Assembly (NCBI GenBank): GCA_902597015.1
Contig: CACJWQ010000003.1
Location: forward strand, 25,434 to 89,433
DNA: 64,000 bases
Direction of reading: 5' to 3'
From: an uncultured Alphaproteobacteria bacterium
GTDB lineage: Bacteria; Pseudomonadota; Alphaproteobacteria; HIMB59; GCA-002718135
The notes beneath the pieces were generated by a model. It searched no databases and was not told the DNA's origin. It saw nothing but the letters and a program-made list of their open reading frames with translations. A program made the translations under genes and the position numbers. Each line of letters begins with the position of its first letter. Position 1 is the stretch's first letter. Of this stretch, positions 1-64,000 are shown one piece after another.

Positions 1-209
1 ATCTTGTTCTCCGTATCGACATCGTAAATTTCTTGAAGACGACTCCATTCTACTGGTTGTGTTCTTTTAATGAAATCAATGACGTGATCTCGGATTAAAC
101 AAAGATTACGGTCATATTCACTGAAATGGTTGGATGAATAACCCGCTGTGTTGAGGTGATCTTCAATTTGATCCTCAAATCTTTTCTCAGTAGGACTGAG
201 ACCATTCAT
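1..209 (-). CDS. hsdR: Type I restriction endonuclease subunit R, N-terminal part (runs off the window; not in the ORF track)
   Basis: Manual translation from ATG at 209, which overlaps the hsdS stop (ATGA): MNGLSPTEKRFEDQIEDHLNTAGYSSNHFSEYDRNLCLIRDHVIDFIKRTQPVEWSRLQEIY. This resembles the HsdR N-terminus (E..FE..IE..L...GY, FI..TQP.EW..L). It lies directly downstream of hsdM-hsdS. Confidence 0.85.
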   Translation of the reverse strand, partial: MNGLSPTEKRFEDQIEDHLNTAGYSSNHFSEYDRNLCLIRDHVIDFIKRTQPVEWSRLQEIYDVDTENK

Positions 210-1474
210 ATCATATCCTCTGAAACACTAACTTTCCCAGTCACGACTGAGGAGATTAAAGATTGTCTGTGCTCGTTTAGAACCAATATTCTATTTGTTT
301 CTAGATCGATTAATTTATCGATTTTTTGAGTAACTTTATTGATTCGTTCCACAATCTCGATTTGTTCTTGAAGACTTGGCAAAAACATTCCTAACGATAA
401 AAACTTCGTTGGTCTAATTGTTTTTCTAAGTCCAGAATAATGAGGTGCTAGTCCTTTAAACTCATCTATCGTGAGATAGTAATAATAGATAAACTCAGCA
501 GATACATCAGTAGAACAGTCAAACACTGTGTATGCTCCGGTTATCATTCCATCTTCATTAGAAAGTCCAACAGTTCTTGGGGTTTCGTCTATATCAAATA
601 AACAAAAAACAAACTGTCCTGCTTTAACTGTTTGGTATGTTTCAAAACTTTCTGGAAATTTTCCCTTCCCCGATTCCAAATCCCTTACAGTGACACCAGA
701 ACGTCTCAAACTTAGTAATGTGTGTTTCGTCCAATGCTCCCCAACAATATTTTTGGATAACTTCAAAAAGTTATTATTTCTTGTGAATTCCCAGTGCTTT
801 GGTATCTCTCCAATCCACTCCACACCACTATCTTTCATCTCAACAGTTGGATTGAGACCTTTGGTGACGTAGTAATTGATCATAAAGGTTCGTTGTTCTT
901 TAAGGAGATCAATTTTCTTCTGAATCTTCTCTACCAATGAATCAATCTGACTGGTCTTTTTATCGAGGTAACGAGAGATCAGTTCTTGCTCTTCGATGGG
1001 GGGAACTGTCAGGTATATATTAGAGAAATCATCCCAACCAATGTTTTTCCCCTGACGAATACCAGTAACGTTTTTATTCAATTCAATAATAAATTGATGT
1101 GATTTCATTAACCATCGAAAGTAAGGGTCATTAATTTTTCTAGTCTTTTCCAAAACTGTGTATGCAGGTGAAACAATTCCTTTAACTGTTGAAAGTTCCA
1201 ATCCACCTTCAAAAGATCTCAGACTAATAACAAAGTTACTTGGTTCAATGAGTTTATAACCCGAAACATCTTCAGTCGGGTTCCAAACATTCAAGTCTGA
1301 CTCACTTCTTAAAACCACACCATCTTTTTGAGTCACTGACAAAAGAGGTTGATCAGGACAGTTCTTGATCGATTTATTCCTAAAAATGAATTTTGATCTT
1401 TTTACTGACCAATGTTTAGGTATTTCAGGAACCCAATCTAAACCAGTATTCTCATATGACTCATATCTATTCAT
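206..1474 (-). CDS. hsdS: Type I R-M specificity subunit S (two TRDs)
   Basis: Repeated conserved blocks GLDWVPEIPKHW and SGVEWIGEIPKHW, PPIEEQ and PSLQEQ, VTKGL, and C-terminal VVTGK. Confidence 0.95.
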   Translation of the reverse strand: MNRYESYENTGLDWVPEIPKHWSVKRSKFIFRNKSIKNCPDQPLLSVTQKDGVVLRSESDLNVWNPTEDVSGYKLIEPSNFVISLRSFEGGLELSTVKGIVSPAYTVLEKTRKINDPYFRWLMKSHQFIIELNKNVTGIRQGKNIGWDDFSNIYLTVPPIEEQELISRYLDKKTSQIDSLVEKIQKKIDLLKEQRTFMINYYVTKGLNPTVEMKDSGVEWIGEIPKHWEFTRNNNFLKLSKNIVGEHWTKHTLLSLRRSGVTVRDLESGKGKFPESFETYQTVKAGQFVFCLFDIDETPRTVGLSNEDGMITGAYTVFDCSTDVSAEFIYYYYLTIDEFKGLAPHYSGLRKTIRPTKFLSLGMFLPSLQEQIEIVERINKVTQKIDKLIDLETNRILVLNEHRQSLISSVVTGKVSVSEDMI

Positions 1475-3173
1475 TAGTCATCTCCAACGACAACTTTTGA
1501 ATTTCATCATCGAGAGTTTTGAGATCACTGGAGATCTCTTCCAAACTTCTCAGTGGGGTGAATTGATAGAAATACTTGGTGAAGTTTATCTCATATCCAA
1601 TTTTATCTTTTGACCGATCCATCCATGACTCAGGTAAATGAGATTTTACTTCACGGTCGTAGTAATAATCAATACTTTCCGAAAGAGGAACTCGTTCTGT
1701 ATCTCGTTTTGAAGTATCTGGTTTGGGGTTTCCATGTTTGTCTTTTTTCATATCACCATCTACAATTAATGGTTGTTCAACAATAATTTTGGTGTATCCA
1801 AAGAAATTATTTGGATAAATTTTACAGAACTCATTTTCTTTATTACCCTGATAAATTTCAAATAATTGTTGGATTTGTTCGTCATTAATATATTTACCCT
1901 TATCACCAAGATTTTTTCTCATTGAAGTTGAGAATGAGGTTCCATCAATGAGTTGAACATTTCCTTTACGATCAGAAGACTTTTTGTTTGTTACAATCCA
2001 AATGTAAGTTGTGATACCGGTATTGAAGAACATCCGATCAGGAAGAGATATAATGCATTCCAACCAGTCATTCTCAATAATCCACTTACGAATTTCTGAC
2101 TCACCACTTCCGGCATCACCAGTAAATAGCGGCGAACCGTTGAAGACTATACCAATTCTTGAACCTGAAGATTCCATTTTACTAATTAAATGCTGTAAAA
2201 ATAACAATGAACCATCTGAAGTTCTTGGTGTTCCAACTGAAAACCTTCCATTTGAGTCTTTCTCTTCTTGTTTTACAAAGTTCTCTTCTGATTTCCAACT
2301 AACACCAAATGGAGGGTTCGTAATCATATAATCAAACTTTCTATCTGGAAATTGATCTTCTGATAGTGAAGATAATGGGCCTTGTATATTTTCTGGATTT
2401 TCATCTGACATTAAAAAATCAGACTTACATATTGCATAAGTTACATCGTTTAATTCTTGTCCAAATAATTCCACTTTTAAATCTTTATTGATATTTTCTT
2501 TAATCCAATCTTTGCCGATAGTTAACATTCCTCCTGTTCCACAACAGGGATCATAAACAGATCGGATTTTTCCTTCTCCTTGTAAATTTTCCTTATCTCC
2601 TCCGAATACAAAAGAGACTAAAAGTTTTACGATATCTCTGGGTGTAAAATGATCACCGCTTTCTTCATTAGACATCTCTGAAAATTTACGAAGAAGTTCT
2701 TCATAAAGAGAACCCATCTGATGATTATCAATTTTACTAGGATGTAAATCAAACTCAGTAAATTTATCAATAAGTAGATATAGTTTTTTATTTTTGTTTA
2801 ACTTTGTAACTAAAGGATCTATTTGAAAATTTTCAATAATATTTAATACATTTTTAGAATATCCATTGATGTAATTTTCAAAATTTTTAAAAACGTTGTT
2901 AGGGTCACTTTTTAATCGTAGTAAGTCGTATTTTGAATAATTAAAAAAGGGTAATTTGAGCTGTCCTTGTATAACTGAAGTTGGATCTTTTAAATCTTTC
3001 TTATATTTTTCATATAGTTCGTGTGCTTTATCTTTTTGCGGCTCTAAAACACAATCTAATCTTCTAAGCACTACAAAAGGGAGGATAATTCTTCCGTATT
3101 CACTGGGTTTAAACATACCCCTTAGAACATCATCTGCAGTACTCCATATTAAAGATGACAAATTTTGATTCAT
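1467..3173 (-). CDS. hsdM: Type I R-M N6-adenine methyltransferase subunit M
   Basis: GDHFTPRD, YDPCCGTGGML (SAM binding), GQELN, NPPF catalytic motif, NGSPLFTGDAGSGESEIR. Confidence 0.96.
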   Translation of the reverse strand: MNQNLSSLIWSTADDVLRGMFKPSEYGRIILPFVVLRRLDCVLEPQKDKAHELYEKYKKDLKDPTSVIQGQLKLPFFNYSKYDLLRLKSDPNNVFKNFENYINGYSKNVLNIIENFQIDPLVTKLNKNKKLYLLIDKFTEFDLHPSKIDNHQMGSLYEELLRKFSEMSNEESGDHFTPRDIVKLLVSFVFGGDKENLQGEGKIRSVYDPCCGTGGMLTIGKDWIKENINKDLKVELFGQELNDVTYAICKSDFLMSDENPENIQGPLSSLSEDQFPDRKFDYMITNPPFGVSWKSEENFVKQEEKDSNGRFSVGTPRTSDGSLLFLQHLISKMESSGSRIGIVFNGSPLFTGDAGSGESEIRKWIIENDWLECIISLPDRMFFNTGITTYIWIVTNKKSSDRKGNVQLIDGTSFSTSMRKNLGDKGKYINDEQIQQLFEIYQGNKENEFCKIYPNNFFGYTKIIVEQPLIVDGDMKKDKHGNPKPDTSKRDTERVPLSESIDYYYDREVKSHLPESWMDRSKDKIGYEINFTKYFYQFTPLRSLEEISSDLKTLDDEIQKLSLEMTNE

Positions 3174-3194
3174 AATTTTGAATTAAATAACGTA

Positions 3195-3650
3195 TTATAG
3201 ATAATTATCATCATCAAGAGGGGACATATATCCATTTTCTATTTCATCCAAGATATTTTGGCTTAATTTAGCTAATTTTAAAGCTTGATTGAGTGTCCAT
3301 ATTTGTTTTGAGGCAATATGAATATTATATGGTTTAATGCCTTTTTTTATATCTGATAGTTCTTCCTTTATTTTTAAAATCAAAAAATCAGCTGCTGAAA
3401 TAGAGTTTGAAGATAACCTCGATAGCTTTATAGCTTTTCCCATAAAATCTTTTCTCATCTTTATTATTTCTTTAAGATTGATTCTTTCTTTTCTTTTTGA
3501 AAGCCAGCCTTCATTAGCTGCTTGCTTTCTTAGTGTTGATAAAGAATAATTGAATTCAGTAGCGATATCTTGAAGAGTAGGGTACTCATTTCTCTCACCT
3601 TTTATGTAATAATTACGTGCTTCAGTATAATCAGTACGTTTTCTTGTCAT
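3195..3650 (-). CDS. Hypothetical helix-turn-helix DNA-binding protein (N-terminus resembles the terminase-small-subunit-type HTH)
   Basis: DYTEARNYYIKG...PTLQDIATEFNYSLSTLRKQAANEGW fits an HTH with the A..EGW ending. It is co-oriented with hsdM, 21 bp upstream. Confidence 0.55.
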   Translation of the reverse strand: MTRKRTDYTEARNYYIKGERNEYPTLQDIATEFNYSLSTLRKQAANEGWLSKRKERINLKEIIKMRKDFMGKAIKLSRLSSNSISAADFLILKIKEELSDIKKGIKPYNIHIASKQIWTLNQALKLAKLSQNILDEIENGYMSPLDDDNYL

Positions 3651-3670
3651 AAAAACATTAATGCGAATGA

Positions 3671-3684
3671 TTCTTTATAAAGAA
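3671..3684. promoter_or_regulatory. Perfect 14-bp palindrome TTCTTTATAAAGAA, candidate operator
   Basis: Read directly. It lies 20 bp upstream of the HTH gene start. The AT-rich context lowers its significance. Confidence 0.35.
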
Positions 3685-3733
3685 AGTTCTAGAAAAAAAT
3701 TTTTGTTTAAAAAAATTTAATAACGTTAATAAA

Positions 3734-4459
3734 TTAATTTTTTAAATTGTTTAAAAGTAAGTTTTTAAATTCCTCAACAGCAACTGTAGCAGGTTTATGA
3801 ATAGCAAAATCAAATTGATCTTGATTACTTGATGGTTCTAGATTTAATTCAATTGTTGGTTTGCGCAAATCTTTAAACATCGTAACAAAACCAGCAGCAG
3901 GGTAGACTTGTCCTGAAGTGCCTATAGAAACAAATAGACTAGATTGTTCGGCCAAATCATGAATTTCATCCATTTGCATAGGCATTTCACCAAACCATAC
4001 GATGTGAGGTCTCATTTGAGAGCCGCATTTAGGGCATTTATGAGTCTCATTTAGGTCCTCTGTCCACTCAAAAACATGATTATCATTCATTATACATCTC
4101 GCCTTATTTAGCTCACCGTGCATATGAATTATTGATGATGATCCTCCAATCTCATGCAAATTATCGATATTTTGTGTAACTATATGAATTTTATATGTTT
4201 TTTCTAATTCATGAAGAAGAATATGGGCCTTATTTGGCTTAATTCCTGAATTTAGTTCTTTTCGACGTTTATTGTAAAAATCATAAACAAGAGTAGGGTT
4301 TCTATAGAATCCTTCAGGACTGGCAACATCTTCAATTCTATGATTGTTCCAAAGTCCATCAGAGTCTCTGAATGTTTCAATTCCAGATTCTTTACTTATA
4401 CCAGCACCGGTTAATACAAAGATCTGGGAATCAGCTGAAATCTCCGGTAATTGTTCCAT
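3734..4459 (-). CDS. cobB: NAD-dependent protein deacylase (class III sirtuin)
   Basis: LTGAGISKESGIETFR, FYNKRR, TQNIDNLHE, HMHGEL, RPHIVWFGE, GTSGQVYPAAG. ATG at 4459 is preferred over GTG at 4468. Confidence 0.92.
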   Translation of the reverse strand: MEQLPEISADSQIFVLTGAGISKESGIETFRDSDGLWNNHRIEDVASPEGFYRNPTLVYDFYNKRRKELNSGIKPNKAHILLHELEKTYKIHIVTQNIDNLHEIGGSSSIIHMHGELNKARCIMNDNHVFEWTEDLNETHKCPKCGSQMRPHIVWFGEMPMQMDEIHDLAEQSSLFVSIGTSGQVYPAAGFVTMFKDLRKPTIELNLEPSSNQDQFDFAIHKPATVAVEEFKNLLLNNLKN

Positions 4460-4586
4460 TTTGTACACTATATACAGTATTTTATTACACGTGAAAATCT
4501 ATATCTAGTTTATAATATTATAATCGTAATTAATTAATTTAATTAATATATTGATTTATAATGATTATTTTTATTACTTGACTATT

Positions 4587-4614
4587 ATTTACGATAACTG
4601 TAATTATCGTAATA
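4587..4614. other. dif/att-like recombination core site ATTTACGATAA-CTGTAA-TTATCGTAATA
   Basis: Perfect 9-bp inverted arms TTACGATAA (4589-4597) and TTATCGTAA (4604-4612) with a 6-bp asymmetric spacer. The 9-bp core ends 8 bp before the recombinase ATG, and TTGACT at 4578 overlaps the region. Confidence 0.65.
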
Positions 4615-4620
4615 TATAAT

Positions 4621-5679
4621 ATGGTTAAAATATCACTAAATGAAAACGTAAGTAAACTAAAGGAAAAATCCAAAGCTAAAAATACTCAGGATAAATATCA
4701 AGGAGATTGGTTAAAGTTTATAGATTATTGCAAAAATAAATACAATTGCAGTCCTTTAGATGTTGATGATCTAGATAGCGCTTACGCATTAACAGCTAAT
4801 TATATGGATTGGTTACATGAAGATCCAGAAGCAAAAATACTCAAAGGATCGAGCAACATACCGGGTAGAGAAAATGTAAATAACAACCCCTACTCCTCTA
4901 CTGCCTATAAGGCTTCCACTATACAAAGAATCTTAGCATCTATTACATATAAATATAGAGTTAACGGATTTCAATTTGATAGAAAAAATCCTAATATTTC
5001 TGAAACAATTAGTGCAATTGTAAGAGATGAAAAAAATAATAAATCTGGTCAAGCAAGAGAGTTGTTAAAAGCAGATATTGAAAAAATTATTGATAATATT
5101 CCAAATGATAATGAAGATTTTAGAAACATAAGAGATAGAGCTCTTATTTTAATTGGTTTTTATAGTTTTTGTAGAAGATCTGAGCTTTTAGGCATGAAAT
5201 ATGAACATCTAAATTTTGAAGAAGATGGTGTTCAAGTATTAATACCTTTTTCTAAGACTGATCAAAAAGGTGAAGGAAGAATGATCTATTTACCTAAAAA
5301 TAATTCACCTTATTGTCCCGTATCTGCGTTAAAGAATTGGTTAGAGGTAGCACTAATTGATTCAGGTCCACTCTTTTATAAAATTAACAAAGCTAATAAT
5401 ATAGAAAAATATATTCTTAATAATAAGAATCAAAAAGTAAGCTTGACTGACACAAGTTTTGTTTTAATTTTAAAGAAAAGAGCTGAGGACGCAGGTATAG
5501 AAAATTGTGATAAAATTTCTGGTCACAGCTTAAGAATAGGTTCGATTACTCAGGCTAGAATGAATGGAGTACCTACTCATGAAATTATGGCTCAAAGCGG
5601 TCATAAGACAACGCAAATGATAGATAGATATACAAAGCTAACAAATATAAAAGAAACTAGTGCAGCAAAAAAATTATAA
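4621..5679 (+). CDS. Tyrosine recombinase/integrase, Cre-like
   Basis: RDRALILIGFYSFCRRSEL (R), SKTDQKG (K), GHSLRIG (HxxR), GHKTTQMIDRY (H...Y), and an N-terminal SAM-like domain (AKNTQDKYQGDW, STIQRILASI). Confidence 0.93.
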   Translation: MVKISLNENVSKLKEKSKAKNTQDKYQGDWLKFIDYCKNKYNCSPLDVDDLDSAYALTANYMDWLHEDPEAKILKGSSNIPGRENVNNNPYSSTAYKASTIQRILASITYKYRVNGFQFDRKNPNISETISAIVRDEKNNKSGQARELLKADIEKIIDNIPNDNEDFRNIRDRALILIGFYSFCRRSELLGMKYEHLNFEEDGVQVLIPFSKTDQKGEGRMIYLPKNNSPYCPVSALKNWLEVALIDSGPLFYKINKANNIEKYILNNKNQKVSLTDTSFVLILKKRAEDAGIENCDKISGHSLRIGSITQARMNGVPTHEIMAQSGHKTTQMIDRYTKLTNIKETSAAKKL

Positions 5680-5680
5680 A

Positions 5681-6106
5681 TTAATAAAATGCAATTGCTG
5701 CTGCAATTAAAACTATTACTAACAGCCCTCTTACACTCATTGTAGCTATTTTCATTATAGATTTGTTAGGTTGTGAATTATTTTTAGAGCAATTAAAAAC
5801 GTGAAAATTTACATAAGCAGATAGGCCTAAAAGAAAACCTGCAGCAATTAATTTGATTGTAAATGCACTATTAATAATAAAGCCTCCATATAAATTAATT
5901 GAAAGAATAATTCCTGATATCCATAAGATAATAAGAGATATTAAACCTATGTAACCAAGTAATTTTAATATCTTTGCTGTATTTAAATCAGGAATTTGAT
6001 TTGCCTTAGCATAAACAGACTGTATTACTCCACCACCAACCAAAACACCGCCTGAAAAAACTATTGCAAGGTAATGTATGAACTTTAGTATAATTATTAT
6101 CGTCAT
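5681..6106 (-). CDS. Hypothetical 4-TM membrane protein
   Basis: Four hydrophobic segments and an N-terminal LKFIHYLA motif. Confidence 0.7.
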   Translation of the reverse strand: MTIIIILKFIHYLAIVFSGGVLVGGGVIQSVYAKANQIPDLNTAKILKLLGYIGLISLIILWISGIILSINLYGGFIINSAFTIKLIAAGFLLGLSAYVNFHVFNCSKNNSQPNKSIMKIATMSVRGLLVIVLIAAAIAFY

Positions 6107-6152
6107 TAAAATTTAATATTAACTTATTATTTTTATAGTATTATAATTATGT

Positions 6153-6692
6153 ATGAAAATAAAAAAAGGAGATAAATTAGAAGAAATTACCCTACCTCGA
6201 CATGATGGTAATCAATTTAATTTATCAGATACTAAAGGAAAAAAAGTTTTATTAACTTTTTATAGAGTTGCTGGATGCACTTTTTGTAATTTAAGACTAC
6301 TTGAGTTTAATAAAAGATTTAATGAATTTGGTCCAAATTTCACCCACGTAGGAATTTTTCATTCAAATGTTAATCTTTTGAAATCAAATATGAAGAAGCA
6401 CGGCCCCATTCCATTTACAGTGTTAGCTGATGAAGAATTTAAATATTTTCAAAAATATTCAATAGAGCGAAGTTGGTTTAAGTTATTTTTAGCAGGAATT
6501 TATAAAACATTTGCTATCTTTCCGGCTTTAATAAGAGGATTCATGCCTATTCCTCTTGGAGGATATTTTAACACTGCAGTAACAGATGTAATGATTAATG
6601 AAGAAGGTATCGTAGAAGAAGTTTTATATGCAAAAAAACATGCCGCGGATCATTTTGCATTTAATAAAGTAAAAGAATTTTCTTTAAATTGA
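6153..6692 (+). CDS. AhpC/TSA-family redoxin
   Basis: KKGDKLEEITL...FNLSDTKGKKVLLTFYRVAGCTFCNL (thioredoxin-fold CxxC). Confidence 0.8.
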   Translation: MKIKKGDKLEEITLPRHDGNQFNLSDTKGKKVLLTFYRVAGCTFCNLRLLEFNKRFNEFGPNFTHVGIFHSNVNLLKSNMKKHGPIPFTVLADEEFKYFQKYSIERSWFKLFLAGIYKTFAIFPALIRGFMPIPLGGYFNTAVTDVMINEEGIVEEVLYAKKHAADHFAFNKVKEFSLN

Positions 6693-6719
6693 AAAGCTGG
6701 GAATTGAATCCCAGCTTTT
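6692..6719. terminator. Bidirectional intrinsic terminator
   Basis: AAAAGCTGGGA-ATTGAA-TCCCAGCTTTT hairpin between convergent genes, with A/T tails on both sides. Confidence 0.85.
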
Positions 6720-6721
6720 AG

Positions 6722-7132
6722 TTACATATAAATTATATCTGACATATTATATATAAGGTATATTGATACAAATAAAAATACATGCCCTATTACTTCATCA
6801 GCGACATCACTTTTTGCATCCGGGTCTATAAATTTTAATCTTTGGGCCCAACTTAAAATAACTTGAGCAAAAGAAAGTAAAAATCCGTTTACAAAAAATA
6901 TCCAGCAAGATTGAGGTCCGTTTTCTCTAAATAATATCCAAATTCCAATTATTACTATTGGCAAAATAAATGTTCCTATGATTCTTACAATTGGCAAAGC
7001 CTTTTCTCCTAAATCATATCTTGTAACAAGTGAATTTGGTGAAAATATAGTTAGGAAACCATAGTAAGATATGCCTAATAAATTAATTAAAAATAAAATT
7101 AGATTTAAAGTACCTCCAAAATTTTCAACCAT
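6722..7132 (-). CDS. Hypothetical membrane protein (paralog of 7153..7569)
   Basis: MVENFGG start, 4 TM segments, GPQSCWIFF, AGGAG RBS. Confidence 0.75.
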   Translation of the reverse strand: MVENFGGTLNLILFLINLLGISYYGFLTIFSPNSLVTRYDLGEKALPIVRIIGTFILPIVIIGIWILFRENGPQSCWIFFVNGFLLSFAQVILSWAQRLKFIDPDAKSDVADEVIGHVFLFVSIYLIYNMSDIIYM

Positions 7133-7152
7133 AATTACTCCTTTTAAAATTA

Positions 7153-7569
7153 TTATAGATAAATTTTATCAGATAAACCATAAATTATAATTAAGTTTAG
7201 TACTAGAACAACTGCTGATACAATTGGCTGTTCTATTGTCGAATTAACCTTATCTCTTCCAAAAAGGAAAGCTATTTTAAAATGAAAACAAAAATTGTAG
7301 ACAGTTGCCATTGCAAAGACAATAACATTAATTATAAAGAAAGGCCAAGTACCTTCGGGTCCAGTAAATAAAATATAAAGCCCAACAAAGAAAAAAGCAG
7401 TAACCCAAAAAATTCCAAAATTCGCTGCAGGTGCAGCACTTGAATCAGTGTTATATTTTGCGAATTCTTTTTCTTTATTAAATAAAAATGTAAATGAATA
7501 ATAACCAGCTAATGCAATGTTAATTATGTATAAAATCAAATAAAAAATACCATTAAAATTTTCAACCAT
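7153..7569 (-). CDS. Hypothetical membrane protein (paralog of 6722..7132)
   Basis: MVENFNG start, GPEGTWPFF, SDKIYL end, AGGAG RBS. Confidence 0.75.
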   Translation of the reverse strand: MVENFNGIFYLILYIINIALAGYYSFTFLFNKEKEFAKYNTDSSAAPAANFGIFWVTAFFFVGLYILFTGPEGTWPFFIINVIVFAMATVYNFCFHFKIAFLFGRDKVNSTIEQPIVSAVVLVLNLIIIYGLSDKIYL

Positions 7570-7670
7570 AAATACTCCTAAATTTATAATATAATATTTT
7601 GTCTAGATTCTCTGACTTAAGTTGACACATTTTAGTAGAAATAATATTTAAAATTAGTTAAAAAATATAT

Positions 7671-9500
7671 ATGAATTCTGATAGAAAATTAGCGACTATT
7701 CTTGCAACTGATTGTGTAAATTTTAGCAAACATATGGAAGAAAGCGAAGAAAAAACTCTTCGAAATTTAAATGAATGTCGTAAAATAATAGATGCTAAAA
7801 TAATAGAATTTGGAGGAAGAATATTTAAAACTGAGGGTGATAGTGTTGTGTGTGAGTTTGCTTCACCTGTAAATTGCTTAAAAGCAGCAATAGAATTTCA
7901 AAATGAAATTTATAAAAGAAATGATCATTCTATTACAGAATTAAAATTAGAATGGCGAGTTGGAATACATGTAGATGATGTAATAGTTGAAGGTGATAAT
8001 ATAATGGGTTCAGGAGTCAATGTATCAGCTAGACTGGAAAGCGAATGTGAACCAGGAGGAATTTTAATTTCTACTATTGTTAAGGATCAAGTTAATAAAA
8101 GGTTAGATGCTAAAATTGAAAATGATGGTACTAGAAATTTAAAAAATATAAGTGAAAGTTTTGAAGTTTATAAAATTTCTAATTTACTTATTCATGAAGA
8201 TGATTTTTTAACAGAAGAAGAAAAACCAACAAACGATAATATTAAAGAACCAATAGCTCAAACTAAAATCAATAAAGCAAAAAAAATTAAACTAGCAATT
8301 CTTCCTTTTGAAAATTTAAGTAAAGATGAAGATTCAGAATTTTTAGTAGAAGGAGTGTTTAGAGATTTAATACAAGAATTTTCGCGAATGCAAGAATTTG
8401 AAATACTTTCACATCAAACATCGATGGATTTTAAAAAAAGTGATGAAGACGCACTAGGTTTTGCAAAAAAACACTTAGTTGATTATTTAATTGGTGGCAA
8501 TATTAGATCTGCAGGTAAGAGAATAAGAGTTAGTGTTGACTTAACTGATGCTAGCGATGGTTCCAATTTATGGGGTGAAAAATACGATAGAGTAATAGAA
8601 GATATTTTTGATTTACAAGATGAAATCGTAATGAAAATGTCTCGACAATTACTTGGTAATATTGAAATAAGTAGCTTACAAAGGATTAAAAGAAAACCAT
8701 CAGAAAATTTAAATTCTTATGAATGGTTAATAAAAGGAACTTATCATCATGTTCGATCTGGAAAAGAAAATAATTTAAAAGCTATTGAAGCACTTGACAA
8801 GGCAATTGAAATCGATGAAACGAATGCAAGAGCGCATGCCTTAAAAGCATGTACAATTGGTGGTGGATACGGCAAAGGTTATTATGAGGATCCAGATAAG
8901 ATGATGGATATGGGTCTTGAACACGTCAAGAAAAGTCTTGAGGCTGATGAAAATGATTTTGAAGTTTTAAGAATTTCTTCTGCAATTGCGCAAAGTAATA
9001 AAGATTTTAATAAATCAATTGAGCATGCCAAGAAAGGACATTCAATTAATCCTAATGATCCTAGGATTTTAGATAGGTATGGTACTTGCTTAGTTAAACT
9101 TGATAATGTTGATGAAGGTTTAAAACATCTACATAAAGCATTAGAACTTGATCCAATTCCTCAAGGTGCTGCAACATCATGTTCGCGCTACGATGCATTA
9201 ACAATAGGTTATTTTTGTAAAGAAGATTTTGAAAAATGTATCTCTTGGGGGGAAAAAATACAATACATGAGTACCTCAACTTGGTTAACAATTTTATATT
9301 CTATTTCTAAAAATGATGACATTAGTAAAGTTAAAGAACATAATATTTACAAAAAATATGAAAATGATTTTAAAGAAACGAATTGGGAAAAAACAATAAA
9401 TAATATGCATTTTAGACCTGATGATACAAAACATACTAATCTTTTAGAATTTTCTAATAAAATGTTTCCTAATATAAAAATTGTAGAAAAAACTGCTTAA
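7671..9500 (+). CDS. Class III nucleotidyl cyclase with TolB-like and TPR domains
   Basis: ILATDCVNFS, FKTEGDS, RVGIHVDDV, GSGVNVSARLE; LAILPFENLS TolB-N-like block; C-terminal TPR helices. Confidence 0.9.
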   Translation: MNSDRKLATILATDCVNFSKHMEESEEKTLRNLNECRKIIDAKIIEFGGRIFKTEGDSVVCEFASPVNCLKAAIEFQNEIYKRNDHSITELKLEWRVGIHVDDVIVEGDNIMGSGVNVSARLESECEPGGILISTIVKDQVNKRLDAKIENDGTRNLKNISESFEVYKISNLLIHEDDFLTEEEKPTNDNIKEPIAQTKINKAKKIKLAILPFENLSKDEDSEFLVEGVFRDLIQEFSRMQEFEILSHQTSMDFKKSDEDALGFAKKHLVDYLIGGNIRSAGKRIRVSVDLTDASDGSNLWGEKYDRVIEDIFDLQDEIVMKMSRQLLGNIEISSLQRIKRKPSENLNSYEWLIKGTYHHVRSGKENNLKAIEALDKAIEIDETNARAHALKACTIGGGYGKGYYEDPDKMMDMGLEHVKKSLEADENDFEVLRISSAIAQSNKDFNKSIEHAKKGHSINPNDPRILDRYGTCLVKLDNVDEGLKHLHKALELDPIPQGAATSCSRYDALTIGYFCKEDFEKCISWGEKIQYMSTSTWLTILYSISKNDDISKVKEHNIYKKYENDFKETNWEKTINNMHFRPDDTKHTNLLEFSNKMFPNIKIVEKTA

Positions 9501-9502
9501 TC

Positions 9503-10240
9503 CTATTTTCTTTTTCTCTCCGTAAAAGCACTAGCCAATATACCTGCTGGTAAAGCAACCGCTCCTATTCCAAATAATGCAGTACATACTGCTGCAAATC
9601 TTCCTAAAAATGTTATTGGAGTATAATCACCATAACCAGTGGACAATAAAGCAGCAGCACTAACCCATAAAGCTCTTGGAATGGATCCAAAAGCTTCAGG
9701 TTGTAATTCCCCTTCTACAACATAAAGTAAAGTTGCAGACAATAACATTAAACTTAAAGTAAGCAGCAGTGAGAATATTAATTCATGACGTCTATCATAT
9801 ATTGCATGAAGTATAAAATCTACTGACTCACTAAAGCGCCCAAAACGAAGAATGCTAAATATTCTTATAGCTCTTAACAATCGTACTAAGAAACCTTCAT
9901 TGATACCAATTAAAAATAATGGAATAAGCGCAATTGCATCAATTAAAGCAGGTACTGTAAAAATATACTTTATCTTACCTTTAAATCCTTTAAATTTATC
10001 AATTTGATCTACGGCAATTAACCTACAAATATACTCAATTAAAAATACTATACCAAAAAAAAGTTTTGCTGAGTCAAAGAGCTGATTATATTGTTCATAA
10101 ATCAATTTTTCTGACTCAATAACAACAAAAACACAGTTCAATATAATGAGAAAGAATATAATTTTTTCAATAAGAGTAAAATCCTTCTCTTCAAGACCAA
10201 AATGCAAGTGTTCGAATAAATACTTTGAAAATGAATTCAT
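9503..10240 (-). CDS. 6-TM voltage-gated-type cation (K+) channel
   Basis: S4 arginines RLLRAIRIFSILRFGR, pore helix FGSIPRALW, filter STGYGD, then PITFLGR. Confidence 0.88.
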   Translation of the reverse strand: MNSFSKYLFEHLHFGLEEKDFTLIEKIIFFLIILNCVFVVIESEKLIYEQYNQLFDSAKLFFGIVFLIEYICRLIAVDQIDKFKGFKGKIKYIFTVPALIDAIALIPLFLIGINEGFLVRLLRAIRIFSILRFGRFSESVDFILHAIYDRRHELIFSLLLTLSLMLLSATLLYVVEGELQPEAFGSIPRALWVSAAALLSTGYGDYTPITFLGRFAAVCTALFGIGAVALPAGILASAFTERKRK

Positions 10241-10274
10241 TTTTATATAAATTCTTTATAGCAAAAATTACAAA

Positions 10275-11945
10275 ATGAAAATTAACATTTTTTACCTACT
10301 ATCTAAGATTAGCATTATTTTAATAAGCTTATTATGCATTTTATCTATTCTATTATTTTATAATAATGCAGTTACTTTAAATTCTTTATATATACTCATT
10401 TCTGTATTTATTATTGGTTCTGTAATACAACTAAACAAATTAAAGAAATTTACACGAGTACTATTTACTATCATTATACTTCCTATTTTATCATATCTAA
10501 TGGTAAATTTTTCCTATGATATAGTTATTCAAAAGGAATTTTTTTTAATTAATGAAACAGTAAGTAGCCTTACAGATAAAATCTTACTGATAACTTTATA
10601 TTTTATTCCATCAATATTCATAATGATGTTTTATAAATACGAAGTATTATCACTAAATGATAAATCAGGAACAACAATACCTGAAATAATAACATTTCTT
10701 TTTCAGTTTTTATTATTTGCGATACCTGCATTTTTAGTTTTATCATTTGTTTTTAATTTAGAACTTACAAGTATTCTTGCTGCAGGTGGTATAGTTTTTG
10801 CTGCTATTGCACTTTCATTACAATCAAGCTTATCAGATTTAATTAAAGGAATTTTTGTAAATATTGAAAGACCATTTGCAATAAATGACTGGATTACTGT
10901 TGATGATAAAACAGGTTATGTAGAAAATATTACCTGGAGAAGTACAAGGATAAGGACATTTCAAAATACTGAAGTAATCATTCCAAATGAAATCGTCGCA
11001 GATTCAATTTTAACTAATTGGAGCAAACAAGATAAAGAAAAAATGAGTGAAGGATTTCATATTTTTAATAAACTATATTTTCATCCCTCTCATGATCCAG
11101 AAAATATTTCAAAGTTACTTTATAATGCTCTTAAAAAAGCTAAACCAGTTGATGGAAGAGAGCAATTAAATTTACAGTGGGTTCGTTTTATAGGTGCTAA
11201 TGAGTTTGGATTAGAATTTGTTGTTGCTTTTGATTGCACAAAAAGGATTTTAAAAAATTCGATGCAAGATAGTGTTATGATGGAAATACATAAAACTTTA
11301 AGACATGCAGGCGTTCAAATGTCAGCGGGTAAACTTTATGGAAAACTTGAAGAAGATACAGGACTACATGCTCTTGACACGCACAGAAGTCGAGAGGATT
11401 TTGAAAAAAGACAGGTTAGTGAATTTAATCCTTATAATGAGTCAGTAAAAAATAGAGTTCTTCTTCAAAAAATTCCTATTTTTATGTCTTTAAATTCTGA
11501 AGATTTAGATGAAATTGCTGAAAATGCAGAAAGACTCCATTTTGAAAAAGACGATTACATTATTAAACAAAATGATTCTGGAGATTCTCTTTACGTTATA
11601 AATGACGGAGTAGTATCTGTTTACTTAGATAATGAAAATAAAGATAAAGTATTTTTAGCTAAACTTGGTGTTGGGGACTTTGTTGGTGAAGGAAGTCTTC
11701 TAACTGGTGAACCAAGATCTGCTAATGTTATAGCTGAAACTCCTTGCATAGTTATAAAAGTAAGCAAGGATATAATAAAAGATATATTTTCTAAAAACCC
11801 TAATGTGTATGATTATGTTGCAAATATTTTAGCACAAAGAAAGTTAAAACTTGATAAGAAAAAAAATGAAAGTCAATTAACTAAAGATGAAAATAAAAAT
11901 CTTGTTAATGATATTAAGAATGCAATAATAAATTTTTTAAAATAG
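10275..11945 (+). CDS. MscS-family channel with a C-terminal cyclic-nucleotide-binding domain
   Basis: ALSLQSSLSDLIKGIFVNIERPFAINDWI...ITWRSTRIRT...IIPN (MscS); IIKQNDSGDSLYVI and FVGEGSLLTGEPRSANV (CNBD phosphate-binding cassette). Confidence 0.92.
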   Translation: MKINIFYLLSKISIILISLLCILSILLFYNNAVTLNSLYILISVFIIGSVIQLNKLKKFTRVLFTIIILPILSYLMVNFSYDIVIQKEFFLINETVSSLTDKILLITLYFIPSIFIMMFYKYEVLSLNDKSGTTIPEIITFLFQFLLFAIPAFLVLSFVFNLELTSILAAGGIVFAAIALSLQSSLSDLIKGIFVNIERPFAINDWITVDDKTGYVENITWRSTRIRTFQNTEVIIPNEIVADSILTNWSKQDKEKMSEGFHIFNKLYFHPSHDPENISKLLYNALKKAKPVDGREQLNLQWVRFIGANEFGLEFVVAFDCTKRILKNSMQDSVMMEIHKTLRHAGVQMSAGKLYGKLEEDTGLHALDTHRSREDFEKRQVSEFNPYNESVKNRVLLQKIPIFMSLNSEDLDEIAENAERLHFEKDDYIIKQNDSGDSLYVINDGVVSVYLDNENKDKVFLAKLGVGDFVGEGSLLTGEPRSANVIAETPCIVIKVSKDIIKDIFSKNPNVYDYVANILAQRKLKLDKKKNESQLTKDENKNLVNDIKNAIINFLK

Positions 11946-11955
11946 AATAAATCCC

Positions 11956-13242
11956 CTACTCTCCATCAATTTCTTTACTAAAATCTTCTTGTAATTTTTT
12001 CAATTCTTTCATTGCAGCCTTCATATCAGAACTATCAAATATTTGAATATCCACGTGGTTACCTTTTTTCGAATATGATTTTTTTGTTTTGCTATTTTTC
12101 TTATTTTTAAAATCAATTACCTTGTAAGTTTTAACAGGTCTTACAAAACCTTTAGGAGTTATTTTTTCATACTCTTCACAGTTTATTTGATTTTTAACTA
12201 AATTATATGTTGTATCAGAAATAATAATTTCATTTTCAGGAGAAATTGATTGCAATCTAGAGGCTAAATTTACAGAAGAACCTATTGCTGTATAATCACT
12301 CATTACGCTAGATCCAAAATCACCAACATTTGCAAAACCTGAAGAGATTCCATATCTTACCTTTAATCCACCTTTAACACCCTGTCTGATCCAGAAAGAT
12401 TGCAGTTCTTTAACTCGTTCTTTCATTTCTAAAGCCATGCTTATACAATTAATAGCATCATTCTCATCTCCTAGTGTTTCAGGAGCTCCATGAAAGGAAA
12501 GAATTGCATCTCCAATAAATTTGTCAATTGTTGCATTTGAATTTATTGCAATTAAACTCATTTCACTTAGATAATTATTTAAGATTAAAGCAAGTTTTTC
12601 TGCTTCTAACGAATCAGATAAATCAGTAAAATTTACAATATCAGAGAAAAAAATTGTTAAATTTTTTCTTACGTAGCTTTCTTTTGTTTTTTTTCCTGAC
12701 TCTTCTTCATCAAAAATAGACTTATATACTTGAGGTGAAAGATATTTTGATAACCTATTAGCAATATTTTCTAATCTTTTCGTTTTTTCTTCAATCAATT
12801 CTCTATCTTTTAATTTTTGATCAAGTAATTCTTCCTTCTCCCTTCGAAGATTATATTCATCTGTTCGATCAACAAATTGTCCTTGAATACCATTTAAAAA
12901 AGGGAAATCTTTGTTTTCAGTATAAGCGGAAAGTAAAGAATATACTTTAATTTCATCACCAATTTTGATTTCTATTTTAGGAATAATAACAAAACCATTT
13001 TTTTCTAAATTTTGTTGAAAATTTTTAATATATTCATCCCCAACTCCAAGTTGTTCTAAAATACTAGTAAAAGGAATATTATTTACAGTTTTAAGAATTG
13101 GAAAAAATTTTTTAAAATTTTTATTTACTCGCAAAACTTCTAAGTTACGATTGGCAAAATAAGCTGCAGTGACAGCATTAGAGAAATTAAAAAAGCTTAA
13201 ATCTATGACAGTTTTTTGATCAAAAAACTTATCAAGTTTCAT
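11956..13242 (-). CDS. Class III adenylate cyclase with an N-terminal PAS-like domain and coiled coil
   Basis: TIFFSDIVNFT, DKFIGDAIL, RYGISSG, DYTAIGSSVNLASRLQ; LSKYLSPQV linker. Confidence 0.92.
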   Translation of the reverse strand: MKLDKFFDQKTVIDLSFFNFSNAVTAAYFANRNLEVLRVNKNFKKFFPILKTVNNIPFTSILEQLGVGDEYIKNFQQNLEKNGFVIIPKIEIKIGDEIKVYSLLSAYTENKDFPFLNGIQGQFVDRTDEYNLRREKEELLDQKLKDRELIEEKTKRLENIANRLSKYLSPQVYKSIFDEEESGKKTKESYVRKNLTIFFSDIVNFTDLSDSLEAEKLALILNNYLSEMSLIAINSNATIDKFIGDAILSFHGAPETLGDENDAINCISMALEMKERVKELQSFWIRQGVKGGLKVRYGISSGFANVGDFGSSVMSDYTAIGSSVNLASRLQSISPENEIIISDTTYNLVKNQINCEEYEKITPKGFVRPVKTYKVIDFKNKKNSKTKKSYSKKGNHVDIQIFDSSDMKAAMKELKKLQEDFSKEIDGE

Positions 13243-13253
13243 TTTTTATTTAA

Positions 13254-13778
13254 TTATGGGTGATGTTTAGTAATTCCGCTAATATAATCCATTATTGCTA
13301 TAACTAATCCTGATAAAATAAATACAGCATGAATAAATATCATTAAGTAAATTTCTTCTGATGTTTTTGAGCCAACATCAATAAAAGCTTCTAGCAAACC
13401 AATACTTGAAATAGCTACTATTGAAGCAATAAGTTTTAATTTCAAACCTGAAAAATCTAGTTTACCCATCCACTCTGGCTTATCTTCTGATTGATTTGCA
13501 ATATCAATTTTTGAAACAAAATTTTCATATCCAGCAAATATAACCATTAAAACTAAATTTCCTACAAGAGCTAAGTCAACAATATGTAATACAAAAACAA
13601 GAAGTTCATTTAAACTTAAGTCATTTAAGTGTGTGATTTCATAAATGAATAATGCAATAACTTTGTATGTAATAACTAGTAGAGTAAGACATAGAGCAAC
13701 ATAAACAGGAGCTAATGCCCATCTGCTTGAAAACATTGCTCTTTCAAGTAATCCTTCAAATACTCTACGCATAAACAA
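13254..13778 (-). CDS. yqhA: UPF0114/YqhA-family membrane protein
   Basis: FSSRWALAPVY, GYENFVSKID, KLKLIASIVAISSI. Confidence 0.88.
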   Translation of the reverse strand: MFMRRVFEGLLERAMFSSRWALAPVYVALCLTLLVITYKVIALFIYEITHLNDLSLNELLVFVLHIVDLALVGNLVLMVIFAGYENFVSKIDIANQSEDKPEWMGKLDFSGLKLKLIASIVAISSIGLLEAFIDVGSKTSEEIYLMIFIHAVFILSGLVIAIMDYISGITKHHP

Positions 13779-13816
13779 TAAGTAATTTTTAAATAATATT
13801 TGTCAATTAAATTTTA

Positions 13817-14737
13817 CTATTTACCCCATTTATAAGTCAGTAAATCATATCTTTTAGCAAAATTAAGTAATAAATTTTTTGTATCTAGATCTAAGGGTTT
13901 AATAGGATCTCGGCAAAAATCTGATTTTATTACACCCCCCTCTTTCATTACTGTTTTAGTAGCTCTGAAACCACATTGTCTATTTTCAAAATTTATTAAA
14001 GGAAGAATACTGTCATAGACTTCTTCAGCTTTATCTTTTTCATTATTCCAAAAATGATCAATTACTGGAGCTATTTTTTCTGGAAGTAATGCTGAGCTCA
14101 TACTACCAGAAATTCCAGCTTCTAAATCTGCATACAACGTAATACTTTCTTCCCCATCAAAAGGCGCATCTAATCTTTCACTACAATTTTTAATAAGCGC
14201 TCTTATTTTTGAAGCAGCGTTAGCACTTTCAATTTTAAAGCAGGTTAAATTCTCAATCTCATTTATCATCTTTGTCAGTAAAGAAACTGAAAGTTCAATA
14301 CCGGATAAGGGCGCATCTTGAATCATAATTGGTATACCAACTTTTGAAATTTCATTAAATTGCTCAAATATTTGATCAGGATTACCTTTTAACAATGCAC
14401 CATGATAAGGCGGCATCATCATTATAATATCTGCTCCCAATGATTTTGCTAACTCAGCTCTTGGACGCACAATATCAGTAGCAAAATGAGAAACTGTAAT
14501 AATTGTTTTAACTCTTCCATCAATTTTTTTCATACAAAGTTTTGTTAATTTTTCTCTTTCTTCGTCTGAAATTAGAAATTGCTCAGAATAATTGGCTAGA
14601 ATACAAATACCTTCAACTTTTTGATCAATCATACAGTCAATTACTCTATTCATTCCTTCATAATCAACTTCACCATTTTCATGAAATGGTGTTGGAGCAA
14701 CTGGCCACATCCCATAAAATTTATATTTTGAAACCAT
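13817..14737 (-). CDS. araD: DHDPS-family enzyme, L-2-keto-3-deoxyarabonate dehydratase-like
   Basis: CILANYSEQF, MPPYHGA, IQDAPLSG, FKIE, PFDGEESITLYADL and PLINFENRQ match the Azospirillum L-KDA dehydratase (AraD) as remembered. Confidence 0.8.
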   Translation of the reverse strand: MVSKYKFYGMWPVAPTPFHENGEVDYEGMNRVIDCMIDQKVEGICILANYSEQFLISDEEREKLTKLCMKKIDGRVKTIITVSHFATDIVRPRAELAKSLGADIIMMMPPYHGALLKGNPDQIFEQFNEISKVGIPIMIQDAPLSGIELSVSLLTKMINEIENLTCFKIESANAASKIRALIKNCSERLDAPFDGEESITLYADLEAGISGSMSSALLPEKIAPVIDHFWNNEKDKAEEVYDSILPLINFENRQCGFRATKTVMKEGGVIKSDFCRDPIKPLDLDTKNLLLNFAKRYDLLTYKWGK

Positions 14738-14756
14738 TTTTTTTAATTATATATTA

Positions 14757-15644
14757 TTAATCTACAGAAGTTATAATATTTTTTTTATTTTGTTCCTCTT
14801 TATTTCTTTCATTGTATGTAATTATTAATACTGATGAAAATACAACTATTCCTCCTATCCATGTCCATAGATCAGGTATTTCATTAAAAACGAAATAACC
14901 AAAACTTGATCCAAAGATTAGACCACTAAACCATATTGGTTGAGTAACTGATAAATCTGCATATTTATATGCTAATCCTAGAGATAAATGTAAAATTGTT
15001 CCTGAAATAGCTCCAATAAAAACATATAAAATTGAAATTAATGATGGCATTTCCCAAAAGTAAATTGCTAGAGGTAATGCAAATAATGTCATTAAAGTAT
15101 ACTGATATGAGACCATAGTAATTGGTGAGTCATCTTTTGAAACATATTTTGAGAGAATGATTATAAAAGACCAAAAAGTTAAAGAAACCAAAACCATTAT
15201 TGTTCCTATATTAAATTGAACATAGCCTGGTCTTATAATTATTAATGTACCTAAAAAACCAATAATTAAAGCTAAAATTCTATATTGATAAATTTTCTCT
15301 CTGAAAATTAAAAAACTCAATAGCACGACAATTATTGGGCTTAAAAAATTCATAGCTTTGAATTGTTCAAACGGAATATACACAAGAGCTCCAAAACCTA
15401 AAATCATTACGGGAATATTAAATAATCCACGAACTATATAGAATTTCAAATTTTTTGTTTTATAAGTTGTAAATTTATTTTTAGCTAAATAGGGAAAAAT
15501 AATTAATAAACCAAAAAAGAATCTTAAAAACCCAATTGTAAAAACATTTGAATCATATTGTGCTGCACGTATTAATGCTTCCATTAAAACTGCAAAAAAA
15601 GATGCAAACAAAGTTAATAAAATAGCCTTAATATTATTATTCAT
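14757..15644 (-). CDS. EamA/DMT transporter
   Basis: 10-TM pattern with FLRFFFG, FREKI, IIIRPG, FNEIPDLWT. Confidence 0.9.
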   Translation of the reverse strand: MNNNIKAILLTLFASFFAVLMEALIRAAQYDSNVFTIGFLRFFFGLLIIFPYLAKNKFTTYKTKNLKFYIVRGLFNIPVMILGFGALVYIPFEQFKAMNFLSPIIVVLLSFLIFREKIYQYRILALIIGFLGTLIIIRPGYVQFNIGTIMVLVSLTFWSFIIILSKYVSKDDSPITMVSYQYTLMTLFALPLAIYFWEMPSLISILYVFIGAISGTILHLSLGLAYKYADLSVTQPIWFSGLIFGSSFGYFVFNEIPDLWTWIGGIVVFSSVLIITYNERNKEEQNKKNIITSVD

Positions 15645-15652
15645 TAATAAAA

Positions 15653-16540
15653 TTAAAGTTTAATCGGTATTGATTGCTTTGCTATATCTTTTTTTAGATA
15701 ATTTTCTCTATAAGTAATAATCAGAATTGATGAAAAAATTATTAAACCTCCTACTATTGTCCAAATATCAGGTATTTCATCAAAAATTAAAAACCCAAAT
15801 AATGATGCAATCAGTAGTCTGGAAAAGTTTACAGGTTGTAAAACCGATAAATCAGTAAGCTTATAAGCTGTATTTATACATAAATGTACTATCGTCCCAG
15901 CAATCCCAGCAAATATTAAATAATAGAATGTTTCTGATGAAGGAGATTGCCAAAAATATAAAGCAATAGGAAAAGATAAGAATGTGACTAAGGTATATTG
16001 GTAAGATAAAATTGTAAATGCACTATCAACTCTTGCCGCAAATTTTGTAATTATGACAACTACTGACCAAATAGAACAAGAACATAAAACTAAATATGCC
16101 CCCACATTTATTGGAACAATACCTGGTCTCAAAATAACAAAGACCCCGAATAGACCGATCAGTAAAGCACCAATACGAATTAAATAAATTTTTTCTTTCA
16201 AAAAAATTACACTTAAAACAACTACAATTATAGGTGTAACAAAAGAAATTGCTTTGATTTGTTCTAAAGGTATAAATTGTAATGCAGAAAATCCAAGTAA
16301 CATCATTGGGATATTTAAAATACCTCTTGTTAAATGAATTTTTAGATTTGGTGTCTTAAAGTTTTGAAATTTAGTATAAAAAATAAAAGGCAGAATTAAA
16401 ATAAACCCAAAAAAAAATCTTAAAAATCCAGCGGTAAATACATTAATGTCTTGAAGGGAAAATTTAACAAGAACATTCATTGTTACTCCTGAAACAGAAG
16501 CAACTAATGCTAGAATAATAGCTTTTACATTATTATTCAT
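15653..16540 (-). CDS. EamA/DMT transporter (tandem paralog)
   Basis: FLRFFFG, FLKEKI, VILRPG, FDEIPDIWT. Confidence 0.9.
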   Translation of the reverse strand: MNNNVKAIILALVASVSGVTMNVLVKFSLQDINVFTAGFLRFFFGFILILPFIFYTKFQNFKTPNLKIHLTRGILNIPMMLLGFSALQFIPLEQIKAISFVTPIIVVVLSVIFLKEKIYLIRIGALLIGLFGVFVILRPGIVPINVGAYLVLCSCSIWSVVVIITKFAARVDSAFTILSYQYTLVTFLSFPIALYFWQSPSSETFYYLIFAGIAGTIVHLCINTAYKLTDLSVLQPVNFSRLLIASLFGFLIFDEIPDIWTIVGGLIIFSSILIITYRENYLKKDIAKQSIPIKL

Positions 16541-16543
16541 AAG

Positions 16544-17653
16544 TTATACGAATGGAATATCGCAAATTTCTCCTTTGTATTTTTTATTCTCTATAATGAT
16601 ATCAAACTGATCTTTAGTCAAAAAGTATGGTTTAGTTATCATTGCAATTCCAATCACCATGTTAAATGTAGGTGAAAATACTGCAGATCTAATTTCTCCA
16701 ATTATTTTATCACCAATTGTTAAGTGAATTGCTGATCTTAGATTAATTTTATCAAGATTAATCTTTACTCCCATTAATTTTTTATTAATTCCATTTTCTT
16801 TAATTTTAATTAATTTATCTTTTCCAAGAAAATCAATATCATTATCAAGATGAACAAATTTATCTAATCCACATTCAAATGGATTATCATTTATATCCAT
16901 ATCGTTACCATAAGAGAGCAAAGCTCCTTCAATTCTTTCAATTAAATGAGGACATCCTGGTTTGACTTCAAGCTCCCTACCTTCTTCAAATAATAAATCG
17001 TATAATTCTAAACCAGATTTAGTATCTTCGACATAAATTTCTACACCGCCCTGTTTTGACCAACCAGATCTAGCAATTAAATGTTTGGTATTTTTAAAAT
17101 TAAAATATTTAAAATTATAAAATTTTAATTCTAAAATTTCTTTACCAAAAACTTTCTCTAACAAATCAAAAGCCTTAGGACCTTGAACAGCCAAAATATT
17201 TACATCAGGCTCAGTAATAGAAACTTCAAAATTTTTTCCTATAGCAAGACCTTTAGCAAACAGCATTACGTCTGAATCAGCAATTGAAATCCACCATTTT
17301 TCATTGTTAAATTTCAGCACTACGGGATCATTAATCATTCCTCCATTTTCATCAATTATTGGACAATAATAACATTTACCTTCTTTGGCCTTACTTAAAT
17401 CCCTACAAGTCATTAATTGAACTAATTGGTACGCGTCCTTACCTTTAATTTCTATTTGTCTCTCAGCAGCTACATCCCATATTTGAACATGATTTTTTAA
17501 ATGATTGTATGTTTCTTCAAGACTTCCTTCAAAACCTGCAGGAAGTAACATATGATTGTATATTGTATAAGAAGTAACGCCCTGATTTTCAATTCTGGAA
17601 GAATAAATAGTACTTCTCAACCTTCTTGATTTAGCTACAAATTGTTTGGGCAT
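16544..17653 (-). CDS. dmdA: DMSP demethylase (GcvT family)
   Basis: 369 aa. [45 protein letters not shown] and [10 protein letters not shown] closely follow Pelagibacter DmdA as remembered. Confidence 0.93.
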
Positions 17654-17721
17654 GGAAGACTCGTATAAATATTTGTATTAAATTAGTCTACATCTAAATA
17701 AAATAAATTTGATTTAATGAA

Positions 17722-17892
17722 TCAAAGAAAATAATTGTAGGCAAAGTAAAAAGATAAAACAACCAATACAATAGCTACCCAAATAGATAAGTTAGTAAAA
17801 AAAGTTTTTAAATTATTATTTGAGCTTAAGAAAGAGGGTAAAATCAATAAAAGCACTCCAAACATATAAATAATTGGAACTAACTTATCCAT
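17722..17892 (-). CDS. Small 2-TM membrane protein, 56 aa (below the ORF-track cut-off)
   Basis: Manual translation MDKLVPIIYMFGVLLLILPSFLSSNNNLKTFFTNLSIWVAIVLVVLSFYFAYNYFL. It starts 3 bp after the upstream gene's stop and fills the gap. Confidence 0.7.
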   Translation of the reverse strand: MDKLVPIIYMFGVLLLILPSFLSSNNNLKTFFTNLSIWVAIVLVVLSFYFAYNYFL

Positions 17893-17895
17893 TTA

Positions 17896-18756
17896 TTAAT
17901 ATTTTTCCTTATCAATTAATTCACTAACAAGTAAATTTCCAAATCCTTTTTTTGATGCTTGTTTGTAAAATGATTTTGCTATTTTTGAGAGTTTATTAGC
18001 ATTTGGCAAATCTGAAACAAGATCATTAATATAATTTAAATCTTTATATGTATTATCTACAGAAAAAACATATCCTTTAAAATTACCTTTTATAGCTTTA
18101 TCTGCAATTCTATCTAAAGCCCCTGAATTTCCAGAACCCAATCTAGCAACATCACATAACAGTTTAATATCAATATTTAGTTTTTTTGCAGATTTAAAGA
18201 ATTCAATGACACTGGTCGTAGTCATTAATGATAAAAAGTTAGATAATAATTTTGCAGAAGATGCCTTTGATACATCACCAAAATTAAAAACAGACTTACA
18301 AAATGAATTAAGGTACTTTTTACATTGTAAAAAATTACTTTTTTTACCTCCATAAATTCCACCTAATATACCCTGCTCACTTTGAACTGGCCCACCCATT
18401 ACACCACAAAAATTATAGCTTATTTTTTTTGAATTAAAAATTTTATCCATTTTTAAAGCACCATTTTTATTATGTGTTGTTAAATCTATTACAAGTGTTT
18501 TACGATCAAGTTGTTGTTTAATTTTCTTTGCTACATTCAAAGCAACGGGTGTATTTGTTACACATATCATTAAACAATCAAGTTTATATTTTTGTATTTC
18601 ATTATATGATTTTAATTCTTTAGCTCCGATTTTTTTTAATTTGTTTATGGGTTTTCTATTTTTATGAGCAAAAATAAATACATTATGTTTTTTTAATAAA
18701 TTTTTAGCCATTCCATAGCCCATATAGCCAACACCTATAAATCCTATATTGCTCAT
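17896..18756 (-). CDS. Beta-hydroxyacid (3-hydroxyisobutyrate/6PGD-like) NAD(P)-dependent dehydrogenase
   Basis: IGFIGVGYMGYGMAKNL, VIDLTT, VMGGP, AKLLSN. Confidence 0.88.
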   Translation of the reverse strand: MSNIGFIGVGYMGYGMAKNLLKKHNVFIFAHKNRKPINKLKKIGAKELKSYNEIQKYKLDCLMICVTNTPVALNVAKKIKQQLDRKTLVIDLTTHNKNGALKMDKIFNSKKISYNFCGVMGGPVQSEQGILGGIYGGKKSNFLQCKKYLNSFCKSVFNFGDVSKASSAKLLSNFLSLMTTTSVIEFFKSAKKLNIDIKLLCDVARLGSGNSGALDRIADKAIKGNFKGYVFSVDNTYKDLNYINDLVSDLPNANKLSKIAKSFYKQASKKGFGNLLVSELIDKEKY

Positions 18757-18805
18757 AAGGATAACTATAGTGAAAAAATTATTATTTAAAAGTGAATTAT
18801 CAATT

Positions 18806-19966
18806 TTAATTATTTCTTGATGAAATAAAAGAAACTACTAATACAATAATTAAAAGAGGAACGCATAAAAGATTTATAATAGTCCAATTTGAAAAATATA
18901 GAAGAAAACCAGCTGATAATGATCCTATGCCTTGAGTAGAAAAAACAATAAAATCATTTAAACCTTGTGCAGTAAATCTATCCTTTTCCTCATAAGAAAC
19001 AACCAACAAACTTGAACCTGAAACAAATAAAAAATTCCAGCCAATACCAAGTAATATTAAACCTAGCATATAAGAATAATAAAAATCAAAGAATGTATTC
19101 GTTATAATACTTAGAAACAAAATACTTACTCCTGCATATATAATATTGGTATTTCCAAATCTTTTTATTAAATCTCCAGAAAACAATGAGGGTAAAAACA
19201 TGCCAATAACATGAAGTTGAATTACGATACTGGTTTCAAATAAAGTAAATTTATTAACAAGATACATATGTAAAGGAGTAGCAGTCATAATTATAGCCAT
19301 TGTAAAATAACCAAGACCAGCGCTTACGATTGATTGTATAATTTTAATATTTTTTAAAAGTTTGAAAATAGTTTGAATTTCAAATTTGCTTTGATCATTA
19401 AAAGTTTTTGTTTCCTTATAAAAAAGAAGAACAAAGAAGGGAATGATTGCTGTAAACGATAAGAAAATATAACTACCAAGAAATAAATTGCTTGGAAAAA
19501 AATCTTTAAAATATTCTGCAAAATTAGAAGAAAGCAATGCGGAGACTATACCCAATAACAATATTATTGAGATAGATCTTGGAATAAATTCTTTAGAAAC
19601 TGACTCAGATGCAGCAAATCGATACTGATGAATGAACGCTTGTGAGCTACCAATTAAAAAATTACCTAATGCAAAAATAAAAAAATTTTCCAAATATATT
19701 GCGATTGAACAAATAATTAAAGCTAAGCAACTTAAAAGAGATGAAAATAAAAATCCTTTCTGCCTCCCCCAGATACTCATAAATCTAGATGCAATAGGTG
19801 CGCTTATTGCTATACCTATAATCATTAATGTCATTGGAACTGTTACTAATGAATCTTGCATCATTATTTGGGATGTAATTATTCCACCTAATAAAACTAC
19901 GGCCATAGGTGGAAAAGCTGCAATTGTAGAAGAAATACAAATAACAATAAAATTTTTATTAATCAT
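18806..19966 (-). CDS. MFS transporter
   Basis: 12 TM; WGRQKGF, QYRFAASE, MTATPL, LGIGWNFLFVSGS. Confidence 0.9.
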   Translation of the reverse strand: MINKNFIVICISSTIAAFPPMAVVLLGGIITSQIMMQDSLVTVPMTLMIIGIAISAPIASRFMSIWGRQKGFLFSSLLSCLALIICSIAIYLENFFIFALGNFLIGSSQAFIHQYRFAASESVSKEFIPRSISIILLLGIVSALLSSNFAEYFKDFFPSNLFLGSYIFLSFTAIIPFFVLLFYKETKTFNDQSKFEIQTIFKLLKNIKIIQSIVSAGLGYFTMAIIMTATPLHMYLVNKFTLFETSIVIQLHVIGMFLPSLFSGDLIKRFGNTNIIYAGVSILFLSIITNTFFDFYYSYMLGLILLGIGWNFLFVSGSSLLVVSYEEKDRFTAQGLNDFIVFSTQGIGSLSAGFLLYFSNWTIINLLCVPLLIIVLVVSFISSRNN

Positions 19967-20084
19967 TACAAAAGATAATTTCTAATTGGTTATATTAATT
20001 TGATCACTTGTCACTCTTTGATTTACAAAAAAAGTTAATAAGATTATTAAGTAGACAATATTTGCTTTTAAGATAAAAATAATT

Positions 20085-20975
20085 ATGGTTTCAAGTCATG
20101 ATTTTGTAGATGATAAAAGAAATAAGAATATTAAAATTTATATCAACGGAAAATTTTATAAAAGAAAAGATGCCAAAATATCAGTTTTTGATTCCTCTAC
20201 AATGCTTGGGGATGGTATCTGGGATTCGTTAAGATATCATAATAACAATTTCATTTTTCTTAAAGAACATCTGGACAGGTTATATAAAGATGCAAAGCTT
20301 ATTGATTTAAAAATACATTTGACCCGTAAAAAACTTTCAGAAGCACTAATAAAAACTATTAAAATAAATAAAATGAAAACAGATGTTCATTTAAGATTAA
20401 TTGTTTCTAGGGGTATTAAATCAACACCCTATCAATCACCTAAAGTTACAATATCCAAACCAACCATAATCATAATACCTGAATATAAAAAACCAGATAT
20501 TAAAGCTTACAAAAAAGGATTAAAATTGGTTACAGTAAAAACTATTAGAGGGCCAATCAATGTTCAAAATCCACAAATAAATTCACTTAGTAAATTAAAT
20601 TGTATACTAGCATGCATTGAAGCTAATAAAAAGAATGCTGATGAAGCACTTATGTTTGATATTAATGGAAATATTGCTACAAATAATAGTACACATTTCT
20701 TCTTTGTAAAAAATAAGACAGTCTTTACCTCAACAGGAAAATATTGTGTTACAGGAATTACGAGACAGAAAATTATAGATTTATGTAAAAAAAATAAAAT
20801 AAAAGTAAAAGAAAAAAATTTTAAATTAAACGAAGTATTAAATGCAGATGAAGCATTTTGTACAGGATCTTTCGCAGGAATTGTACCTGTAAATCAAATA
20901 AATAAAAAAAAATACTCATTAAAGAAAAATCCTATTACTAAAGAATTAACTAATTTTTATAATAATTTATTTTAA
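20085..20975 (+). CDS. Fold-type IV PLP enzyme (BCAT/DAAT-like) with an atypical active site
   Basis: YINGKF, AKISVFD, GDGIW, HLDRL, GITRQ, ADEAFCTGS. Confidence 0.85.
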   Translation: MVSSHDFVDDKRNKNIKIYINGKFYKRKDAKISVFDSSTMLGDGIWDSLRYHNNNFIFLKEHLDRLYKDAKLIDLKIHLTRKKLSEALIKTIKINKMKTDVHLRLIVSRGIKSTPYQSPKVTISKPTIIIIPEYKKPDIKAYKKGLKLVTVKTIRGPINVQNPQINSLSKLNCILACIEANKKNADEALMFDINGNIATNNSTHFFFVKNKTVFTSTGKYCVTGITRQKIIDLCKKNKIKVKEKNFKLNEVLNADEAFCTGSFAGIVPVNQINKKKYSLKKNPITKELTNFYNNLF

Positions 20976-21689
20976 ATGATTAATTTATTCGTTTGGTCTG
21001 GACCAAGAAATATTAGTACTGCATTGATGCGATCTTTTGAAAATAGAAAAGACACAAAAGTTTATGATGAACCTTTTTATGCATATTATTTAAAAAAAAC
21101 TAACTTAAATCATCCAATGAAAGATGAAATTATAGATCACTATCATACAGATGAAGATGAGATTATTAATTTAATTACTAAAGAAGATAATAAGTATAAA
21201 ATATTTTATCAAAAACATATGACTCATCATATTTTAGATGAAACACGTTTAGATTGGATTAACAAAGGTAAAAATTGCTTTTTAATCCGTGATCCTGCTA
21301 AAGTAATTGCCTCATATTTAAAAAAAAATACTTTAAAATCAATTCAAGATGTTGGTTTTAAAAAACTTTATGAAATTTTTAAATTATTAAATTCAAAGGA
21401 GCCTATAGTAATAAACTCTGATTATTTATTAGCAAGTCCTGAAAAGTATTTAAAAATTTTGTGTCAAAAATTAAATTTAGATTTTGATCAAAATATGCTT
21501 AATTGGCCAAAAGGCTATAGAGATACAGACGGTATTTGGTCAAAAGTTTGGTATCAAGATGTAATCTCCTCTACTAATTTTAACACAAAAAATTCTAAAG
21601 AATATATTGTACCAAAAACTTATGAAAATATTTATAAAGAATGTTTAGACATATATGAAGAAATTAATAAATACGCAATTAAAGTATGA
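20976..21689 (+). CDS. Sulfotransferase-like P-loop-fold protein (BCAT-like-associated family)
   Basis: WSGPRNISTALMRSF, VYDEPFY, YQKHMTHH, FLIRDP..VIASY, MLNWPKG. Confidence 0.8.
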   Translation: MINLFVWSGPRNISTALMRSFENRKDTKVYDEPFYAYYLKKTNLNHPMKDEIIDHYHTDEDEIINLITKEDNKYKIFYQKHMTHHILDETRLDWINKGKNCFLIRDPAKVIASYLKKNTLKSIQDVGFKKLYEIFKLLNSKEPIVINSDYLLASPEKYLKILCQKLNLDFDQNMLNWPKGYRDTDGIWSKVWYQDVISSTNFNTKNSKEYIVPKTYENIYKECLDIYEEINKYAIKV

Positions 21690-22480
21690 TTAAAGAAGAT
21701 ATTCAAGAAGCATCAAAAATTTTATTTGAACATAGATTGAATAAAACTGGTTTAAGTTCTTTAAAAAATCTAGAACCTCAGACAATTGATGAGGCTTATG
21801 CAATTCAAGATCATTTAAAACTTAGATACTTAAAACTGAAAGATAATTTCTGTATTGGAAAAAAAGTTGGATGCACATCTGTAGCTGCACAGAAACAAAT
21901 GAATATAAAAGAACCCTTCCATGGAAATCTATTTTATCGATACAGTTCAAAAAATATTAATTTATTAAATTCTAAAAATTTCTTTGAACCCTATGTTGAG
22001 CCAGAAATTAGTTTCAGAATAAAAGATGATATAAATATTTCTAAAGCACCTTTCAAGTTTAAAGACTTAGATTATTTATTAGATGGTTTATTTTGTTCAG
22101 TTGAAATAGTTGATTTTAGATTTAGAAAACCATTATCAGAGATTGGCGCCTTAAATGTAATATCAACTAATGGAGCCTCAGAATTTTGGATACGTGATGA
22201 AAATTTAATTAAAATTAAAGATGTAGATCTTAACAATTTTGAAGTAAGTTTATTAATAAATGACACAATTGTAGATACTGGAAATACAAAAAATGTATTG
22301 GATAATCCATTAAATGCAGTTCTTTGGCTGATAAATAATCTTGCAGAAAAAGGCGAGCCAATGCTTAAAGGTCAGTTTATTAGTTCTGGATCTTGCACTA
22401 AAGCATTTAGAATTTATCCTAAAAGTAAAATTAAAGCTGATTTTAATCAATTGGGTTCAATTGAATTTGAATATATTTAA
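21686..22480 (+). CDS. 2-keto-4-pentenoate hydratase-like (FAH superfamily)
   Basis: EAYAIQ, GKKVGCTS, EPEISF, VEIVDFRF, PLNAVLWLIN, GQFISSGS. Confidence 0.85.
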   Translation: MIKEDIQEASKILFEHRLNKTGLSSLKNLEPQTIDEAYAIQDHLKLRYLKLKDNFCIGKKVGCTSVAAQKQMNIKEPFHGNLFYRYSSKNINLLNSKNFFEPYVEPEISFRIKDDINISKAPFKFKDLDYLLDGLFCSVEIVDFRFRKPLSEIGALNVISTNGASEFWIRDENLIKIKDVDLNNFEVSLLINDTIVDTGNTKNVLDNPLNAVLWLINNLAEKGEPMLKGQFISSGSCTKAFRIYPKSKIKADFNQLGSIEFEYI

Positions 22481-22494
22481 GTTATTTAATTATT

Positions 22495-22857
22495 ATGGAG
22501 ACAAAAGTTTTTTATAACAAATCATGCAGTATTTGTAGTTTTGAAATTAATCACTATAAAAAAACTAAGAATAATATTGAGTGGGTAGACATAAATAATA
22601 TAAATGAATCAAAATTAGAAACAAATAAAAATGCAAAAGAACTTTTGAGACGCCTACATACAAAAAAAAATAATAAAGTTTTTTCAGGAGTTGATGCTTT
22701 TATTGAAATGTGGTTGGAGATACCAAAATACAGGTTTTTGGCAAAAATTATTAGAAAACCAATAATATATCAGATTTCTTGGGTTATTTATGAAGCTTTT
22801 GCATTAATTCTATTTTACAAAAACAAGAATCAACTAAATAAATTAGAAAGAATTTAA
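22495..22857 (+). CDS. DCC1/DUF393 thiol-disulfide oxidoreductase-like protein
   Basis: VFYNKSCSICSFEI, RRLH, SGVDAF. Confidence 0.85.
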   Translation: METKVFYNKSCSICSFEINHYKKTKNNIEWVDINNINESKLETNKNAKELLRRLHTKKNNKVFSGVDAFIEMWLEIPKYRFLAKIIRKPIIYQISWVIYEAFALILFYKNKNQLNKLERI

Positions 22858-23244
22858 ATGAACAATTATTTTGAGTTATTAGAGAAGATAGTACTGTCAG
22901 TGCTTATTATTTGCACAATCATAGCGATTGGAATGGAAATACAAGGTATGATTGCAAATTACAAAGTTACACTAGCAGACATTCTTTTGTTATTTATTTA
23001 TATTGAAATTATTGGAATGATTAAAGAATACTGGGTTTCTAAAATGATAAGAATGAGCTACCCTCTTTTCATTGCAATGACAGCTCTAGCCAGAATGATT
23101 ATTATGCAAAGAAAAGATGTTGATCCATCTGCATATGTGTATGAGTCTGTAGCAATATTGATATTAGCAATCGCAATTGTAGTGTTAAGAGTGCGTCACA
23201 TGGAAATACTTAATAGGCGCTCTAAAAAATTACCTGACGATTAA
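22858..23244 (+). CDS. psiE: Phosphate-starvation-inducible PsiE-family membrane protein
   Basis: VTLADILLLFIYIEIIGM, PLFIAMTALAR. Confidence 0.8.
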   Translation: MNNYFELLEKIVLSVLIICTIIAIGMEIQGMIANYKVTLADILLLFIYIEIIGMIKEYWVSKMIRMSYPLFIAMTALARMIIMQRKDVDPSAYVYESVAILILAIAIVVLRVRHMEILNRRSKKLPDD

Positions 23245-23255
23245 TTAATATTAAA

Positions 23256-24434
23256 ATGTTAAAATCAAATATCAGCTTTGCTGAAGAGCAACTCCTATCT
23301 TATTTGCCAAAAACTGGAAAATATTATGAAGCAAATAGAAATTACAGTGAAGACAGATCTAATAATAATACTACATCTCTATTATCTCCCTTCATAAGAT
23401 ATAGGCTAATTTCTGAAGAACAAGTTTTGGGGGAAGTCTTAAAAAAACATGATCTTAGAGAATGTGAGAAATTTATCCAAGAAATTTATTGGAGAACTTA
23501 TTGGAAAGGCTGGCTTGAACATAGACCTTCGGTTTATTCTGATTATTTAGAAGATAGAAATAAATTAATTGAAGAATTTGGAAATAAAAAATTTTATTTA
23601 AATGCAATTTCTGGAAATACAAATCTATCATTTTTTAATAATTGGGTAAATGATCTTAAAGAAAATGGATACTTGCATAACCATGTAAGAATGTGGTTTG
23701 CCTCAATTTGGATTTTTACTCTTAATTTACCTTGGCAACTTGGAGCAGATTTTTTTATGCAACATTTATTGGATGGCGATCCAGCATCTAATACTCTATC
23801 ATGGAGATGGGTTGCCGGTATACAGACTAAGGGTAAAAATTATTTGGCAAGAAAAAGTAATATAGAAAAATATAGTAATATTGAAATATCAGATAATGAA
23901 ATTTTAAATGAAAATGCAAATCCTTTAATTGAAGAAAAAATTTATAATGTAAATGAACTAAATTTAAATTCTGATTATAATCTTGAAGAGATAAAATATA
24001 TTTTAATACCAACTGATGAATTAAATATTCTTAAAGATTTAAATCATAAAAAAGTAAATGTTTTTACAGGTTTGCCACTAGAAGATTATAATGATCACTA
24101 TTTCTCTGAAAAAATAATTAAACATATAAAAAGTATTTGTATTTCATGTTTCAGTGATGATGATTTTTATAAAAATATTAAAATTGATATTCAATTTGAA
24201 AGTTATTTTGAAAATTTAGATAAATGGATAGAAAAATTTCAAATTCAAGAAATTTATTTACCCTATGTTACAAAGGGAAATTGGAAAAAAATTTATAAAA
24301 AAATAATTACAAAATACCCATCAATTAATTTTATAATTTTTAATAGAAAATATGATCTTAATAGTTGGATTTTTTCAAAAAAAGGTTATTTCAAATTTAA
24401 ACAAAATATTCCAAATCTAATTACAAAAATTTAA
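23256..24434 (+). CDS. Photolyase with the FAD-binding domain at the N-terminus (inverted topology, NewPHL-like)
   Basis: TSLLSPF, KFIQEIYWRTYW, GYLHNHVRMWFASIW and LLDGDPASNTLSWRWVAG all lie in the first 200 aa; C-terminal KGYFKFK. Confidence 0.85.
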   Translation: MLKSNISFAEEQLLSYLPKTGKYYEANRNYSEDRSNNNTTSLLSPFIRYRLISEEQVLGEVLKKHDLRECEKFIQEIYWRTYWKGWLEHRPSVYSDYLEDRNKLIEEFGNKKFYLNAISGNTNLSFFNNWVNDLKENGYLHNHVRMWFASIWIFTLNLPWQLGADFFMQHLLDGDPASNTLSWRWVAGIQTKGKNYLARKSNIEKYSNIEISDNEILNENANPLIEEKIYNVNELNLNSDYNLEEIKYILIPTDELNILKDLNHKKVNVFTGLPLEDYNDHYFSEKIIKHIKSICISCFSDDDFYKNIKIDIQFESYFENLDKWIEKFQIQEIYLPYVTKGNWKKIYKKIITKYPSINFIIFNRKYDLNSWIFSKKGYFKFKQNIPNLITKI

Positions 24435-24437
24435 ATT

Positions 24438-25382
24438 ATGAAGAATATACTTGAGATAAATAATGTAACTAAATTTTATAAAAATTCAGTTAAAGCATTA
24501 GAAAATGTAAATCTTAATATTAAAGAAGGAGAAATATTTGCTCTACTTGGACCAAATGGTGCAGGAAAATCAACACTGATAAACTCAATTTGTGGAATTG
24601 TAAATTTTAATACAGGAACAATAAAAATAAATAATATGGATATTGTTAAAAATTATCGAACTACTAGAAAAATAACAGGTATTGTTCCTCAAGAATTAAA
24701 TCTTGAATCTTTTGAAACTGTCTGGAATAATGTTAATTATTCTAGAGGTCTTTTTGGTAAGAAGCCTGACCATAATTATATAGAAAAGCTTTTAAAACAA
24801 CTATCCTTATGGGACAAAAAAGATAATAAAATTAAAGAACTATCGGGTGGAATGAAAAGGAGGGTTCTGATAGCTAAAGCTTTATCTCACCAACCTAAAT
24901 TACTATTTTTAGATGAACCAACAGCTAGTGTGGATGTTGAATTACGAAAAGACATGTGGGATGTTGTAAAAAAATTAAATGAAGATGGGGTAACAATTAT
25001 TTTAACAACACATTATATTGAAGAAGCTGAAGAGTTAAGTGATAGAGTGGCAGTTATAAACGATGGTAAAATAATTTTAGTCGATGAAAAAGATAAATTA
25101 ATTAAAAAACTTGGAGAAAAAACAATTAAAATTGAATTATTTGAACCTATAGAAAAAATAAATGGTAATTTATCAAAATATAATTTTACTTTAGATCAAA
25201 CAAATAAAATTATCTCACATACCTATAATTTAAACTCAAACACAACTGATATTACTGAACTATTAAATGATGTAAAAAAAGATGGTTATGAAATAAAAGA
25301 TATTAATACTGAGCAAAGTTCACTGGAAGAGATTTTCATTAAACTAATAAAGGAAAATAATAATGAATTGGTACGGAATTAA
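24438..25382 (+). CDS. yadG: ABC transporter ATP-binding protein (YadG-like)
   Basis: GPNGAGKST, LSGGMKRR, LFLDEPT, TTHYIEEAE. Confidence 0.88.
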   Translation: MKNILEINNVTKFYKNSVKALENVNLNIKEGEIFALLGPNGAGKSTLINSICGIVNFNTGTIKINNMDIVKNYRTTRKITGIVPQELNLESFETVWNNVNYSRGLFGKKPDHNYIEKLLKQLSLWDKKDNKIKELSGGMKRRVLIAKALSHQPKLLFLDEPTASVDVELRKDMWDVVKKLNEDGVTIILTTHYIEEAEELSDRVAVINDGKIILVDEKDKLIKKLGEKTIKIELFEPIEKINGNLSKYNFTLDQTNKIISHTYNLNSNTTDITELLNDVKKDGYEIKDINTEQSSLEEIFIKLIKENNNELVRN

Positions 25383-26124
25383 AGCAATATATATTCATGA
25401 AATGGAAAGGTTTAGAAGAACCTTATTCCAAAGTCTTGCCTCGCCAATAATCACAACTTCTCTTTACTTTGTAGTTTTTGGGTCTGCAATTGGTTCAAGA
25501 ATTACAGAGATAGATGGAATAAATTATGGCTCTTATATCGTACCAGGAATGATTATGTTAACTATCTTGACTCAATCAATTTCAAATGCTTCTTTTGCTT
25601 TTTATTTTCCAAGATTTACAAATACTATTTATGAAATACTTGCTGCACCATTATCATCATTTGAGATAGTACTTGGTTTTGTAGGAGCCGCAGCATCCAA
25701 ATCATTAATAATTGGATGTGTAATTATCCTAACAGCTAATTTTTTTGTAGATGTAAGAATAGATCACCCTCTTCTCATGATGTTTTTTTTAATTCTAACA
25801 TCCATTACATTTGCTTTATTTGGCTTTATAATTGGAATGTATGCCGAGGGCTTTGAAGGATTACAAATTATTCCAATTCTAATAATTACACCGTTAGTTT
25901 TTTTAGGTGGAAGTTTTTACTCTATTAATATGCTTCCAGAATTTTGGCAGAAAATATCATTACTTAATCCTGTTTTATATTTAATAAGCGGTTTCAGATA
26001 TAGTTTTTATGAAGTTTCTGATGTATCACTACTTACAAGTACATTAACTATCCTAACAATTCTAATTGGATGCATAATATTTATCATATATACATTTTCA
26101 AAAGGATATAGAATTAAAGATTAA
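25363..26124 (+). CDS. yadH: ABC-2 permease (YadH-like)
   Basis: SPIITTSLYFVVFG, YIVPG, TPLVFLGGSFYSI, NPVLYLISGFR. Confidence 0.88.
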   Translation: MNWYGIKAIYIHEMERFRRTLFQSLASPIITTSLYFVVFGSAIGSRITEIDGINYGSYIVPGMIMLTILTQSISNASFAFYFPRFTNTIYEILAAPLSSFEIVLGFVGAAASKSLIIGCVIILTANFFVDVRIDHPLLMMFFLILTSITFALFGFIIGMYAEGFEGLQIIPILIITPLVFLGGSFYSINMLPEFWQKISLLNPVLYLISGFRYSFYEVSDVSLLTSTLTILTILIGCIIFIIYTFSKGYRIKD

Positions 26125-26919
26125 ATGATTGAAAAAAATACTAGTAATGAGTTTCAGAATAATGGAGTTGTATTACTAAAAAGAATTATTGATCAAAAAT
26201 GGATTGAAGAACTAAGAAAGGGTGTTGAGCATAATTTTAAAAACCCAAGCAAATATAAATGTGTTTATGAAGAAGAAAATAATCAAGAGATATTTTATGA
26301 TGATTATTGTAATTGGCAAAGAATAAAAGAGTATAGAAATTTTATTTTTAATTCTAATATTGCAAAAATTGCTGGCTCATTAATGAAATCTAAAAAAGTA
26401 AATTTATTCCATGAGCATGTTTTAATAAAAGAAAAAGGATCTAAAAAAAGAACACCGTGGCATCAAGATCAGGGGTATTACTGTGTACAAGGAAGAGATA
26501 ATGTAAGTATTTGGATACCACTTGATAAAATTGATATTAATTCATCAATGGAATTCATACTAGGGTCACATAAGTGGGATAAAATATTTTTACCTACAAA
26601 ATTTAAAGGTTATGATTATGATCATAAAGATAAAGAATTTGAAAAAATTCCAGATATTGAAAATAATAGAAAAGATTATGAAATAATATCCTATGAATGT
26701 GAGCTAGGAGATGCCATAGCATTTAACTATGCAACAATTCATGCTGCATATGGTAATAATTCAAATAATAGAAGAAGAGCTTTTTCAGTGAGATTTACTG
26801 GTGATGACGCAAGATATATTAAGAGGAAAGGTGAAATGTCTCCCCCATTTCCAAATATTAATCTCAAAAATAATGAGGTTTTAGATAGTGAAACTTTTCC
26901 AGTCTTAATTTCTTCTTAA
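26125..26919 (+). CDS. Phytanoyl-CoA dioxygenase-family 2OG-Fe(II) oxygenase
   Basis: TPWHQD, IWIPLD, GSHKW, TIHAA, RRRAFSVRF. Confidence 0.9.
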   Translation: MIEKNTSNEFQNNGVVLLKRIIDQKWIEELRKGVEHNFKNPSKYKCVYEEENNQEIFYDDYCNWQRIKEYRNFIFNSNIAKIAGSLMKSKKVNLFHEHVLIKEKGSKKRTPWHQDQGYYCVQGRDNVSIWIPLDKIDINSSMEFILGSHKWDKIFLPTKFKGYDYDHKDKEFEKIPDIENNRKDYEIISYECELGDAIAFNYATIHAAYGNNSNNRRRAFSVRFTGDDARYIKRKGEMSPPFPNINLKNNEVLDSETFPVLISS

Positions 26920-27741
26920 AAAATATATTAATGGCAGAGCTGTTGCATACATTATTAAACTATAAATAGCAGCAGGTATCAAATAAACCGTACTTGCAAA
27001 GAAAGTATTAGCTACAACAATTGCTAAAGTTCCATTTTGTAGCCCAACTTCCATCAACCAACATCTGAATGTTTCTTTGGAAGATTTAAATGTATTAGAT
27101 AATAAATAAACAATGATCATCATTATAATATTTAAAAATAACATAACCAAACCTGCTTGAGCAAAGTAAGTAATAACATTTTCTCTTTGAGATAATATTG
27201 CTCCAATAAGAACTAAAACAAATAAAATTATTGATATATTTTTTGCTATTTTTTCAAATGAAGATAGTACTCCACTTAATAAAACTCCAACAATAACTGG
27301 TATTGTAACAATTAAAAACATTTGTGATGCAACACTAAATAACGACTGTCCCTCATTAATACTTCCCATGTCAAGAACACTTAATGATATCATTAATATT
27401 AATGGAACCGTAATTACGCATAAAATACTGTTTATTGCCGTCAAAGATATTGAAAGAGCAATATTTCCTTTTGCAAATGATGTTAAAACATTACTGGTTA
27501 CACCACCAGGTGCAGCTGCAAGAATCATCACTCCAATTGCAAGCTCTGGAGATAAAGGCCAAAACATAACAATTAATAATGCAACTATTGGAAGAATAAT
27601 AATTTGAAAAAATAATCCGATAAGAAAATCTCTTGGTTTAAAGAAAACTCTAGTAAAATCACTGAGACTTAAACCTAAACCCAATGAAAACATAATGAAA
27701 GCTAGAGAAAGAGGCAGTATTACGTCAGTTACAATTCCCAT
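26905..27741 (-). CDS. Bile acid:sodium symporter (BASS) family transporter
   Basis: IMFSLGL, AAPGGVTSN, AKGNIALSISLT, EVGLQNG. Confidence 0.9.
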   Translation of the reverse strand: MGIVTDVILPLSLAFIMFSLGLGLSLSDFTRVFFKPRDFLIGLFFQIIILPIVALLIVMFWPLSPELAIGVMILAAAPGGVTSNVLTSFAKGNIALSISLTAINSILCVITVPLILMISLSVLDMGSINEGQSLFSVASQMFLIVTIPVIVGVLLSGVLSSFEKIAKNISIILFVLVLIGAILSQRENVITYFAQAGLVMLFLNIIMMIIVYLLSNTFKSSKETFRCWLMEVGLQNGTLAIVVANTFFASTVYLIPAAIYSLIMYATALPLIYFLRRN

Positions 27742-27787
27742 AAAATTTATTTAACATTTGTTTGCTTATAAAAAAATATAAATTTAT

Positions 27788-28183
27788 TTAGATTTTTGAT
27801 AATTGCAATTTATCAAGCATTTCAATAGGCATTTTTACAATTTTACCTTTATCATTTACAGGAGTTATTAAAATCTTCGAATCAATTAATAAATTTTTTT
27901 CTCTAAATATAGACTGATTAAAAATTATTTTTACTTTTGAAATTTCGTGAATTTTTGTTTCAACATCTAAGATATCTTCAAAATATGCAGGTAATTTAAA
28001 ATCAATATCGATATGTTTAACTACAAAGTAAAAATTAAGTGATTGGAGTAGGTTTTGATGATTATAACCCAATTTATATAAGAATTCTGACCTACCCCTC
28101 TCTAAATATTTTAAATAATTTGAATGATATACTCTGCCTGATGCATCGGTATCTTCATAGTAAACTTTAATTTTATAATTCAT
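27788..28183 (-). CDS. ybgC: YbgC-family acyl-CoA thioesterase
   Basis: KVYYEDTDASGRVYHSNYLKYLERGRSE. Confidence 0.88.
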   Translation of the reverse strand: MNYKIKVYYEDTDASGRVYHSNYLKYLERGRSEFLYKLGYNHQNLLQSLNFYFVVKHIDIDFKLPAYFEDILDVETKIHEISKVKIIFNQSIFREKNLLIDSKILITPVNDKGKIVKMPIEMLDKLQLSKI

Positions 28184-29294
28184 AATATTGATTTAGGTAA
28201 TTGTTTGACATTTCAGAAAGATTAAAACCGATACCTATTGATGAATTTAATAAAAGATTACCATCTCTTATTTTGACAGCAGGTTTCAAAATATCAGTTC
28301 TGAGTGCATTTTCATTAATATCATATTCTAAAAAACCACTTTGATTAATTGCAGACATTAAATGCGCTGAAGTAACCAAGCCTACAGCACCACCTAAATA
28401 ATGTAGATATAATTTATCAGTAACTATTTTATCTTTTAAACTTATTATTTGAGAAACACCTCCATACCTAGCAATATCTGGTTGTAAAAATTTAATTGAA
28501 GTATCATCATTTAATTTAACAAAGTTATTTATTTGAGTAATATTTTCACCAAAGGCTAAATTTTTATGATTATTTATTAAATTAATAATTTCATTAAAAG
28601 AATTATCAGCACTAATTGGCTCTTCTAACCAATAATATCTGAACTGATTTAATGCTTTAATATTTGAGTGAACTTTATCTATTTTCCAAGCTTGATTTAC
28701 ATCAATCATATAATCTTCAGAATCACTTAAAATTTTCTCAATTGATGCTAAACTTGAAATATCATCATTTAAATCATAACCAATTTTTATTTTAAATTTT
28801 TTTATTCCTAATTTTCTTGCTTCACTAATTCTTTCTTGGTGTTCGTCTCTATTAATTCCACTAGCATAAACTTGAATCTTATCTGAAGAATTACTATTAA
28901 TTAATTTGTTTAAAGGTATTTTTTTATTTTTTGAAAATAAGTCCCAACAAGCACAATCTATTCCGGAAATAATATTACTAAAAGCTCCATAATCACCACT
29001 TTGAATTTTTATTGAATTAAATTTATCACAAAAAAAATCATAAGGATCACTAGGTTTTTCAAAATTAAAATTTTTAAGTAAATTTACAAAATAATCTTTG
29101 AAAATTTCAAATCTATATCTACCAGCATGATTTGGGAAATTACACCATATTTCACCAAATCCACTGTTGTTATTTTGATCAATTAATTCAACTACTAACG
29201 ATGATCTAAAAGTCATTCTGCCGAATGAAGATAAAACTGGATTTTTATTCTTATACTTAAATAAGTGAATTTTGATTTTATTTACTTTAATCAT
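28173..29294 (-). CDS. Mandelate racemase/muconate lactonizing enzyme (enolase superfamily)
   Basis: GFGE, GIDCACWDL, YASG, KIKIG, IDVNQAW, WLEEP, GEN, QPDI. Confidence 0.88.
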   Translation of the reverse strand: MIKVNKIKIHLFKYKNKNPVLSSFGRMTFRSSLVVELIDQNNNSGFGEIWCNFPNHAGRYRFEIFKDYFVNLLKNFNFEKPSDPYDFFCDKFNSIKIQSGDYGAFSNIISGIDCACWDLFSKNKKIPLNKLINSNSSDKIQVYASGINRDEHQERISEARKLGIKKFKIKIGYDLNDDISSLASIEKILSDSEDYMIDVNQAWKIDKVHSNIKALNQFRYYWLEEPISADNSFNEIINLINNHKNLAFGENITQINNFVKLNDDTSIKFLQPDIARYGGVSQIISLKDKIVTDKLYLHYLGGAVGLVTSAHLMSAINQSGFLEYDINENALRTDILKPAVKIRDGNLLLNSSIGIGFNLSEMSNNYLNQYYEL

Positions 29295-29431
29295 TAAATT
29301 AGCAAATCATATATTGATTTTCTTTTATCTACATAAACTATCAATAATTGACATAATTAAAATCATAAATTTTAAAGAGAAATCCTCGTTACATTGAAAA
29401 AAATGCAATAATCACTAAATAGCATTACGAA

Positions 29432-30007
29432 ATGACTGATTATTTAGACTCTATAATTAAAAGAGATCCAGCTGCAAGAAGCAAGCTAAGTATCGTGCTT
29501 ACATACCCAGGAGTGAAGTCTGTTTTCTTTCATAGAATAGCAAACAATCTATGGAATTTAAATCTTTACACTTTAGCAAGAATAGTTTCTCAATTTAGTC
29601 GTTTTTTAACAGGGATTGAAATTCATCCAGCAGCTAAAATAGGTAAAAACCTATTTATTGATCATGGTATGGGAACTGTAATTGGAGAAACAAGCATAAT
29701 TGGAGATAATGTTACTTTATATCATGGTGTTACACTTGGAGGAATTAGTCCAGCAGAAAATTCCAATGATCAAAGAGATACAAAAAGACATCCAACAATA
29801 GAGGATAATGTAATCATAGGATGTGGAGCAAGTATTCTTGGCCCAATTAATATAGGGAGTTGTGCAAGAGTTGGAGCTAATACAGTAGTATTAAAAGATG
29901 TTCCCCCTTATGCAACAATGGTAGGAAATCCAGTTAAAAATATTAATATTAATAAGGATACTTCATTTAATCCATATGGTGTAAGAGATATTGATGATAA
30001 CAAATAA
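29432..30007 (+). CDS. cysE: Serine O-acetyltransferase
   Basis: [37 protein letters not shown]. Confidence 0.95.
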
Positions 30008-30992
30008 TGTTACTCAATTAATTGGTAACACCCCCCTATTAAAATTAAAATACCCTTCAGAGATTTCAGGTTGTGAAATATACGGTAAAGCTGAATTTAT
30101 GAATCCAGCTGGTTCAGTGAAAGATAGAACAGCACTTGGTATTATCGAGGATGCAGAAGAAAGAAAATTATTAGAACCAGGTGGAACTGTCGTTGAAGGT
30201 ACTTTTGGGAATACAGGAATAGGCTTAGCATTAGTTTGTAATGCAAAAAATTATAATCTAGAAATTGTAATGCCTAACATAACCGTTCAATCTAAAAGAG
30301 ATATACTAAAAAATATGGGAGCAAAACTTCATTTAGTTGATGCAAAACCATATTCCGATTCTGGTAACTATCAAAAAGTTTCGCAGCAATTAGCTAAAGA
30401 TATTGAAAAACAAACAGGTAAAAAAACTTTTTGGGCTGGTCAATTTGAAAATTTAGCTAACTACAAATTTCATGAAAAAACAACATCTGCAGAAATTTTT
30501 AAACAAACAGATGGTAAAATAGATGGTTTCACATGTGCAATTGGAACTGGAGGAACTTTAACTGGTGTGAGTGTTGGGTTAAAATCAAAAAATAAAAAAA
30601 TTATTATCGCTTGTACAGATTCACAAGGATCATCAATGTTTAATTATTTTACTAATGGTAAACCAGAAAAAAAAGGAGAGGAATCAATTACTGAAGGTAT
30701 TGGACAAGCCAGAGTAACAAAAAATTTAGAAAATTGTCTTGTAGACCAATCATTTTTTGTTTCCGATCAAGAATGTATGGAAATGCTATTTAAAATTATG
30801 AAAACAGACGGATTATTTCTAGGATTAAGTTCTGGAGTAAATATATGCGGTGCAGTAAAACTGGCCAAATCAATGGGTAAAGGAAAAAAAATTGCGACAA
30901 TACTTTGTGATGATGCAAATAAATATTATGATAAGATGTTTAATAAAGAATATTTGATTTCCAAAAATTTACCTTATGCCGATTGGATGTAA
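29991..30992 (+). CDS. cysK: Cysteine synthase-family PLP enzyme (OAS sulfhydrylase or OAS-dependent cystathionine beta-synthase)
   Basis: [38 protein letters not shown]. The substrate loop reads TFGNT. Confidence 0.82.
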
Positions 30993-30994
30993 TA

Positions 30995-32155
30995 ATGAAA
31001 ACTAAAGATAAAAAATTTAATTCTAAAGTAATTCATTCAGGTCATGGCGCTGATGAAACTACTGGTGCAGTAATGCCTCCTATTCATCTTTCATCGACTT
31101 TTAAGCAAAATTCTCCTGGTGACTTTACTTATGAATATGCAAGAACAGGAAACCCAACAAGAGATATATTAGAAAAGTTATTAGTTGAATTGGAGGATGG
31201 TAAATTTGCTTATGCTTTTAGCTCAGGTATGGCAGCAATTTCTGCATTATCGGATGCTTTAGGTAAAAAATATTCAATTATTTGTAGCGATGATGTTTAC
31301 GGTGGAACAAGAAGAATATTTGATAAAATTAAAACAGTGAATCAAGAAGTGGAAGTAACATATGCCGATCTTAGTAAAGAAAATAATTGGCAAGGTCATC
31401 TAAAAGAAAATACGAAAATGATTTGGGTTGAGACGCCCTCTAACCCATTACTAAAAATTATAGATATAAAAAAAATTAGAGAAAGCTTGAAAGATGATAA
31501 TATCATTATAATCTGTGATAATACTTTTGCATCACCATATAATCAGCAACCATTAAATTCTGGAGCTGATGTTGTTATACATTCGTCAACTAAATATCTT
31601 GGTGGGCATTCTGATATAATAGGTGGTGCATTAATTATAAATGATAATAAAATTTTAGCTGATAAAATTAAATATATTCAAAATGCAGTTGGTGCTGTTC
31701 CCAGTCCCTTTGATTGTTATTTACTTATTCGATCAATTAAGACACTTGCTGTAAGAATGGAGAGACACAATAATAACGCCTTAGAAATTGCTAATTATTT
31801 ATTAAAACATCCTAAAATTAAGAATGTATTTTACCCTGGACTAGAAAATAACCCAAGTTATGAAATTGCAAAAAAACAAATGAGCGGATTTGGAGGAATA
31901 TTATCAATTGAATTGATGGGTGATATTAATTCAGCAAAAAAATTTCTTGAAACAATTCAAATATTTACACTAGCAGAAAGTTTGGGTGGGGTTGAAAGTT
32001 TAATTGAGCATCCAGCTATAATGACACATGCATCAATAGATAAAAAAATTAGAGATGAATTAGGAATTTCTGATACCCTAATAAGACTTTCAATTGGGAT
32101 TGAAGATATTTCAGACTTAAAGAAATCTTTAGATGATGCTCTAAAAAATATTTAA
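30995..32155 (+). CDS. Cystathionine gamma-lyase/synthase (Cys/Met metabolism PLP enzyme)
   Basis: YEYARTGNPTR, FSSGMAA, DDVYGGT, ETPSNP, DNTFASP, HSSTKYLGGHSD, LAESLGGVESL. The start is placed at ATG 30995, after the cysK stop. Confidence 0.9.
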   Translation: MKTKDKKFNSKVIHSGHGADETTGAVMPPIHLSSTFKQNSPGDFTYEYARTGNPTRDILEKLLVELEDGKFAYAFSSGMAAISALSDALGKKYSIICSDDVYGGTRRIFDKIKTVNQEVEVTYADLSKENNWQGHLKENTKMIWVETPSNPLLKIIDIKKIRESLKDDNIIIICDNTFASPYNQQPLNSGADVVIHSSTKYLGGHSDIIGGALIINDNKILADKIKYIQNAVGAVPSPFDCYLLIRSIKTLAVRMERHNNNALEIANYLLKHPKIKNVFYPGLENNPSYEIAKKQMSGFGGILSIELMGDINSAKKFLETIQIFTLAESLGGVESLIEHPAIMTHASIDKKIRDELGISDTLIRLSIGIEDISDLKKSLDDALKNI

Positions 32156-32520
32156 ATTATTTTTTTCAAATCTGGAGGTGAATAATTAGGACCCTTCATA
32201 ACCTTACCAAATTCATTATAAATTGGCTTACCTTCCTCTGAAAGTTTACTCATATTACTACGATGAACTTCGTTAAAACATTTATCCAGATCTATACCAA
32301 AAGCAGCACCCGCTCCGTATGTTACAACTAAAATATCAGTTAATGCATCAGCAACTTCAACGATATCATTATCATTAATTGCATCTTTTAATTCATTAAA
32401 TTCTTCATCAATCAATTTTTTTCTTAATTCAACAATTTTATTTTCTGGAAATTCAGCACTAGTTTTTACTTCTTGACCAAAAGTTGTCATAAATTCTTTT
32501 ACTTTTTCAAAATTTGTCAT
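32152..32520 (-). CDS. MazG-like/PRA-PH nucleoside triphosphate pyrophosphohydrolase
   Basis: LIDEEFNEL, EVADALTDILVVTYG, EVHRSNMSK, GKVMKGPNY. GGGAG RBS precedes ATG 32520. Confidence 0.88.
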   Translation of the reverse strand: MTNFEKVKEFMTTFGQEVKTSAEFPENKIVELRKKLIDEEFNELKDAINDNDIVEVADALTDILVVTYGAGAAFGIDLDKCFNEVHRSNMSKLSEEGKPIYNEFGKVMKGPNYSPPDLKKII

Positions 32521-32538
32521 TTTATCTCCCAATAATAT

Positions 32539-33567
32539 TTATTTATAAAAAATATCGTTGTAAGTCACAACTATAAAGAGAAAAGATATTATTGTTATCC
32601 CCACAGCCAAATAAACTCTTGTAATAAACTCAGGAAGAGAGTTTGAAAAAATTCTTCTAATAATAAAATACATTATATGACCACCATCTAAAAGAGGAAT
32701 AGGAAGCAAATTAAATAAGCCTACAAATAAAGAAATTATTATAAATAAAAAAAGTACTCCCCTTACTTGATCAAGCATCATTTGATCTGCATTTTTTACA
32801 ATTCCTATAGGTCCAGCTAACTGATCTCCTAATGTATTTTCTTTATATGACTGTTGAAGGAATGAAAAAGAAGCTACATAGTACGTGGGAATAAATAAAG
32901 AAGAATTTTTTATTGAATCAATTAAATTATATTTATCAATAATAGGATTTTGAGGTGAAGATATTCCAATAATATACCTATTTAATTCTGAATTAAATTT
33001 TAGATTAAAGTTTTTTTCAATTATCTGATTATTTCTTTCAATTAAAATATTAATTATTGGATTATTACCAATTGCTTTTGGTATATCAGAAAACTCTTCA
33101 ATATTAATATTGTTTATCTCAAGTATTTTATCACCTTCTCTAAGATCATTTTCAAAAGCAGATGAATTTTCACTGACTGATCCAATAATTGGCATTAAAG
33201 TCACAATTCCAAAAAAGAAAAATATGCAAAATAGAGCAAACCATGCACTAAAAATATTAAAAATGCTTCCTGCTAAAAGTACTATTATTTTTTGAAAAAG
33301 TGTAAGGGATTGAAAGGATCCTTTTTCATCGTTAAGGTTTGGAGAAAATATATTATCAAGTCCTTTGATTTTTACATATCCACCCAATGGAATAGGAGAT
33401 AATTTCCATGTAGTGCCATTTTTATCAGTAAATTTTAAAAGTGGTTTGCCAAAACCGATTGAGAAGTCAGTAACTTCAGCTTTAAACCATCTAGCAACTA
33501 TATAATGTCCGTATTCATGGATTGCGACCAGGACTAAAAAAACTAAAATAAGATTAATATAAATCAT
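32539..33567 (-). CDS. rseP: Site-2 intramembrane metalloprotease with a PDZ domain
   Basis: HEYGH, FSIGFGK, IPLGGYVK, NLLPIPLLDGGH. Confidence 0.9.
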   Translation of the reverse strand: MIYINLILVFLVLVAIHEYGHYIVARWFKAEVTDFSIGFGKPLLKFTDKNGTTWKLSPIPLGGYVKIKGLDNIFSPNLNDEKGSFQSLTLFQKIIVLLAGSIFNIFSAWFALFCIFFFFGIVTLMPIIGSVSENSSAFENDLREGDKILEINNINIEEFSDIPKAIGNNPIINILIERNNQIIEKNFNLKFNSELNRYIIGISSPQNPIIDKYNLIDSIKNSSLFIPTYYVASFSFLQQSYKENTLGDQLAGPIGIVKNADQMMLDQVRGVLFLFIIISLFVGLFNLLPIPLLDGGHIMYFIIRRIFSNSLPEFITRVYLAVGITIISFLFIVVTYNDIFYK

Positions 33568-33610
33568 AATTGTTATTAAATTAGTGTTTTAATTTATTGA
33601 TAAATAGTAT

Positions 33611-36463
33611 TTATCCAGTTTTAGCCTCTTCGTATTCATTAATTGGAGGACAAACACAAAATAAATTTCTATCACCATATACATTATCAATTCTACTAAC
33701 TGGACTCCAGTATTTATTATTTATCAAATAAGCATGAGGGTAAGCAGCTTCTTTACGGGTATATTTATGATCCCAATTGTCAGAAGATACTTCTTCAATT
33801 GTATGTGGGGCATTTTTTATAGGATTGTCTACTTTATCAAATTTACCATCTTTAATCATAGTGATTTCATTGTGAATAGAAATCATTGCTTCACAAAATC
33901 TATCTAGTTCTTCTTTTGATTCACTTTCAGTAGGCTCAATCATTAGAGTACCAGGAACAGGAAAAGACATTGTAGGTGCATGAAATCCATAATCAATTAG
34001 TCTTTTAGCAATATCTTCATCTGAAACATTTAATTCTTGTTTAAATGGCCTAATATCTATAATGAATTCATGAGCCACCATATTATTCTTACCAGTATAT
34101 AAAATAGGGTAATAATTTTTTAATCTTTCTTTAATATAATTAGCATTTAATATTGCTACTTGAGTTGCTAATTTTAAACCATCGTCACCCATCATAGATA
34201 TATAAGAATATGAAATAGGTAAAATGGATGCACTTCCCCAAGGTGCAGCTGAAACTGCCTCCTGAGTGGTTAAACCTATTTCATTTTTAAACATGGGATG
34301 TCCAGGAGCAAATTCTGCTAAATGTTTTTTTAATCCTATAGCCCCAACTCCAGGCCCACCTCCTCCATGAGGTATACAGAATGTCTTATGGAGATTCATA
34401 TGGCATACATCAGGTCCAAATTTACCTGGTTTAGCTACACCAACCATTGCATTATAATTAGCGCCATCTAGATACACTTGGCCACCAGCATCATGAATTT
34501 TTTTACAAATCTCAACAATACTTTCTTCAAATACACCATGTGTTGATGGATATGTAATCATTAAAGCAGACAGTCTATCACCTGCCTCTTCTATTTTTTT
34601 ATCTAAGTGATTTAAATCTACATTACCTTTGTCATCACAGTTTACAATTAAAATATCCATACCGCACATCTGAGCACTGGCTGGATTAGTTCCATGGGCG
34701 CTTTTAGGAATTATACAAATATTTCTTTTAATATCTGAATTTTTCTCATGATATTTTTGTATAGCTAATAAACCAGCAAACTCTCCTTGTGCTCCTGCAT
34801 TAGGTTGAAGTGAAACTGCATCAAAACCAGTAATATCTTTTAACATCAATATTAATTCACTCATCATTTCATTATATCCCTCACGTTGATGGGGCTCTAA
34901 GAATGGATGCGCATTTGAAAAACCTGGTAATGTAATTGGAAGCATTTCGGATGCCGCATTTAATTTCATAGTACAAGATCCAAGAGGAATCATTGATCTA
35001 TTTAAAGCAACGTCTTTATTTTCTAATTTTTTTAAATATCTCATCATTTCTGTTTCAGAATGATAGATATTAAATACAGGATGAGTTAATATTTTATCTT
35101 TTCTATCTAAATCACTTTTGAAAATCGAACCTTCAATTTTACTTTCAATTTCTTCTGCGTATATTTCATTATTGTTTTCATTAAAAAATTTAATTAAATT
35201 ATCTACATCTTGTAGTGATGTAGTTTCATCTAAGGAAATAGAAAAATGATCGTCATTTACAAATCTAAAATTTATACCATTGTCTATAGATTTATTTACC
35301 CAGTATTTAGATTTTGTATCTTTTATTAATAATGTATCAAAATAATTTTTAGATTTTACTTCAAAATTTAATATCTCTAATGATTTCTTTAGATATCTAG
35401 ACTTATAATGAATGTCCTCAGCAATATTTTTTAATCTAGTTGGACCATGATATATTGCATATGAAGCAGATATAATTGCTAATAAAGCTTGTGCAGTACA
35501 TATATTACTTGTAGCTTTTTCCCTTCTTATGTGTTGCTCACGAGTTTGAAGAGCCATTCTGTAAGATCTTTTATTAGTACGATCAACTGATACACCAATT
35601 AGTCTTCCAGGTATCATTCTTTTATATTCATCTAATGTTGCAAAATATGCTGCGTGTGGACCTCCTAGACCCATTGGAACTCCAAACCTTTGAGTACTTC
35701 CAACAACTATATCAGCTCCAAAATCTTTTGGTGATTTCATAACTACCAAACTCATTATATCAGCTGCTATGATTGATAACGCATCATGAGATTTATTTAT
35801 ATTTATTAAATCGTTGAGATTTGCAATTTCTCCGTATGTATCTGGATTTTGAATTAAACAACCAAATGTATCATCATCTGGATTATCAAAAATAATTTTT
35901 ATACCTAGGGGTTTAGCTCTTGTTTTTAAGACAGATAGTGTTTGTGGATGACATTTATTTTGAATACAAAAAGTAAACTTTGCACTTTTTTTAATTTTAA
36001 AAGCCATCATCATAGCCTCAGCTGCCGCAGTACTTTCATCAAGTAAAGATGCATTTGCAATATCCATTCCAGTCAAATCAATTATCATTTGTTGAAAATT
36101 CATTAACATTTCTAACCTACCCTGACTTACTTCTGGTTGATAAGGTGTGTAAGCAGTGTACCATCCTGGATTTTCAAGAATATTTCTTAAAATAACACTA
36201 GGGGTAATAGTGTTGTAATAACCCATTCCAATATAAGTTTTTTTGAAATTATTTTTCAAAGATAAAAGTTGAGTATTAATTTTATTAAACTCCTCAGACA
36301 TACCAGGTCTAAATTTAAGTTTATCTTTAAAAATGATATGATTTGGTACCGTTTTTTCAATTAATTCATCTAATGATGTGCAATTTATTAATTTGAGCAT
36401 TTCTCCAATATCTTCATTTCTAGGTCCTATATGTCTGCTAACAAATTTATCTAAATCAATCAT
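33611..36463 (-). CDS. gcvP: Glycine dehydrogenase (decarboxylating), P protein
   Basis: RHIGP, YTAYTPYQPEVSQGRLE, REKATSNICTAQ, PLGSCTMKLN, HMNLHKTFCIPHGGGGPG. Confidence 0.98.
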   Translation of the reverse strand: MIDLDKFVSRHIGPRNEDIGEMLKLINCTSLDELIEKTVPNHIIFKDKLKFRPGMSEEFNKINTQLLSLKNNFKKTYIGMGYYNTITPSVILRNILENPGWYTAYTPYQPEVSQGRLEMLMNFQQMIIDLTGMDIANASLLDESTAAAEAMMMAFKIKKSAKFTFCIQNKCHPQTLSVLKTRAKPLGIKIIFDNPDDDTFGCLIQNPDTYGEIANLNDLININKSHDALSIIAADIMSLVVMKSPKDFGADIVVGSTQRFGVPMGLGGPHAAYFATLDEYKRMIPGRLIGVSVDRTNKRSYRMALQTREQHIRREKATSNICTAQALLAIISASYAIYHGPTRLKNIAEDIHYKSRYLKKSLEILNFEVKSKNYFDTLLIKDTKSKYWVNKSIDNGINFRFVNDDHFSISLDETTSLQDVDNLIKFFNENNNEIYAEEIESKIEGSIFKSDLDRKDKILTHPVFNIYHSETEMMRYLKKLENKDVALNRSMIPLGSCTMKLNAASEMLPITLPGFSNAHPFLEPHQREGYNEMMSELILMLKDITGFDAVSLQPNAGAQGEFAGLLAIQKYHEKNSDIKRNICIIPKSAHGTNPASAQMCGMDILIVNCDDKGNVDLNHLDKKIEEAGDRLSALMITYPSTHGVFEESIVEICKKIHDAGGQVYLDGANYNAMVGVAKPGKFGPDVCHMNLHKTFCIPHGGGGPGVGAIGLKKHLAEFAPGHPMFKNEIGLTTQEAVSAAPWGSASILPISYSYISMMGDDGLKLATQVAILNANYIKERLKNYYPILYTGKNNMVAHEFIIDIRPFKQELNVSDEDIAKRLIDYGFHAPTMSFPVPGTLMIEPTESESKEELDRFCEAMISIHNEITMIKDGKFDKVDNPIKNAPHTIEEVSSDNWDHKYTRKEAAYPHAYLINNKYWSPVSRIDNVYGDRNLFCVCPPINEYEEAKTG

Positions 36464-36835
36464 CTATTGTTCCAAAAATTGTTTATATTCATCTTTTGAC
36501 ATAAGTTCAGAATATTGATTTGAATCAGAAATTTTCATTTTAAAAATCCATCCCTCATTTTCTGCATCTTGATTAATAATAGCAGCGTCATTTTCTAAAT
36601 TATTATTAACTTCAATTATTTCTCCATCTATTGGAGCGTAAATATCAGAAGCCGCTTTTACAGATTCAACGACACATATTTCATCTTTTGCTTTAACCAA
36701 ATTTCCAACTGATGGTAATTCAATAAAAACTATATCTCCAAGAGATTCTTGGGCGTGATTGCTAATACCAATTGTAGCAATTTCATTTTCAATTGAAACC
36801 CATTCATGATCTTTTGTATATTTTTTTTCACTCAT
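36464..36835 (-). CDS. gcvH: Glycine cleavage H protein
   Basis: YTKDHEW, LGDIVFIELP, VESVKAASD (lipoyl Lys). Start placed at ATG 36835. Confidence 0.96.
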   Translation of the reverse strand: MSEKKYTKDHEWVSIENEIATIGISNHAQESLGDIVFIELPSVGNLVKAKDEICVVESVKAASDIYAPIDGEIIEVNNNLENDAAIINQDAENEGWIFKMKISDSNQYSELMSKDEYKQFLEQ

Positions 36836-37952
36836 ATGTGCTCCCATTTTTTTTATAATTTTTTTTTACGAAAGGTAGATTATTAATTTTTACTAATTCT
36901 AATTTTTTTCTAATTTCACAAAAAATTGGATTATCAGAATTGAATTCAGATTTTATATAACCAATAGCAATAGATTTGTTAAGATTAGGAGAGAAACATC
37001 CACTTGTTATTTTGCCAATTTCATTATTATTATTATCGAATAATTTCATTCCATCTCTTAGCATTGATTTATTGGTAGAAATTAGTCCTATTTTTTTATT
37101 AGATAATTTATTTTTTAATTGATCAGATAAAATTTTATTTCCATTTAAATTTTTATCTTCTAATCTTTCTTTATCTAAAGCCCATGATAAACCAGCTTCT
37201 ATTGGTGTAATATTTTCATTTAATTCATGACCATATAAACTTAATCCAGCCTCAAGCCTTAGTGAATCTCTAGAACCTAAACCACAAAGCATTGTATTTT
37301 TATTTTTAAGTAAATCAGTAATTAACTTTTCTGCACTTTCGTTTGGAAGAGAAAGTTCAAAACCATCTTCACCAGTATAACCTGATCTACTTACTATTAT
37401 TTCATTGTTGTTATATTTACTTATTAAAATATCAAAAAAATTCATATTATTTGGAATGTCAATAATGTTTTTTAAAACATTAAAAGAGTCTGGTCCTTGG
37501 ATCGCGAATAAACAATTTATATTATAAATTTTTTCTGCATTAGGGGCACAAGAAATAAAAATTTCTTCGTCTTCTTTTTTTCGAGATGCATTATAAACAA
37601 TATATAAATATGACTTATTTTTAATATAAATATTTGAAACAATTAGATCATCAATAACACCGCCATCTTTATTTAGTAAAAATGAATAGTGGGATCTATT
37701 TTTAATTAATTTTTTTAATTTTAATGGAATATATTTTTCTAATTTATCTAAATATGATTCTTTATTTTCAATTAATATTTGACCCATGTGACTAACATCA
37801 AAAATTCCAGAGTGGTTTCTGACGTTTTTGTGTTCATTAATTATTCCAGTTTTATAATTAATAGGCATATTAAAACCTGCAAAAGGCAATATTTTTGCAC
37901 CATTATTTTGATGAAAATTTTTCAGTGGAATGTCTATTGGTAACTGGTTCAA
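36828..37952 (-). CDS. gcvT: Glycine cleavage T protein (aminomethyltransferase)
   Basis: PFAGFNMP, FDVSHMGQ, SRSGYTGEDGFE, GLGSRDSLRLEAG. The likely start is TTG at 37952 with a GGAG RBS at 37960-37963; the ORF-track extension lies inside the riboswitch. Confidence 0.95.
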   Translation of the reverse strand: MNQLPIDIPLKNFHQNNGAKILPFAGFNMPINYKTGIINEHKNVRNHSGIFDVSHMGQILIENKESYLDKLEKYIPLKLKKLIKNRSHYSFLLNKDGGVIDDLIVSNIYIKNKSYLYIVYNASRKKEDEEIFISCAPNAEKIYNINCLFAIQGPDSFNVLKNIIDIPNNMNFFDILISKYNNNEIIVSRSGYTGEDGFELSLPNESAEKLITDLLKNKNTMLCGLGSRDSLRLEAGLSLYGHELNENITPIEAGLSWALDKERLEDKNLNGNKILSDQLKNKLSNKKIGLISTNKSMLRDGMKLFDNNNNEIGKITSGCFSPNLNKSIAIGYIKSEFNSDNPIFCEIRKKLELVKINNLPFVKKNYKKNGSTYE

Positions 37953-37968
37953 ATAAAATCTCCATTTA

Positions 37969-38111
37969 CCCCTCTGTCTTTTTACCTGAGAGCTTTTCAC
38001 CTTCGGTAGAGCTAAATGCTCTTTTCCAGAGTTTATTTTTAACGGTCCATTTTGCCTGAGAGTTTCCGGGTCGTTGCTCCTTCGGCTCTGAAAATCAGTA
38101 TCTCCCGTTAA
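37969..38111 (-). ncRNA. Tandem glycine riboswitch upstream of gcvTHP
   Basis: Minus strand: TTAACGGGAGA..GCCGAAGGAGCAA..GAAACTCTCAGGCAAAATGGACCGTTAA, then CTCTGGAAA..CCGAAGGTGAAAAGCTCTCAGGTAAAAAGACAGAGGGG. These are two aptamers with the conserved CCGAAG and CTCTCAGG motifs. Confidence 0.95.
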
Positions 38112-38143
38112 TTATTTGTATACTTATTTTTATAATTTAACAA

Positions 38144-38716
38144 TTAATTTAGAGGTATTTTATTATTAATTTTTGATTTTTGGTAAATTTCTGACAATTT
38201 TTGATACTCTTCTTTAATCAGATTGATTTTATTAGATAATGATCCTTCTAAGCCTAATCTTTTAATTTCTGATAAAATTGAGTAACTTTGCCAATAATCA
38301 TTATTAATATTATATTTACCATCTTTGATCTTAAAAACCTCTGTCAAAATTTTGAGATCATGAGGAATATGGAAACCTTCCTTTGTATCAGTATATGAAA
38401 AAAAATAGTAAAAATTGTCAAATCCCGCCCAAGTAATGGCTGATAAACACATAGAACAGGGCTGATGCGTACTTATGAAATAATAATCTTTTGTATTAAA
38501 TAGTTTTTTTTCAAATAAATTAAAAAGAGTTGAAATTTCTCCATGGAATAATGGATTTTTGATTTCCTGATTTGTACCTAGGCAAACGAGACTTAGGTCA
38601 GATTTTTTAACTATAAATCCACCAAATATTTTATTTCCTTCCTTTATTGATGTATATGTTAATGGAATTAGATCATCGATAATAATATCTAAAATTCTTT
38701 GATAATTACTAATCAT
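38144..38716 (-). CDS. Zinc-dependent nucleoside/nucleobase deaminase (CDA fold)
   Basis: GNKIFGG, NPLFHGE, HQPCSMC. Confidence 0.88.
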   Translation of the reverse strand: MISNYQRILDIIIDDLIPLTYTSIKEGNKIFGGFIVKKSDLSLVCLGTNQEIKNPLFHGEISTLFNLFEKKLFNTKDYYFISTHQPCSMCLSAITWAGFDNFYYFFSYTDTKEGFHIPHDLKILTEVFKIKDGKYNINNDYWQSYSILSEIKRLGLEGSLSNKINLIKEEYQKLSEIYQKSKINNKIPLN

Positions 38717-39594
38717 AGTTTGGCTTCCTTTAATTGTTTTATTTGTGATGGCAATGAAACAATCCCACTTAAAACAATAAATACTGCGCCAACATATGCA
38801 TAAAAATTCATATACTCATTAAAAATAAATATCCCTACTAATGATGACCATAGAACCTGAAGGTATACTAAACTAAATACAGAAGCATAATGTTTTTGAG
38901 CAATTTTAAATGCAGTTGTTGCAAAAAACATAGCGGAATTAATAAATAATGCAGCAGTTAAAATTAAGAAAAAATCAAAAAGAGATACTTTTAATGGATT
39001 CATTAAAAATAAGGGTATTGAAACAAAGTGAACAAAAAAACCACCATACAAGAAATAACCAATATTTGTTGTTACATAACTGTATTTATTTACAATAAAA
39101 GTTGTAACGGTAATTAGGAATACTCCAATGAGAACAATTAAATAATAAATATTAAAATTTTCAAATCCTGGTTGGATAACAAATATAACTCCTAAAAAAC
39201 CAATAAACAACGACACATAGGTCAATAAATTTAATTTTTCGTTTAATAAAAAAATAGCAAATATTGTTCCCATTAATGGTGCAGTCATATTTAAAGTTGT
39301 AAACTCTGGAAGTTTAATTTGTTCAAGTGTTATAAAGGCTATAAATGGTAGAGGAATATTTAAAAAACCTCTAAAAATTGGTGGAAAATAATTTGTACAT
39401 TTTACATGTTTTTTTAAAGTTCCATTAATTAAAAAATAAAATGGGAAACATAGAAAAATGGGTATTCCATAAAAAATGAAATGATAAAATTTTACATCTG
39501 TTTGTGATAGATAATTTATTATGGCGTCATTTGTTACAAAAAAAATTCCAGCAAAAAACAAAAGGATTGAAGAATAAATTATACTTTTTTTCAT
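38713..39594 (-). CDS. EamA/DMT transporter
   Basis: 10-TM pattern; LLNEKL, FVIQPG, IFNE. Confidence 0.85.
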   Translation of the reverse strand: MKKSIIYSSILLFFAGIFFVTNDAIINYLSQTDVKFYHFIFYGIPIFLCFPFYFLINGTLKKHVKCTNYFPPIFRGFLNIPLPFIAFITLEQIKLPEFTTLNMTAPLMGTIFAIFLLNEKLNLLTYVSLFIGFLGVIFVIQPGFENFNIYYLIVLIGVFLITVTTFIVNKYSYVTTNIGYFLYGGFFVHFVSIPLFLMNPLKVSLFDFFLILTAALFINSAMFFATTAFKIAQKHYASVFSLVYLQVLWSSLVGIFIFNEYMNFYAYVGAVFIVLSGIVSLPSQIKQLKEAKL

Positions 39595-39613
39595 AAATAA
39601 ATATTAATAAAGA

Positions 39614-40489
39614 TTATAAATCCTTAAGTTGTTTTTTTTGTGCTTGAAGAGATAGAATTCCACTTAATACAATTAAAGCCGCTCCTATTAAAGCGAATAA
39701 ATTAAGATATTCATTAAAAAAAATAATACCAATTAATAATGACCATAATATTTGTAAATAAAATAGTGAAAAAATTGATGAAAAATGATTTTTAGAATTT
39801 TGAAACGCATAAGTTACAAGATAAACACCCATCAAAACAATTAAACCAGCAAATAATGAAATAAAAAATAATTGGAAATTAATTAATGGATCAAATATAA
39901 ATAAAATAACAGAAACTAAATTTATAGGTACTAATCCATGTACAAAAAAACCTAAAGTAGTTGTAATATTAGAATATTTATTAGCCAAAAAACTCTGCAA
40001 AGCCAAAGTAAATGCACCATAAATGGGAAATAAATAATAAAAACTAAAATATTGAAAACCAGGTTGTATAATAAATATTACACCAATAAATCCTAAAAAA
40101 ATTGCAGATGTTGTAAAATAATTTATTTTTTCTCCTAAAAATAATATTGCTAGAATTGATCCTAAAATAGGTGAGATCATATTAAGTGTTGTCCATTCTG
40201 GTAAAGTAATATTTTGTAAACTTATAAATAACATATATGGCAAAGGTAAAAATAAAAACCCTCTTAATGTTAAAATTGAATAATTTGATGACCCTAAATA
40301 TGTTTTAATATTTCCTGTGAAGTATAAATATAAAAATAGTAAAATTAACCAAGGACTTCCAAAAAATACATGATGATAAAACTTAAACTCAATTTCTGTT
40401 AAATGATTTATTATTGCATCATGTATTACAAATAAACTTCCACCAAAAATTAATGACAAAGAACAATACAAAATTTTTTTATTAAACAT
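39614..40489 (-). CDS. EamA/DMT transporter (tandem paralog)
   Basis: FLGEKI, FIIQPG, FFNE; similar to 38713..39594. Confidence 0.85.
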   Translation of the reverse strand: MFNKKILYCSLSLIFGGSLFVIHDAIINHLTEIEFKFYHHVFFGSPWLILLFLYLYFTGNIKTYLGSSNYSILTLRGFLFLPLPYMLFISLQNITLPEWTTLNMISPILGSILAILFLGEKINYFTTSAIFLGFIGVIFIIQPGFQYFSFYYLFPIYGAFTLALQSFLANKYSNITTTLGFFVHGLVPINLVSVILFIFDPLINFQLFFISLFAGLIVLMGVYLVTYAFQNSKNHFSSIFSLFYLQILWSLLIGIIFFNEYLNLFALIGAALIVLSGILSLQAQKKQLKDL

Positions 40490-40545
40490 TAATTTTACTA
40501 TTTAGGGATTGTGTGAATATAAAAAGTACTTATATTGATAGTATA

Positions 40546-40842
40546 ATGAATACAAATGAAATAAAAACTTATCGTTTAATAATAAAAGGGAAAGTTCAAG
40601 GTGTTGGATTTAGACACTGGTTTAGTGATTTAGCTATTTCTTTAGGGTTAAATGGATACGTGCAAAATAAAGAAAGTAAAGACGAAGTAGAAGCTATTAT
40701 TCAAGGAGACATGCAAAGTATTCTATCTATTACAGAAAAAGCTAAAAATGGTCCTTCACTTGCATTGGTTGAGGGAGTTATTCCCAGCAGTATTATAAGT
40801 AATGTTAAGTACTCAGGTTTTATAGTTAAATATGAAAATTAA
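40546..40842 (+). CDS. acyP: Acylphosphatase
   Basis: IKGKVQGVGFR, GLNGYVQN, NGPSLA. ATG at 40546 preferred. Confidence 0.9.
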   Translation: MNTNEIKTYRLIIKGKVQGVGFRHWFSDLAISLGLNGYVQNKESKDEVEAIIQGDMQSILSITEKAKNGPSLALVEGVIPSSIISNVKYSGFIVKYEN

Positions 40843-42173
40843 TTAAAAACATGCTTTATAGTTTTATGAAGAGAATCAAATATCTCATCAATTTGAATTT
40901 TAGTAATTGTAAATTGAGGACACAAAACAATAGCAGGACCTAAAGGTCTGCAAATTAATCCATTATCAATTGATAAATTTGCAACTTTATCACCCATGTT
41001 AAGATGACCTTCAAATGGCTCTTTTGTATCTTTATCTTTTACCATTTCTAATGCAGCCATAAGACCTATACCTCTAGTTTCTCCAATATGTTGATAATCG
41101 TTAAATTCATTTAATCTTTCAAAAAAATAGGGCTCCATCAATTTTACATTATTTAATAAGCCCTCGTTCATAATTACATCTATAGCTTTTAGCGCTATTG
41201 CACATCCAACTGGATGACCACCAGCTGTAAAACCATGTGGAAATTCTTCTGCTTGTTCTGATACTTCAACAAATTTATCTGAAAATTCTTTATTAACTAT
41301 AACTGCACCCATAGGAAAGTATCCAGCTGTTAGACATTTAGATGAAATAATTATATCTGGTTTAATGTTGTAAGTTTGACAGCCCCATAAATTTCCAGTT
41401 CTACCAAACCCACAAATTACTTCATCTGCAATAAAAGGAATGTTATATTTTTTTAATATAGGTTGAACTAAATCAAAATACGATTTCGAAGGAGGTATAC
41501 AGCCACCTGCACCTTGAACAGGTTCTGCAACAAAACCTGCAATAGTTTCTGGATCTTCTTTAATGATTTTTTCTTCTAAATTTTTGGCCATCCTAAGAGA
41601 AAATTCTTCTTCCGTTTCATTCTCTAATCCATATTTCCAATAATGAGGACATTCAATATGAATAAATTCTTCAGATGGTAAACCAAACTCTTTATTATAT
41701 GGTTTAGCTGTCATTGAAGAAGCTCCTAAAGTAACGCCATGATATCCATTAATTCTTGTTATAATTTTTCGTCTTTTTGGCTTTCCAATTCTTGCATTTA
41801 ACATCCATAACATTTTGACCATGGTGTCGTTTGCTTCAGATCCTGAATTACAAAAGAATACACGACCTTGATCAAAAGGTGATACTTCAATAATTTTTTC
41901 AGATAGCTGCAACGTTTCTTCAGACAATCTTCCAAATAAAGAATGATAGCCAGCAAATTTTTCATACTGTTTTTTTGCAACTTCAATTAATCCAGGATGG
42001 TCAAAACCAGCACACTGATTCCATAGACCAGAATTCCCATCTAGATATTTATTACCTTTAGTATCGTAAACATATATTCCTTTTCCATAAGAAATAACTA
42101 AAGGGCCTCTTTCATTTAATGACTTCAAGTCAGTAAATCCATATAAATGGCTGGAAGTATTTCTTTGTAACAT
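40839..42173 (-). CDS. Class III omega-amine:pyruvate transaminase
   Basis: LYGFTD, YLDGNSGLWN, NSGSEANDT, DEVICGFGRTG, ISSKCLTAG, EEFPHGFT and ICRPLG closely resemble the Vibrio fluvialis omega-TA as remembered. Confidence 0.9.
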   Translation of the reverse strand: MLQRNTSSHLYGFTDLKSLNERGPLVISYGKGIYVYDTKGNKYLDGNSGLWNQCAGFDHPGLIEVAKKQYEKFAGYHSLFGRLSEETLQLSEKIIEVSPFDQGRVFFCNSGSEANDTMVKMLWMLNARIGKPKRRKIITRINGYHGVTLGASSMTAKPYNKEFGLPSEEFIHIECPHYWKYGLENETEEEFSLRMAKNLEEKIIKEDPETIAGFVAEPVQGAGGCIPPSKSYFDLVQPILKKYNIPFIADEVICGFGRTGNLWGCQTYNIKPDIIISSKCLTAGYFPMGAVIVNKEFSDKFVEVSEQAEEFPHGFTAGGHPVGCAIALKAIDVIMNEGLLNNVKLMEPYFFERLNEFNDYQHIGETRGIGLMAALEMVKDKDTKEPFEGHLNMGDKVANLSIDNGLICRPLGPAIVLCPQFTITKIQIDEIFDSLHKTIKHVFN

Positions 42174-42197
42174 ATCAGTTAAATATTTTTTTTTATT

Positions 42198-43091
42198 ATG
42201 AAAAGCAAGATTTTATTTTCAGTTGGGACGATTGGTGTACTTTTTATGATGGCTGGCCAATTATCATTCTCTATAAATGATAGTTATGTCAAACTTGTTG
42301 TAAAAAATATAGGTGATGACAATTCATTATATTCTGTAATTTTTTTAAGAGGTTTAGTTACATCAAGTCTATTAGGATTATATTTAATCTTTTTCGAAAA
42401 AAAGAATTTAATTAAAATATTATCAATCAAAAGTTTTCATATAAGAGGTTTGTATGAAGTTTTAACAGCATTATTTTTTTTGGTTGGATTAATATTACTT
42501 CCAATATCTGAGGTTTATACACTTTTAATGACTAATCCTTTTTTTGTAACAATTTTTGCATTTCTTTTTTTGGGAGAGAAAGTTGGAATAAGAAGATGGT
42601 GTGCTGTTATTATTGGTTTCTTAGGTGTGCTAGTAGTTGTAAATCCACAAAATTTTCAATTTAATTATCTTTTACTGTTACCTATTTTAGCTGCTATTTT
42701 TTTAACTATTAGAGATATTGCTACAAAAAGTTTGGCAACTAAATCAAATAGTGTTGAAATTACATTTGTGACAGCATTGTTAATTACTGGGTTTGCAGGG
42801 TTGGGTTCAATTATTTTTGGTTATCAAGTAAGCGGTGAAGATGTAAATTATATTCTTGCTTCTAGTATATTTGTTTTATTCGGATATTTATTTTCAGTAT
42901 TAACAGTTTTTTATGCACCACTCTCATTAACGGCCTCTGCAAGATACAGTGTGATTATATTTGGTATGATTTTTGGGTATTTAATACTAGGTGAAACTCC
43001 TACTTATAATATGATTGTAGGTGCAATTATTATTACATTAAGTGGTTTATTTGTAATCAAAAGAGAAAAAGAAATAGGTAAAATTAAATAA
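42198..43091 (+). CDS. EamA/DMT transporter
   Basis: IFLRG, FLGEKVGIRRW, GETP. Confidence 0.88.
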   Translation: MKSKILFSVGTIGVLFMMAGQLSFSINDSYVKLVVKNIGDDNSLYSVIFLRGLVTSSLLGLYLIFFEKKNLIKILSIKSFHIRGLYEVLTALFFLVGLILLPISEVYTLLMTNPFFVTIFAFLFLGEKVGIRRWCAVIIGFLGVLVVVNPQNFQFNYLLLLPILAAIFLTIRDIATKSLATKSNSVEITFVTALLITGFAGLGSIIFGYQVSGEDVNYILASSIFVLFGYLFSVLTVFYAPLSLTASARYSVIIFGMIFGYLILGETPTYNMIVGAIIITLSGLFVIKREKEIGKIK

Positions 43092-43095
43092 AAAT

Positions 43096-43539
43096 TTACT
43101 GATCCTTACAAAAATTATAAACTTCTTCAACATGACCTTTAACTTTAACTTTATTCCAAGAATTTAGAATTTTTCCATTTTTATCCATTACAAATGTAGA
43201 TCTATCTATCCCAAAATATTTTCTACCGTACATAGATTTTTCTATCCAAATACCAAGTTTATCACAATTTTTTCCTTCATCCGAACCAAGTGGGTATTTC
43301 AATTTATACTTATCTGAAAATTTTTTATTCCGATCAACAGAATCTTTAGAAGCTCCTATTACATCAAAGCCAATTTTATTAAATTTTGTTAAATATTTCT
43401 GAAAATCTGCGACTTCTACTGAGCATCCACCAGTTAACGCCTTAGGGTAAAAGAATAAAACTGTTTTATTCTTTAATTTAGATGAATCAAATTCATTGTC
43501 GTTTGTTAATTGTAGTTTTATTTTAGGAATTTTTTTCAT
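43096..43539 (-). CDS. bcp: Peroxiredoxin Bcp/PrxQ
   Basis: FFYPKALTGGCSVE, GASKD, EKSMYGRKY, RSTF, KVKVKGH. Confidence 0.9.
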   Translation of the reverse strand: MKKIPKIKLQLTNDNEFDSSKLKNKTVLFFYPKALTGGCSVEVADFQKYLTKFNKIGFDVIGASKDSVDRNKKFSDKYKLKYPLGSDEGKNCDKLGIWIEKSMYGRKYFGIDRSTFVMDKNGKILNSWNKVKVKGHVEEVYNFCKDQ

Positions 43540-43541
43540 AA

Positions 43542-44663
43542 TTATACTACTAGTTTAAGACCGTACCCGGTTTTTTTTACTCTTGTTTTAAAATAATTTT
43601 TATTAAATTTATTTAAGGTTGGCTTTGTATTTATTTGATTTTCAACTTTAATTCCAGCTTTCTTAATAGAATTTATTTTATTTTTATTATTTGTAATAAG
43701 ATTAACTTTATTTATTTTTAATAATTTCAGTATTCTAGCTGCAATATTAAAATCTCTTTCATCATCTAAAAAACCAATATTATGATCTGCGTCTATTGTA
43801 TCCATACCCCTTGCTTGAAGAGAATAGGCTCTCATTTTATTAGCTAATCCTATTCCTCTACCTTCTTGTTCTAAATATAATATAATTCCACCATTATTTC
43901 TAACCATGTAATTAATTGATTGATTTAACTGTTCACCGCAATCACATTTTAAAGAATGAAAAATATCACCTGTAAAACAAGCTGAATGTATTCTTAAATT
44001 AACAGATTTTTTATTTATTTTTTTTGGATTAACAATTATCGCTACATGTTTATCTGAGCCAATATATGATTTGAATATTTTAAAATTAGAATTTTCATTT
44101 TTTGGTAGTGGAACTTTTGCACTAGAAACTAATTTGATACTTTCACAAATTAATTCATTTTGCTTCAATAAATCTTTGTAATCAAATATTAAAATTCCAT
44201 TTTTAAATCCAAATTCATTTATATTTTTGTAATTTTTTTTATTAATTTTTTTAAAAACTAGCGATGGTATCATTTTAGCATTTTTGGAAAGATCAATACA
44301 AACATTATGAAAATTTTTAGCTTTGAATTTTTTAATGTTGGTAAATTTAATTACTTTATTATTGCTAAGAGGATTGACAAATAAATTTATTATTTGATTT
44401 ACATCTGTTTTGGGATTTATTTCAAAATAAATATTACTTTTAATATTCTTATTAAAAATTGATTGAGCTTTTTGTTTAGTAATAAGTAGATATTTTTCAT
44501 CAATTAAGTGCTTATTGAATTGATTAAAAATTTTACTTTGGGAATGCTCTATATTAAAGAACATCCAATATTCCTTGTTATTCTGAATTATTAAGGGTCT
44601 TCCGGTCCTGAGTTCGTTAATTGCCCTATCTACTATAGTTCCTGTATTAGATTTGAAACTCAT
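43542..44663 (-). CDS. ribA: GTP cyclohydrolase II with a degenerate RibB-like N-terminal domain
   Basis: RIHSACFTGD, SLKCDCG, EQEGRGIGLANKMRAY, DERD, LITNN. ATG at 44663 preferred. Confidence 0.92.
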   Translation of the reverse strand: MSFKSNTGTIVDRAINELRTGRPLIIQNNKEYWMFFNIEHSQSKIFNQFNKHLIDEKYLLITKQKAQSIFNKNIKSNIYFEINPKTDVNQIINLFVNPLSNNKVIKFTNIKKFKAKNFHNVCIDLSKNAKMIPSLVFKKINKKNYKNINEFGFKNGILIFDYKDLLKQNELICESIKLVSSAKVPLPKNENSNFKIFKSYIGSDKHVAIIVNPKKINKKSVNLRIHSACFTGDIFHSLKCDCGEQLNQSINYMVRNNGGIILYLEQEGRGIGLANKMRAYSLQARGMDTIDADHNIGFLDDERDFNIAARILKLLKINKVNLITNNKNKINSIKKAGIKVENQINTKPTLNKFNKNYFKTRVKKTGYGLKLVV

Positions 44664-44699
44664 GAAAACTTTATATAGATATAATTGAAATAAAAACAA

Positions 44700-45533
44700 A
44701 TGATTACATCAAAAAATATAGGAATTTTACTAGATTTTATAAAAAATTCTAAAAAGAATAGTGATTTATATTTATTGGTTAAAAAAAATAGTATTTCTTT
44801 ATCAACAAAAAGAAAAAGTAACTTTTACATAAAAAATAATAATCTGGAATCTAAAATTAATATAAGTAAATTTTATCAGTCAATCTTAAATATTCTTCTC
44901 CCAATATTAAGAAAAAACAAAAAATTAGTTATAGCTCAGATAGGACAAAGTATTGATGGTAGAATTGCATTAAATAATGGTAATTCACACTACATAAATA
45001 ATCCTAAGAGTATAATTTATCTGCATTGTTTACGAAGTATCAGTGATGCAATTATTGTAGGCTCAAATACCATTAAAAAAGACAATCCCCAATTAACAAC
45101 AAGAAAAATAAAGGGCACAAATCCAAAAAGAATTATTATCGATGGTAGTCTTTCGCTAAATAATAAATATAAAATATTTAATGACGGTAATGAAAATATA
45201 ATTTTTACAAAAAGTAATAAAAATATTAGATTGAATAATTCAACAATCATTAGATTAAAAGAAAAAAATTTTACTAAAAACTTAATTACGCAAATAAAAA
45301 AACTTAAATATAATAATATTTTAGTAGAGGGAGGATCAAAAACTATTTCAGAATTAATAAATAATAAATATATTGATATTCTTCAATTTATGATTGCCCC
45401 AATATTAATAGGTTCAGGAATTAATTCATTAAATTTAAAAGAAATTTCAAATCTCAATAAAGCTATCAGACCAAAACATAATTTTAATGAATTAGATAAT
45501 GAAATTATTGTTAATTTATTTCTTAATAGCTAA
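44700..45533 (+). CDS. RibD C-terminal-type (pyrimidine/pterin) reductase without a deaminase domain
   Basis: AQIGQSIDGRIA, HCLRSISDAIIVG, DNPQLTTR, LVEGG, APILIGSG. Confidence 0.85.
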   Translation: MITSKNIGILLDFIKNSKKNSDLYLLVKKNSISLSTKRKSNFYIKNNNLESKINISKFYQSILNILLPILRKNKKLVIAQIGQSIDGRIALNNGNSHYINNPKSIIYLHCLRSISDAIIVGSNTIKKDNPQLTTRKIKGTNPKRIIIDGSLSLNNKYKIFNDGNENIIFTKSNKNIRLNNSTIIRLKEKNFTKNLITQIKKLKYNNILVEGGSKTISELINNKYIDILQFMIAPILIGSGINSLNLKEISNLNKAIRPKHNFNELDNEIIVNLFLNS

Positions 45534-46304
45534 AAAATCTGTATTATTTAAAATAAATCTAGAATTTTTTTCTTTAATACTTTTTAAACGAAATTTTAAC
45601 CAATCATCAAATTTAAGTTTATTTTTTTGAATAATTTCTCTACAAAAATTTAAGAAATAAACTTGAAATTCATAATTTGTACTAACATCCCATGTAGAGT
45701 CTGAAACATATGTTTTGTGAGTCCTTTTAAATACTATATTTATTAATTCAGTACAATCTGGTCCAACAGCCAATTCCCCTATTCCTTTGTCAGATTTTTG
45801 ATCTTTATTAAAAATATTAAGAATTTTTTTATCATCCTTGTGTTTTGGAAAAAATTTAAAATTACCGTTATAATTTAAGGCAAAATAGACAATTTCTGTA
45901 TCAAGATTTAATTTATGAAAATTTTTAAACCATGTTTTTGGAAGAATATCTAAAAAAGCAGATCCTGTAACTAAATTATAATCATTAAAATTTATTTTTT
46001 CTAAATTATTAATTACATCAACAATTTTAAAATTAGTTTTTTTTATTTTAGAAGATAATTTTATATTTTTTTTAAAATAATTTGTTGATTGATGTGATAT
46101 GTCTACAAAAGACCAATATTGATTATTTAATAATCGTGACTTAAGAAATCTATAATTAGATCCAGCGCCTGAACCCAAATCAACTATTCTAATATTTTTT
46201 TTATTTTTAAAAAATTTATTAATTAAATATAGTATTCTTTGGTTTCGTGAATTTCTATCGACAGTTTCTCTAAGATTTAACCATTTATTTTGAAATTCAT
46301 GCAT
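45516..46304 (-). CDS. Class I SAM-dependent methyltransferase-like protein
   Basis: WLNLRETVDRNSR, IVDLGSGAGSNYRFL, LVTGSAFLD. Confidence 0.8.
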   Translation of the reverse strand: MHEFQNKWLNLRETVDRNSRNQRILYLINKFFKNKKNIRIVDLGSGAGSNYRFLKSRLLNNQYWSFVDISHQSTNYFKKNIKLSSKIKKTNFKIVDVINNLEKINFNDYNLVTGSAFLDILPKTWFKNFHKLNLDTEIVYFALNYNGNFKFFPKHKDDKKILNIFNKDQKSDKGIGELAVGPDCTELINIVFKRTHKTYVSDSTWDVSTNYEFQVYFLNFCREIIQKNKLKFDDWLKFRLKSIKEKNSRFILNNTDFLAIKK

Positions 46305-46305
46305 A

Positions 46306-47352
46306 TTAAATTAAATTAACAAATTTCTTAGCTGACTCTAGCGGAGTAAGAAGATATCTTTTGTTTTTATGAATATCAATATTTAGTTTATTAAAATTTT
46401 TTTTATTTAATATATTTTTAATGATTATATTTCTAAGATCATTTACTTCAAATTTTTTGAAATAAATAACACCCTTTTTTCCTAGTGTATTTAAGATAGT
46501 ATTAGTAAAAAAGGTTATAATTGGCTTTTTAATTATTAATGCATTTGCTAAAGACATTCCAAAACCTTCATATTTACTTACCGAAATGTAACAATCTGTT
46601 TTAGAATATAATTTAGCTAATTTTGTATCTGAAATAGTACCGTGGAATATTATTTTTCTGTTCATTGAATTTTTAGAAATAAATTTTTTGAGTTTTTTGT
46701 AATAACCTATATCTCTTGTAGTATCACCAACAATTTCTAAAATAAAATTATCTAAAGGCTTTAAAACTTTTAATAAAAAAAGATAATTTTTTCTATTTAT
46801 TATACTTCCACATGTTAAAAGATGAATTTTACTATTATTTTTAAAACTATAATTTGCTAGTCTTTCTATTCCAGGTTCAACTACAGATATTTTGTTATTT
46901 AGAACCTTAAATTCATTTATTAATAAATTTTTTGTATTTTTAGATGTAACAATAAATTTATTTATTTTTTTGAAATTTTCTTTTTCTAATCGTAAGAATT
47001 TTTTTGACCTTTGACCCTTAAATTCAAGATATAAAGGATGATGTATTAACGCGATGACATTATAAGTAAGTAATTTTTTAAAAATTGAATACATTCCTTC
47101 TAAAGCTAATCCATCTATGATAATTTTAGAGTCAGGATCAATTTTATCTAAAATTTTTAGAAAATATTTTATATCGTTATTTGTGGGAAAAGGATAATTT
47201 TCACTTAGAGAAATTGGTCTAATATTTATATCTCTTATCTTTGCATATTCTAGGATATTTTTTTCATAAATATATCCTCCAGTTTTTGCATTAATATTTC
47301 CTGGATAAACAAAATAAATATCAGATTTATTATTAGATAACCTCTTTTTCAT
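46306..47352 (-). CDS. GT4/GT-B glycosyltransferase
   Basis: TGGYIYE, IIDGLA, LIHHPL, VVEPG, YEGFGMSLANAL. Confidence 0.88.
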   Translation of the reverse strand: MKKRLSNNKSDIYFVYPGNINAKTGGYIYEKNILEYAKIRDINIRPISLSENYPFPTNNDIKYFLKILDKIDPDSKIIIDGLALEGMYSIFKKLLTYNVIALIHHPLYLEFKGQRSKKFLRLEKENFKKINKFIVTSKNTKNLLINEFKVLNNKISVVEPGIERLANYSFKNNSKIHLLTCGSIINRKNYLFLLKVLKPLDNFILEIVGDTTRDIGYYKKLKKFISKNSMNRKIIFHGTISDTKLAKLYSKTDCYISVSKYEGFGMSLANALIIKKPIITFFTNTILNTLGKKGVIYFKKFEVNDLRNIIIKNILNKKNFNKLNIDIHKNKRYLLTPLESAKKFVNLI

Positions 47353-47731
47353 ATGATGCCCATGCAACATTTGATTCTTGCAAGGTTATTTTAATTTTTT
47401 TTAAAGATTTATAATCTTCAGAGAATTCATTTCTTAGTCTATTCAAGATCTTATTGCAGATATCCTCTGCTAAAAACTCTGTTGAGGTAATTTTTCCCTT
47501 AAATTCATCAATTTCATCTAAATTTTGATAATTATATATTTTAAGAATATCTTTTAAAGTAGTGGACACTATTCCTAAATCCATAATTATATTGTATTTA
47601 TTAAGTTTATCAGTGAAAAATTCTGCATCTACTAAATATGTAGCTCCATGCATATTTTGGGCTGGTCCAAATACTTCTCCAGGTAAAGAATGAGCTATTA
47701 GAATATTTTCTCTTACTTTTATCGAATACAT
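47333..47731 (-). CDS. 6-pyruvoyl-tetrahydropterin synthase-like T-fold protein (COG0720, SCO6650/PTPS-IV type)
   Basis: IAHSLPGEVFGPAQNMHGATY, NYQNLD, STEFLA, LQESNVAWASY. Confidence 0.88.
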   Translation of the reverse strand: MYSIKVRENILIAHSLPGEVFGPAQNMHGATYLVDAEFFTDKLNKYNIIMDLGIVSTTLKDILKIYNYQNLDEIDEFKGKITSTEFLAEDICNKILNRLRNEFSEDYKSLKKIKITLQESNVAWASYEKEVI

Positions 47732-47733
47732 AA

Positions 47734-48693
47734 TTAATATTTAACTAGATGCATTATTGTATCCTTATTTTGAAGGATTTTATAGTAATCTTTTTCTAAA
47801 TCAAAAAAATTACTTTCACTAGTAATTAATTTTTCTAATTTTGAATTTTTTAAAGATTTAATTGCTAATTTTAATCTCCCCTCAAAATCATATTTATTTT
47901 TCATGTATTTTGGTATTTTAGATACCTGTGAGCTTATTATTTTTAATCTTTTAGAATGAAAATACCCACCGAGGGAAACTTCTCCTTTATTTTTACCATA
48001 CCAACTAGCTTCTACTATTTTTCCTTCGATAGATAATTTTTCCATTAAAGAATTTAAAACTTTATAATTAGCTGTAGTGTTTATTGCTACATCTATTTTC
48101 TCAATTTTTCTTATGTCAATAAAATTTAATCCTAAATAATTAGCAATTTTTCTTTTATTTTTATTATTATCAAAAACATAAACATCTTTATATCCATTAA
48201 TTTTAAAAAAAAATGCAGTTAATAATCCTACAGAGCCAAGCCCTACAATTAGAATTTTGTGATTACTTTTAGATTGAGCGTCCCAAAAGATATTAATTGC
48301 TGTTTCCATATTTGCAGTAAGAATATATTTTCTCAAATTTCCTTTTGGTAGAAAAATTAAATTTTGAATAGAAATTTCATATAAATCTTGATGGGGATAA
48401 AGACTAAATATTTTTTTATTTATATATTTCCTTGGACCATCGATAATATTCCCAACATTTATATAACCGTATTTTATAGGTAAATTAAAAGAACCCTCTT
48501 GAAATGGGGCTTTCATTAATTCAAATTGATCCTTACTTACGCTTTTAGATGAAACTAATTTTTCAGTTCCCTTGCTAATACCTGAGTAAATAGTTTTAAC
48601 TAAAACTGTTTTGTTATTTTTATTGTAAACAAGTTTTTTTTGATAAATTTTAGCTTGTTTTTTTTTATTAATCCATAAAGAATAAGATTTCAT
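47734..48693 (-). CDS. Zinc-binding (MDR) alcohol dehydrogenase-like protein
   Basis: YSGISKGTE, PIKYGYINVG, PHQD, ANMETA, GLGSVG, ASWYG, ISSQV. Confidence 0.85.
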   Translation of the reverse strand: MKSYSLWINKKKQAKIYQKKLVYNKNNKTVLVKTIYSGISKGTEKLVSSKSVSKDQFELMKAPFQEGSFNLPIKYGYINVGNIIDGPRKYINKKIFSLYPHQDLYEISIQNLIFLPKGNLRKYILTANMETAINIFWDAQSKSNHKILIVGLGSVGLLTAFFFKINGYKDVYVFDNNKNKRKIANYLGLNFIDIRKIEKIDVAINTTANYKVLNSLMEKLSIEGKIVEASWYGKNKGEVSLGGYFHSKRLKIISSQVSKIPKYMKNKYDFEGRLKLAIKSLKNSKLEKLITSESNFFDLEKDYYKILQNKDTIMHLVKY

Positions 48694-48706
48694 AATTTAC
48701 TTATAA

Positions 48707-49474
48707 ATGTATAATAAAAAAATGCTAACAAACTTTTGGGAAGAATTAACAACAAATGAAATTAAAAAAATAAATAGAAAAACAGTTTTAATTTTCCCAT
48801 TTTCATCAATAGAACAACATGGTCCGCACCTTCCATTAAATACTGATAAAAAAATTCTTGAAGGAATATTATTAGAATTCAATAAAAAATATAATTCAAA
48901 TAAATATTTAATTATGCCTGAAATATATTTTGGTTCAGCTGCTGAACATACAGATTTTGATGGAACTATAAGTATTGATTCTTTGGAATTTATATCGCAC
49001 TCTTTATCAATTTTAGAAAATGTATGTAAATTGAAATTTAAAAATATATTACTTTTAAATAGTCATGGTGGACAAATTAGTCATATAGATATTATTGCTA
49101 AAGAATTGAAATCAGAATTTAAGATAAACATAGTTAAAGGAACATATTTTTTATTTGATCAATTTAAAGGAATTATATCAAGTAAAGAAAAAGACTTTGG
49201 TTATCACGGTGGAGAATTTGAAACATCTATTATGTTATATTTATTTCCAAACCTAGTAAGGCAATCTAAAATTTCTAAACATAGATTATCTCCTGATTAT
49301 TTATCATCTAAAACCATTTCTTATGAGAAAAATATTAAGAAAGCTTGGGTAACTAAAGAATTAAGTAAAAGTGGAATTATTGGAGATCCTAGAAAATCCA
49401 ATGCACAGATAGGAAAAAAAATAATTGATAGAGTAACACAAAAATTAAATAAAATAATAAATGAGATGTTTTAG
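48707..49474 (+). CDS. Creatininase-family amidohydrolase (FAPy-nucleotide deformylase-like)
   Basis: SIEQHGPHLPLNTD, EHTDFDGT, NSHGG, HGGEFETS, GIIGDP. Confidence 0.9.
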   Translation: MYNKKMLTNFWEELTTNEIKKINRKTVLIFPFSSIEQHGPHLPLNTDKKILEGILLEFNKKYNSNKYLIMPEIYFGSAAEHTDFDGTISIDSLEFISHSLSILENVCKLKFKNILLLNSHGGQISHIDIIAKELKSEFKINIVKGTYFLFDQFKGIISSKEKDFGYHGGEFETSIMLYLFPNLVRQSKISKHRLSPDYLSSKTISYEKNIKKAWVTKELSKSGIIGDPRKSNAQIGKKIIDRVTQKLNKIINEMF

Positions 49475-49497
49475 ATTTTTATTTATTAAAAATTAAA

Positions 49498-50061
49498 TTA
49501 AAAAAATTTTTCGTATACCTCATTGTACTCACAATCATATACCTCACAGTTATCCAGCATATATTCAGTTATTTGACTTAAGAATGTACCATGACTGACT
49601 AATACAATTTTTTGTAAATTAAGTTTTTTGATAGATAGTAGAAAAGACCTTAATCTCATTTTAATATCATTGTGAGACTCTTGTATAATTTTTTTTTCAT
49701 TAATAGGTTTGTTATTATTCCACCAAAAATCATTTAAATTATTAAAATCAAAATCATTAAATTCTTTTTTTAATTTTTTTGGTTGTCTTCCTACATCACA
49801 TGAGTGGTATAAATGTTCTCTTATTAATGGTTCAATTACAGGTTTATTAGATGGAAAAACAATAGAGAATGTTTCCAAAGTTCTTGTTAAGGGGGAACAA
49901 AAATAATTATCAAATTTGAGATTTTTAATTCTATTATTTAATTTTTTTGCTTGCTCAACTCCTCTTTGAGTAATTCTTGCATCATAATAATAAGTTGGAT
50001 TATCTAAATCTGATGCTGCATTAGCTTCTGACTCTGCATGTCTAATAAGATATAATTTCAT
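49498..50061 (-). CDS. Histidine phosphatase family protein
   Basis: LIRHAES, SPLTRTLET, IRE, VSHG. Confidence 0.88.
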   Translation of the reverse strand: MKLYLIRHAESEANAASDLDNPTYYYDARITQRGVEQAKKLNNRIKNLKFDNYFCSPLTRTLETFSIVFPSNKPVIEPLIREHLYHSCDVGRQPKKLKKEFNDFDFNNLNDFWWNNNKPINEKKIIQESHNDIKMRLRSFLLSIKKLNLQKIVLVSHGTFLSQITEYMLDNCEVYDCEYNEVYEKFF

Positions 50062-50115
50062 TTTTTAACTATAAATACGATAAACATTCAAGCATCAGTA
50101 GTATAAAACTTAGCT

Positions 50116-50253
50116 TTATTTACGGGAAGAAACTGCCAATAGCAATGGTACAATCATAACTAAGGTTGTTAAGACTGATGGATTAAATAACCAATAAAGA
50201 ACACCTAGAGAAAATATTAACATCCAGAATTCATTTTTATATAAAAATTTCAT
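50116..50253 (-). CDS. Putative small membrane protein, 45 aa (below the ORF-track cut-off)
   Basis: Manual translation MKFLYKNEFWMLIFSLGVLYWLFNPSVLTTLVMIVPLLLAVSSRK. It is co-oriented, 15 bp downstream of mtkB. Confidence 0.5.
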   Translation of the reverse strand: MKFLYKNEFWMLIFSLGVLYWLFNPSVLTTLVMIVPLLLAVSSRK

Positions 50254-50268
50254 TATTTTTTAATTATA

Positions 50269-51165
50269 TTAATTCAAATTATTTTCTACTAATACTTTTT
50301 TAACAGTTTCACCCATTACAGAAGGGTTTTTGGAAATTGTAACCCCACACTCTTTAAGAAGTTCTACTTTTTCTATTGCACTTTCACCATAAGCAGAAAC
50401 AATTGCGCCAGCATGCCCCATCACACGACCTTTTGGTGCAGTTAGTCCTGCTATATACGCAATTACCGGTTTACTCATATTTTCTTTAGCAAATTTTCCA
50501 GCTTCAACTTCTTGTGGACCACCTATTTCACCTATCATTAAAACTGCAATAGTTTCATCATCATTTTCAAACTTTTCAATTATATCTCTAAAAGAACTTC
50601 CATTTATTGGATCGCCTCCTATACCTACACTTGTTGAAACACCAATTTCCAAATCTTTAAGTTGTTGTGCAGCTTCATATCCCAAAGTGCCAGATCTACT
50701 AACTATTCCTATTTTACCTTCTTTGTAGATATGACCAGGCATAATACCTAACATAGATTTACCAGGGCTAATTATTCCTGCACAATTCGGACCTACTAAT
50801 CCCATTTTTTTATCTTTTGGATATCTTCTCATGTATCTTTTTATTTTAACCATATCATGAGAAGGAATACCGTCAGTAATAGCCACACAGGTCTTAATAC
50901 CAGCATCAGCAGCTTCCATTGCTGAGTCAGCTGCGAAGGCTGGAGGAACAAATAAAATTGATGTTGATGCTCCAGTTTGATCTACAGCTTCTTTAACAGT
51001 ATTAAAAACAGGAAGATTTAAATGAGTCATGCCACCCTTACCAGGTGTTACCCCGCCAACAACGTTAGAACCATACTTAATCATTTCTTCAGCATGAAAA
51101 CTTCCAATTTTTCCAGTGAATCCTTGGACTAAAATCTTTGTATTTTTGTGAATAATTATAGACAT
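50269..51165 (-). CDS. mtkB: Malate-CoA ligase (malate thiokinase) alpha subunit, SucD-like
   Basis: VQGFTGKIG, GGVTPGKGG, GPNCAG, MGHAGA; lies in an operon with mtkA and mcl. Confidence 0.8.
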   Translation of the reverse strand: MSIIIHKNTKILVQGFTGKIGSFHAEEMIKYGSNVVGGVTPGKGGMTHLNLPVFNTVKEAVDQTGASTSILFVPPAFAADSAMEAADAGIKTCVAITDGIPSHDMVKIKRYMRRYPKDKKMGLVGPNCAGIISPGKSMLGIMPGHIYKEGKIGIVSRSGTLGYEAAQQLKDLEIGVSTSVGIGGDPINGSSFRDIIEKFENDDETIAVLMIGEIGGPQEVEAGKFAKENMSKPVIAYIAGLTAPKGRVMGHAGAIVSAYGESAIEKVELLKECGVTISKNPSVMGETVKKVLVENNLN

Positions 51166-51167
51166 GA

Positions 51168-52328
51168 TTATCCAAGAGCCTTCACTGCTTTATTTGCTGC
51201 ATCTTCTAAAGTTGATGCTTCAATGTAATTTATATTGCTTTTTTTAAGTATTTCATTTCCCTTTTCGACGTTAGTTCCAGCTAAACGTATAACTAAAGGA
51301 TGTTTAATTTCAATTTTTGATAAAGCTTGAACAATTCCTTCTGCAACCCAATCACATCTGTTAATCCCTGCAAAAATATTAACTAATATCACCTCAACTT
51401 TTGTGTCCATAGAGATTAATTTAAAAGCTTTAACTATTTTTTCAGGTGTTGCACCTCCGCCAACATCTAAAAAATTTGCTGGTTCACCACCAGCAAGTTT
51501 TATCATATCCATTGAAGCCATTGCTAAGCCTGCACCATTAATAATATTACCAATATTCCCATCTAGACTTACATAATTCATTCCTCTGTCAGAAGCATAA
51601 ACTTCATTTGAATTTTCTTGTGTTTTATCTCTAAGTTCTGCAATTTCATCTCTTCTAAACATTGCATTATTATCAAAACTCATTTTACAATCTAATGCTA
51701 GTATTTCATCTTGGTGTGATACAACTAATGGATTAACTTCAACCATTGTTGCATCAAGCTCACTAAAAGCTTTATAACAACCAATAATTGTATTTGCTGC
51801 TCTTGAGATCAATTTGGATTCAATTCCTAAACCAAAAGCTATTTCTCTTGCTTGAAATTGTTGAATACCAACTGCTACTTCTATTTTAGATCGTATAATT
51901 GTTTCAGGTTTTTCTTTTGAAATTTCTTCGACACTCATTCCACCTTCTGTTGAGGCTACAACCATTATACTTTCTGAAGATCTATCAAACACTAAACCTA
52001 AATATAATTCATGTTTGATATCAGTTGCTTCTTCAATATAAATTCTATTTATTATCTTACCCTCTGGACCAGTTTGGTTTGTAATTAATTTTTTACCTAA
52101 CAATTTATCAGTTGCATCAGCAACTTCTAACGGAGAATTACATATTATAATTCCTCCCGCTTTACCTCTAGCACCAGAGTGAACTTGTGCTTTTACAACC
52201 CATTTAGAACCACCAATTTCTCTCGCTTTATTTTCTGCATTTTCTGGACTATAAACAATACCACCAGTGGGAATTTTAACACCAAAATCGGACAATATTT
52301 TTTTTGCTTGATATTCGTGTATATCCAT
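51168..52328 (-). CDS. mtkA: Malate-CoA ligase (malate thiokinase) beta subunit, SucC-like
   Basis: MDIHEYQAK, GARGKAGG, QQFQAREIAF and NIFAGINRCDWVAEG (MtkA-type; SucC typically reads NIFGGI.RCD). Confidence 0.85.
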   Translation of the reverse strand: MDIHEYQAKKILSDFGVKIPTGGIVYSPENAENKAREIGGSKWVVKAQVHSGARGKAGGIIICNSPLEVADATDKLLGKKLITNQTGPEGKIINRIYIEEATDIKHELYLGLVFDRSSESIMVVASTEGGMSVEEISKEKPETIIRSKIEVAVGIQQFQAREIAFGLGIESKLISRAANTIIGCYKAFSELDATMVEVNPLVVSHQDEILALDCKMSFDNNAMFRRDEIAELRDKTQENSNEVYASDRGMNYVSLDGNIGNIINGAGLAMASMDMIKLAGGEPANFLDVGGGATPEKIVKAFKLISMDTKVEVILVNIFAGINRCDWVAEGIVQALSKIEIKHPLVIRLAGTNVEKGNEILKKSNINYIEASTLEDAANKAVKALG

Positions 52329-53266
52329 TACTTACTTTCAATTAACTTATTAATATTTACAATATTTTCAGCCATTCTTGCAGATGCAGCATCGATCATT
52401 CTTCCATCAAGCTGAGCAGCGCCCTTTCCTTCAGCAGCTGCTTTTTCTAATTCTAATAATATTCTTTTTGCTTTATCTATTTCTTCTTTGGGTGGAGAAA
52501 AAACTTCATTAGCTAAATCTATTTGTGATGGATGTATTGCCCATTTACCCTCAAAACCAATTGCTGCAGCTCTTTTTGCTGCATCAAGATATCCTTCTTT
52601 GTCATTAAAATCACCAAAAGGCCCATCTATTGCTCTTAAGCCATATGACCTACAGGTCATTACTAAAGTTGATAGACCATGATGCCATTGATCACCAGGG
52701 TAATCGGGATTTAAACCTCCTATGACAACTGTTCTTGCTCGCATACTTGCTGCATAATCTGCAACTCCAAAGTGTAATGCTTCTAGTCTTGAACTTGATT
52801 TTGCGATTGATTGGATATTAGACATTCCTAATGCTGTTTCAATTAAGCATTCTAAACCTATTCTATTTACAAATTTTTTATTTTGTTCAATTTGATTAAG
52901 CATACAATCAACCATATATACATCAGATGATGAACCTACTTTAGGAATTAATAATGTATCAATTTTATCACCGACCTCTTCTATAATTTCAATCACATCA
53001 CGATACATATAGTGTGTATCCAAGCCGTTAATTCTTATAGAGATTGTTTTACCTTCTTCTCTCCAATTATATTCTTTTATTGCATTAATAACATTTTTTC
53101 TTGCATCAATTTTATCATTTGGAGAAACTGCATCTTCTAAATCTAAAAAAATATAATCAGCATTTGATTTTAATGCTTTTTCAAACATCTTTGGATTAGA
53201 GCCTGGAACTGCCAATTCACTTCTGTGTAATCTAGATTTAGCAGGTTTATAAAATAAATGGCTCAT
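52328..53266 (-). CDS. mcl: Malyl-CoA/beta-methylmalyl-CoA lyase (CitE family)
   Basis: RSELAVPGSNP, LDLEDAV, RINGLDT, LIETA, HFGVADYAAS, IDGPFGDF, GKWAIHPSQ. Confidence 0.88.
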   Translation of the reverse strand: MSHLFYKPAKSRLHRSELAVPGSNPKMFEKALKSNADYIFLDLEDAVSPNDKIDARKNVINAIKEYNWREEGKTISIRINGLDTHYMYRDVIEIIEEVGDKIDTLLIPKVGSSSDVYMVDCMLNQIEQNKKFVNRIGLECLIETALGMSNIQSIAKSSSRLEALHFGVADYAASMRARTVVIGGLNPDYPGDQWHHGLSTLVMTCRSYGLRAIDGPFGDFNDKEGYLDAAKRAAAIGFEGKWAIHPSQIDLANEVFSPPKEEIDKAKRILLELEKAAAEGKGAAQLDGRMIDAASARMAENIVNINKLIESK

Positions 53267-53323
53267 TTAAAAAAAAATTATATATTTGATTAATATTATA
53301 AAAGCGATAAAAAAATTTAAATA

Positions 53324-53980
53324 TTATAAAGATATTTCTTTAAGGCAATTTTCATCATTATTTTTTGGATTATTTACAATTTTTGATACCGGATAAAAGT
53401 CTAAATCATCCTCGATAATACTTTTGTTTTTATGTAGAAATTCATTTTCATTATCATTAAGAAAATCAAGACCCTCATTATGAGACATAATAAGAGGCAT
53501 TCTATTATGTATATGGGAAAGATTTTCATTTGCCTCCTTAGTAATGATACAGACAACATTCATTTTTTTATTATCTCTTATTTCTTCCCTCCAAATTCCA
53601 CCAAAAAATAATAATTCATTTCTAGGAATTGATATTAAATAGGGTTGTTTTTGATTATTTATATTTTTCCATTCATAATATCCATTTGCAATAATAAGAC
53701 ATTTTCTTTTAGTAAATGATTCTTTAAACAGATATTTATCATTAATCGTTTCAATTCTTGCATTAATAACAAATTGAGTAACATTATTTTGTTTACTAAA
53801 AAAACTATAACTCCAAATAAAAGTATCTATTAAAAGTTTATGATTATTTTCGTAAATAATATTAACGATATTAGAAGGTGATATATTGTAAGACTTATGT
53901 GCGTAATTTAAAACTTCTGAGTTAGGAAATAGTTTTGTAATTTTTTCTTTATCTTCAGTGCTTGTAAATCTTCCGCACAC
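53324..53980 (-). CDS. yedK: SOS-response-associated peptidase / abasic-site protection protein (SRAP/HMCES, YedK)
   Basis: MCGRF N-terminus (GTG start), INARIET, GYYEW, IHNRMPLI. Confidence 0.92.
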   Translation of the reverse strand: MCGRFTSTEDKEKITKLFPNSEVLNYAHKSYNISPSNIVNIIYENNHKLLIDTFIWSYSFFSKQNNVTQFVINARIETINDKYLFKESFTKRKCLIIANGYYEWKNINNQKQPYLISIPRNELLFFGGIWREEIRDNKKMNVVCIITKEANENLSHIHNRMPLIMSHNEGLDFLNDNENEFLHKNKSIIEDDLDFYPVSKIVNNPKNNDENCLKEISL

Positions 53981-54438
53981 TATGACGCTTGTGATAAAGG
54001 CATTGGTCTAGAAACACCGACAGTCATCCAGCAATCTTTAAACTCACCGTTTTGCTCTACTTTTTCTACTGTCCATTCGAAACCAAATTTTTTTCCATTA
54101 CTATCTGTAAGCTCTACAAAGTAATATGAACTTTTTTCTTGTTCCTGAACAGGAATTATGTTGTGTTCTAAGTGATCAATCATCATTGAATAGGATGGAT
54201 TTTTAATCATTCTAATAAAATTGTCTAGGGGGCCTGTGTACATTCTATTATTTGGATGTGCAAATTCCCAAGTTTGTTCAATACCAGCATCGTCAAAAGG
54301 TAAATTATTTTTTTGTAGTGCTTTTAATTGAATTGAAATAACTTCTTTAGGGCCAATTGAGGGATCTGGTTTTATCATTTCTCCATAAACGTTTTTTGAT
54401 AATAAAATAAACAAGCTAAACAATATAATTTTATGCAT
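53980..54438 (-). CDS. Exported protein, DUF4864-like
   Basis: Signal-peptide-like start; PKEVISIQLKALQ, FAHPNNR..TGP, CWMT. Confidence 0.7.
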   Translation of the reverse strand: MHKIILFSLFILLSKNVYGEMIKPDPSIGPKEVISIQLKALQKNNLPFDDAGIEQTWEFAHPNNRMYTGPLDNFIRMIKNPSYSMMIDHLEHNIIPVQEQEKSSYYFVELTDSNGKKFGFEWTVEKVEQNGEFKDCWMTVGVSRPMPLSQAS

Positions 54439-54474
54439 AAATTTTAAAATAGTGTAATTATAAGTTAAGGCAAT

Positions 54475-55074
54475 ATGTATATTTATGATTTTATCCAAGG
54501 ATTAATAATTGGAGGAACATTAATAATAGCCATAGGACCTCAAAATTTATTTGTAATTCAGCAAGGGCTTAAAAAATCTTATGTTTTCACAGTTACTTTA
54601 TTTTGCAGTCTATCAGACAGTTTACTAATTGTAATTGGAATATATCTATCTAACTATATTGTTCAAATTAATCCAAGTATTATAGGAATAATAAAAGTAT
54701 TAGGTGGAATTTGGCTTATATTTTATGGATTAAATAAAGTTAGAAAATTAAATCAACTTAAAGATATTAATAAAAAATTAAATATTATTAATGAATACGG
54801 AAAAGTATTAATTACCTTATTCCTTATTACATACGCAAATCCTCATGTTTATCTAGATACAATTATTTTACTGGGATCATTATCAACAAATTTTAATGAT
54901 CAATTTTCATTTGGCATTGGAGCAATTTCAGCTAGTTTTTTATTTTTCTTTTCTTTGGGATATATGTCAAAGTTTTTATCAAAATATATTTATTCAAATA
55001 AAACTTGGTTTTGGATTGATCTAACTATTGGTCTACTAATGGTTAGTTATGGAATATATTTTATAATTTTCTAA
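54475..55074 (+). CDS. LysE/ArgO amino acid exporter
   Basis: IIAIGPQNLFVIQQG, NPHVYLDT. Confidence 0.9.
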   Translation: MYIYDFIQGLIIGGTLIIAIGPQNLFVIQQGLKKSYVFTVTLFCSLSDSLLIVIGIYLSNYIVQINPSIIGIIKVLGGIWLIFYGLNKVRKLNQLKDINKKLNIINEYGKVLITLFLITYANPHVYLDTIILLGSLSTNFNDQFSFGIGAISASFLFFFSLGYMSKFLSKYIYSNKTWFWIDLTIGLLMVSYGIYFIIF

Positions 55075-58000
55075 AGAATGTTTCTAAATTTTTACATACA
55101 TGATCAACATTTAATTTTGTAAAAACGAGAGGTGGTTTTATTTTAATAACATTGTCATAAGGGCCATCAGTACTCAATAAAATACCTTGATTCCTCATAT
55201 AATTAATAAGCAATTTAGCTAATTTTTTATTTGGTTTAGAAACATTACTGTTTTGGATAATGTCTATTCCTAAAAAAAGCCCCCTACCTCGAACTTCACT
55301 AATATATTTTTTATATTTAAATTGGATTTTTTTTAATTCTTTTAAAAAATAATTACCAACTAACAAAGCATTTTTTTGTAATTTATTATTATCAATAGTC
55401 TCTAATACTGCTTTACCGATAGCACAGGAAACAGGATTACCACCGAATGAATTAAAATATTCCATTCCGTTATTAAAAGTTGAAGCAATTTTTTCTGTAG
55501 TTATAACAGCAGCTATAGGGTGACCATTGCCCATAGGTTTGCCCAAGGTTACTATATCAGGAACGACATCATGCTCTTCAAATGACCAATAATTACTTCC
55601 AACGCGTCCAAAACCAGTTTGTACCTCGTCAACAATACATAATGCTTTGTTTCTTCTAATTTCTGAAAATATTTCTTTTAAATAATTTTTTGGAAGAATT
55701 ACTTGACCGCCGCAACCAAGTATACTTTCAGTAAAAAAACATGCAATTTTGGTTTCTTTAATTTTATTTCTAATTACTGTTTTAGCTTCATCTATATATT
55801 TTTGAATCCAATTTGAATTTTGATATCTCCACTTACCTCTTAAAGGATCAGGCATATCTAATACGTGAACATAATCTTTTTTACCCGAACCTCCCTTACT
55901 ATTAAATTTATATGGACTTAGATCAATTAAAGCATTGGTATGCCCATGATAAGCATTGTCCATCACAAAGACATCTTTTGCACTAGTATAAGTTTGGGCT
56001 ATTCTATAAGCTAAATCATTAGCTTCAGATCCTGTACATACGAAAAATATCTTATTTAATTTCTTTGGAAACTTACTTAAAAGTAATTCACTATAATCGT
56101 TAATTGTATCGTATAGATATCTCGTATTAGTATTAAGTTTTAAATTTTGCTTTGTCATAGCTTCATGGACATAGGAATTTGAATGTCCAACATGGGAAAT
56201 ATTATTTACACAATCTAAGTATCTCCTGCCATATCTATCAAAAAAATACTGATCTTTAGCTTCAAGCATATAAAGGGGTTTCTTGTAAGAAATTGATAAA
56301 TTATCAGAAATATTTTTTCTTCTTTTCTTTAAAGTATCTTTAAAATTATTATTATTATTAAAATAAAAAGATTTTGGAATTCGTAGAATTAAATTTGGAT
56401 CAGGTGAAATTTTATTCCAAATATTGAATAAAAATTCTTCACCTACTCCTGGAAAATTCTTATCATGTCCTAATAAATCTAAAATAATTTGAAAATGTAA
56501 ATGTGGTAACCATTTTCCATTTTCATTAGAATTACCAATTTTACCAATCCATTCACCTTTCTTAATTTTTTTTCCAATTTTTAGTTTTTGAAACATTATT
56601 TTAGATAAATGACCGTATAGAGTATAAAATTTATATTTTTTAAAACTATGCTCTAAAACTAGAGTGGGGCCATAGTCATATTTAAAATTATTATTTTTTA
56701 AAATTATAATTTTACCATCTATTGGAGCAAATAAATCTGTTCCCTGATCAATAAAAATATCAATTCCTAAGTGAATATTACGTCTTTCATTCGTATTTAA
56801 TTCAGAAATAAAGTTAGGTCCCTTATAAACTTTTCTTTTTTCATTGTATAAACCTATACCTATACGAGAATTATCTTCTTTAAATATTTTATTAACTCTT
56901 TTTTTAAGCGAACTATTATCTGGGTTACCTTTCAATAAAGGTGAATCAGAACTTAATTTTAAGATAGATTTATTTTTATCAAGTAAATTAAATTTAAAAA
57001 TATTACCAAAGTTGAATTTATTTATATAATTTATAATTTCATTATGATGGTGAATAATATCAAAGTCGCATATTTCGCGAACAATATATATTAAAAAATT
57101 GATAGGAATTTTGTCTAATTTTTCTAATAAAGACCATGCATCTTTCTCACTAATACTTAAATATTGATTTGATGGATATTTAATTCTTTGTTTTTTTGCC
57201 ATTACAACAGTAATCATAAGTCTTGACTTACATAATGATATTAATGAATTAATTTCATCCTCATTAATAGAAAACTGTTTATTGTACTCTGTTATTATAT
57301 TTTTAAGTGTAAGATAAATATTATCATTGTTCATTAATGCATAGGAAAGGCATATAGCTAAATCATTTATTGTTGGAGAATAAATAGAATCTCCATAATC
57401 TAGTAAACCACAAACATTGTTTTCTTTAATAACAATATTATAATTATTTGGATCTGAATGAGTTATTGAATATCTTAATTTATTTAAATTATTTTTTACA
57501 AATTTTTCATATTCTGAAAAACATTTTAATAAAATTAATTTTTTTGAACCAGTAAAAATATTAATGTCTTTTTTAATCCATTTTATATTTGATGGATCCC
57601 AAATAAAATTTCTATGGGCATCTATATCGTTAAATGATTTTAACTTAGTTGACACTTTTCCAAGTAACTTACCTAAAGAATTTTCAATTTTATCGTTACT
57701 TTTTGTATCTCCATACATTCGCCCTTCAATATAAGATAAGATCCTAACAAAGCATTCTCTATTTTTTTTATCTAAATATTTTACAATCTTTGTATGGTGT
57801 ATTTTTGGTATAAAAGATTTAAGACTAAGATCACTTCGTAAATAATTAATTAATCTATCTTGGTATTTTAATATATTTATTTTTTCTGATGGGTTTGAAA
57901 TTTTTAATACATATTTTTTTTTATTATTTATGAATATAATAAAATTTATATCCCTTTCACTATCAAGTTGTTTAATTTTGAGTAATTTATTTCTTAAGAA

Positions 58001-58075
58001 AGAAAAATTAATCTTTAACCATTTAATTAAATGTTTATTATCAATAATAGGTGGATCAACATCAAAAACTGACAT
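55061..58075 (-). CDS. Three-domain fusion: APH-like phosphotransferase, M23 peptidase and class III aminotransferase/phospho-lyase
   Basis: SERDIN, VLKIS, HSDPNNYN, LDYGD (kinase); HLGID, YGHLS, PHLHFQ (M23); YLDCVNN, TGSEANDLA, DEVQTGFGR, TLGKPMGNG (AGXT2L-like). Confidence 0.9.
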   Translation of the reverse strand: MSVFDVDPPIIDNKHLIKWLKINFSFLRNKLLKIKQLDSERDINFIIFINNKKKYVLKISNPSEKINILKYQDRLINYLRSDLSLKSFIPKIHHTKIVKYLDKKNRECFVRILSYIEGRMYGDTKSNDKIENSLGKLLGKVSTKLKSFNDIDAHRNFIWDPSNIKWIKKDINIFTGSKKLILLKCFSEYEKFVKNNLNKLRYSITHSDPNNYNIVIKENNVCGLLDYGDSIYSPTINDLAICLSYALMNNDNIYLTLKNIITEYNKQFSINEDEINSLISLCKSRLMITVVMAKKQRIKYPSNQYLSISEKDAWSLLEKLDKIPINFLIYIVREICDFDIIHHHNEIINYINKFNFGNIFKFNLLDKNKSILKLSSDSPLLKGNPDNSSLKKRVNKIFKEDNSRIGIGLYNEKRKVYKGPNFISELNTNERRNIHLGIDIFIDQGTDLFAPIDGKIIILKNNNFKYDYGPTLVLEHSFKKYKFYTLYGHLSKIMFQKLKIGKKIKKGEWIGKIGNSNENGKWLPHLHFQIILDLLGHDKNFPGVGEEFLFNIWNKISPDPNLILRIPKSFYFNNNNNFKDTLKKRRKNISDNLSISYKKPLYMLEAKDQYFFDRYGRRYLDCVNNISHVGHSNSYVHEAMTKQNLKLNTNTRYLYDTINDYSELLLSKFPKKLNKIFFVCTGSEANDLAYRIAQTYTSAKDVFVMDNAYHGHTNALIDLSPYKFNSKGGSGKKDYVHVLDMPDPLRGKWRYQNSNWIQKYIDEAKTVIRNKIKETKIACFFTESILGCGGQVILPKNYLKEIFSEIRRNKALCIVDEVQTGFGRVGSNYWSFEEHDVVPDIVTLGKPMGNGHPIAAVITTEKIASTFNNGMEYFNSFGGNPVSCAIGKAVLETIDNNKLQKNALLVGNYFLKELKKIQFKYKKYISEVRGRGLFLGIDIIQNSNVSKPNKKLAKLLINYMRNQGILLSTDGPYDNVIKIKPPLVFTKLNVDHVCKNLETFFRKL

Positions 58076-58094
58076 AAAAGGTGTATAATTCATA

Positions 58095-58982
58095 ATGCTG
58101 AAATCTAAAAACATTTTTGTTTGTATTGGGGCAATTCATCACGATTATTTATTAAATCTTAAAAAAAATATTATTAATTTTAGATCTAATCAAATTACAC
58201 AAAAAAGCAGAATTGGTGGAGTGGCGTACAATATTGCAGAATTGCTTTCGAATTTTGTTGATGTAAACTTTTATAGTTTAGCTATCAATGAAGAGATTAG
58301 AAAAAAAATCTCAAAAAAAATCTATGTTCATCAAGTGAATAAAGATTATGCAGATAGATACTATTTAGCTTTATCAGATAAAAATAATAAATTTTTATTA
58401 GGATTAGCTAACACAGATGAATATGAAAATAATAAATCTTTAAAAATACCAAACATCAAGAATAAAAATATAATATTTGATCTAAATTTTTCTAAAACCT
58501 ATTTGGAAAAATCAATAAATAAACTATCAAAAAAAAATAAAATTATAGTGTGCGCAACATCAGTGCATAAAGTTATTAAAATTAAAAGGATTATAAATAA
58601 AGTTGATTTTATATTCTTAAATAAAGCAGAGTTACTTAAACTTACAAATTCATCAAATATAATATTAGGTGTAAAAAAAATATTAAAACAAAATAAAAAA
58701 ATAAAAATAATTACTACTAATTCAAAAAATAATGTAATCTTTGGAAGTAATGAATTTATAAAAAAAATAAAACCCCCATCAATCAAAGTAGTAAACGAAA
58801 ATGGAGCTGGAGACGCACTAGCAGCTATGATGCTGTATTTGTTCAGTATAAATGAAAAAATGAATTATATTTTGAAAACTTCTGTAGCATGTGGGTCATA
58901 TTATGCTAGTGGTAAAAGTCTAAAAACTAAGAGTGATTTATTAAAAATTAAAAATCTTTCTAAGAGAGTGATTGTACAATAA
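58095..58982 (+). CDS. psuK: PfkB-family kinase, probable pseudouridine kinase
   Basis: GGVAYNIA, FLNKAE, VNENGAGDA; directly upstream of psuG. Confidence 0.72.
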   Translation: MLKSKNIFVCIGAIHHDYLLNLKKNIINFRSNQITQKSRIGGVAYNIAELLSNFVDVNFYSLAINEEIRKKISKKIYVHQVNKDYADRYYLALSDKNNKFLLGLANTDEYENNKSLKIPNIKNKNIIFDLNFSKTYLEKSINKLSKKNKIIVCATSVHKVIKIKRIINKVDFIFLNKAELLKLTNSSNIILGVKKILKQNKKIKIITTNSKNNVIFGSNEFIKKIKPPSIKVVNENGAGDALAAMMLYLFSINEKMNYILKTSVACGSYYASGKSLKTKSDLLKIKNLSKRVIVQ

Positions 58983-58983
58983 T

Positions 58984-59892
58984 ATGCATGAAATATTTGA
59001 TATAAATAAAAAAGTTCAAGAAGCAATAAATAGAAAAAAACCAATAGTAGCTTTAGAAAGTACATTGATTAGCCATGGATTGCCCTATCCAGAAAATATT
59101 AAAGTCGCAAATGAATCTATAAAGGCTGTTGAAGATAACGGTGCAATTGCTGCAACAATAGGAATAATTAGAGGTAAGGTTAAAATAGGATTATCGGAAG
59201 AAGATATTCAAATATTAGCAAAAGAGAAAAATGTACAAAAAGTTTCAAACCACAATATAAATTTATCAATATTTAATAAAGAAAATGCTGCTACAACAGT
59301 AGCAAGTACAATTTCTATAGCTTCTAAATTTCAAATAAGATTTTTTGCAACAGGAGGAATTGGTGGTGTGCATCTAAATGCTGAAAATACCAATGATGTA
59401 TCTGCAGATCTATATGCACTTTCTGAGAATTCAAATTTTGTAATCTGTAGTGGTGCTAAATCTATATTAGATTTAAGTAAAACAAATGAACTTCTTGAAA
59501 CTTTAGGAATTACAAGAATTGGTTATCAAACAAATTATATGCCTGGTTTTTGGTATGAAGAAACAGAATATAAAGTCGATAATAAATTTGATGAAATTAA
59601 TGAAATTTCTTCTTTTTTAAAACTCAATGAAAATATGGGAAATAAAAAATCAATTCTCATATTTAATAAAGTTCCATTAGAAAAAGCACTTAATAAAAAT
59701 GACGTAGAAAAATGGATAAACAATGCAACAATAAAAGCTGATAGAAATAATATCAGTGGAAAAGAATTAACACCGTTTCTCATAAAAGAAATTAACGAAC
59801 AATCAAAAAATGAAACTCTAAATGCTAATGTATCTCTAATAATTAATAATGCGAATTTAGCTGGAAAGATTGCAAAGAGTTTTTATAGTTAA
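58984..59892 (+). CDS. psuG: Pseudouridine-5'-phosphate glycosidase
   Basis: VALESTLISHGLPYP, ATTVAST, FATGGIGGVH, DVSADL, GAKSILD, GKELTPFL. Confidence 0.95.
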   Translation: MHEIFDINKKVQEAINRKKPIVALESTLISHGLPYPENIKVANESIKAVEDNGAIAATIGIIRGKVKIGLSEEDIQILAKEKNVQKVSNHNINLSIFNKENAATTVASTISIASKFQIRFFATGGIGGVHLNAENTNDVSADLYALSENSNFVICSGAKSILDLSKTNELLETLGITRIGYQTNYMPGFWYEETEYKVDNKFDEINEISSFLKLNENMGNKKSILIFNKVPLEKALNKNDVEKWINNATIKADRNNISGKELTPFLIKEINEQSKNETLNANVSLIINNANLAGKIAKSFYS

Positions 59893-60833
59893 GGTAATAA
59901 CGATAATTTAGCTTTAAGTAATTGAAAAAATTTTTCATCATTAGCTTCATTCATCACAAAACAATTTACTGGTCTTTTAGTAACACCTAGCCAATCAACA
60001 ACAGTCTCCCCTCTTGTTAATTCAGAATTTTCTTCAACTGTGACATTAACTTCTTTTCCACTAAAAATAGATGGATCTAATAAATATGCAATAACACATG
60101 GGTCATGCAAAGGAGTTTCCTCAGTTTCGTATAATTCTTTATGAAATATTGTATAAAATTCCATTAGTTCTCCAAAAAACTTAGAACTTTTATTTTTATT
60201 TTCATTCATTGATTTGATAATTTTTGAATTTACATTTACCTGATGAGTAACATCTAAACCCATCATTGTTAAAGGAATGCCTGATTCTAAAACAATATTA
60301 GCCGCATGTGGATCCACATAAATATTAAATTCAGCTGATGGTGTAGTATTTCCTAAGCACATAGCAGCTCCACCCATAAAAACTATTTCTTTTATATTTT
60401 CTTTAATAGATGGATCTTTTTTCAAACTTAAGGCAATATTTGTAAGAGGTCCTGTTGGACATAAATAAATTTGCTCTGTTGAAGATTTACAAGTTTCTAC
60501 TATGAAATCAACTGCATGTTTTTCTTGAGGTTTATAATTTGTATCTATTATTATAGGATCACCTTTTTTATCTAATCCAGTTTTTCCATGAACATATTCA
60601 GCTGTAAATAATTCATAATGAATAGGTTTATTTGCACCAGAGTAAACTTTAATGTCCGTTCTTTCAATTAACGTACAAACTTTTAGAGCGTTATTTACTG
60701 TATTATTTAAACCACTATTTCCACCGACACAGGTGATACCCAGTATGTCAATCTCTTTAGAGGAAGCAGCTAACATTATTGCTACAGCATCATCATGACC
60801 TGGATCACAATCTAAAATTATTTTTTTAGTCAT
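59889..60833 (-). CDS. Inosine/uridine-preferring nucleoside hydrolase
   Basis: IILDCDPGHDDA, VHGKTG, GPLTN, AEFNIYVDP, LHDP. Start placed at ATG 60833. Confidence 0.93.
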   Translation of the reverse strand: MTKKIILDCDPGHDDAVAIMLAASSKEIDILGITCVGGNSGLNNTVNNALKVCTLIERTDIKVYSGANKPIHYELFTAEYVHGKTGLDKKGDPIIIDTNYKPQEKHAVDFIVETCKSSTEQIYLCPTGPLTNIALSLKKDPSIKENIKEIVFMGGAAMCLGNTTPSAEFNIYVDPHAANIVLESGIPLTMMGLDVTHQVNVNSKIIKSMNENKNKSSKFFGELMEFYTIFHKELYETEETPLHDPCVIAYLLDPSIFSGKEVNVTVEENSELTRGETVVDWLGVTKRPVNCFVMNEANDEKFFQLLKAKLSLLP

Positions 60834-61689
60834 TAATAAAACTTTTAAGAGGTATTGAAGATCTTTGTAACCAATTCCATTCAGGATATTCGTTGTTATT
60901 ATCAATTACATGAATTGTGTAAGCATGTCTTGATTTTAAACTTGTATTCTCACATGAATAATGAGGAAGTCTACCATGTAATAAAACAAGTGATCCTTTT
61001 TTTACTTCTACAAAAGTATCAGTTTCAGGAAATGGCTCATCATTTAGATCTATCATTTGCATTTTACCGTCTACTTTTTTAAAAAGTTTTCTTAATGGGC
61101 CTTTATGACCTCCGCTTGCAACTTGTAAACATCCATTTGTTTTATTTGCATCTTCTAATGCAAACCAGAAACCGATAGTACTTTCTGGCTCAGTATATAA
61201 AAAAGTAGAATCTTGATGGCAAACTACTTCACCGCCTATTTTAGGTTGTTTAAAAATATACATAGACTGAAGTAATTTTGGTTTTGAGAAACCAAGTGAT
61301 AAAGCAATATCTTGAAGTTTTTGTTTATGAGAAAATTTATAAAAAACTTTATCTAAGTCGTGCAACGCGTGACCGATTTTATTTACAATAAAATGTTTAT
61401 TTTCTTCTATGTTATCATCATTTAAATTAGCTTTTTCTTCAAAGAAGAAACGAATTTTATCTCCTGATTCTAAAAAATAATTATCATCATTATGAGCTTG
61501 ATTGACTGTATCAAAAATAGATTTTTGATTATTAAAATTATTATGTTCGATAAGATATGATGACCGTTCCATTAATTCATCACATTCTTTATCTGTGTTG
61601 AAATTTTCTATAACCAAATATCCATTATCATTCCAAAATTTAATCATTTCACCGTTTAAGGGTAGATCGTTTGTTGAAAAATATTTCAT
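60826..61689 (-). CDS. Phytanoyl-CoA dioxygenase-family protein (PHYHD1-like)
   Basis: FLESGDKIRFFFE, NKIGHALH, QSMYIFKQPKIGGEV..HQD, LPHYS, SRHAY. Confidence 0.9.
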   Translation of the reverse strand: MKYFSTNDLPLNGEMIKFWNDNGYLVIENFNTDKECDELMERSSYLIEHNNFNNQKSIFDTVNQAHNDDNYFLESGDKIRFFFEEKANLNDDNIEENKHFIVNKIGHALHDLDKVFYKFSHKQKLQDIALSLGFSKPKLLQSMYIFKQPKIGGEVVCHQDSTFLYTEPESTIGFWFALEDANKTNGCLQVASGGHKGPLRKLFKKVDGKMQMIDLNDEPFPETDTFVEVKKGSLVLLHGRLPHYSCENTSLKSRHAYTIHVIDNNNEYPEWNWLQRSSIPLKSFIND

Positions 61690-61922
61690 TATATTCCTAT
61701 TAATTTTGTCAAGAATGGTAAACCAACTTTAATAAGATTTAATAACTGTGGTATCAAGAATTTTCCAGTTGTTGCAAGGAAGAAGATTATACCTCCAATT
61801 ATGACTATCAGAATTAAATTTCTATAAAAGTTGCCATAATTATTATATTGTGATTTGGCTCTTGATCTCAAAATAAATAGTATAATTACTATAACAATTA
61901 AAACTATTAACAATCGGATCAT
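61689..61922 (-). CDS. Small membrane protein
   Basis: 77 aa with two hydrophobic segments; its stop overlaps the start of the next gene. Confidence 0.65.
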   Translation of the reverse strand: MIRLLIVLIVIVIILFILRSRAKSQYNNYGNFYRNLILIVIIGGIIFFLATTGKFLIPQLLNLIKVGLPFLTKLIGI

Positions 61923-61990
61923 ATATTTTCTATATTTAGTAAAAATTAATTTGCAATACTAATTATATCTTAATAAATAGTTTTTAGTAG

Positions 61991-62374
61991 ATGATCAGAT
62001 TAAGCATATTATTTTTATCAATTTTTTCTTTAATTTATGGAATTTATTTTTTAATTTTTCCATATAGTTTTGTGAATTTAACTGTTGCTGAAAATACCAA
62101 TATAGCATGGCTAAGAAATCTTGGTGGAGCTATAACAGGTCTTTTATTTATTGGTCTTTTAATGATCTACTTGAATACAAAGGGCTCAATCAGATTACTT
62201 AATGTTATTATTATTACATCCATAATACAGACCTCAGCTTTGATATATTCAAGAATAACAAATGAATTTTCCGCAAATAATTTAATAATTATTGATATAA
62301 CTATTTATGCTGCAATAATTGTTACTATTTATTTATTATTCATTTCAATTAGATTTAAAAAACTATTTATTTAA
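61991..62374 (+). CDS. Hypothetical 4-TM membrane protein
   Basis: Hydrophobic pattern with WLRNLGGA. Confidence 0.7.
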   Translation: MIRLSILFLSIFSLIYGIYFLIFPYSFVNLTVAENTNIAWLRNLGGAITGLLFIGLLMIYLNTKGSIRLLNVIIITSIIQTSALIYSRITNEFSANNLIIIDITIYAAIIVTIYLLFISIRFKKLFI

Positions 62375-62960
62375 ATTTAAAAAAAATTCTAATTAATAAA
62401 AGAATAATTAATATTAAAAAAATTAAAATTATTTCAAATGATAAAATATTACTAAGTTGAAATTCCTTAACTTCAATAAGATTAGAAAATTGATTACCAA
62501 TAAATGAAAAAAGAAGAAAATAAGGAGTAAAACCAATAAACGATGAAATTATAAATTTAGTTTTAGAAATATTTAATGTTGATAAAAATAAATTTTGAAC
62601 AAATAATGGTACTCCAAAGATAAGTCGTAATAAAACTAAGTATTCAAAAGATGATTTTTTAATGACTGTATTTAGTTTATCACTAAATTTTTCAATTTGT
62701 TTATTAAAATATTTTTTAAATAGATTTTTAAAAAAAAGAAAAAAACATAAACTACCTAAAACAATAGTTGTTATATTAATTATAAAACCTGTAATAAATC
62801 CAAAAAAGAAACTTGATGCAAGTATAATTATTAAACTACCAGGTAGAGAGAATGTAAAAAACAAAAATGAAAATAAAAAATATAAAATTAAAGACAATTC
62901 TAAATTATTTTTGATTAATAAATCAAATTGAATTAAAAAATTAAAAATAACATCAATCAT
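62367..62960 (-). CDS. DedA/TVP38 (VTT domain) membrane protein
   Basis: FSLPGS, ASSFFFG, LRLIFGVP, FIGFTP. Confidence 0.8.
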   Translation of the reverse strand: MIDVIFNFLIQFDLLIKNNLELSLILYFLFSFLFFTFSLPGSLIIILASSFFFGFITGFIINITTIVLGSLCFFLFFKNLFKKYFNKQIEKFSDKLNTVIKKSSFEYLVLLRLIFGVPLFVQNLFLSTLNISKTKFIISSFIGFTPYFLLFSFIGNQFSNLIEVKEFQLSNILSFEIILIFLILIILLLIRIFFKFK

Positions 62961-63721
62961 TTAATAATTTTAAAACCTTTGAAAAAAATAAATGATGTAA
63001 TAATCAAAGTTAATAAAATAAAAAATATTATAAAGATATTTTCAACTAAATTAAATGAAAATTCATCATTAAATGAATTCCTAAAAAAACTTACAACATA
63101 ATAGTAAGGATTATATAAAAGTATAGTCTTCAAATTATCAGGAAGATAATTTATTGAAAAAAAGGTTCCTGATAAAAAATTAATAGGCGCAACAAAAAAG
63201 CTCGAGAATGTACTTTGTGAATCCCAAGAATTAAAAATTATTCCTATGAAACATCCTAAACATGAGAAAAAAATTATAACTAAAAATAGGTAGTAAAAAA
63301 AATAAAAAAAATTATAAATTTCAATATCTATTAAAAAAGTAAATATAAAAAAATTAAACAGTGCTAAAATAACCCCAATAATAAGAGATGTGGATATTAA
63401 AGATATTAATATTTCAATCCTATAGATAGGTGCCATTAACCAATCATCTAAAGAACCAATTTGTTTCATATGAATTAAAGTAGCAGACGAATTATCGTAA
63501 CTTTCCTGAGCTACGATCATAATGATTAATCCAGGAGCAATAAATTCAACGAAAGAACCTGAATCCATAGAAAGTGAGTAATAATTTTCTACTGTTATAA
63601 AAACTAATATAAATAAAAGATTTGTAGTTAAAGGGGCTAATAAAGAATAATGATACTCTTGTAGAAATTCTTTTATTCTAAATGCGATTATTGAATAAAT
63701 CGCACTAAAATTTAACATCAA
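62957..63721 (-). CDS. ABC-2 type permease
   Basis: FIAPGL, LMAP, PINFLSGTFFSI, NPYYY. Confidence 0.82.
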   Translation of the reverse strand: MMLNFSAIYSIIAFRIKEFLQEYHYSLLAPLTTNLLFILVFITVENYYSLSMDSGSFVEFIAPGLIIMIVAQESYDNSSATLIHMKQIGSLDDWLMAPIYRIEILISLISTSLIIGVILALFNFFIFTFLIDIEIYNFFYFFYYLFLVIIFFSCLGCFIGIIFNSWDSQSTFSSFFVAPINFLSGTFFSINYLPDNLKTILLYNPYYYVVSFFRNSFNDEFSFNLVENIFIIFFILLTLIITSFIFFKGFKIIK

Positions 63722-63727
63722 TTAAGA

Positions 63728-64000
63728 TTACTTAGAAAAGTATTTTTGAACAAGGTCCACCCAAAAATTTACACCAATAGGTAATAAATTATCATTAAAA
63801 TCATACTTTGTTGTATGTAGATGGGCACTATGTTCTGCATCTCCTTGACCAAGATAAAGATAGGAGCCAGGTTTTTTTTCTAACAAATATGAAAAATCTT
63901 CTCCTCCCATTGACGGATCAATATCAGTAATAACTTTATCATCACCGACTAAATCTTTAGCTACATTTGCTGCAAATTTTGTTTCTTCTTTAGAATTGAT
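63728..64000 (-). CDS. M20 amidohydrolase (hippurate hydrolase-like), C-terminal part
   Basis: MGGEDFSY, LHTTKYDFND. The frame continues off the right edge. Confidence 0.85.
   Translation of the reverse strand: MNSKEETKFAANVAKDLVGDDKVITDIDPSMGGEDFSYLLEKKPGSYLYLGQGDAEHSAHLHTTKYDFNDNLLPIGVNFWVDLVQKYFSK

What the first reader, a model, noticed from the sequence alone, without database searches (positions are those of the whole stretch)
1..3173. Type I R-M genes are almost purged of GpC dinucleotides and of alanine, even at conserved motif positions
Seen: my hand count gives about 26 GC dinucleotides in 1-3173 and none between 1166 and 2054 (about 890 bp). CG is frequent there, and roughly 25 GC would be expected from base composition. 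HsdM has 4 Ala in 568 aa and HsdS has 5 in 422. Positions that are usually Ala in this family (from memory) are replaced by residues encodable without GC: DPACG to DPCCG, ANPPF to TNPPF, LEAIIALP to LECIISLP, RIAIV to RIGIV, NTGIATY to NTGITTY, LISAAVTGK to LISSVVTGK. Synonymous and codon-junction GC are also missing in the zero stretch, so the effect looks DNA-level rather than only amino-acid-level. The signal stops at the hsdM start: the HTH gene, cobB, the recombinase and the backbone use GCA/GCT freely. Inference: the cassette evolved for a long time in a replicon under strong anti-GpC pressure, such as a GpC-directed nuclease, DNA-modifying toxin, or GpC methyltransferase with deamination. 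That would point to an uncharacterised conflict system or donor lineage. The resident NPPF adenine MTase cannot itself explain it.
Basis: partly seen in the sequence, partly recalled or inferred. Interest (0 to 1): 0.85.

Follow-up and report, generated by a model that had tools for sequence, protein, structure and literature searches.

The report
Defence islands purged of GC dinucleotides
This SAR11 restriction-modification operon descends from mobile islands that have erased every 5'-GC-3' (and so every alanine) from their DNA, and in ocean bacteria the erased word narrows to RGCY, a word that marine T4-like phages also avoid.

Summary
Window 1-3173 has 26 GC dinucleotides against about 89-111 expected, with an 891-bp gap. 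HsdM has 4 Ala in 568 aa and HsdS has 5 in 422. The depletion covers the whole hsdM-hsdS-hsdR operon, including hsdR left of the window, and nothing else in the 1.2-Mb SAR11 genome.

Relatives explain it. In Bacteroidota, SAR86, Cloacimonadota and metagenomes, the same operon sits on 8-16 kb integrative islands. These islands have essentially zero GC and zero alanine (310 ORFs, 87,887 aa, 14 Ala). Their borders at tRNA genes or glmS are sharp. Some of these islands carry other R-M cargo instead, so the purge is a trait of the mobile element.

The window copy is a partly relaxed descendant. Most of its deficit is lost Ala codons. In SAR11, SAR116 and Prochlorococcus copies, other GC contexts have returned but RGCY has not (0 of 20-80 GC per operon; 4 of 53 here).

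All five marine T4-like myophages tested avoid RGCY (0.16-0.28). Podophages of the same host groups do not. A published methylome study reports RGCY as the commonest methylated motif in marine viral genomes.

Best reading: site avoidance under a frequent-cutting nuclease, probably phage-borne. No nuclease has been identified.

The parts
1..209 (-). First 69 codons of hsdR. The gene is 986 aa and continues left of the window to contig C3:22682.
   Evidence: ORF in L001 10682-13642. Pfam HSDR_N, SWI2_SNF2/ResIII and T1R_D3-like. 28 GC and 14 Ala in 986 aa.
206..1474 (-). hsdS specificity subunit, 422 aa, 5 Ala
   Evidence: Pfam Methylase_S, E = 7.8e-11. GC by codon position 5/0/5.
1467..3173 (-). 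hsdM adenine methyltransferase, 568 aa, 4 Ala, motif TNPPF at residue 285
   Evidence: Pfam N6_Mtase 1.1e-61 and HsdM_N 3.2e-22. Motifs confirmed. All 120 nearest homologs have 1-10 Ala.
1165..2054 (.). Longest GC-free stretch of the window copy. GC occurs at 1164 and next at 2055.
   Evidence: 891-bp gap, 25.0 GC expected, 15 CG present.
2378..2381 (.). Residual RGCY site (GGCC)
   Evidence: One of only 3 RGCY among the 26 GC of window 1-3173; a fourth lies in hsdR at C3:25025.
2959..2962 (.). Residual RGCY site (AGCT)
3040..3043 (.). Residual RGCY site (GGCT)
3174..3194 (.). Right border of the depleted unit. From orf151 (3195-3650) onward, GC, RGCY and Ala are normal.
   Evidence: orf151 has 16 GC and 10 Ala in 151 aa, and RGCY sites resume at C3:28693.

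Best explanation
The hsdM-hsdS-hsdR operon is an ordinary-looking Type I restriction-modification system. It arrived in SAR11 as cargo of a family of small integrative islands. Over a long time those islands removed every 5'-GC-3' from both strands, coding and non-coding, and so removed every alanine codon. The most likely cause is site avoidance. The island meets a frequent-cutting double-strand DNA endonuclease whose site has a GC core, and the island is unmethylated when it does. Every remaining site is therefore a potentially fatal cut for the whole element. In surface-ocean hosts (SAR11, SAR116, Prochlorococcus) the excluded word is the degenerate palindrome RGCY, while other GC contexts and a few alanines have drifted back. 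The window copy is such a relaxed descendant: Ala-poor as a fossil, with 4 RGCY where about 38-49 are expected. I infer that in the ocean the nuclease belongs to T4-like myophages (Kyanoviridae), which would use it together with RGCY methylation of their own DNA. An island without the word would stay intact in an infected, lysing cell and could move on. What is shown: the purge, its extent, descent from the GC-free islands, the RGCY-specific exclusion, and RGCY avoidance in the myophages. What is inferred: that the agent is a nuclease, that it is phage-borne, and what the island gains from it.
For: (1) Whole-element purge. L045 has 0 GC over 14 kb, L042 0 GC over 15.8 kb, and L023 0 GC over 13.5 kb. 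Borders at tRNA genes or glmS are sharp, while flanking host genes carry 84-97 GC each. Pooled over 108.6 kb, the GC odds ratio is 0.01 against 1.25 in the flanks. 310 GC-free ORFs in 61 loci total 87,887 aa with 14 Ala.
(2) A trait of the element, not of the R-M. Islands found through their large serine recombinase carry other cargo instead. L118/L119 carry a ParB-N6_N4 methylase, L137 a C5 methylase, and L123 carries PDC-S26 beside its hsdMSR.
(3) Descent and relaxation. On the HsdM tree, partly recovered copies nest inside GC-free clades (L046 at 96*, L035 at 97*). The window's starred 18-row clade is uniformly Ala-poor (3-12 Ala) even where the GC odds ratio is back to 1.26.
(4) Selection rather than mutation. 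Ala is replaced by Ser 129, Cys 32, Gly 18, Val 17 and Thr 14 of 238. GT/AC, GA/TC and GG/CC all rise by about the same factor of 1.28.
(5) A palindromic word. RGCY is 0 of 51, 64, 73 and 51 GC in four other SAR11-type operons, 0 of 34 and 33 in SAR116-type, 0 of 20 and 80 in Prochlorococcus, and 4 of 53 here. The genome share is 25.7%, and the minimum over 318 six-kb windows is 17%. RGCY-free gaps of 6.8-21.7 kb compare with a genome mean spacing of about 148 bp. In HIMB1746 the 14.1-kb RGCY-free island includes genes with normal Ala.
(6) Phage link. RGCY observed/expected is 0.16, 0.25, 0.23, 0.20 and 0.28 in P-SSM4, HTVC008M, P-SSM2, Syn9 and S-PM2. It is 1.18 in T4, 0.67 in KVP40, 1.27 in podophage P-SSP7, 0.99 in podophage HTVC010P, and 1.29 in the SAR11 genome. 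HTVC008M and HTVC010P list the same host strain.
(7) Hiraoka et al. 2022 (PMC8919816; passages read). RGCY is the most frequent methylated motif in marine viral MAGs (9 V-MAGs). It is an m4C motif of Myoviridae-like viruses. Viral motifs are rarely shared with prokaryotic MAGs.
(8) No C5 methylase was found in the window's genome.
Against: No RGCY- or GC-specific nuclease gene was identified anywhere. The P-SSM4 gene annotated 'restriction endonuclease II' has no Pfam match. Its relatives occur in only 16 records of about 8 cyanomyophages and not in HTVC008M.

No methylase for RGCY was identified. PF01555 was found in 1 of 4 phage records and not in HTVC008M. PF00145 was found in 0 of 5.

For the all-GC purge there is no phage counterpart. 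The five Bacteroidota phages tested have GC odds ratios of 0.86-1.42. A Pfam census of 91 island proteins shows no obvious agent.

The window copy itself has 4 RGCY. Its junction GC is not clearly depleted (19 against 19.6 uncalibrated).

The tree is a quick search with a midpoint root and weak deep nodes. Five rows were dropped.

The pooled RGCY-free stretches were chosen as RGCY-free gaps, so their zero counts are circular. Only their lengths carry weight.

Why an integrated island gains from staying intact in a doomed cell is conjecture.
Confidence: 0.55

Rival explanations
1. Classical restriction avoidance at entry. The frequent cutter (RGCY in the ocean, GC-core sites elsewhere) is a resident R-M system of recipient bacteria. 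The islands, like phages, shed the site because they enter unmethylated.
For: The all-GC-free islands also under-use other 4-bp palindromes: CTAG 0.17-0.25, GATC 0.26-0.50, CATG 0.37-0.43, CCGG 0.41. This is the usual mark of elements that cross many R-M barriers. The islands occur in many phyla. Myophage avoidance plus methylation of RGCY could equally be counter-defence against host enzymes.
Against: Podophages of the same host groups are not depleted: HTVC010P 0.99 and P-SSP7 1.27, with HTVC010P listing the same host strain as HTVC008M. Host chromosomes are rich in RGCY (1.29). The window's genome shows no C5 methylase, though it is only 66.7% complete. Hiraoka et al. report that viral motifs are rarely shared with prokaryotic MAGs; their supplements could not be seen.
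Confidence: 0.2
2. RNA-level avoidance. A GC-specific endoribonuclease (in the manner of MqsR, which cuts GCU; recalled, not from a call) destroys ordinary transcripts, and island transcripts are immune.
For: Every gene on both strands lacks GC, and GC is its own reverse complement, so coding strand cannot be told apart. Intergenic spacers are short and largely transcribed.
Against: Non-coding DNA right up to the attachment borders is GC-free too. The word retained under selection in marine copies is a reverse-complement-symmetric degenerate palindrome, with AGCC/GGCT 0, GGCC 0 and AGCT 1 in 104 kb. That is the hallmark of dimeric dsDNA enzymes. No RNase or toxin family appeared among 91 island proteins or among 10 small ORFs. 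Removing every alanine implies a per-site cost larger than one mRNA cut would give (inference).
Confidence: 0.05
3. Mutational erosion. GpC-specific cytosine methylation or a GC-preferring deaminase converts GC to GT/AC until none is left.
For: It would remove GC at all codon positions and in non-coding DNA. Known analogies are CpG loss in vertebrates and APOBEC footprints (recalled, not from a call).
Against: Conserved Ala columns became Ser, Cys or Gly (179 of 238), not Val or Thr (31 of 238). GT/AC rose no more than GA/TC or GG/CC. The borders are sharp to the base at attachment sites while host DNA beside them is untouched. No deaminase was seen in the island Pfam census, and a C5 methylase was seen only in L137.
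Confidence: 0.05
4. Protein-level cause. The proteins must lack alanine, for example to be translated when tRNA-Ala is attacked or to escape an Ala-directed protease, and the DNA signal is a by-product.
For: In the window copy most of the GC deficit is missing Ala codons.
Against: In the ancestral islands GC is also absent at codon positions 2-3, at codon junctions and in non-coding DNA (odds ratio 0.01 over 108.6 kb). In HIMB1746, island genes with normal Ala (15 of 305, 15 of 400) still have zero RGCY.
Confidence: 0.03

Closest known systems
Restriction-site (short palindrome) avoidance in phages, plasmids and genomes carrying R-M systems (e.g. PMC4687349; search listing and abstract only)
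   Same: A short, reverse-complement-symmetric word is under-represented in mobile DNA while neighbouring host DNA is normal. Other palindromes (CTAG, GATC, CATG, CCGG) are moderately low in the same islands.
   Different: Here the avoidance is absolute over 8-16 kb. It extends to a dinucleotide and removes an amino acid from every protein of the element. No cognate enzyme is known.
Chlorella-virus CviJI / M.CviJI (site RGCY) and virus-borne frequent cutters that degrade host DNA while viral DNA is methylated (recalled, not from a call; PMC3681635 seen in search listing only)
   Same: The same word, RGCY. The logic is the same: a virus-borne frequent cutter plus a protective methylase. Marine myophages avoid RGCY and are reported to methylate it.
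   Different: No homologous enzyme was shown in marine phages. The reported marine methylation is m4C. The hosts are bacteria, not algae. An unprotected host island escaping by having no sites has not been described there.
Phage T4 host-DNA breakdown (EndoII/EndoIV acting on cytosine DNA, with its own DNA protected by hmC); recalled, not from a call
   Same: A T4-like phage distinguishes its own DNA from host DNA chemically and destroys the latter.
   Different: T4 itself shows no RGCY avoidance (1.18). The marine relatives would use a sequence word plus methylation.
CpG depletion by methylation-deamination, and APOBEC target-motif depletion in viruses (recalled, not from a call)
   Same: A dinucleotide or short motif is strongly depleted.
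   Different: Those are mutation-driven and leave a product excess (TpG/CpA). Here there is no GT/AC excess and Ala is replaced by Ser.
Small integrative islands of marine picoplankton inserted at tRNA/tmRNA genes (tycheposon-like elements; recalled, not from a call)
   Same: They insert at tRNA, tmRNA or glmS, carry tyrosine or large serine recombinases, and have variable cargo.
   Different: Membership was not tested. I know of no report of word-free sequence for those elements.

Membership tests
Type I restriction-modification system | HsdM with N6-adenine methylase domain and HsdM N-terminal domain; catalytic NPPF/Y motif | tested here: met
   Pfam N6_Mtase 1.1e-61 and HsdM_N 3.2e-22. TNPPF at residue 285.
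Type I restriction-modification system | HsdS specificity subunit with two target-recognition domains | tested here: inconclusive
   Methylase_S matched in one stretch only (residues 100-188, E = 7.8e-11). The L042 relative matches in two stretches.
Type I restriction-modification system | HsdR with N-terminal nuclease region and SF2 motor | tested here: met
   HSDR_N 4e-13, SWI2_SNF2 2.9e-29, ResIII 5.2e-17, T1R_D3-like 4e-11.
Type I restriction-modification system | Genes in one operon, intact reading frames | tested here: met
   Overlapping ORFs of 568, 422 and 986 aa on one strand.
Type I restriction-modification system | Methylation and restriction activity at a bipartite site | not testable with these tools
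   Needs a methylome or a biochemical assay.
Restriction-site avoidance | A short symmetric word under-represented relative to composition, confined to the mobile unit | tested here: met
   RGCY 4 against 38 expected in the window's operon. RGCY is 0 in nine other operons that hold 20-80 GC. Flanks and genome are normal.
Restriction-site avoidance | A cognate endonuclease that the element meets | tested here: not met
   None identified. The P-SSM4 candidate has no family match and is rare. The island census was negative.
CviJI-type (RGCY) virus-borne R-M | Recognition word RGCY | tested here: met
   All three RGCY classes are absent or nearly so: AGCC/GGCT 0, GGCC 0, AGCT 1 in 104 kb. The stretches were chosen as RGCY-free gaps.
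CviJI-type (RGCY) virus-borne R-M | Homologous nuclease and methylase genes in the marine phages | not tested
   No reference sequence was available from a tool.
Methylation-deamination dinucleotide depletion | Excess of the deamination product (here GT/AC) and Ala replaced by Val/Thr | tested here: not met
   GT/AC rose by the same factor as GA/TC and GG/CC. Val plus Thr account for 31 of 238 replacements against Ser 129.
Toxin-RNase site avoidance (MqsR-like) | Avoidance limited to transcripts and to the sense orientation of an asymmetric word | tested here: inconclusive
   GC and RGCY are self-complementary, so orientation cannot be read. Non-coding borders are also free of GC.

The most novel reading that the evidence does not exclude
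Aquatic bacteria carry a class of mobile defence islands that gain immunity to frequent-cutting (2-4 bp) nucleases by deleting the target word from their entire sequence, at the price of an alanine-free proteome. In the surface ocean the nuclease would be an RGCY-specific host-DNA-degrading enzyme of T4-like myophages, paired with m4C methylation of RGCY. That would explain the commonest viral methylation motif in the sea. It would also make the word-free islands the only host DNA that leaves a lysed cell intact and transferable.
Probability: 0.3. Interest if true: 0.95.

Novelty: new variant of a known kind. Interest (0 to 1): 0.88.

Why it matters
Three points matter.

1. Functional enzymes (methylases, helicase-nucleases, integrases, recombinases) can be built without a single alanine. 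Natural selection has done this repeatedly across 8-16 kb elements. That sets a striking bound on how strong sequence-word selection on mobile DNA can be.

2. The RGCY-free islands in SAR11, SAR116 and Prochlorococcus mirror two other facts. Marine T4-like phages avoid RGCY, and they are reported to methylate it. The published methylome study left the role of viral methylation open. Together these observations point to an unrecognised, very frequent-cutting nuclease as a major force in the most abundant microbes of the ocean.

3. Word-free stretches are a simple, annotation-free signature. They can be used to find mobile defence islands and, through them, unknown nucleases.

Cultured SAR11 strains that carry the island exist (HIMB1746, HIMB2250), as do isolated myophages, so the idea is directly testable.

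Tried and rejected
Searches that led nowhere:
- HsdM of a GC-free island against plasmid and phage records found no relative above 50% identity.
- The large serine recombinase against viral contigs found nothing.
- HsdM against viral contigs gave 21 loci. Four are of the low-GC clade, and only L083 is depleted over its whole 15.3 kb. L083 shows island genes, not phage genes, by comparison with other islands.
- The tyrosine integrase of L042, searched in 401 Bacteroidota genomes, was found only in its own genome.
- The Ala-free C5 methylase of L137 against viral contigs gave two relatives at 37% identity, which is uninformative.
- A Pfam census of 91 island proteins, and Pfam on 10 small ORFs, showed recombinases, PD-(D/E)XK and HNH nucleases, PDC-S18/S26 candidates and HTH proteins. 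No deaminase, RNase toxin or GpC methylase appeared.
- Five Bacteroidota phages (phi38:1, phiST, 11b, phi14:2, PTm1) show no GC avoidance. PTm1 has RGCY at 0.54.
- Other Ala-poor genes of the window's genome are simply very AT-rich (17-25% G+C) and unrelated.

Ideas considered and dropped without a test: actinomycin- or bleomycin-type GpC-binding drugs, sigma-54 promoter avoidance, Chi, primase sites, CRISPR PAMs, McrBC acting on methylated G-mC, and a codon reassignment. None explains an absolute purge with sharp borders in many phyla.

Literature searches found no report of GC-free or alanine-free islands, or of RGCY avoidance in cyanophages, in the held library. Supplements of PMC8919816, which list the V-MAGs and their methylases, are closed and may bear on the phage link.

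Not used: structure prediction, complex prediction, read mapping, RNA tools.

Full report
**The observation.** The window lies in contig C3 (25434-89433) of a 1.2-Mb, 58-contig genome. The names of its nearest protein relatives place it in SAR11/Pelagibacter. Window 1-3173 has 26 GC dinucleotides. Base composition predicts 88.7, and the genome's own odds ratio of 1.25 predicts 110.9. One gap runs 891 bp, from 1164 to 2055, where 25 GC are expected and 15 CG are present. HsdM has 4 Ala in 568 aa and HsdS has 5 in 422. The depletion stops at the hsdM start. To the left it continues beyond the window through a 986-aa hsdR with 14 Ala. Among 4597 sliding windows, this operon is the only extended low-GpC stretch of the genome. 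Other Ala-poor genes in the genome are just extremely AT-rich.

**How much of it is DNA-level in this copy.** I held the amino-acid sequences fixed and drew codons from host usage. GC at codon positions 2-3 is then 11 against 23.5 simulated. GC at codon junctions is 19 against 19.6 simulated, or about 29 after calibration on 60 host genes. So in the window copy the non-Ala deficit is about two-fold. Most of the signal is the near-absence of Ala codons.

**The relatives.**
- All 120 nearest HsdM homologs (81-100% identity) have 1-10 Ala.
- A scan of one genome per species returned 80 loci, in many phyla.
- In 11 of those 80 loci the roughly 1.7-kb hsdM has 0 GC and 0 Ala. The hosts are Bacteroidota, SAR86 and Cloacimonadota. 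Six more loci have 1-5 GC.
- More distant members (Poribacteria, Chloroflexota and others) are normal, with 19-48 Ala and odds ratios of 0.6-1.5.
- Three more distant cluster representatives also have 0 Ala.

**The purge covers whole islands.** L045 has no GC for 14 kb, L042 none for 15.8 kb, L023 none for 13.5 kb, and L033 has one in 11 kb. The borders fall exactly at tRNA genes or beside glmS, whose own sequence carries 84-97 GC. Every ORF inside is Ala-free:
- tyrosine integrase;
- large and small serine recombinases;
- an HNH nuclease;
- the candidate defence nuclease PDC-S18;
- many unknowns.

Pooled over 108.6 kb, the GC odds ratio is 0.01 against 1.25 in the flanks. Other dinucleotides are near normal.

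**It is a property of the mobile element, not of the R-M system.** I searched metagenome contigs with the large serine recombinase and got 54 loci. Many are GC-free throughout. Some carry the same Type I system. Others carry a ParB-N6/N4 methylase, a C5 methylase or unknown genes instead. One of these is a complete 8-kb island at glmS with no Type I genes. PDC-S26 sits beside the Type I genes in L123. In all, 310 GC-free ORFs in 61 loci sum to 87,887 residues with 14 alanines.

**Direction of change.** I built a quick maximum-likelihood tree of 76 HsdM rows. Five rows were dropped for internal stops or short length. The root is at the midpoint and the deep nodes are weak. Partly recovered copies nest inside GC-free clades. 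The window sits in a starred 18-row clade whose members are all Ala-poor (3-12 Ala) while their odds ratios range from 0.11 to 1.26. An odds ratio back at normal with alanine still scarce is what amelioration from a GC-free ancestor predicts. The window has regained Ala at 3 of 14 columns where normal relatives conserve it.

**Selection, not deamination.** At those 14 columns the 17 GC-free proteins carry Ser 129, Cys 32, Gly 18, Val 17 and Thr 14 of 238 cells. GT/AC, GA/TC and GG/CC each rose by about 1.28-fold. There is no sink at the deamination products. The replacements are the chemically nearest residues. The all-GC-free islands also under-use CTAG, GATC, CATG and CCGG, as elements that cross restriction barriers do.

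**The word that is still excluded.** I classed the residual GC by its neighbours.
- RGCY is 4 of 53 in the window's operon.
- It is 0 of 51, 64, 73 and 51 in four other SAR11-type operons.
- It is 0 of 34 and 33 in SAR116-type operons, 0 of 20 and 80 in Prochlorococcus, and 0 of 24 in one viral-collection contig.
- A Cellvibrionaceae copy has neither RGCY nor YGCR among its 19 GC.
- RGCY makes up 25.7% of GC in the rest of the genome, and never less than 17% in any of 318 six-kb windows.
- Relaxed copies in Arenicellales, Thermodesulfobacteriota, Poribacteria and others have normal shares.

RGCY-free gaps reach 14.1 kb in Pelagibacter HIMB1746, 21.7 kb (the whole locus) in a SAR116 single-cell genome, and 6.8-7.9 kb elsewhere. 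The genome's mean RGCY spacing is about 148 bp. The two longest gaps of the window's genome are inside this operon. In HIMB1746 the RGCY-free island ends at the tmRNA gene and includes genes with ordinary Ala content. So RGCY exclusion is a live, island-wide constraint in SAR11, separate from the alanine fossil.

One caution applies. The pooled zero counts come from stretches that were chosen as RGCY-free gaps.

**The phage link.** A full-text search for RGCY led to Hiraoka et al. 2022 (PMC8919816; I read the passages returned by 'find'). In marine long-read methylomes, RGCY was the most frequent methylated motif among viral MAGs (9 V-MAGs). It is listed as an m4C motif shared by Myoviridae-like viruses. 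Viral motifs were rarely shared with prokaryotic MAGs. The authors left the role of viral methylation open.

I then measured RGCY in phage genomes:

| Phage or genome | RGCY observed/expected |
|---|---|
| P-SSM4 (whole genome) | 0.16 |
| HTVC008M (whole genome) | 0.25 |
| P-SSM2 (80 kb) | 0.23 |
| Syn9 (80 kb) | 0.20 |
| S-PM2 (80 kb) | 0.28 |
| T4 (control) | 1.18 |
| KVP40 (control) | 0.67 |
| P-SSP7 (podophage) | 1.27 |
| HTVC010P (podophage) | 0.99 |
| SAR11 host genome | 1.29 |

YGCR and the asymmetric contexts are 0.77-1.46 in all of them. HTVC008M and HTVC010P list the same host strain. A host-borne RGCY enzyme should therefore have marked both. That argues the RGCY pressure travels with the T4-like myophages. 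P-SSM4 carries a gene annotated as a restriction endonuclease next to two methylase genes. It has no family match and few relatives.

**What remains unknown.**
- No nuclease or RGCY methylase was identified.
- The window's genome shows no C5 methylase, but it is only 66.7% complete.
- For the all-GC purge of the Bacteroidota-type islands I found no counterpart. The five Bacteroidota phages tested have normal GC, and the island proteins show no obvious agent.
- The benefit to the island (intact survival in a lysing cell, and onward transfer) is my inference.

**Verdict.** The general inference is upheld and sharpened. The operon is a relaxed descendant of GC-free, alanine-free mobile defence islands. 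The force still acting on it in the ocean is exclusion of RGCY. The mechanism most consistent with the data is avoidance of a frequent-cutting dsDNA nuclease, probably phage-borne. I found no report of such islands in seven literature searches.

Noticed in passing
L162 (Prochlorococcus phage P-SSM4) 40590-43188: A gene annotated 'restriction endonuclease II' sits directly before two DNA methyltransferase genes. The first two have no Pfam match. The nuclease-like gene has relatives in only 16 records of about 8 cyanomyophages.
   Followed up: partly
L159-L199 (marine phage genomes): CCGG is almost absent from the five Kyanoviridae (0.08) and from HTVC010P (0 against 22 expected). GGCC is nearly absent from both podophages (0 of 22 and 6 of 63). 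CGCG is 0.12 in the myophages.
   Followed up: no
L022 5498-5560 / 7322-7384 and 8538-8709 / 18240-18411: The few GC left in this island sit in two pairs of inverted repeats. One pair flanks the serine recombinase gene and the other flanks the roughly 10-kb R-M segment. They look like recombinase sites, and the second pair suggests an invertible or transposable module.
   Followed up: no
L002 19678-19986 and L012 9552-9860: In two cultured-strain SAR11 genomes the RGCY-free island abuts the tmRNA gene. No tRNA or tmRNA was found near the window's copy (L001).
   Followed up: partly
L005 16024-19461: A fully GC-free, Ala-free module (189, 73, 399 and 122 aa; the 399-aa protein is like PDC-S26) lies next to the partly relaxed R-M operon. 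So islands can be mosaics of purged and relaxed parts.
   Followed up: partly
L137 1-11257: This is an 11-kb metagenome contig of roughly 44% G+C with a single GC dinucleotide, against about 48 expected per kb. It encodes an Ala-free C5 cytosine methylase and a second SAM methyltransferase.
   Followed up: partly
window 3195-5679: Directly right of the depleted operon lie an unknown 151-aa ORF, a Sir2-family gene and a tyrosine integrase. All three have normal GC, RGCY and Ala. The operon is therefore embedded in or next to a different, ordinary island.
   Followed up: partly
marine islands pooled: CCWGG, another motif reported as methylated in marine myovirus-like genomes, is 0.60 in the RGCY-free islands against 2.42 in the SAR11 genome. 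This may be a second, weaker avoidance.
   Followed up: no
L218-L221 (Tenacibaculum phage PTm1): This large Bacteroidota myophage shows moderate RGCY depletion (0.54), while four other Bacteroidota phages show none.
   Followed up: no
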